Below, piece after piece: positions 1 through 28,648 of a stretch of DNA of 28,648 nucleotides. The stretch is from Elainellaceae cyanobacterium (GTDB lineage Bacteria; Cyanobacteriota; Cyanobacteriia; CAZCXK01). The notes under the pieces are model-generated. The model saw only the letters and a program-made list of their open reading frames with translations. It was not told the origin of the DNA and made no database searches. Each line of letters begins with the position of its first letter. Position 1 is the first letter of the stretch. The position numbers and the translations under genes were made by a program. The stretch is taken from the NCBI GenBank assembly GCA_051117555.1, contig JBNPEG010000142.1, positions 1 to 28,648 of the forward strand. Reading direction: 5' to 3'.

Positions 1-41
1 CTTGGGACATGCCCCCAAAACCCTGACGAAATGCTTCGCCC

Positions 42-638
42 TTATTCTTTCACACGAAAGTTAGGCCAGGTTACGAAGCCCTTGACCTGGCAATTTAGTT
101 GATCCAACCATGCAGCCAGTTCATGATTACTGTTATGAAAAATAGTATAGGTTTGCGAGTCACGAACAAACACTAATTCACTATTTGAACCTTCAACACG
201 AGAATTAATGTTTTGGTGAAACCGTGCGTCTAAATCTGCTACCAGTTCCATCACGTCAGCGTTGGCAACAGAGATGCTCAGCAATGTGTCTTGCCAATCA
301 GAACCCAAGACTTGCCTTAAATCAGACAAATCGCTGAATTCCTGTCTAGCAAGTGTTCCTGGAGTTGGCGCAAACAGAGCCGCAACCCCATCAACTACCC
401 CATGTTGGTTTAAGGCAAAATATCTCCAATCTCCATAGGCATATTGGACTAACCCACCTTCACCGTCTGGTAAAAGCAGCCTTGAATGAAATCCATAATC
501 GGTGATGTAAACAGTTGTCGGGACAACTGGCGCAGCGGGGGGAATGATCACCGTAGGCGTGCGAATTAAAACTACAGCAGCAGTTGCCAAAGCTAGAGTG
601 ACAAATATTGATGTCGCAACTCTGCGTGAGGATTTCAC
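42..638 (-). CDS. Secreted/membrane-anchored DUF2459-like hypothetical protein
   Basis: N-terminal hydrophobic helix. Motifs VYITDYGFHSRLLLP, YAYGDWRYF and YTIFHNSN resemble the DUF2459 family. GTG start. Confidence 0.55.
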   Translation of the reverse strand: MKSSRRVATSIFVTLALATAAVVLIRTPTVIIPPAAPVVPTTVYITDYGFHSRLLLPDGEGGLVQYAYGDWRYFALNQHGVVDGVAALFAPTPGTLARQEFSDLSDLRQVLGSDWQDTLLSISVANADVMELVADLDARFHQNINSRVEGSNSELVFVRDSQTYTIFHNSNHELAAWLDQLNCQVKGFVTWPNFRVKE

Positions 639-658
639 GGCATGATTTCAATCAATAT

Positions 659-676
659 CTAAGCCCGTAGGGCTAT
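659..676 (-). repeat. Solo left end of the TATAGCCC MITE-like family
   Basis: Reverse complement ATAGCCCTACGGGCTTAG matches the left ends at 15494, 25498 and 28626. Confidence 0.55.
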
Positions 677-771
677 CTTGTCTGGTTTGAATTAGACCTT
701 TCCCTATCGAGTCGACGATGATACTCCCAGTGTAATCGTACTGAATTCATCGTGACACTCTCATAACAGCA

Positions 772-802
772 ATAGGGACACAGCACCGCGCCGTGTCCCT
801 AT
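772..802. repeat. REP-like hairpin downstream of tal (may stabilise or terminate the transcript)
   Basis: ATAGGGACAC-agcaccgcgcc-GTGTCCCTAT, perfect 10-bp arms; resembles cyanobacterial (G)TAGGG...CCCTA(C) repeats. Confidence 0.65.
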
Positions 803-822
803 GACGTCAGCTCACGTTAGCG

Positions 823-2004
823 TTAGGACATTACCTCCATCTGAACGGCTGCTCCTAACCCGGCTGCCATTTCATCCGGGCTGATTTTGCCATCTTTGTC
901 TATATCGAGTGCATCAAACACAGCATCGGTGCCCATCCACTCTTCGCGAGTGATAAAGCCATCCCCATCGAGGTCATAGACCAGAAACACATCGTGTGCA
1001 GCATTGCTTAGCGTGTTTCCGCTTTCGAGCTTAGCCAGTCGTGCTTCCAGCAACGATTCGAGGGTGGCGATCGCCTTTGAGAATCCCTGAATGCCCTCAT
1101 CCAGCTTTTCATAGGCCATGCGGTTATCCGCATGCATTTGGTCAAAGGTCGCCTTATCCACCACCATTTTCTCAAGATCCAGCGTGGCTGATTTTTCTGG
1201 GTCGAGCTTGCGAGGCAAGTCACCTTCCGTTTCTTTCAACTGCTTCAGCAAGGCGGGCGAAATCGTTAGCAGATCGCAACCTGCCAGTTCGCAAATTTCC
1301 CCAATGTTGCGGAAACTCGCGCCCATGACTTCCGTTTTGTAGCCAAACTTACGAAAGTAGTTATAAATCTGCGTCACGGATACCACGCCTGGATCTTCCT
1401 CAGGCGGATATGAGTCGCGTCCCGTGCTCTTCTTGTACCAGTCTAAAATGCGGCCAACAAACGGCGAGATCAGAGTCACTCCAGCATCTGCACAGGCTGC
1501 TGCTTGATGGATGCCAAATAGCAGCGTTAGATTACAGTGAATTCCTTCTTTCTCAAGCACTTCAGCCGCTTGAATGCCTTCCCACGTCGAGGCAATTTTG
1601 ATCAAGACGCGACTCGCATCAGCACCCGCTTTCTTGTACTGGTCAATGATGTAGCGTGCCTTCGCAAGAGTTGCCTGCGTATCGTATGACAAGCGAGCAT
1701 CGACCTCGGTCGAGACCCGACCTGGCACAATATCTAAAATGCGAAGCCCAAATGCTACTGAGAGTTGGTCAATCGCTAAATTGACGATTTGCTTAGCACT
1801 CGCACTCGCGCCCAATTCGTCTCGCGCCCGCTTGAGGGTATCGTCTACAATATCTTGATAATCCTCCATTTGGGCGGCAGCCGTAATCAGAGAAGGATTT
1901 GTCGTCGTATCTTGAGGGGTAAAGGTTTCGATCGCCTTAATATCTCCCGTATCTGCCACCACAACGGTCATCTGGCGGAGTTGATCAAGCAGGCTTTGGC
2001 TCAT
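823..2004 (-). CDS. tal: Transaldolase with C-terminal EF-hand pair
   Basis: [40 protein letters not shown] (Schiff-base Lys) and [12 protein letters not shown]-terminal [12 protein letters not shown] and [12 protein letters not shown] loops. AAGGAG RBS. Confidence 0.97.
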
Positions 2005-2201
2005 GTCTTGCTCCTTATAGAACTAACAGCAATCAGTGAAATCAACGCAATGATGCAATAAAAATGCAATAAATGGACAACCCCAGCTTGCTTCACTATA
2101 AGCGGGCTTTCCGAAATGGTGCCTGAGCTTTAGATAAGGTTAATCAAGCTGGGGACGCGACACACTATTAGAGAAATGCGGAACTAGATCAGCACCGAGA
2201 A

Positions 2202-2891
2202 TCATCGTTCTCGTGAAATTAAAATTAGCTGCGCCAGTTGTAACACGGCATACAGAGCTGTTGCGACATAGGTCCAAGCAGCCGCTTGCAATACCCGTCG
2301 TGCCCCTCGATTTTCGTCACCTTGCAAGATGCCAAGCTGATCAATCAGCTTGAGGGCACGGCTAGAGGCATCAAATTCAACGGGCAACGTAATCAGATGA
2401 AAGGCAATCACGGCAAGAAATAAAACAATACCGATATTGATAAACAGCGTCGAAATGCTGCCCATCGCATTTAAGAAAATCCCGGCAATTACCAGCATGG
2501 GGCCAATCTGAGATCCAATATTGGCGGCTGGAACTAGGGTCGCCCGAAAATTCATAAACGAATAGCCATGCTTATGTTGCAACACATGTCCGCATTCATG
2601 GGCTGCGATCGCCGCTGCTGCGAGTGACTTGGAATTATAAATACCTTGAGACAGCCGAACCGCTTTAGCACCCGGATCATAATGATCGGTCAGCTCCCCT
2701 GAAACAGGCTCAACCCGAACATCGGTAATGCCCATCTTTTGCAAAATCATGTGGGCAACCTGTGATCCGGTCATTCCCATCTTGGACGGAACCTGAGAAT
2801 AGCGGCGGTAGGCACCTTTGACCTGGCTTTGCGACCAGAACATGAGAATCATGCCCGGAATCAAAAGAAGATAAGACCAATGGAAGAACAT
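2202..2891 (-). CDS. Membrane zinc metallopeptidase (YugP / Zn_peptidase_2 family)
   Basis: LTDHYDP, AAHECGH (HExxH), TLPVEFDASSRA and AAAWTYVA, with several TM segments. Confidence 0.92.
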   Translation of the reverse strand: MFFHWSYLLLIPGMILMFWSQSQVKGAYRRYSQVPSKMGMTGSQVAHMILQKMGITDVRVEPVSGELTDHYDPGAKAVRLSQGIYNSKSLAAAAIAAHECGHVLQHKHGYSFMNFRATLVPAANIGSQIGPMLVIAGIFLNAMGSISTLFINIGIVLFLAVIAFHLITLPVEFDASSRALKLIDQLGILQGDENRGARRVLQAAAWTYVATALYAVLQLAQLILISRER

Positions 2892-2989
2892 AAGTTGCTC
2901 TCTTGTGCTGAGGAAGGGGTAATAAAAAAAAGTAATGGGAAAACCAACGTGTTATATCTCTTTAATACTCAGCTTTAACCGAAATTGTC

Positions 2990-3079
2990 TATAGCGATCC
3001 TAAATCGCTTGTGAATTGTTTGTGAGCAGTGGGGCGGGCGTCGCCCGCCACTGCTCACAACCCATCTGGGATTGCTATA
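2990..3079. mobile_element. ~90-bp MITE-like element with TATAGC termini and an internal GC-rich hairpin
   Basis: Left end TATAGCGATCC and right end GGATTGCTATA form an inverted repeat with 1 mismatch in 11. Internal stem TTGTGAGCAGTGG...CCACTGCTCACAA (3020-3060). Confidence 0.7.
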
Positions 3080-3276
3080 TTTTCTTAAAAACTTAACGAA
3101 GGGTTGGGAATAATCCTAAGCGATTGATGAAAGCGTCAATCGTTTGCTCATAATTCGCTCGCGGGTAGAATATGGGCTAGAAAATGTTAAGTCTTACAAC
3201 GAGAATGACAATTTGCTTCAACTCCTAAGGAAAGATTAAAGCTTAGATATTGGACATGTATCAGGAGAGTGTGACG

Positions 3277-3537
3277 TTGACTTACTTGACATTGCTTGCG
3301 GCTGTTCCGAATACCCTGTCGTGGAGTCCTAAAGTTGCGATCGTAATGATTCTCTGCAACGTGTTGGCGATCGCCTTTGGGAAGCTGACGATGCAAAAAC
3401 CGAGTGCAGGTCCAGAGCTGCCCATGTCTCCCATGTTTGGAGGAATGGGGTTGCCTGCCTTGCTAGCGACGACTAGTTTTGGTCACCTGATTGGTGCAGG
3501 CGTGATCTTAGGGCTTGCTAACATCGGTGCGTTGTAA
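3277..3537 (+). CDS. psaK: Photosystem I reaction centre subunit PsaK
   Basis: WSPKVAIVMILCNVLAIAFG and LLATTSFGHLIGAGVILGLANIG. TTG at 3277 follows AGGAG at 3263-3267; the track's start at 3250 is probably too early. Confidence 0.95.
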   Translation: MTYLTLLAAVPNTLSWSPKVAIVMILCNVLAIAFGKLTMQKPSAGPELPMSPMFGGMGLPALLATTSFGHLIGAGVILGLANIGAL

Positions 3538-3662
3538 GCATCTCTGTCAGCATCCTTGCTCCCCTCTCAATCGACTTTATGCTGCTGAGCTTCACGGCTC
3601 AAATCAGCTATCCTGCGTTTGCCATCATTCTCTGCGTATTGTGCTCTGCTAACACATGCCTC

Positions 3663-3699
3663 AACAGCAGGTTTTCGTCTTGAAACCTGCTGTTTTTTT
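3663..3699 (+). terminator. Rho-independent terminator after psaK
   Basis: AACAGCAGGTTT-loop-AAACCTGCTGTT followed by a T run. Confidence 0.85.
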
Positions 3700-3737
3700 A
3701 AGCTTGCTTGACCAGAGACGACGCACTACTGCCGTTC

Positions 3738-4043
3738 CTAATCAGCCGCGACGTCAACCGTCAGCACATTAGGCTCCGATACATCAGGTTCGGCCTGAGC
3801 CACATCCCCCGAATTGCGGCGACCAATCCACTCTAAAAACATTTGAGACAACTCTGCGACCAGCAGGGTTGCAACAACGCCATCATCAATCCATCCAATG
3901 ATTGGAATAAAATCTGGCGAGATATCAAATGGGCTAACGAGATAGGCGATCGTTGCTAGCACAATAATCCATCGATATTTTGCGTTGCGAATTGCGCCGC
4001 GATACCAGTTGTAAAATGCTTGAATCACGTTTGAAGATTTCAT
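3738..4043 (-). CDS. DUF1232 (YkvA) family membrane protein
   Basis: YLVSPFDISPDFIPIIGWIDD signature. Start placed at ATG 4043 (MKSSNVIQAFYNWYR). Confidence 0.88.
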   Translation of the reverse strand: MKSSNVIQAFYNWYRGAIRNAKYRWIIVLATIAYLVSPFDISPDFIPIIGWIDDGVVATLLVAELSQMFLEWIGRRNSGDVAQAEPDVSEPNVLTVDVAAD

Positions 4044-4213
4044 AGGCTTACCCTTGAACCGACCAATATCCTTATAGTGACAAGTTCTGCCCTTGTGGAA
4101 AAGTGGGGATATTACGCTGAAGAGGGTCGTAGAGTCCACCCGGTAAATTTCCGGCAAATTTCTCATGAGAATTGAGTGAAGGCATTCTCGTGTTGGTAAA
4201 GGTTCTCAAAAGT

Positions 4214-4229
4214 TGTGATCTCGATTACA
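4214..4229. promoter_or_regulatory. Candidate CRP-family (SyCRP1/NtcA-like) binding site
   Basis: TGTGA-TCTCGA-TTACA is one mismatch from TGTGA-N6-TCACA and also reads GTG-N8-TAC. It lies in the divergent intergenic region. Confidence 0.5.
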
Positions 4230-4328
4230 GATTAACCCGGTAAGAATCACACGTAGCGTTGGGGCAACATCACTTCCTAGGCAAAAGAAAAAAGGGATAT
4301 TAAATCAATCAATTGTTCCCCAACCTTT

Positions 4329-4526
4329 ATGCAATCTTCATCCGCCCTCCAAAACCAATCCTTCGACCGCGTGATCCACGGCATTCTTGCATCTCGCCGC
4401 ATCACTCGCCCCGATCAGAAGTGTCTGATGGTATCATCCTCTAACTCTCCTAGCGAATACGGGCGATCACGTCTAGACCGGGTTTATGATGCCCTTAAAC
4501 AAGGGCTGCTTCGAGTGGTCGATTAA
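4329..4526 (+). CDS. Small cyanobacterial hypothetical protein (65 aa)
   Basis: ILASRRITR...DRVYDALKQGLLRVVD resembles a small cyanobacterial family ending in GxLxVVD. Confidence 0.7.
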   Translation: MQSSSALQNQSFDRVIHGILASRRITRPDQKCLMVSSSNSPSEYGRSRLDRVYDALKQGLLRVVD

Positions 4527-4601
4527 GACGTCGACTAAGATTCTGATGCAACCAAAATCGTGAGGCAATGTTAACGACTGATTATAGGAGACAAGCACAC
4601 T

Positions 4602-4706
4602 ATGCCAAGCACCTCTGCTAAGCCCTTGCGCCCCAATCCATTTGTGGTCTACCGAGATCCGGCAACCGGTCAATGGATCACCGTCAAAAAAGACAAGAAA
4701 CAATAG
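4602..4706 (+). CDS. 34-aa small protein MPSTSAKPLRPNPFVVYRDPATGQWITVKKDKKQ (not in the ORF track)
   Basis: AGGAG RBS at 4586-4590, ATG 4602, TAG 4704-4706. Protein-like NPFxxYRDPxTGxW motif. Confidence 0.7.
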   Translation: MPSTSAKPLRPNPFVVYRDPATGQWITVKKDKKQ

Positions 4707-4762
4707 TGTAGGCCCATCGATGTATCCAGCGGCCAGTGGCGTAATTAACGTAAATGAGCGCC

Positions 4763-4795
4763 CGCTGAGATTGATACGCTGAGATTGATAGGCTG
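4763..4795. repeat. 14-bp tandem repeat (CGCTGAGATTGATA)x2 plus a partial copy
   Basis: Read directly from the sequence. Confidence 0.8.
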
Positions 4796-4879
4796 CTGTT
4801 CGGATGGTCGAGCAATGTGAAACAATTGCGGAATGGAGGGCTTCCCTTCTGACTAAATGTTGCCTCCACGTGATCTCGA

Positions 4880-5554
4880 ATGTATGATAACCAGCCCATT
4901 ACTCATGTCATCTATGACCTCGACGGTCTGCTTCTAGATACCGAGTCTTTAATCGATCGAGTCAATGCCATCATTACAGGTCACTATGGCAAAGCTGTCG
5001 ATTCGTCTATCAAATCCAAAATTGCTGGACGCAATGCATTAGAGTCAGCGCAAATCTTGATTGATGATTTAGAGCTACCCCTCACGCCTCACGATTATCT
5101 TCAACACAAAGATACGCTGATCGACGACATTTATCCTCAGGCGCAACCCCTACCTGGGGTAATCAGCCTGATTCAGCATTTACACCATCACAAAATTCCC
5201 CAAGCCGTCGCAACGAGTTCGTCTCAGCGTCCATTTAGCTTAAAGACGATGTTTCATCACGCATGGTTTGATCTCTTTGATTGCATTGTGACGGGCGATG
5301 ACCCTGATATTGGCGCCGGTAAGCCTGCACCTGATATCTTCCTGATTGCGGCAGCACGAATGGGGGCATCTCCTGCAACGTGTCTCGTATTCGAAGATTC
5401 ATTAGCTGGCGTTGCGGCGGCGCGGTCAGCAGGCATGTCAGTGGTCGCAGTGCCTGATGCATCAATGGATTGGCAACGCTATCAAGATGCTCATCAGATT
5501 TTGAGCTCACTGACCGAATTTAAGCCAGAACACTGGCATCTTCCTGCCCAATAG
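4880..5554 (+). CDS. HAD-superfamily phosphatase (HDHD1/pseudouridine-5'-phosphatase/GPP-like)
   Basis: DLDGLLLDTE (motif I), ATSS (II), KPAPDIF (III) and FEDSLAG (IV). Confidence 0.9.
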   Translation: MYDNQPITHVIYDLDGLLLDTESLIDRVNAIITGHYGKAVDSSIKSKIAGRNALESAQILIDDLELPLTPHDYLQHKDTLIDDIYPQAQPLPGVISLIQHLHHHKIPQAVATSSSQRPFSLKTMFHHAWFDLFDCIVTGDDPDIGAGKPAPDIFLIAAARMGASPATCLVFEDSLAGVAAARSAGMSVVAVPDASMDWQRYQDAHQILSSLTEFKPEHWHLPAQ

Positions 5555-5630
5555 TTCTTTGTTGCCTTAGCGACTAACGTCGCGGGTTATTATTCGAGAA
5601 GCCGCAAGCGTCTATTAACCGCTGGCCCCT

Positions 5631-6260
5631 TTAGAGCATCCTTTGTCTCAGATCCGCTAGCCGACGCACGATCGTGCAAGCATCTGACACAATCGAGCGA
5701 TGATTTTCGGGAGTCAAAATTGGGACATGTAGAAACACACATAAGCTTCGTAGGTCTTTACATTTCAAATGATTCAACAGATCGAAATACAAACGATTGC
5801 AGACAAACGTTCCGGCATCGTGGCTGATGTCTGTCATGCGTAACCCGCTAATGAGGGCGTCAAGTCGAATAGACGTGCGCAAACTCGTATCATCTACAAC
5901 GGCTTGTGATTCTACATTGAGGCGAGTTCTAGATTCTGCCATGCCGCAGCAGAGAATGATATCGGGCTGAAGAGCCGTTAACTGGGCGATCGCCATCTGA
6001 GGCGCGAGTTCAAAATCGACGGGCATGTGTCGCAGATAGTAGAGTCGCAGATCGGAGAAGGGTTGCATCTGTAACTTGAGTAGCAAATCATCTGATGAGT
6101 TGGATAATTGGTGGGCTTCCCACGTTCTGAATGACGTCAGCAAAATAGACGGGCATGACGACCTTGAAGAATCCGATACCGAATCAGAGAATAAGCCATT
6201 ACGGAGAGAAGTATAGGAATTAGGAAAATCCGATATAGATGAATCAAAGGTTTGAGCCAT
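5631..6260 (-). CDS. Pyroglutamyl-peptidase I family (peptidase C15)
   Basis: ILLTSF, PDIILCCG, ISHDAGTFVCN (catalytic Cys) and FLHVP (His). Confidence 0.85.
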   Translation of the reverse strand: MAQTFDSSISDFPNSYTSLRNGLFSDSVSDSSRSSCPSILLTSFRTWEAHQLSNSSDDLLLKLQMQPFSDLRLYYLRHMPVDFELAPQMAIAQLTALQPDIILCCGMAESRTRLNVESQAVVDDTSLRTSIRLDALISGLRMTDISHDAGTFVCNRLYFDLLNHLKCKDLRSLCVFLHVPILTPENHRSIVSDACTIVRRLADLRQRML

Positions 6261-6423
6261 AATCGTGACGAGTACCCGAATGAATCTTACTCATCGATAG
6301 CAAATCAGGCACTCAAACGTCGATGTGGGATCAATCCATCTATGCTCTTCAAATTTTTGTCTCGCAACGGTTGACTCCCACACTATAGTAGTAATGGTGT
6401 CGCGCTTAGTCGGAGGTACAGGT

Positions 6424-7068
6424 ATGACTCGAATTGCCGTAATCGATTACGACATGGGAAATCTTCACTCTGCCTGTAAAGGACTCGAGAATGCTGGCGC
6501 CATTCCTGCCATCACCGACTCCTATCAAGAGTTAGAAAATGCAGATGCGGTGATTCTGCCAGGAGTTGGGGCATTCGATCCCGCCATTCAGCACTTGCGA
6601 TCGCGCGATTTGATTCAACCCATCCAAGACATCATTGCCAGCGGCAAGCCATTTTTAGGGATTTGCCTTGGGCTACAAATCTTGCTGGACGGTAGTGAAG
6701 AAGGCCACGAACCAGGCTTAGGCGTCATCCCTGGAATGGTGCGACGGTTCCGCCACGAACCGGGCATTACGATTCCTCAGATGGGATGGAATCAACTTGA
6801 ACGAACCCAACCTAATCTACCGCTTTGGCAAGCACTGCCCGATGAACCTTGGGTCTATTTCGTACACTCATTTTATGCCGATCCGGCTGATCCGGCTGTA
6901 AATGCCGCAACTGTCACTCATGGCAGCCAAACGGTCACTGCGGCGATCGCCCGCGACAACCTGATGGCGGTTCAGTTTCACCCTGAGAAGTCATCAACAA
7001 CCGGACTACAAATACTGGCTAATTTTGTTCACATGGTTCATTCTCAGCAACTCGCCGCGACAGCGTAG
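6424..7068 (+). CDS. hisH: Imidazole glycerol phosphate synthase glutaminase subunit
   Basis: IDYDMGNLHS, LPGVGAF, LGICLGLQ, YFVHSF and QFHPEKS. GGAGG RBS precedes ATG 6424. Confidence 0.97.
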   Translation: MTRIAVIDYDMGNLHSACKGLENAGAIPAITDSYQELENADAVILPGVGAFDPAIQHLRSRDLIQPIQDIIASGKPFLGICLGLQILLDGSEEGHEPGLGVIPGMVRRFRHEPGITIPQMGWNQLERTQPNLPLWQALPDEPWVYFVHSFYADPADPAVNAATVTHGSQTVTAAIARDNLMAVQFHPEKSSTTGLQILANFVHMVHSQQLAATA

Positions 7069-7092
7069 TGCCGATGACTAATCACTGCAGTC

Positions 7093-7665
7093 ATGAGCCT
7101 CCGAATCTACGGCAATCGCCCCTTAAAAACTGTTCCAGGTCGAGATACTCGTCCAACTCCGGCGCGGGTTCGCGAGGCATTGTTTAATATTTGGCAGGGT
7201 GACATTGAAGGCTGTCGCTGGCTTGATTTATGTGCAGGAACCGGAGCAATGAGCGCGGAGGCTCTCTGTCGCGGCGCATCCTTGGTAGTTGGGATCGAGC
7301 AGTCGAGTCGAGCCTGTGCAGTTATTCAGCACAACTGGCAGCAAGTCGCCACGCCTCAGCAGTCTATTCAACTCGTTCGAGGCAATATTCTCCAGCGACT
7401 GCCTCGCCTTGCTCGACACCCGTTTGATCGCATTTATTTTGACCCCCCCTATGCAAGTGGGCTATATCGTCCTGCTCTAGAGGCGATCGCGCACCATCGG
7501 TTGTTAGCACCTAACGGTGAAATAGCCGTGGAACACAGCCCAGAGATTTTGCTTCCAGAGACGCTAAACAGCTCTGATGCAGACGGAATAGACTTAGTTC
7601 AGTGTCGCCACAAAGTCTATGGTGGAACGGCTTTAACTTTCTATGAATTCTATAAAATAGATTGA
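7093..7665 (+). CDS. rsmD: 16S rRNA m2G966 methyltransferase
   Basis: TRPTPARVREALFNI, LDLCAGTGA, EALCRGA and FDPPY. Confidence 0.95.
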   Translation: MSLRIYGNRPLKTVPGRDTRPTPARVREALFNIWQGDIEGCRWLDLCAGTGAMSAEALCRGASLVVGIEQSSRACAVIQHNWQQVATPQQSIQLVRGNILQRLPRLARHPFDRIYFDPPYASGLYRPALEAIAHHRLLAPNGEIAVEHSPEILLPETLNSSDADGIDLVQCRHKVYGGTALTFYEFYKID

Positions 7666-7757
7666 AATAGATCGTCTGGCTCGTTTCAATTCCTAAGCGC
7701 TGAATTATAGCGGTATCTACTTAGGGGCCGTAAAGAAACAACTTCACGGTTTGATTG

Positions 7758-7845
7758 AGCTGTAGGGTGCTGTATAGCCTTTCAGGCATGGCTACGCTAA
7801 AGCGTCAGCGCACCGCACCACCACGAGGTTACTTTTTAATAAGCC
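7758..7845 (+). repeat. GTAG-type REP-like dispersed repeat carrying a 27-bp insertion (7774-7800)
   Basis: Aligns without gaps to the reverse complement of 22140-22200 except for the insert ATAGCCTTTCAGGCATGGCTACGCTAA. Confidence 0.75.
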
Positions 7846-7865
7846 TTTATCTCAATTGAAATTAT

Positions 7866-7911
7866 AAAAAACCTCTCTAAACAACTAGTTCAGAGAGTAG
7901 TTCAGAGAGGT
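7866..7911 (-). terminator. Probable petG terminator containing a 12-bp duplication
   Basis: ACCTCTCT...AGAGAGGT stem followed by a T run on the minus strand. TAGTTCAGAGAG is duplicated (7886-7909). Confidence 0.6.
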
Positions 7912-7947
7912 GGATTCAATCAAGTCAGGACTTACACAACGCCAGCG

Positions 7948-8061
7948 TTAAAGGTCAAACTGGTTGCCCCGACGGTATTGCAGGTAAGCCGCGACAAATA
8001 GCCCAGCGAGCGTCACCGGAACAAGCCCAAGCACAATACCGGAAATTAACGGTTCTACCAC
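7948..8061 (-). CDS. petG: Cytochrome b6f complex subunit V (not in the ORF track)
   Basis: Translates as [40 protein letters not shown] start preceded by AAGGAG. Confidence 0.97.
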
Positions 8062-8255
8062 AATTAAAACTCCTTAACAGACACAAAACTTAATGAATAT
8101 AGATGTCTAACGCTTTCTCAGCATGCTGACGATTATACCTATATATTTCGGATTATTTTTTCCGGCATTGTGCTGGAGAATCCTGAGTTACACCCCTATC
8201 TCCGATGATTCCGTTGCATCTGAGAGTGGCATTACAAAGAATAAAGTATTAAAGT

Positions 8256-8684
8256 ATGTTATTGAATAAAAACCGTTGTAAATTACCCTTGACTCAAGAA
8301 CTTTTGAAAGATCAGATTACTACTACCGAGACTGAGACTTCATTTTTAAGAATTGTAGTGGTGCTGTTGGCAATTGCAGCAATCATTAGTTCTGTCGTAT
8401 TCGGCATCTTTCAGTTTCAGCAGTCTGATCCGTATATTCAAGCGGTGTTGTCGTCTGTTGGTGATTCTGAACGAGGGCATGCAATCTTTGAACTTAATTG
8501 CTCTGGGTGTCATGGTATTTACGGTGATGGGCGGGTGGGGCCTAGTCTGCATCATATTTCTGACCACAAATCTAAAGTGGCGTTGATAAAGCAGGTCACC
8601 AGTGGTCAAACGCCGCCCATGCCACAGTTTCAACCCAGTCCTCAAGAAATGGCAGATCTGCTGGAATATTTAGAGAGGCTGTAA
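8256..8684 (+). CDS. cytM: Cytochrome cM
   Basis: N-terminal TM helix, CSGCH heme motif, GPSL and TPPMPQFQP. Divergent from petG, as is usual in cyanobacteria. The true start may be TTG 8289 or 8304. Confidence 0.88.
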   Translation: MLLNKNRCKLPLTQELLKDQITTTETETSFLRIVVVLLAIAAIISSVVFGIFQFQQSDPYIQAVLSSVGDSERGHAIFELNCSGCHGIYGDGRVGPSLHHISDHKSKVALIKQVTSGQTPPMPQFQPSPQEMADLLEYLERL

Positions 8685-8712
8685 GAGATGCGGTAGCGAT
8701 CTGCCTGATTTT

Positions 8713-10389
8713 TTATCGTGCAGGTGTTAGATCAGGAATAAATTCAAATGATGTTTTCACTTGAACGGTGCAGGGCTGCCAGTCACCGCTCGATACCAAT
8801 ACGTCTGCGGCAGTTCCGTCTAGCCAGAGTTTCAAGTCTGGATGCGATCGCCACGCCTGTTCAACCCTGTCGCCGAGGCGATTGACCAAACACGCAGACT
8901 CGCACCACTGACAATCATCTGCTTGAGCGATCGCCTGTAAGTGGAGCGGAAACACACCTAATTTTGCAGGTCGGCCCGTTGCGACATCCAACGACCACCC
9001 TAATTCGGGGGTTTCAACCTGTAATGTCACTAACAATCGCAAGGTTCCAGACCTCCAGCCAGAGCCGGGCTGCAAAACGGTTGCTCGCACCCCGCTAATC
9101 AACTGCATCATCTCAAAAGCGCTGCGACTAAAGCTCCACATGAGCTGGAGTACACATTCGTTTAATCTAAGCTCATGACGGACAAACTCATAGTCTGCAT
9201 AACTTAAGGACATTTCGATACCCGCTGAAAACTCGCAGACATCTTGAATCAGGGCGATGAGATAGGCATCATTTGACCCATTAGGTGAGTGATGCCGGAG
9301 GCGAGTGTAGCTAGACATACGAACTGGCTGACTCAAGATATGCGGATTGAGAACCGCAGCAGCATACTGTTCGAGCCAATTTGGATCAGACAGTCGAATC
9401 AGCGGTTGCAGTGCTGGCATTGAGTGTGCCTCTCCAGAGGCAACGAGATCGATCTCGGCAAGGGTGCTAAGGATCTCTGCCTCTAGCATTCGGTCGATTG
9501 CCATATCGTCAGCATCGGCAATAAATTCTACATCGAGTCGAAAGCACAGCGATCCAGATTGCCAGGATTCTCCAGGGATGAGTATGTCAACCTCAATTCC
9601 TTTCATTAGCTCGTTTGCTTCAGGAATCGTGGATCGGAGATAGTGCTCAATCCGCTGCGTAAGAAAGTTGGTCGCGATCGCCTCCCTGCAAAGCGTACAA
9701 TCATCAGATTGGACATGAGTGTCTCCGGGTAGAGGGGATGAAAACGATCGCCCGGTTGCCAAATCAAGGGCACAGCTTGCCATCGGCGTGCGGATATCCA
9801 ACACGGCAATCAGCCGAAGAATTCCGGTCTGCTGGGGATAGTCAGATCGGGCAATGCTGGCAACAATTCCTTCCATGAGCTGCATCATGCCAGAAGACGC
9901 TCTCGCCACACACCAAAGCAACCAAGGGGCCAACTGACGAATCGTGAAATAGTCATGCCAATGCGTCCAAGACAAGGCCGTCTGAACGGTTACGTCATTT
10001 GGTTGAGACGTGTCTACTTCTGCTCGCAGCACATCGAGGAGGTCTTGCGCTTCGTCTTCCACGTAAGGCAATAAATTCTCCGGGGTTTGAGGGACATTTT
10101 CAGGCCAACCCCCGTCGGGCGATCGCACCTGAGCAACACGTTGCAAAAGACGATGAAGCCCTAATCGTTGCGCTTGATTCATGAACGCTTGAGGGTCTGT
10201 CAACCGCAATCTGGAAGCGTCTGCATCTGCGTGCAAGGTCTGTATCGGTAAGCTCTCTATAGCCGATTCCGTTAGCTTAAGAACAGCATTTTCAAAATTT
10301 AGATTAAGGGTGCTCTGAGAAAGCGTATCAATATCGTTGATAGAGAAACTACGTATAGAGTGAGACGGTGGGAATGACATGAGAGACAA
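8713..10389 (-). CDS. Hypothetical protein: tandemly duplicated, with a MazG-like segment and KGK-like domains
   Basis: Long ORF with an internal repeat (aa ~61-292 vs ~331-553). KGK-like motifs such as GIEVDILIPGESWQSGSL...EFIAD. Start codon uncertain. Confidence 0.75.
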   Translation of the reverse strand: MSLMSFPPSHSIRSFSINDIDTLSQSTLNLNFENAVLKLTESAIESLPIQTLHADADASRLRLTDPQAFMNQAQRLGLHRLLQRVAQVRSPDGGWPENVPQTPENLLPYVEDEAQDLLDVLRAEVDTSQPNDVTVQTALSWTHWHDYFTIRQLAPWLLWCVARASSGMMQLMEGIVASIARSDYPQQTGILRLIAVLDIRTPMASCALDLATGRSFSSPLPGDTHVQSDDCTLCREAIATNFLTQRIEHYLRSTIPEANELMKGIEVDILIPGESWQSGSLCFRLDVEFIADADDMAIDRMLEAEILSTLAEIDLVASGEAHSMPALQPLIRLSDPNWLEQYAAAVLNPHILSQPVRMSSYTRLRHHSPNGSNDAYLIALIQDVCEFSAGIEMSLSYADYEFVRHELRLNECVLQLMWSFSRSAFEMMQLISGVRATVLQPGSGWRSGTLRLLVTLQVETPELGWSLDVATGRPAKLGVFPLHLQAIAQADDCQWCESACLVNRLGDRVEQAWRSHPDLKLWLDGTAADVLVSSGDWQPCTVQVKTSFEFIPDLTPAR

Positions 10390-10487
10390 TCGAGGTTAAG
10401 CCAATAAAGTAATCGCAGTCGAATACTATTTCTAGAATGCCCACCCTCGATCCGGAGGTTACCAAACCTTGACATGCTTCAAAAAGC

Positions 10488-11168
10488 TTACAGCCCTGGC
10501 TTGCGACGCATGTATTCGTCTAAATTTAGCTCAGATAGTTGCTGATATGCCGTCTCAATTACGCGCCTTCCCCTCAAAAATCCGGTGTTGGCCCCTGGAC
10601 AAATCGTCTGCAATGTACCTGGATTGAATGCATCCAGAAGATGCTGAACGCTTCGAATTTGGCGAGGCCAGTGAAAGGTTTTCGCAACTCTCAGCGGTCT
10701 TGGCTTTCCGTCATGATCAGGCAGCAGATGACGACCTGAAAACAAGATTCCACCGTGGCGATCGCAATATAGACACGATGATCCGGGGGAGTGACCGGGA
10801 GTCCAAATTGTCAGGCATTGCTCGTTAATCTGAAATCGATGTTGGAATGTTGTAACCTCCAAATTGGGGAGCAAATATGCTTCTTGCTCTTGAATTAAAA
10901 GACGACATCCCAGTGCTTGGTGAATCTCACGAGCTTTGCCAATTCCTCCGCGATGCGTCATAAATAACCAACTCACCCCGCCCTGAGCGGTCAGAAACTG
11001 CTGATTAGTTTCGTTCCAGGCAGGAGAATCTACTAAGATATTTCCGGTTTCTTCGACAATCAGATAGGCCGTTGCGCCCATCGTGTCGCGATTGGGGGGG
11101 AACGCAAAGATATCCTTATGAATCTCTCTGGGTAATTTGTTAGAAGTGTTACTCTGATGATTTGACAC
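10488..11168 (-). CDS. MBL-fold metallo-hydrolase-like protein (degenerate metal motif)
   Basis: AYLI...NILVDSP, FMTHRGGIG, TPGHSPGS, LFSGRHL and ICPGA. Confidence 0.85.
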   Translation of the reverse strand: MSNHQSNTSNKLPREIHKDIFAFPPNRDTMGATAYLIVEETGNILVDSPAWNETNQQFLTAQGGVSWLFMTHRGGIGKAREIHQALGCRLLIQEQEAYLLPNLEVTTFQHRFQINEQCLTIWTPGHSPGSSCLYCDRHGGILFSGRHLLPDHDGKPRPLRVAKTFHWPRQIRSVQHLLDAFNPGTLQTICPGANTGFLRGRRVIETAYQQLSELNLDEYMRRKPGL

Positions 11169-11338
11169 GGGTTAAAACTATAAACACGCTAAGCTTGCAG
11201 TATGTTTTTGTGGAACGCTTTAGAATCAAGCAATTTGGCAAGCTGAACGAAAGCGGTATCCTGGAAGTAAGGTGTCTATCAAGTCAGTCTTGATTTGATA
11301 GCGTAAACTCAGGAGCGTTGAAATTCTGGATTCACAGC

Positions 11339-12829
11339 ATGGAGATTTTTTGGCTGCTCCTTTTAGGAACATTTACATATCTTATCGTTCGGCGGAGCGT
11401 GGCTAACATTACCCGGACTCCCGTCTGGATTCTATGGCTTGTAATGATGATGCCAGCCTTCATCTGGACAACTTGGGTGATGTTAAACGGCGAAAATGAG
11501 CCAATACCGCCGCTGCTGCTGTTTGGCCCATTCGTTGTATGTCCAATCTTATACTGGTTCTTGATTCAGTGGGGGCGACCAGGTAAACCCGCGCCTGAAA
11601 ATTCTCAAATTCAGAAGCAAGCATCAGCGGATTTGCCCATCTCTGCCGTGGATAAGCAACCCGAGGTGCTTCGCCCGATTGATAAAGACGAGGAAGCAAC
11701 GCTGAAAACCTGCTTCCCGTGGTCTATTTTCTATCTAAAAAATATCGAATATCGTCCCCAAGCATTAATCTGTCGGGGGCACCTCCGGACGTCTCCAGAA
11801 ACTGCTTATCAGACGATTCGAGATAATGTAGAAGGCAAATTTGGCGATCGCTTTTTAGTGATATTTCAGGAAGGGGGAGATGGCAAACCCTTCTTTGCGC
11901 TGGTTTCGAATTCTCAAGCTAAGCAGGCCAACGCCAATCCTGCAAAATTGGTTCGCCCCGGTTTGGCATTGGGGCTTTGGACAGCGACTCTAATTACGAC
12001 AACCTTTGCAGGCGTTGTCGTTGCAGGCACATCAATCGATGATTTACAGATTAATTGGTCAACTCTCAATTCAGGATTGCCCTATGCCCTGGCATTAATG
12101 GCAATTTTGGGAATTCATGAACTGGCTCATTATCTGACCGCTCGTGCATATCGCATCAAGGTTACGTTTCCTTATTTTATTCCAGTGCCTCCGGCTCCCA
12201 TTTTCCCGTTTGGCACGTTGGGGGCGTTTATCCAGATGCGATCGCCCGTTCCCAATCGTAGAGCCTTATTCGACGTGGGCATTGCAGGCCCGCTTGCGGG
12301 GTTTATTGTGACCCTGCCTATCCTGATTTGGGGGCTGGCTCATTCTGCCCCGACGCCCTTAACGGATGAGTCGAGTATCTTAAATTTTGAATCGTTCAGG
12401 CCAGGGGCTTCCTTACTCTTGGCATTGCTCAGTAAGCTAGCGTTAGGAAATGAACTAACTGCGACTAGTGCGCTTAATCTTCACCCTGTGGCGATCGCCG
12501 GATGCTTAGGAGTAGTGGTGACAGCCCTTAACCTGATGCCCGTTGGGCAGCTCGATGGAGGGCACATTGTCCACGCTATGTTTGGTCAACGCAGTGGAGC
12601 AGCTATTGGACAAATTTCTCGATTCTTAGTCTTAGGCTTATCATTCGTACAGCGTGAATTCTTTTTATGGGCTATCCTCTTATTTTTTATACCGGTCGTT
12701 GATGAGCCAACGCTTAATGATGTCAGCGAACTTGATAACAAACGAGACATTTGGGGCTTAGTAGCGCTCAGCCTGCTAGTGGTCATTGTGCTCCCTGCCC
12801 CTGCAACTCTGATGCAAATTTTGTTCTAA
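11339..12829 (+). CDS. Site-2 protease (M50 family, EGY/AraSP-like)
   Basis: HELAH, FDVGIAGPLAG and NLMPVGQLDGGH, with many TM helices. Alternative start at TTG 11318. Confidence 0.93.
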   Translation: MEIFWLLLLGTFTYLIVRRSVANITRTPVWILWLVMMMPAFIWTTWVMLNGENEPIPPLLLFGPFVVCPILYWFLIQWGRPGKPAPENSQIQKQASADLPISAVDKQPEVLRPIDKDEEATLKTCFPWSIFYLKNIEYRPQALICRGHLRTSPETAYQTIRDNVEGKFGDRFLVIFQEGGDGKPFFALVSNSQAKQANANPAKLVRPGLALGLWTATLITTTFAGVVVAGTSIDDLQINWSTLNSGLPYALALMAILGIHELAHYLTARAYRIKVTFPYFIPVPPAPIFPFGTLGAFIQMRSPVPNRRALFDVGIAGPLAGFIVTLPILIWGLAHSAPTPLTDESSILNFESFRPGASLLLALLSKLALGNELTATSALNLHPVAIAGCLGVVVTALNLMPVGQLDGGHIVHAMFGQRSGAAIGQISRFLVLGLSFVQREFFLWAILLFFIPVVDEPTLNDVSELDNKRDIWGLVALSLLVVIVLPAPATLMQILF

Positions 12830-12872
12830 AGTTTAGTTTTTTGAAGTTAGGTTTCACAGGGAACCCGTTGAA

Positions 12873-13367
12873 ATGACACACGATGTTAGGCAGTGGCTGA
12901 CAGAAATTAAAACTCTACAACAGAAGTTGAGTGAGGTTCAGAAGGAGCGCGACGAAGCGTTTGCAAGCGCGGCGAAGTGGCGAAGTCTATACGAGACTGA
13001 GGCGAGACAGCGTCGAGCCGATGCTCATCAGGCGCAGCAAATGATTCAGCACCTCAAAACTGAATTTCAGTCGTCTCAGCTTCCGCCAGTTAACGCGCCA
13101 ACCGACCCCGCTCTCACTGACTCGTCAATTCATCAGCAGGTTAAAACGCTTCAAGCCGATGAATTAGAAGCCAAGCTGATTGAGGCGTTAGTCGAGCGCG
13201 ATCGCCTCTCCCATGACCTCCAATCTGAACGAGATGCGCATGAGCGTACTCGGAAAAATCTAACCAGTGCCCTCGGCGATACCGTCGATTTGCTGACCAA
13301 AGAGCGAGCCGTTCGCGTACTCCAATCCGACACTGCTCAACCCATCTCGACTCAAGCCAATCTGTAA
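12873..13367 (+). CDS. Coiled-coil hypothetical protein
   Basis: Heptad-rich, Glu/Gln/Arg-rich ORF directly downstream of the protease. Confidence 0.75.
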   Translation: MTHDVRQWLTEIKTLQQKLSEVQKERDEAFASAAKWRSLYETEARQRRADAHQAQQMIQHLKTEFQSSQLPPVNAPTDPALTDSSIHQQVKTLQADELEAKLIEALVERDRLSHDLQSERDAHERTRKNLTSALGDTVDLLTKERAVRVLQSDTAQPISTQANL

Positions 13368-13381
13368 GTAAGGGACGACAT

Positions 13382-14494
13382 TTAGAGCCCCATCGCGCTT
13401 GCTACGCTGTCCAGGTCAGGCGCGATCCCTGATTTTAGGCGATCCTCGCAATAGCTAATGGCAGTTTGAGGATCTTTTAACCCGTTGCCCGTCAAGACAC
13501 AAACAATAGTAGCTCCGGGGGGTACCTGTTCCTTGGCTTTGAGAAGACCTGCTACAGATGCTGCACTGGCAGGTTCACAGAAAATTCCTTCCTCCGATGC
13601 CAGACGGTGATAAGCAGACAAAATTTCGTCATCGGTAACCGCCTGAAATTGACCTTGGCTCGCATCTCGTGCTCCCACAGCTCGCTGCCAACTCGCTGGA
13701 TTACCAATGCGAATTGCGGTTGCCACCGTCTCAGGATGCTCAATAGGGTGTCCTTTGACCAAGGGGGATGCTCCGGCGGCTTGGAAGCCCATCATACGCG
13801 GCAGGCGATCGCACCGCCCGTCCTGGTGATACTGACAAAATCCCATCCAATATGCGGTGATGTTTCCGGCGTTCCCAACGGGAATACAGAGCCAGTCAGG
13901 AGCATTTCCAAGCGCGTCTACGACCTCGAAAGCCCCTGTCTTTTGCCCTTCTAGTCGGTAAGGGTTCACAGAATTGACGAGCGTAATGGGATAATTGAGC
14001 GCAATTTCTCGTACGATTGACAGCGCCCGGTCAAAATTGCCCTGAATCGATAACACCTCCGCCCCATACAAAAGAGCTTGAGCCAGCTTGCCCAGGGCAA
14101 CATACCCATCTGGAATGATCACAAACGCTCGCATTCCTCCTCGACGCGCATAGGCAGCCGCAGCCGCAGACGTGTTTCCCGTACTTGCACAGATGACTGC
14201 TTCTGCTCCGGCTTCCCTCGCCTTTGAAACAGCCAGCGTCATGCCCCGGTCTTTAAAGCTTCCGGTGGGATTTAAGCCATCATACTTTACAAAAACCTGA
14301 ACCTGCTTCCCGACTAACGCAGCAATAGATGGAACCGGAATCAGAGGGGTATTCCCCTCCTGCAACGTCACAACAGGCGTTTCCTCGCTGACGGGCAAAT
14401 AGGGACGATATGCCTCAATTAGACCAGGCCAACGATTGAGGCTTGGAGAAGACGTTGTTGTAGACGAATGAAAATCAGACAAGCTTACTGTCAC
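13382..14494 (-). CDS. thrC: Threonine synthase
   Basis: [17 protein letters not shown] (PLP Lys), [22 protein letters not shown] and LTGNGLKD. Confidence 0.97.
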
Positions 14495-14600
14495 AGCTCA
14501 AGTATCACTCTAATGTGCGAATTTACAAGTGCGACTATCCAGTGCAGCGTTTGACTCTATGGCACGAAATAGACGGTAATCGGAAGCCTCAAATCAGCGA

Positions 14601-14633
14601 TGGTGTAGGGTTCGGCGGAGCCGGAACGCACCA
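14601..14633. repeat. REP-like hairpin upstream of thrC
   Basis: TGGTGTAGGGTTCGGCGGAGCCGGAACGCACCA shares the GTAGGGT...CGCACCA frame of the 7758 and 22140 repeats. Confidence 0.55.
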
Positions 14634-14642
14634 CTCTGCGAA

Positions 14643-14675
14643 TTTTGACTATTTTTTGACTATTAATAATCAAAA
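14643..14675. promoter_or_regulatory. Candidate operator: 11-bp direct repeat overlapping a 22-bp palindrome
   Basis: TTTTGACTATT occurs twice. TTTTGACTATTAATAATCAAAA (14654-14675) is palindromic with one mismatch. Confidence 0.45.
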
Positions 14676-15055
14676 CTAGACTCTATGCGTCATACATTGT
14701 CATGTCAAACTATGTTTTAACGTATACCAATCATACCAATTCTACTTAAACGCATTACAAATGTTGCGCCGGGCATAGCCTAATGTTTTCCTACGGGTTT
14801 TCAATGGATGGCGATGACTGAATCTGTAGAAGACCGTCGTCATATCGGCATCACGTGCATTTCCTTACCCGCAGAGCAGTCTCAACAAATCTCTTGAACC
14901 AGGTGTGCTCTAGTGGTTGTGAAAGATTAGCCAGTTAGGAAACTGACACAATCAGGATCAAGCTCATTTCAGAACATTGAATACAATCAGCTATTAAGTT
15001 CGAGTTACAATACGCGAACGGTGTGAATCAATAGCGAGTGCTTCGTCAGATCCTA

Positions 15056-15328
15056 ATGCCAAACTACGTATCTGAGCGACCGAGTTCCAAACCCGCCAAC
15101 TCTCAGGCAACCTCCACAAATAGCATGATTGCGTCTGCCGATTCGGGCCAGATTAGTCCGGGCGTATTCGGAGAATCTACAAGGTTGCCCTATCAGGCTG
15201 ATCACCAGGCTGAATTTCTTTACCTAAAAGCAGACATTGACGCATTATTGACTCAGCTTCAAGCCTTAAATCAGCAACGTTTAGCCGAACCTGCCTCAGC
15301 ATTGAATCGACCGACAGAGCAATCCTAG
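15056..15328 (+). CDS. Small hypothetical protein with a C-terminal coiled-coil helix
   Basis: Disordered N-terminus followed by YQADHQAEFLYLKADIDALLTQLQAL. Start is ATG 15056 or GTG 15038. Confidence 0.65.
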   Translation: MPNYVSERPSSKPANSQATSTNSMIASADSGQISPGVFGESTRLPYQADHQAEFLYLKADIDALLTQLQALNQQRLAEPASALNRPTEQS

Positions 15329-15386
15329 TCACAGACCGGCAGCCATCGAGCGATCGCCCCAGGTTGAGGTCAGATATTTTCTGCCT

Positions 15387-15429
15387 CTAGGCTGACACTA
15401 GGAGCTGAAGTTAGGAGCTGACACTAGGA
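15387..15429. repeat. Degenerate 13-bp tandem repeat (CTAGGAGCTGACA), about 3 copies
   Basis: Read directly from the sequence. Confidence 0.7.
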
Positions 15430-15493
15430 ATAGAGATTTCTAATGTGAACGTTCCTGAGTAGAGCACGACCCTGTCATACTCCGCAAACATGA

Positions 15494-15581
15494 TATAGCC
15501 CTGCGGGCTTAGGTGTGTGAGCCCCTGCGCCGTGGGGGCTCGCACACGTTTAACGTCCTAATGCGAGAACGTACGACTCTA
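15494..15581 (+). mobile_element. MITE-like element, TATAGCCC family, copy A
   Basis: TATAGCCCTGCGGGCTTAG-[GTGTGTGAGCCCC...GGGGGCTCGCACAC]-GTTTAACGTCCTAATGCGAGAACGTACGACTCTA. Both ends are homologous to 25498-25590. Confidence 0.7.
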
Positions 15582-15611
15582 ATTGGGTAGATTATTAAAT
15601 CCACATTCCTC

Positions 15612-15659
15612 AGCTGATTAGATACGAGCTGATTAGATACGAGCTGATGAGTCAGAGCT
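15612..15659. repeat. 15-bp tandem repeat (AGCTGATTAGATACG)x2 plus a degenerate third copy
   Basis: Read directly from the sequence. Confidence 0.8.
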
Positions 15660-15784
15660 TATTGCGTTCAAGGTGCTGCTAGCCCTAGCATTCACCTCAA
15701 TTTTCTTTACGTTTCTTTGTAATTTCGAGTGTGCATCACTTGAGATCAGCGTTATTCTGAGTGAAGGAATTGAGGGCACTAGGA

Positions 15785-16555
15785 ATGAATCAATTGCTTA
15801 GGAGCATGATTCTGGGCGCGATCGCTCTCTCACTGATAAGCTGCGGGAATTCGGCGACTGCTCCTCGCAACGAGCAGTCGGAGTCGCTTATGTCTAATAC
15901 CCAAAACGACATCGTGGCTGCTCCATCTGCGTCCGATTCTTCCTCGTCTGACCTTTTGTCCGTGCCAGATTCAGATAATCTGCAAGCGGTTGCAGTGCCT
16001 CCGCTCATTCCACCAACGTCCATATCGGAGCGACTCTCGCAAATTGACTCGGGAAGAAACGATCCGTTTGCTCCTATCAGTGCCGGAGCGCCTATCTTAG
16101 TGCAAACTTCGCCGAGATATCAGTCAGGTGCGTTGCCCACCGTCCCTGTTGCATCCACTCCATCTCTCCCTGAGCCTGTCGCAACGGTTCCAGTTGCCGC
16201 TTACCCTCCCACGTCATTAACTCCAAATCCATCGGGTCAAGCGCCAGTGCCTGCTCCCGTCCCTGCTCCCTCCAACGCTGTGCCTGCTCCTGTGCCCACG
16301 CCTCCGCTGGCTCGTCTGATTGAAATTAGCGGCGTCGTTCAAGTAGGTGGACAAACCAGTGTGATCGTCATGATGCCGACTGAGCGGAGTAGTCGATATG
16401 TCCGTATCGGAGAACGGATAGGCAATGGGCAAATTCTTGTCAAGCGAGTCGATATGGACGCTGCGTATGAGCCCGTTGTCATATTGGAGCAAGACGGCGT
16501 AGAAATCGTGCGTACGATTGGCAGTGCTGGAGGGGCTGAAATTGGTTCCTTATAG
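15785..16555 (+). CDS. Lipoprotein with a Pro-rich linker and a PilP/GspC-HR-like C-terminal beta domain
   Basis: Lipobox LISC, GRNDPF motif, PVPAP-rich linker and ISGVVQVGGQTSVIV...YVRIGERIGNGQILVKRV. Confidence 0.7.
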   Translation: MNQLLRSMILGAIALSLISCGNSATAPRNEQSESLMSNTQNDIVAAPSASDSSSSDLLSVPDSDNLQAVAVPPLIPPTSISERLSQIDSGRNDPFAPISAGAPILVQTSPRYQSGALPTVPVASTPSLPEPVATVPVAAYPPTSLTPNPSGQAPVPAPVPAPSNAVPAPVPTPPLARLIEISGVVQVGGQTSVIVMMPTERSSRYVRIGERIGNGQILVKRVDMDAAYEPVVILEQDGVEIVRTIGSAGGAEIGSL

Positions 16556-16609
16556 GACCTTGGGTTTGAAAATTTTGTCGATATGTTCTAAGGAATTACG
16601 GGTGGGCTT

Positions 16610-17146
16610 ATGACCAAGCCACTTCCAGCACGACATCAGCACGCCGACGCTCCTTCGTCTAAGGCGGTTCGGAGTCAAGGAAATTTGAATTACCGTGATA
16701 CCTACATTTGTCCGGTCTGTCGCCACGGTCAGATTTCTGCTCTAACGCTAATGGATGCGTTTGCCTGCAACTTTTGCCGACACATTTTTACCGCAAATCT
16801 GAATAATCAGTCAGTGCAAGTCGTAGACAGTTCGCAGGCAATGTCGTGGCGTTGGACAGGGCGCACCTGGCAAGCGGCGTATCAGAATGATTCGGACGTG
16901 ACAGTAGCGATCTGGTTAGTTGGCATTGCGCTGGTCGTGTTACCTTCGGCGGTGGTGTGCATATTTGCGTATATGTTTCCGCCGATGCCAGGTAGTCAGT
17001 GGGCGTGGTTCCCGTTACTTTGGTGCGGAATCACCATCATCGTTCATTTAGGAATGGTGTCATGGCTGATGGCTGAACACTATCAAATTCCGGTCTATAT
17101 ATCGAGTAAGATTAGGCTTCGTCGCTTTCTAAGCGATCGCTCATAG
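16610..17146 (+). CDS. Zinc-ribbon membrane protein (hypothetical)
   Basis: CPVC...CNFC followed by two TM helices. Confidence 0.8.
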   Translation: MTKPLPARHQHADAPSSKAVRSQGNLNYRDTYICPVCRHGQISALTLMDAFACNFCRHIFTANLNNQSVQVVDSSQAMSWRWTGRTWQAAYQNDSDVTVAIWLVGIALVVLPSAVVCIFAYMFPPMPGSQWAWFPLLWCGITIIVHLGMVSWLMAEHYQIPVYISSKIRLRRFLSDRS

Positions 17147-17186
17147 AATTTAGAGCGGCAGATTCGGGCGGTGCGCGCTTAAACGG

Positions 17187-19583
17187 TTACCGAAACTGTT
17201 GATGTTGATCTGACCAGCGTCGCAAATGATAGGTCTGGGATGCGTCTTGAGCAATCAACGCTGAGTGGCGATCGCCTAAGATGGCCACTCCGAGCGATCG
17301 CCCAGAATACAAAACATCTCCTTGGTGAGATATCACCAACGTCTGGAGGGGCGAATGAGACGCATCTAGTTGAGACGGGCGTAGCGTAATCACCGCTTCG
17401 GCGTGGGCATCGCCTGTTAAATCAATCAGTTGAGTCGGAGATGAGCCCAGCCTGTTCAATAGATCGTCAGGTTTCATGGATGAGACGGATTGAGATGTGC
17501 TTGAGCCGTTGTGCAACTCCTCAGCGGACAGAATTTGCTCGATACGGGGCAGGATCAACGACGCCCATTCAGGATGTTGATCGCTAATGTCTCTCAGGGT
17601 TGATTGCCCGACGAGGGGAATTACTCGAATCGTGTCGGATGTAAACGCGAACAGGCTGCCCGACTCCGCTACGGTCAAAAAATCTCCTGTTAGCGCTGAG
17701 CCGACTGCAAGGAGTTCGACCCGTCCTGACTGGAGGCGAGCAGCCTGGAGGCGAACAGATAGCGTGTGCGATCGCCCATCGTCTGCCCAAAACATGAGCC
17801 GCAATCGAGTATCGGGAGTGATCCCAAAACGATCGATGAGCTGCCGAGCGGAGAGCTGGTTTAGATCGTCATTTGCAAAGGGCGATCGCGCTCCGTCTTG
17901 ACCCGCAAAGCGGTGCTCAACCTGGATGCGATACCAGGCTTGCTGATCTCCAAGGTCAGGGATTTGAGTCGAGTGTAAGCTCAGCCAGTCTGCGTCATTC
18001 ACTGCTGAAACAACGCTCGCGGTTCCGACTATTTGGTGGCTCACGGATTCCTCTAACGACGATGAGGACGAGGATGACGAGCGGGAGGAAACCGGAGATG
18101 GATTGAGCTGACTCAACACCGATTGAACTCGGTCACTCGCCTGGTCGCGTTGGGGATACTGACTCAACCAGGCGATCGCGGCTGCCTGATCCTGCTGGGT
18201 TGCCAGAATCAACGCTCCCCATGCCTGTACATCAAGCTGGTCTGGATTGACTCGAAGCGCAGTTTCAATTCGCTCCCACACCTGTCCTGACTGATCCGCC
18301 AATATAGGGGTTACATCTTGATCGGTTTCGAGCGCCGTTTTCAAAATCTCGAATGCAGAGTCCCAGCGTCCGTCAATCAGATTAGCGATTAGCTGCTGTC
18401 CTGGACTCGCCCAGGTACGCTCTGCTTGCGCTTGAGTCACGCGAGCATGAAGGGCGATCGCATCCAATTGGGCTTGCGCCTCTAGCGACCAATCTTGAAT
18501 CTGCTGGCGGACAGCTTGAAGCTGACGCAGCGCAGGCGACCATAGGCCGCTGCGAGCTAGCAACAGTCCCCGTTCATAATCGGGATGAGGCAGGGCAGGC
18601 TGCGTCAAGCTAATTTCTCGCAATCGCACAGGACGCCCGAGCCCTCGAGGAGCCAGTTGATAAATGTCAAACTGGGGTTCTAGCCCAAGGGTTTGATCGA
18701 CAACTAGCGACGGAGTTTGAGCCGTGATGGGTTTCCAGGCGGGCAGCGTATTGGCTGGACTGGTCCACTGCAACATCAGCGACAGGCGATGGCGTTCAGA
18801 ATCGTAATAGACAACCTGACCATATAACGCGCGATGTCTGCCTTTCATCCACTCTCCAACCAGATGAAGCCAGATTCCCTCTGCGGGTGAAGCATCTCCT
18901 GGAATGAACTGAACGCGATCTAGGGGAAGTGTTCGAGCCGACCCTGGACTTGCTATTCCAAGTGGAATAAAAGGCGCGACGACAAATGATTCATCCGGCC
19001 CAGACACTGCGACCCGCTCAATCAAAACCCAGAGCGTCTCGTCAGCAGACCCTGAGGAAAATTGGTCGGCTAAGGGAGTATTTTCAATCGGGCGATAGAC
19101 TCGGAGTTCGGCAATGTGCCCACATTCCAGCGAAAACGGCACACTGTCTGAGCTAGATGCAGTCTCCAGGCAATGAGGACGACGGGATAGGATAGGCAAC
19201 AACACATCGGAGTCATCGCTGAGACCGCGTGTGTTAGAGCTAGACGCTAGCGGCAGCAGAGTTCCGGAACGTAATCCGTCTTGAACTAACGCGGCTTGAA
19301 TCTTGGATAACGTCTGGGGCGAATGTTTAAACGGGTTGCGATTTTGAAGCGGCAAGACTCGATTGAGCCACGTGACCGACTCTGGATTGAGTATAAGCTG
19401 GACAGCGAGCCATCCTCCGCTGCCGATGAGGCCAATCGTGCTGATGAGCAGCCCGCTCGCCATCAGAAAGACTTTGATTGAAACACGGTGTCGAGGACCT
19501 GCCGATCTCGCCTTTTGTGAATGCGATTGAGATCGAGAATTGCGGGGCGATCGCCCCGATGAGTTGTGAAGATGATGGCTCAT
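17187..19583 (-). CDS. Large membrane-anchored hypothetical protein with a central helical/TPR-like region
   Basis: 798-aa ORF with a basic N-terminus, one TM helix (aa ~38-63), a helical segment YERGLLLARSGLWSPAL and a DLTGD loop near the C-terminus. Confidence 0.75.
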   Translation of the reverse strand: MSHHLHNSSGRSPRNSRSQSHSQKARSAGPRHRVSIKVFLMASGLLISTIGLIGSGGWLAVQLILNPESVTWLNRVLPLQNRNPFKHSPQTLSKIQAALVQDGLRSGTLLPLASSSNTRGLSDDSDVLLPILSRRPHCLETASSSDSVPFSLECGHIAELRVYRPIENTPLADQFSSGSADETLWVLIERVAVSGPDESFVVAPFIPLGIASPGSARTLPLDRVQFIPGDASPAEGIWLHLVGEWMKGRHRALYGQVVYYDSERHRLSLMLQWTSPANTLPAWKPITAQTPSLVVDQTLGLEPQFDIYQLAPRGLGRPVRLREISLTQPALPHPDYERGLLLARSGLWSPALRQLQAVRQQIQDWSLEAQAQLDAIALHARVTQAQAERTWASPGQQLIANLIDGRWDSAFEILKTALETDQDVTPILADQSGQVWERIETALRVNPDQLDVQAWGALILATQQDQAAAIAWLSQYPQRDQASDRVQSVLSQLNPSPVSSRSSSSSSSSLEESVSHQIVGTASVVSAVNDADWLSLHSTQIPDLGDQQAWYRIQVEHRFAGQDGARSPFANDDLNQLSARQLIDRFGITPDTRLRLMFWADDGRSHTLSVRLQAARLQSGRVELLAVGSALTGDFLTVAESGSLFAFTSDTIRVIPLVGQSTLRDISDQHPEWASLILPRIEQILSAEELHNGSSTSQSVSSMKPDDLLNRLGSSPTQLIDLTGDAHAEAVITLRPSQLDASHSPLQTLVISHQGDVLYSGRSLGVAILGDRHSALIAQDASQTYHLRRWSDQHQQFR

Positions 19584-19606
19584 CCCTAACTCCTAGACCC
19601 AGGGAC

Positions 19607-19641
19607 TTGGATTTTGGATTTTGGATTTTGGATTTTGGACT
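19607..19641. repeat. STRR-type heptamer tandem repeat (TTGGATT)x5
   Basis: Four perfect units plus TTGGACT; typical of filamentous cyanobacteria. Confidence 0.9.
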
Positions 19642-19702
19642 TACAAACACCCATGCTGAAAGGATTCTAGCCTTTGCATCTGTCGTGTTTAGAGAAGTGG
19701 TG

Positions 19703-20926
19703 TTACCGAGTTAGCACGTGTTCATAGCGCTCTCCAGCACGTTCCCAAGTATACGTGCTTTCCACGAGCGATCGCCCATTTTGAGACAATTGCAGGCGTA
19801 AATCAGGCTGCTCAAACAATTGGCTAATGGCATCAACATAGTCTTCGATTTGATTGGCTCGAAGTGCCCGTGGCACCCCATCCCCGTCGACCTCCAACCC
19901 CTCAAGACCGCGATCGCTCCCAACAATAGGAACTCCGGCTGCCATTGCTTCTAGCGTCTTATTCTTAATGCCAAAGCCGGTTCGTAGGGGCACTACACAG
20001 ACGGTTGCCTGATGCAGATAGTCAACCACAGATGGCACTTTACCCGTAACCGTGACGCCTGGAACCTCTTGAAGAGCAAGGGCTGCCGGAGTAGGACGCG
20101 CCCCTACAATACTGAGATGGGTATCAGGATAGCGCTGACGCACCCTGGGCAACACGTCTTTGACAAAAAACTGCATCGCGTCAACATTGTGCGAACCGTC
20201 CATAGCGCCCACGAACACCAGATGATGCCCGCCTAAATCAGCGGTTCGATAGCGGAACGTATCGAGATCTACACCGTTGGGAATGACCTGTGAGGGCATG
20301 CCAGGACACATCTCAGCAAGCTGCTGCTGGTCATCTGGGGTGGTGACAACAATGGTGGAAAATTGCTGCGCAAAGCGACGCTCATACCGATAACTCGACG
20401 ACAAATATAGGCGATCGCGCAATACATCATCGGATGCTTTCATTCTCAGGTGATTGAGCGTCCAATTGTAGCCAAGACTATGGGCATTCAGGACTGTTTT
20501 GAGCGAGGTCTGAAACCTCGGACGAATATAGATTGCATTGACGCTATGCTCGCAGGTGATCGCATCAAACGCCTGTATTCTAACTTGGTGGTTTATCCAC
20601 GCTTGAAGCTCGCGAGAATAGCGATGCAGCACATTTGGCGGCGTGCCTTTGGCAACTGAGGTCGCCAACCGTCCGAGTTTATTGAATGAATTTAAGCGAC
20701 GATACAAGCTAGATTGCAAGGTTTGGGGTTGAGAAAATAGAGCCAGCGTGTCAACAAAATTTTCTAAGCCCTGGATGTCATCGTCAGTCACATCGGGCGA
20801 TCGCTGCGTGGCAAGTGTGACTAAATGGCGATCGCATAGGTATTTGAGCAAATTAAACGTTCTGACCTCAGTCCCTCCCCGGCTGGGTGGATATGGAAAG
20901 GTCGATGAGATCATGAGGATACGCAT
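19703..20926 (-). CDS. Glycosyltransferase family 4
   Basis: MRILMISSTFPYPPSRGG, IPNGVD and GIKNKTLEAMAAGVPIV. Start placed at ATG 20926. Confidence 0.92.
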   Translation of the reverse strand: MRILMISSTFPYPPSRGGTEVRTFNLLKYLCDRHLVTLATQRSPDVTDDDIQGLENFVDTLALFSQPQTLQSSLYRRLNSFNKLGRLATSVAKGTPPNVLHRYSRELQAWINHQVRIQAFDAITCEHSVNAIYIRPRFQTSLKTVLNAHSLGYNWTLNHLRMKASDDVLRDRLYLSSSYRYERRFAQQFSTIVVTTPDDQQQLAEMCPGMPSQVIPNGVDLDTFRYRTADLGGHHLVFVGAMDGSHNVDAMQFFVKDVLPRVRQRYPDTHLSIVGARPTPAALALQEVPGVTVTGKVPSVVDYLHQATVCVVPLRTGFGIKNKTLEAMAAGVPIVGSDRGLEGLEVDGDGVPRALRANQIEDYVDAISQLFEQPDLRLQLSQNGRSLVESTYTWERAGERYEHVLTR

Positions 20927-20997
20927 GAGGGAATCAAAGGGGTAAGAATATAGGATATGAGGATAAATCAAGTGACCGGAAACTCGTCACTCCAGAC

Positions 20998-22086
20998 TTA
21001 ATGAATGGCTAAATGCTGTTCAATTCGATCAACGACTTCAGCCGACACGGCTTCCCAGCGTCGATCTTGGACATACGCTTTGGCCTGTCGGCCCAGCTTT
21101 AGTCTCAGAGTCTCATCCGTGATGCAGGATTCAATTAAAGCGGCTAGCGTTTTAGCGTCACCGGGGTCGTGGAGCAACCCATTCTCGCCATGCTGAATCA
21201 GATCTCGCTGACCACAGCAATCCGTGGTGATGCAGCACCGCCCTGCTTCCATCGCTTGCAGAAGTGATAGCGGCTGCCCTTCAAAGAAGCTAGGCAACGC
21301 AAAGATATTGGAACGTGCCAAGATGTCAGACTCTGCGTTGCGAGGAAATTTAGGAAGGACTTCAACGCTGTCTCGGAGGTCGTCATCCCACTCGTTCAAT
21401 ATCGAGTCGCGATCGCCTCCGGTTCCAGCCAGTAACCAATGGATTTTGAACCCGTTTCGGTGCAAAATCTTGGCAGCCTCGATGAGGGTATAAATACCTT
21501 TGCGCTCCAGCCAGGTTGCTAGAAATGAGACCGTTATGCGATCGCCCGGCTGCTGAGTTTCATCTAAATCAAGCGGATACACGCCATTTCTAAACACAAA
21601 AATGTCGCCAGAATCCCGATGATAAAACGAGTGTGCAAATTCAACATCTTCATAATTGCTAAATAGCAGCGTGTCGGCACGTTTGACCCCTTGATCGCAG
21701 GGACGCAGTCGCCAAATCGGAAACAATATGCGCGTCTTCCAACTGACCTGTCGCCCTCGTTGAAGCCCGAGTTCCCACGATCGCCGATCTAAGCCGTGGC
21801 TAAAAATCGCAGCCGGGGAATTGCGGTTGAGGAAAAAGCTAGAAGACGCTTCATGCACTAAAAAAAATGTCGCCGTGCGTCCAAGTTTTTGATAGGTTCG
21901 ATAAGCGGCATAGGGAAACAGCGCACTGTGGGGCAGTTCGCCGACTTCATGGGGACCAATATGGACATAGTCATAGCCTCGACGTTCCAGTTCGTTTTTC
22001 CAGTGCCAAGCAATGCGTCCCATGCCTGACTCTTCCGACACATGAATATCCGCCACATGAACAACAAGCTTTTGAGAAAGAGCCAT
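20998..22086 (-). CDS. Glycosyltransferase family 4
   Basis: RKG, PSFFEGQPLSLLQAMEAG and DLIQHGENGLL. Confidence 0.92.
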   Translation of the reverse strand: MALSQKLVVHVADIHVSEESGMGRIAWHWKNELERRGYDYVHIGPHEVGELPHSALFPYAAYRTYQKLGRTATFFLVHEASSSFFLNRNSPAAIFSHGLDRRSWELGLQRGRQVSWKTRILFPIWRLRPCDQGVKRADTLLFSNYEDVEFAHSFYHRDSGDIFVFRNGVYPLDLDETQQPGDRITVSFLATWLERKGIYTLIEAAKILHRNGFKIHWLLAGTGGDRDSILNEWDDDLRDSVEVLPKFPRNAESDILARSNIFALPSFFEGQPLSLLQAMEAGRCCITTDCCGQRDLIQHGENGLLHDPGDAKTLAALIESCITDETLRLKLGRQAKAYVQDRRWEAVSAEVVDRIEQHLAIH

Positions 22087-22139
22087 GATGCAATTCCTTC
22101 GGTAGGACGAAATGGGTAATACGTCAGTGCGATACTAAG

Positions 22140-22200
22140 GGCTTGTTAAAAAATAACCTCATGGTGGTGCGTCATGCTGGCGCAACAGCACCCTACGGCT
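22140..22200 (-). repeat. GTAG-type REP-like dispersed repeat (empty copy)
   Basis: Reverse complement AGCCGTAGGGTGCTGTTGCGCCAGCATGACGCACCACCATGAGGTTATTTTTTAACAAGCC is homologous to 7758-7845. Confidence 0.75.
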
Positions 22201-22237
22201 GTTTGGCAAAAATAAGCCGACCCTTTAAGTGCGGGCA

Positions 22238-22280
22238 TCATACCCGTAGTGTGAGCGACTCGCTCACACTACGGGTATGA
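22238..22280. repeat. Perfect 43-bp palindrome (21-bp arms, 1-nt centre)
   Basis: TCATACCCGTAGTGTGAGCGA-C-TCGCTCACACTACGGGTATGA. Confidence 0.9.
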
Positions 22281-22420
22281 AACTTCCGCCATCTTGTACT
22301 AGTGCGATCGCATCAAACTCACCATTCCTCTCATTTCTGCACTACAACCTTGCTGAGCGTCAACAGGCTCGTTACTCAAATCTTTATGGTCAGATGCCGC
22401 TCTGACATGGACTCTGTCAC

Positions 22421-25400
22421 CTAGTAGGGCTGAGATGGTAGGTCTTCGAATAGAGAATCAAGCGTTTTAACCCCGTCACCAGACTCTTCAACGTCATTCA
22501 ACTCGATAGAATCGTCAGCGTGGGAGGTGGGAATTTGCTCGGAGGGGCGATACGGGCTACGCCCAGGCAAGCCAACGCTCTCATGGGTGTTTGATACGTC
22601 ATGAACTGATGCACCCGTGTCTAACCGATTATTGCTAGCCTGATCACCATTGAGGGTATGAGGAAAAGGAGGACTGAGAGGGTCGCATGCCTGCCCATCC
22701 AGGACGAACATAAAATCGTCTAGCGTTTGAGCATTAGGTTGCGTGTCTTCTGAATCGTGCGTTTCCTCAACCTGATTCGCGTGAGCCGAAAAATTGACGA
22801 GCGTTTGAGCCGAACGATTTGTAACGTCAGAGGCAGAGGGTGAATAGGTCGCTAACGCCAATCGATGCCCTGTCGAGCCAAGCTCATAGACGACATGATT
22901 GGCATTTACCAACGATGTAGGAGAGTTTTCAAGAGGTGCATCGTCTGGTGCAATCGGAAGCGTCTCATTCGATGGGGTGTCGAGGCAAGAATAGCCAGCT
23001 TGAGGCGCATCATCCTGCGACGTTTCTCCAGACTGAGCGGGGGGCGTCCAATCGGATGAGAGGTGACGCATCTGAGACGAGGAGCCATCCACAGATTCGT
23101 TAGCAGCCGATTTATGACCAGGGTCATTAGCAGAATTATCAACCGGCATCCCCCCATGCCTGACATCAGCAGACCTAGATTGCGCAAGCTCGTGCTCAGG
23201 CTCGTCTTGCTCAAGCTCAACGTCCGTGTCGGTTTCCTCGGCATCCGCCGGACGGGGTGTATGAGCAATAACAGTCGCTTGGGTAGATGAAGGTTGAGAT
23301 TGAATCTCTGCCTGGCACTTTGCGAGTGCATTGAGCGCCCGCTGAGCATTTGCCATGCTATCTTGCTCTTCAAATAGCTTGGCTGCGGCCTCGAAATCAG
23401 CCATTGCAGAGGTATTATTCTCTTGGTGTCGATATGCGACCGCTCGATAATAGTAGGCGATCGCCGACTCTGGAGCATACCAGATGGATTGACTGTAGTC
23501 TGAAATTGCTCCGTGATAGTCGTTGAGATTTTGGCACGCCGCGCCGCGATAGAAATAGGCGATCGCAGACTCAGGCTGCACTTGAATCGCGAGGCTATAA
23601 TCCGCGATCGCCCCATATAGATCCCCGCGCTCTGCTCGGATAAACCCCCGGTTACAATAGGCAGAAATCTGAAACGGATCAATATCAATGGAGTCAGAAA
23701 AATCTTGAATGGCGCCTGGATGATCGCCTCGGTCATAGCGCACAATGCCGCGCATATTCCGCGTCGCGGGGTCATCGGTATTAACCGCCAAGATGCAGTT
23801 TAGATCGGCAGTTGCGCCTGACTTATCGCCCAATTCATAGCGGGTTACCGCTCGATTCCAATATGCTCGCACATCCTCTTGATCGAGTATCGGATTCTCA
23901 AACCGATCGATCAAACGCTGAATTACATCGTCGTTAGTCGTGCGCAGCTTAAGCTCGACGTTTTGAAACACAGTTGCCGTGCTTAATGCATCCGTGATTC
24001 CTAAGACGGCAAAGCTATGGTCAGAGACTAAAAAATTCTCAACCGTGCCTAGCACCTTGAATCGAAAATGTTTAGGATAAGCACGCTTGAGTTGGAGAAA
24101 CTGCTGGAGCGTCGTTTGAAGCTCATTCTTTTGCAGCGGATCAAGCCGCCACTGTCGCCCCACCGGCGTTAAGAATCGCTCGTGGTGAGGATTAGTGGTA
24201 TGACACCATCCCAAATCGAGATGCCCGTCGCGATTGAGAAATTGATGAAACTTTTTCATCAGTGTCTCATCGAGCGGGCACTGCATTGACCAAGGCCAGA
24301 TCAAAATCAGGCGATCGCGTGTCTTTTTTAATGCCTCTTCCAAAACAACTCGGCTGCCCGCCATTGCCTGACCGATAAAATCAGCATCAGACGACGATTT
24401 CAAGTCAAACACAAACTCGTAAGGAGGCACATCGGGCAACGTCTGGAGCTGCTCATTAACGGTTTGCAATTCACGGCGCAGCGTTTTCTCAATCTGCGCT
24501 TGAAATTGAGGTGCATTCGGCAGCGTCTGCAAGTGCTGGTTAAGCAACCGCAATTCTTGATTGAGCGTTTCTTCCATTTGAGAGCGAAACTGAGGAAAAT
24601 CAGGCAACTCCTGGAGCTGCTGATAAACATCTCTCATTTCTTGCCGGAGATGTTCATTGTTGTGACGCTGAGCATCTTGCTGATGTTGAAGGGTTTGGAT
24701 TTGTTCGAGTAGAGCGTTTAAATCTCGCTTGGGCACCAAGTCAGCGATCATGCGGGTCAGTTCGGTCAACTCTTCGCGAAGCGAGGTCGGATCAAGGGGG
24801 GGCGGCAGGTTTCTAAACTGTTGACGAAGATGCCCCAAGCCTTCATCGAGTTCAGAAAAATTCAGTTTGACATTGCTTGATAACCCTTGCAATGTCTCTT
24901 TGAGCGCGATCGTATCGGTTTGGAGTTGGGCGATCGCCCGTTCAGACTCTTCGATACGGTTTGACGCAATGATTTTATGCACAGAGGTATGCAGGTTTGC
25001 CAGAGCCACATGCACCTCGTTGTACTGATCTCGGAGATACGCGATATCGTGGCGAATGGGGCCAACACTCTGCTTCTCAACATGAGCCAATCGCCGCAGC
25101 ATATCCTGCTGAACGTCAGCCACCTGCGATCGGACATCATCTAACTTTTCGCGATTATGCCGAAGGACAGAATTTCGTAAACTGCCTACCATTTCGGGCG
25201 TAGGCAATTCTGCCACGTGTTGATTCAAGAGTTCGATATGTTTGGTGAGCCGCTGGTCTAGCTCTATGAAAACAGACCGAGTTTGCTGCTCGGTCATCGC
25301 TTCGAGCCGTCGCCGATTAATCAAATTCATCAAGACGGCAATTGACAGCGGTGCTGACGTGTAGAGCACCTGCTTGGAAAGCACCGTCGCAACTGACCCA

Positions 25401-25459
25401 ACGCCTAGTCCGACGAGCGAGGCGTATTCTAAATACTCTGACCAACGACGATTCTTCAA
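22421..25459 (-). CDS. Membrane-anchored coiled-coil / PLD-like / TPR protein with an acidic tail
   Basis: N-terminal hydrophobic hairpin, long coiled coil, PLD-like region at aa ~368-520, TPRs (AYWNRA, AYCNRG, AYFYRG, AYYYRA) and a disordered Asp/Glu/Ser-rich C-terminus. Confidence 0.85.
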   Translation of the reverse strand: MKNRRWSEYLEYASLVGLGVGSVATVLSKQVLYTSAPLSIAVLMNLINRRRLEAMTEQQTRSVFIELDQRLTKHIELLNQHVAELPTPEMVGSLRNSVLRHNREKLDDVRSQVADVQQDMLRRLAHVEKQSVGPIRHDIAYLRDQYNEVHVALANLHTSVHKIIASNRIEESERAIAQLQTDTIALKETLQGLSSNVKLNFSELDEGLGHLRQQFRNLPPPLDPTSLREELTELTRMIADLVPKRDLNALLEQIQTLQHQQDAQRHNNEHLRQEMRDVYQQLQELPDFPQFRSQMEETLNQELRLLNQHLQTLPNAPQFQAQIEKTLRRELQTVNEQLQTLPDVPPYEFVFDLKSSSDADFIGQAMAGSRVVLEEALKKTRDRLILIWPWSMQCPLDETLMKKFHQFLNRDGHLDLGWCHTTNPHHERFLTPVGRQWRLDPLQKNELQTTLQQFLQLKRAYPKHFRFKVLGTVENFLVSDHSFAVLGITDALSTATVFQNVELKLRTTNDDVIQRLIDRFENPILDQEDVRAYWNRAVTRYELGDKSGATADLNCILAVNTDDPATRNMRGIVRYDRGDHPGAIQDFSDSIDIDPFQISAYCNRGFIRAERGDLYGAIADYSLAIQVQPESAIAYFYRGAACQNLNDYHGAISDYSQSIWYAPESAIAYYYRAVAYRHQENNTSAMADFEAAAKLFEEQDSMANAQRALNALAKCQAEIQSQPSSTQATVIAHTPRPADAEETDTDVELEQDEPEHELAQSRSADVRHGGMPVDNSANDPGHKSAANESVDGSSSQMRHLSSDWTPPAQSGETSQDDAPQAGYSCLDTPSNETLPIAPDDAPLENSPTSLVNANHVVYELGSTGHRLALATYSPSASDVTNRSAQTLVNFSAHANQVEETHDSEDTQPNAQTLDDFMFVLDGQACDPLSPPFPHTLNGDQASNNRLDTGASVHDVSNTHESVGLPGRSPYRPSEQIPTSHADDSIELNDVEESGDGVKTLDSLFEDLPSQPY

Positions 25460-25497
25460 GGCTTAAACCGGTAGATTCAAAATGAACAGTGGCTCAC

Positions 25498-25590
25498 TAT
25501 AGCCCATCGGGCTTAGTCTATCTGTAGAACTCACGCACCGTCTGGGTTTTACAGAGGTTTGACGTCCTAACGCAAGAGCGTAGGGCTATA
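25498..25590 (+). mobile_element. MITE-like element, TATAGCCC family, copy B
   Basis: TATAGCCC...GGGCTATA terminal inverted repeats. Internal TCTGTAGAAC...GTTTTACAGA hairpin. Flanks match copy A. Confidence 0.75.
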
Positions 25591-25984
25591 AAGCTAGGGG
25601 ACCCTTAAACATATTGCGAATTATTCGTCTTTTCTAGAAATTTGAGTACCAATCAGGAAATTCTCTTTTCAAAAATAATTTTTCAGTAGATCCTCGGATG
25701 CCCCGAAAATTCTTGAATTGCCTTGATTTTGGTCGATACGCGCCTTAGGAGATAACGTATTTTATTTAAATTTATCGGAACATAACATCGCCGGGAGGAG
25801 TCTACGTGTTTTTACGGTCTACTCTGGCTACCGAGAGAAGGTGTCGCTTCGCTGAAATGTCAATGCGATCGCTCCCAGATTCTCCAGAACCTCCAGATCC
25901 CCGGCTTCTGTGTGAAATATAGACTGTTCATGAAGACCTCATTTAGAAGCCAGGAATCTCATCTCCTAGACACTAGCCGTCACG

Positions 25985-27484
25985 TTAGACAGACATCCCC
26001 AGAGCATTAAACAGGTCACGAACGCTGCGATTGAGCGATCGCCCCATTTGAATATGGGCTTCATCGGGTTCGACGGGCAGAATATTGGCCTGCTTTCCAT
26101 GCCCTACGGTCTGAATCACAAGGTTTGCAGCCTCCAGCCCGGTGACCAACGCTTTTTCTTGCGACCACGACCCGTGACGATTGACAATCCAGTCACCGCT
26201 CATGAAAACATTTTCGAAGCTAGTGGTAGCAGGCAACAGATACCGATAACTACCGGGGGCAAAATGGCTGACGGCTTGAGGCAAGCGGATGACGCTGTGA
26301 TCGACGATCTGGGCGGTTTGAAAGGCGGGAACGCAGGTCGCTAGACAGCGCTGCACAATCGGCAACATCTCGGTGTCATCTAAGGCGAGAAACTGATTTG
26401 CGTGGTAAAAGTCGACTTCAACCACACTGCCCGTTTCCTCACGATAGTCGTCGTGGAGGGCATTGAGATCAAAGAATGTCCATCCGGTTGTGGGGTCGAA
26501 GCCAAAACACGCATTGGACGGGTGAGGAATCGAGATTTTACGGTCAAACCATAGGCGAGTCGCTAAAACGTCAATCGCGCCCAAATTGCTGACATTGCGA
26601 AACTCAGATCGACTGCGAAGCGTCGGGCTATTGGCAACGATTTTTTTCATACCTGTGATGCCTACGGCAAAAATAACCGCATCCGCTTCAAAAACCTCAT
26701 CCCCGCAGACAACACCCGTAACCTGATTGTCGTGCCCCAAGACCACATCGCTCACCCGTTTCTGAGCCAAGATTCGTCCACCTGCGGTTTCGATGCGCTC
26801 TGTCCAGGGTTGAAATATTTTCTCGCCCACCGTCCCCCGGCACCAGACCACATCAAAGTCGGGCTGATGCGCCAGGATGAAGTAATAGAGCATTCCCAAG
26901 GCGGCGGCGGCTGAGCACTGTTCTCCAGGAGCAAACAAGCCAACCAGCAGCATGGGTTCGAACGACTCTCGATAGAGGCGATCAGAGACGCCAAAGGTTT
27001 TAAACAGTTCGCGGGCAGTCACCGGATCGTAGCGTCGCCACGCATCGTCAGAATTATCAAAATCAAGCACCGCATAGAGCAAGGGCAGGGCAGATAGGCG
27101 ATCGCTCAGGGGAAGTCGTTTGAACTGCGTATATAAAAACGTGCCAAGAGGCGTTGGCAATCGTGGCATCTCTTGAAAAATCGGCGACTCGACCTCTAAC
27201 CCTGCCGGGGAATATTGAGACGAGCGGGTAAACGGCGTAAACGGATGGATGCCCAACTCATCTGTCAGGGCAAAGATGTTGCGGTAAGGATACCAAAAGC
27301 CGTGAATGCCCGCCTCGACGGAGCGCCCACCTGCCGTTTTCCAGCCTGCGACCAGCCCTCCTGGATAGGCTCCCGCTTCAAGCAGCGTCACGTCATACCC
27401 TTGGTTGGCAAGGTGATGAGCTGCGCCCAAACCTGCCCAACCTGCTCCAACAACTACAACCCGTGGCGATCGCACCTCTGTCAT
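25985..27484 (-). CDS. FAD-dependent oxidoreductase (amine oxidase / carotene desaturase / HpnE-like)
   Basis: VVVVGAGWAGL Rossmann motif, EAG...GG, EAGIHGFW and SGDW...SQEKA. Start is likely ATG 27484. Confidence 0.88.
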   Translation of the reverse strand: MTEVRSPRVVVVGAGWAGLGAAHHLANQGYDVTLLEAGAYPGGLVAGWKTAGGRSVEAGIHGFWYPYRNIFALTDELGIHPFTPFTRSSQYSPAGLEVESPIFQEMPRLPTPLGTFLYTQFKRLPLSDRLSALPLLYAVLDFDNSDDAWRRYDPVTARELFKTFGVSDRLYRESFEPMLLVGLFAPGEQCSAAAALGMLYYFILAHQPDFDVVWCRGTVGEKIFQPWTERIETAGGRILAQKRVSDVVLGHDNQVTGVVCGDEVFEADAVIFAVGITGMKKIVANSPTLRSRSEFRNVSNLGAIDVLATRLWFDRKISIPHPSNACFGFDPTTGWTFFDLNALHDDYREETGSVVEVDFYHANQFLALDDTEMLPIVQRCLATCVPAFQTAQIVDHSVIRLPQAVSHFAPGSYRYLLPATTSFENVFMSGDWIVNRHGSWSQEKALVTGLEAANLVIQTVGHGKQANILPVEPDEAHIQMGRSLNRSVRDLFNALGMSV

Positions 27485-27529
27485 CCTGGTTCGTCTAAAT
27501 ATCGACACCTTGCACTATTCATGGCTCGT

Positions 27530-28474
27530 TTACCGCTCGTATGAATAGATATCTCCGGCATAGTCAAACAGCGCTGCCGATTTCTCAGATAAACGCTGAA
27601 CATCAGACGAATCTAGCGTCCATGTCAATGATTCGGCGTTTTGCTTGATTTGTTCTCGATTGAGTGTCAGACCAGACACAATACAGGCCACCCCCGGCTG
27701 CTGCTTCAGCCAGTTCAGTGCGACTTGAGACACTGTTTTGTGATAAGCGTGGGCGATCTCCGAGAGAACATCCAGCAGATCTAAGACCGATTTCCAGCCG
27801 CCGTGGCGTTTGATCATGCTGCTGTAATAAAACGATCGCGCATGATCGGGCTCAAGCTTTGGATTGGCGACGCCTACATACTTATCAGACAAAAATCCTC
27901 CTGCCAGAGGCCCGTATGGCAGCAAACCAATATCATGCTGCTGACAAAAGGACTGCATGCGATTCTCAACACGGCGATCAATTAGGCTGTATTGCACTTG
28001 ATGGGTGCTTATCGGAGCATAATTTAGCGCTTTTTCGAGCATGGGCGTATCAAAATTTGTCACCCCAAGTCGACGAATCTTGCCTTCATCGAGCAAGTCT
28101 TTGAGCATAGCAAAGGTGGGCGCAAAATCAAGCTGGGGGTCATGCCAGTGAATTTGGATACAGTCGAGATAATCGCGCTTGAGGTTTCGCAATGAGGCTT
28201 CGACCTTATGACGCACGTGGGTCGGCGTCGGAGGGTTGCCCCAGAAAACGGCTTTGGTAAATACCTCGCAGTCTCGACCCTTGAGGATTCGTCCTAGCAT
28301 CTGTTCGCTGCGCCCATAAATATCAGCCGTGTCAAAGGCTATGATCCTCCTCGCCAGGTAGGTGTCGATCGCACGGGTAATATCGGATTCGGAGTGCGAT
28401 CGCCAACTGCGTTCATCTAGCTGCCAACAGCCAACTATTAACGGCCCTGGAAGAGGAGGAGATTGGTGAATCAT
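27530..28474 (-). CDS. Aldo/keto reductase
   Basis: GCWQ, FDTADIYG, TK, SLRNL..DYLD, GKIRRLGVTNF, QVQYSLIDR and YGPLAGGFL. Confidence 0.93.
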   Translation of the reverse strand: MIHQSPPLPGPLIVGCWQLDERSWRSHSESDITRAIDTYLARRIIAFDTADIYGRSEQMLGRILKGRDCEVFTKAVFWGNPPTPTHVRHKVEASLRNLKRDYLDCIQIHWHDPQLDFAPTFAMLKDLLDEGKIRRLGVTNFDTPMLEKALNYAPISTHQVQYSLIDRRVENRMQSFCQQHDIGLLPYGPLAGGFLSDKYVGVANPKLEPDHARSFYYSSMIKRHGGWKSVLDLLDVLSEIAHAYHKTVSQVALNWLKQQPGVACIVSGLTLNREQIKQNAESLTWTLDSSDVQRLSEKSAALFDYAGDIYSYER

Positions 28475-28625
28475 GCGTATGCCGATGCTCTTATTAGCAA
28501 ATGGACCAGTCTAATTGTAATCAGATTGCAAACAATGGTTCTGACGCTTCTCTAATTGTCTATTTTCTATTTCCAAGTAATTTGTAGGCTCACCTGCCTC
28601 ATTCTCAAATTTCATAACTGGTTTA

Positions 28626-28648
28626 TATAGCCTTACGGGCTCAGGTTT
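28626..28648 (+). mobile_element. Left end of another TATAGCC MITE-like copy, cut by the window edge
   Basis: TATAGCCTTACGGGCTCAGG matches the left ends of copies A and B. Confidence 0.55.

Follow-up and report, generated by a model that had tools for sequence, protein, structure and literature searches.

The window, i.e. the whole stretch of 28,648 nucleotides analysed here, carries on its minus strand (8713..10380) a gene whose predicted product is an internal tandem duplication, each half being made of a MazG-type hairpin followed by two KGK-like units. By alignment, the first hairpin keeps two of the four Mg2+ ligands of MazG and the loop at the exact MazG length. The encoded protein is cytoplasmic, of about 555 residues, and belongs to an uncharacterised cyanobacterial family, which occurs almost only where gas-vesicle genes are present. 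The most likely reading, to which we give a probability of about one half, is that hairpin 1 would be a non-catalytic docking or ligand module derived from MazG, carried on a repeat scaffold and acting with GvpW. The protein would then be a pseudoenzyme rather than a pyrophosphohydrolase, and its MazG remnant, which is under strong constraint, would offer a docking surface or a surface for the binding of a metal or ligand. This surface would sit on a pseudo-dimeric repeat scaffold, which might serve with GvpW as an adaptor or a regulator in the formation or the control of gas vesicles.

The longest ORF of the gene (8713..10389, minus strand) starts with TTG at 10389 and encodes 558 aa. An earlier note on this DNA described the protein at this length; the ORF is indeed there, but the likelier start is the ATG at 10380, which gives 555 aa down to the same stop codon (8713-8715), because the N-terminus is conserved and an 82%-identical homologue begins with MSFPP. 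The part of the N-terminus concerned includes a short conserved motif, VLKLTES (aa 36-42; 10264..10284, minus strand), with the consensus TVLxL in alignments A1 and A4 and a beta-strand modelled by AF2 at aa 36-39 (pLDDT about 80). This motif lies upstream of M70, the start of a 489-aa prediction that the protein database holds for the window; the protein is therefore not strictly unannotated, as had been stated.

Hairpin 1 (aa 73-127; 10009..10173, minus strand) corresponds to helix 1, the RSPxGG(C/W)P loop and helix 2 of MazG, and AF2 models in it two long helices, aa 72-89 and 103-126. Inside hairpin 1 the segment aa 78-121 (10027-10158, minus strand) reads as it had been quoted, and its homology to the N-terminal helix-loop-helix of MazG, proposed in the earlier note, is far beyond chance. 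In BLASTP the segment displays 22 identities over 46 positions (48%; E 2e-11) with the genome's own two-domain MazG, encoded on contig C107. A profile of 10 family sequences matches residues 4-52 of E. coli MazG (3crc) with an E of 2.1e-8 and residues 80-130 of M. tuberculosis MazG (7yh5) with an E of 0.072. Run across the 6-Mb genome, the family profile matches only the MazG-remnant gene and MazG (E 2.4e-15). The alignment by hhalign of 154 family segments with 19 cyanobacterial MazG domains reaches a probability of 99.3 and an E of 1e-20 over 55 columns (aa 73-127). Conversely, a MazG-domain HMM of 127 positions, made from 19 cyanobacterial MazG domains, matches 142 of the 155 family representatives at i-E<1e-3.

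The protein stays below the thresholds of the curated MazG models. Pfam PF03819 gives no match at E<=10 in the protein, which would suit a chance similarity or an ORF that is not a real gene. The NCBIfam MazG models give E values of 0.005-0.04, far under their cut-offs (16.5 bits vs 208 for NF007113 and 13.7 vs 148.3 for TIGR00444). Similarity to helices 1-2 of MazG is nevertheless found by hhalign and by the profile run on the PDB, despite the absence of a PF03819 match. The segment is moreover common across the family and is among the best conserved windows of 44 aa: its mean majority-residue fraction is 0.585, vs 0.362 for the whole protein, which places it second of 515 windows. Chance, or a spurious ORF, has thus a negligible probability: it is refuted by E values from 2e-11 to 1e-20 in four comparisons that we count as independent, by 218 full-length representative homologues (E<=1e-30) and by the protein-level conservation pattern, which argues for a real gene. 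Fold searches were uninformative as to a MazG-like bundle, in either direction. Foldseek against the PDB with the full and the half-1 models returned no match at E<=0.001 and listed no MazG structure; VIA-align returned only generic helical hairpins, involving model residues 1-72 (best Z 6.1 and 5.1), and the alpha/beta part was barely tested.

Helix 2 of hairpin 1 contains the acidic motif D112-E113-A-Q-D116 (10042..10056, minus strand), the counterpart of the EExxE/D motif of MazG. In the alignment with M. tuberculosis MazG (7yh5), E113 and D116 fall opposite E119 and E122, both included in the list of Mg2+ ligands found in the consulted part of PMC10014863. These positions vary little in the family: among the 155 representatives, residue 113 is E in 151, residues 112 and 116 are acidic (E or D) in 147 and 138 respectively, and Y109 is conserved in 148. 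In the loop, the GCPWD of MazG has become GWPEN, a change that had been correctly read.

The resemblance stops after this first acidic helix, as had also been proposed. Beyond it the hhalign confidence drops to zero, and the alignment with the MazG-domain HMM ends at or before position 71 of 127 in each of the 145 family proteins that give a match. No counterpart of the second acidic motif, i.e. of the E-x-x-D helix, nor of the later helices is detectable; aa 145-180 and aa 406-435 compared with the MazG domain by hhalign give probabilities below 1. The conserved LxPxLLW helix was considered as a diverged E-x-x-D helix and rejected on the same value, a probability below 1; its best alignment, itself insignificant, is with MazG helix 2. 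With two of the four Mg2+ ligands and without a detectable second ligand helix, the fragment is probably catalytically incomplete, in agreement with the earlier note. We use the term non-catalytic for one reason only, which is that homology to the second half of the MazG site is not detectable. That the Mg-ligand residues are nearly invariant would also be compatible with some metal- or nucleotide-related function having survived.

This conservation, as strong for the loop and the Mg ligands of helix 2 as in real MazG, would fit a protein that is still a pyrophosphohydrolase of NTPs or nucleotide derivatives, the missing half-site coming from sequence diverged past recognition (e.g. the LxPxLLW helices), from half 2 of the chain or from a partner subunit. 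Immediately ahead of the LLW helix, about half of the members have acids in half 1 and most have them in half 2, position 411 being E or D in 114 of 155; but the protein of the window has R151-Q152 where other members carry acids, and the position expected for the fourth ligand is occupied by Pro in 110 of the 155. The consulted part of PMC2954211 indicates that the four-helix active-site bundle of the superfamily can form from two chains, and the automatic annotation of JGI calls some members "NTP pyrophosphatase". Against this stand the lack of any profile similarity past helix 2 in the 145 matched members and the basic C-terminal phosphate-binding helix, for which no counterpart was found. 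We therefore consider a surviving pyrophosphohydrolase improbable.

Compared with the N-terminal domain of MazG (PF03819; 3CRA/3CRC, 7YH5 and the host MazG of C107), the family thus has in common helix 1, the RSPxGG(C/W)P...QTP loop at identical length and the EExxE/D of helix 2. Bacterial MazG is also a tandem duplication with the loop motif in its first copy only. Several disparities appear: the family has no detectable counterpart of the E-x-x-D second ligand helix and of the helices that follow, remains below the Pfam and NCBIfam thresholds, and has Trp-Pro-x in the loop instead of Cys-Pro-Trp. MazG is furthermore an all-alpha bundle, whereas the family hairpin continues into alpha/beta KGK-like units.

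The duplication is clear from the comparison of the two halves by hhalign: half 1 (aa 79-293) aligns with half 2 (aa 349-554) with a probability of 100 and an E of 2.8e-49 over 202 columns. In the secondary structure given by AF2, a KGK-like unit is composed of two helices and a beta-hairpin. Unit A1 (aa 147-200; 9790..9951, minus strand), delimited by AF2, column statistics and hhalign against a single-domain KGK protein, has two helices (LxPxLLW..ARSSY.VMQLLEG) and then a beta-hairpin with an invariant R192, followed by an invariant D209. Unit A2 (aa 240-292; 9514..9672, minus strand) carries a PGxxWQSG hairpin and is where the best match to the Pfam KGK model falls. For PF08872 the protein scores 44.8 bits (E 2e-11) vs a cut-off of 25.6, in three stretches; the best one pairs aa 257-313 with positions 59-115 of the 119 in the model. 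The union of a MazG-like module with KGK-like domains, put forward in the earlier note, is thus borne out by this score above the cut-off and by hhalign.

In the second half, hairpin 2 (aa 349-395; 9205..9345, minus strand) falls within the alignment of the two halves and is a degenerate second copy of the MazG type, with neither the loop motif nor the acidic residues (conservation 0.235, vs 0.585 for hairpin 1). Unit B1 (aa 405-470; 8980..9177, minus strand) is the counterpart of A1 according to hhalign and column statistics; W418, G433 and G448 are nearly invariant in it, and R451 and D468 are conserved. Unit B2 (aa 500-555; 8725..8892, minus strand) is the counterpart of A2 according to AF2 and hhalign. 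The sub-repeats are also related across the halves, A2 aligning with B1 at a probability of 96.3 (hhalign). The 12 long members of the family (667-1282 aa) have no Pfam domain other than KGK.

KGK proteins (PF08872; the KGK clade of PMC5827413) are short, single-domain cyanobacterial proteins, about 120 aa long, whose genes adjoin those of dynamin-like GTPases of the SynDLP type. The consulted part of that paper calls their function enigmatic and mentions protein-protein interaction as a possibility. The 555-aa protein contains four copies of the hairpin motif G..V..L.PG..WQ.G.L.L...EF, and its four units align with the WQKGK hairpin found in a KGK protein of 117 aa with hhalign probabilities of 86 (unit A2), 79, 49 and 25. 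The family differs from KGK proteins in a match to the KGK model that is confined to its C-terminal half, in having SGS, TGI, SGT and PCT in place of K-G-K, and in uniting four partial units with MazG hairpins in one 555-aa chain rather than forming a single domain. No dynamin-like gene is found among the genes of the window or among 77 neighbouring ORFs of 23 loci. With the genomic distribution described below, the KGK-type repeat gains a second genomic setting besides dynamin-like GTPases.

To assess this distribution we used 401 genomes sampled from the class, 93 of which carry the family. Named strains with relatives include Nodosilinea nodulosa PCC 7104 and Oscillatoria sp. PCC 10802. GvpA-family genes are present in 87 of these 93 genomes vs 113 of the 308 without the family, i.e. 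an odds ratio of 25 (Fisher p 1.6e-24, a value that ignores shared ancestry). Since 113 genomes have gas-vesicle genes but lack the family, gas vesicles do not require it in general. The association holds within two taxonomic families: in f38 the family is carried by 15 of 39 genomes, and these are exactly the ones with gas-vesicle genes, and in f21 gas-vesicle genes are found in all 17 genomes with the family vs 13 of the 22 others. In a sample of 201 genomes from the phylum, the six genomes with the family are all among the 27 with gas-vesicle genes, and the 10 further genomes reached through the loci have gas-vesicle genes as well (10/10). A GvpW-like gene is present in 90 of the 93 family genomes of the class. 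The exceptions for GvpA are five family genomes without a GvpA-family match even at E 1e-3 (G253, G311, G418, G514 and G538) and a sixth, G556, which failed the GvpA threshold of 1e-14, the only one applied to it.

The arrangement of the genes points in the same direction for part of the genomes. Synteny was analysed at 23 of 28 related loci; the five others (L048, L052, L057, L058 and L059) were left out, the motif and length filter having found no ORF of at least 300 aa there. The family gene is immediately followed, on its own strand, by a GvpL_GvpF gene in 11 of the 20 loci with downstream DNA, and immediately preceded by a Ser/Thr kinase gene in 6 of the 20 for which an upstream ORF is available; the kinase is seen in loci of the Oscillatoria type. 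In the class sample, the GvpW-like gene, of which there is a single one per genome, directly follows the family gene in 33 of 89 genomes, about 40%, and lies about 2.1-2.5 kb away on the other strand in 5 more of the 89. The two genes are on different contigs in 43 of the 89 genomes and more than 100 kb apart in 8.

The host genome belongs to the unlinked cases. Its GvpW-like gene (an orphan GvpF/L) is on contig C185 (14942-15616), its gvp cluster, with GvpF/L and GvpN, on C26, and the two are unlinked to the family gene. Compared over its full length, the product of the orphan GvpF/L gene shares 35-46% identity with the partners adjoining family genes elsewhere. The family gene thus resembles gvp accessory genes, especially gvpW (GvpF/L family, PF06386), by its adjacency in 33/89 genomes and its co-occurrence with gas-vesicle genes in 87/93. 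It differs from them by its location: no gvp gene adjoins it in the window, and it was absent from the compact gvp clusters inspected in 11 genomes without the family. None of the gas-vesicle literature searched lists a family gene as a gvp gene. Literature searches on MazG with KGK or gas vesicles, and on gvpW/gvpV, retrieved no paper describing the family among those listed.

In another interpretation, the hairpin is merely a stable structural or dimerisation element whose role has nothing to do with gas vesicles, the co-occurrence reflecting a shared lineage history and the GvpW-like neighbour having been re-used. We regard it as possible, with odds clearly lower than those of a docking or ligand module acting with GvpW. 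The five or six family genomes without GvpA genes are in keeping with it, as is the lack of linkage between the two genes in the majority of genomes; according to the consulted part of PMC8700078, GvpW is moreover a protein of unknown function. But a shared history accounts poorly for the family and the gas-vesicle genes tracking together within f38 (15/39) and f21 (17/17), and a hairpin with a purely structural role is not expected to keep metal-ligand acids in 89-97% of the members.

The distribution also bears on the role that the earlier note had suggested, a control of nucleotide or stress signalling in which the fragment would sense nucleotides or bind the real MazG; we include mimicry of MazG in this reading. 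The consulted part of PMC10014863 has residues of helices 1 and 2 contributing to the dimer interface of M. tuberculosis MazG, which would in principle allow a mimic to attach to MazG, and the identity of 48% between the segment and the genome's own MazG would be suited to such docking. No link to the real MazG was found: the host mazG is on another contig, and a MazG domain is encoded by 0 of the 77 neighbouring ORFs of the 23 loci. In addition mazG behaves as a universal gene, present in 41 of 41 sampled cyanobacterial genomes, whereas the family is patchy (6/201) and its distribution tracks gas-vesicle genes, not mazG. Nor did a link to nucleotide or stress signalling appear, context and co-occurrence pointing to the gas-vesicle set and to a GvpW-like partner. 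We thus consider this role very improbable, well below that of a surviving pyrophosphohydrolase, although the fragment may still serve for dimerisation, likewise named in the earlier note, or for nucleotide sensing.

A MazG-derived module working with GvpW can be given a more specific form, which we propose only tentatively and hold somewhat less probable than a purely structural hairpin. The protein would be an unrecognised gas-vesicle accessory or regulator of filamentous non-heterocystous cyanobacteria, a MazG-derived pseudoenzyme whose conserved half-site would bind a nucleotide-type ligand or Mg2+. Acting with GvpW and, for certain lineages, with the upstream Ser/Thr kinase, it would couple the nucleotide or energy state of the cell to gas-vesicle assembly and hence to buoyancy. 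If this is true, GvpW would acquire its first functional partner. The control of buoyancy is of importance to cyanobacteria that form blooms or mats, and also to work on engineered gas vesicles. An uncharacterised family is in any case tied here to the gas-vesicle gene set and to GvpW, and one half of a MazG active site appears to survive under strong selection, a case that bears on how pseudoenzymes originate and on which parts they retain.

The neighbours of the gene in the window encode a metallo-beta-lactamase-fold protein, an M50 peptidase and a cytochrome c. The metallo-beta-lactamase-fold gene (Pfam; 10488..11168, minus strand) is 98 nt upstream of the MazG-remnant gene on the same strand and the two may be co-transcribed; a scan for promoters and terminators around the gene gave no signal above shuffled expectation that bears on operon structure. 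Three close relatives, L032, L033 and L036, have the same neighbour, identified by Pfam. No RNA run is listed with the MazG-remnant gene; part of the gene is contained in three soil-metagenome DNA runs.

Hairpin 1, the MazG-type helix-loop-helix at aa 73-127 of the family protein, is barely visible to standard domain models: a Pfam scan of the protein returned KGK only (E 2e-11), with no MazG match at E ≤ 10, and the NCBIfam MazG models gave E values of 0.005-0.04, well under their cut-offs. Direct comparisons are clearer. BLASTP against the canonical two-domain MazG of the same genome (contig C107) gave 22/46 identities (E 2e-11). A ten-member family profile matched residues 4-52 of E. coli MazG (3crc, E 2.1e-8) and residues 80-130 of M. 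tuberculosis MazG (7yh5, E 0.072), and in the whole 6-Mb genome the sole matches of the family profile were the family gene itself, present as a single copy, and MazG (E 2.4e-15). Aligned by hhalign with 19 cyanobacterial MazG first domains, 154 family segments gave a probability of 99.3 (E 1e-20) over 55 columns, i.e. aa 73-127.

The earlier note described a MazG match that stops after the first acidic helix, and this holds: the hhalign confidence is zero past helix 2, and the conserved helices that follow show no similarity to the remainder of the MazG domain by hhalign. At i-E<1e-3 a 127-position MazG-domain HMM matches 142 of the 155 family representatives. It gives some match in 145 members, with an alignment end at position 50-59 for 129 of them, 60-69 for 13, 40-49 for 2 and 71 for 1. 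The truncation is therefore a trait of the entire family.

The segment is also strongly conserved. In the 155 representatives (the shorter prediction from the window itself and one partial sequence were left out) the mean majority-residue fraction of aa 78-121 is 0.585 vs 0.362 for the whole protein, which ranks this stretch second among 515 windows of 44 aa, just behind 77-120. The best kept positions are L81 and E113 (151/155 each), Y109 (148/155), and the acidic positions 112 (E or D in 147/155) and 116 (E or D in 138/155); then come T102 (130/155), P103 (125/155), S90 (123/155), R89 (122/155), G94 (118/155) and W95 (108/155, with C in 7). MazG similarity and conservation among homologues, on which the earlier note had staked its reading, are both present.

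A passage of PMC10014863 gives the Mg2+ ligands of M. tuberculosis MazG: one helix carries E119 and E122, the following helix E138 and D141. Since E113 and D116 of the family protein fall on E119 and E122 of 7yh5 in the profile alignment, half of the metal site is kept. For the other half no counterpart is detectable in the family, the candidate position for the fourth ligand being Pro in 110/155 members, which supports the proposal of a catalytically incomplete fragment. Profile comparison thus identifies the hairpin as MazG-derived, strongly constrained and incomplete; the protein may sense nucleotides or metal.

The gene lies on the minus strand. The ORF 8713..10389 encodes 558 aa if TTG is used as start, and in its translation aa 78-121 (10027-10158) are identical to the sequence quoted in the earlier note. 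In the protein database the gene is represented by a 489-aa prediction starting at M70. An 82%-identical homologue begins with MSFPP, and distant relatives keep a short motif near the N-terminus, VLKLTES (aa 36-42); these two features make the ATG at 10380 the probable true start, giving 555 aa.

Hhalign of half 1 (aa 79-293) against half 2 (aa 349-554) gave a probability of 100 (E 2.8e-49, 202 columns), the alignment taking in aa 349-395, where the hairpin recurs in degenerate form (hairpin 2, conservation 0.235). Two helices and a beta-hairpin make up a unit that is repeated inside each half (probability 96.3). Locus L054 encodes, beside the family gene, a 117-aa single-domain KGK protein; against its WQKGK hairpin the four beta-hairpins (G..V..L.PG..WQ.G.L.L) gave hhalign probabilities of 86, 25, 79 and 49. 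These alignments establish, at the level of sequence, a tandem duplication with four KGK-like units. The comparison gene itself (L054:5212-5562, plus strand, Pfam E 1e-25) comes from a Hormoscilla MAG, where it immediately precedes the family gene. The AF2 models of the full length (pLDDT 71.3) and of aa 66-296 (24 sequences, pLDDT 83.1) concur on secondary structure. Neither Foldseek nor VIA-align returned a meaningful structural neighbour or any MazG structure; these searches scarcely covered the alpha/beta part, and the two-helix element is too small to reach significance in such searches. A passage of PMC2954211 states that the central four-helix bundle of the MazG superfamily can come from two chains, each giving two helices, and by analogy it is plausible that the two hairpins pair pseudo-dimerically within one chain.

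R192 and D209, on neighbouring strands of the first KGK-like unit of half 1 (about 9763-9816), are each invariant (155/155), and their counterparts in the first unit of half 2 (about 8986-9039) are near-invariant (R451 in 129/155, D468 in 151/155). These pairs could form a salt bridge that recurs in both units, or else a functional site.

An exhaustive profile search with a threshold of E ≤ 1e-30 yielded 218 representative clusters, of which nearly all are full length (430-1280 aa); the Pfam scan of the long members found no domain beyond KGK. The ESM Atlas holds an unnamed cyanobacterial cluster of 322 members. Named carriers are filamentous cyanobacteria (Elainellaceae, Leptolyngbyaceae, Oscillatoria, Hormoscilla, Nodosilinea and Halomicronema), and their proteins are labelled "hypothetical protein" at NCBI. 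The family is found in 6/201 genomes of a phylum-wide sample and in 93/401 genomes (49/169 genera) of the window's class. In some genomes (G047:C1:3996521-3997974, G316, G340 and G387) the gene appears as two adjacent ORFs divided between the halves, with a TAA within the second part in the last three; the gene could be truly split there, or decaying, or the assembly could be wrong.

Gene order was analyzed in 23 of 28 related loci, five having been dropped for want of a suitable ORF by the motif/length filter. A GvpL_GvpF-family gene lies immediately downstream on the same strand in 11 of the 20 loci having downstream DNA. A MazG domain was found in 0/77 neighbouring ORFs, so the gene context gives no support to the suggestion that the protein binds the real MazG; nor does it favour a role in stress or nucleotide signalling. 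In six loci of Oscillatoria and Microcoleaceae type (L037, L039, L040, L041, L043 and L044; e.g. L037:3920-5866) a gene for a Ser/Thr kinase of 608-676 aa is immediately upstream and, in L037 and L039, abuts the start of the family gene. The order there is therefore kinase, MazG-remnant protein, GvpW-like protein. The C-terminal 350 aa of the kinase contain no Pfam domain.

The profile of the GvpW-like partners detects exactly one gene in each positive genome. In the phylum sample 26/201 genomes are positive vs 27/201 for the GvpA family, and the two sets coincide save for one incomplete genome. In 11 genomes without the family the partner gene lies inside the gvp cluster, adjoining another GvpF/L gene. 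This placement fits gvpW, which a passage of PMC7204071 gives as the last gene of the Anabaena gvp cluster. For 89 genomes with a listed position, the GvpW-like gene is directly downstream on the same strand in 33 (gap of 3-309 nt in 31), 2.1-2.5 kb off on the other strand in 5, >100 kb away in 8 and on a different contig in 43. L050 is the sole analyzed locus with an adjacent structural-type gvp gene: there the family gene is followed by the GvpW-like gene, and next to the latter comes a convergent GvpA/J-family gene (L050:8265-8627, minus strand; Gas_vesicle, E 1.9e-15).

In the class sample, GvpA-family genes (E ≤ 1e-14) are present in 87/93 family genomes vs 113/308 others (odds ratio 25, Fisher p 1.6e-24, not corrected for phylogeny), and the GvpW-like gene in 90/93 family genomes. 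Within one taxonomic family (f38) the identical 15 of 39 genomes have both the family gene and gas-vesicle genes; in another (f21) gas-vesicle genes occur in 17/17 family genomes vs 13/22 others. GvpA-family genes are likewise present in all ten additional carrier genomes found via the loci. In G253, G311, G418, G514 and G538 even a threshold of E 1e-3 brought no match to the GvpA family (G556 was left out of this recheck). Thus gene order and co-occurrence link the family to GvpW-like and gas-vesicle genes.

The gas-vesicle genes of the window's own genome are dispersed. A gvp cluster at the end of contig C26 (6136-11208) has three Gas_vesicle (GvpA/J-type) matches and a strong GvpF/L gene, and the GvpW-like gene is isolated on contig C185 (14942-15616), between a ribosome hibernation-factor gene and a DUF481 gene. 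Its product is 35-46% identical, over the full length, to partners adjoining family genes elsewhere.

We infer that the family protein may be a pseudoenzyme scaffold or adaptor, which would act with GvpW in gas-vesicle formation or control, hairpin 1 serving as a conserved docking or metal/ligand site. Passages of PMC5827413 and PMC10104851 describe KGK as enigmatic, and one of PMC8700078 describes the function of GvpW as unknown. Literature searches found no publication on the MazG-remnant/KGK family. The MazG resemblance is already known from some automatic annotations, as JGI labels some members "NTP pyrophosphatase (non-canonical NTP hydrolase)"; what is new is how far the remnant precisely reaches, the selection that it is under, the duplication within the protein, and the quantitative association with gas-vesicle genomes.

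In the window, a metallo-beta-lactamase-fold gene (10488-11168, minus strand) precedes the family gene on the same strand with a gap of 98 nt, and on its far side lies a divergent M50 peptidase gene of the site-2 protease type (11318-12829, plus strand); downstream, the facing neighbour is a cytochrome c gene. The trio of metallo-beta-lactamase, M50 and family genes recurs in Elainellales relatives (L032, L033 and L036), none of which has the GvpW-like neighbour. For five other ORFs of the window Pfam gave no match at the thresholds applied (17187-19583 and 42-638 on the minus strand; 12873-13367, 15761-16555 and 16610-17146 on the plus strand); one encodes 798 aa, and one, right after the M50 peptidase gene, a Gln/Glu-rich protein of 164 aa. 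At 823-2004 (minus strand) the window encodes a transaldolase with a C-terminal EF-hand pair (Pfam TAL_FSA; EF-hand matches at aa 335-381).
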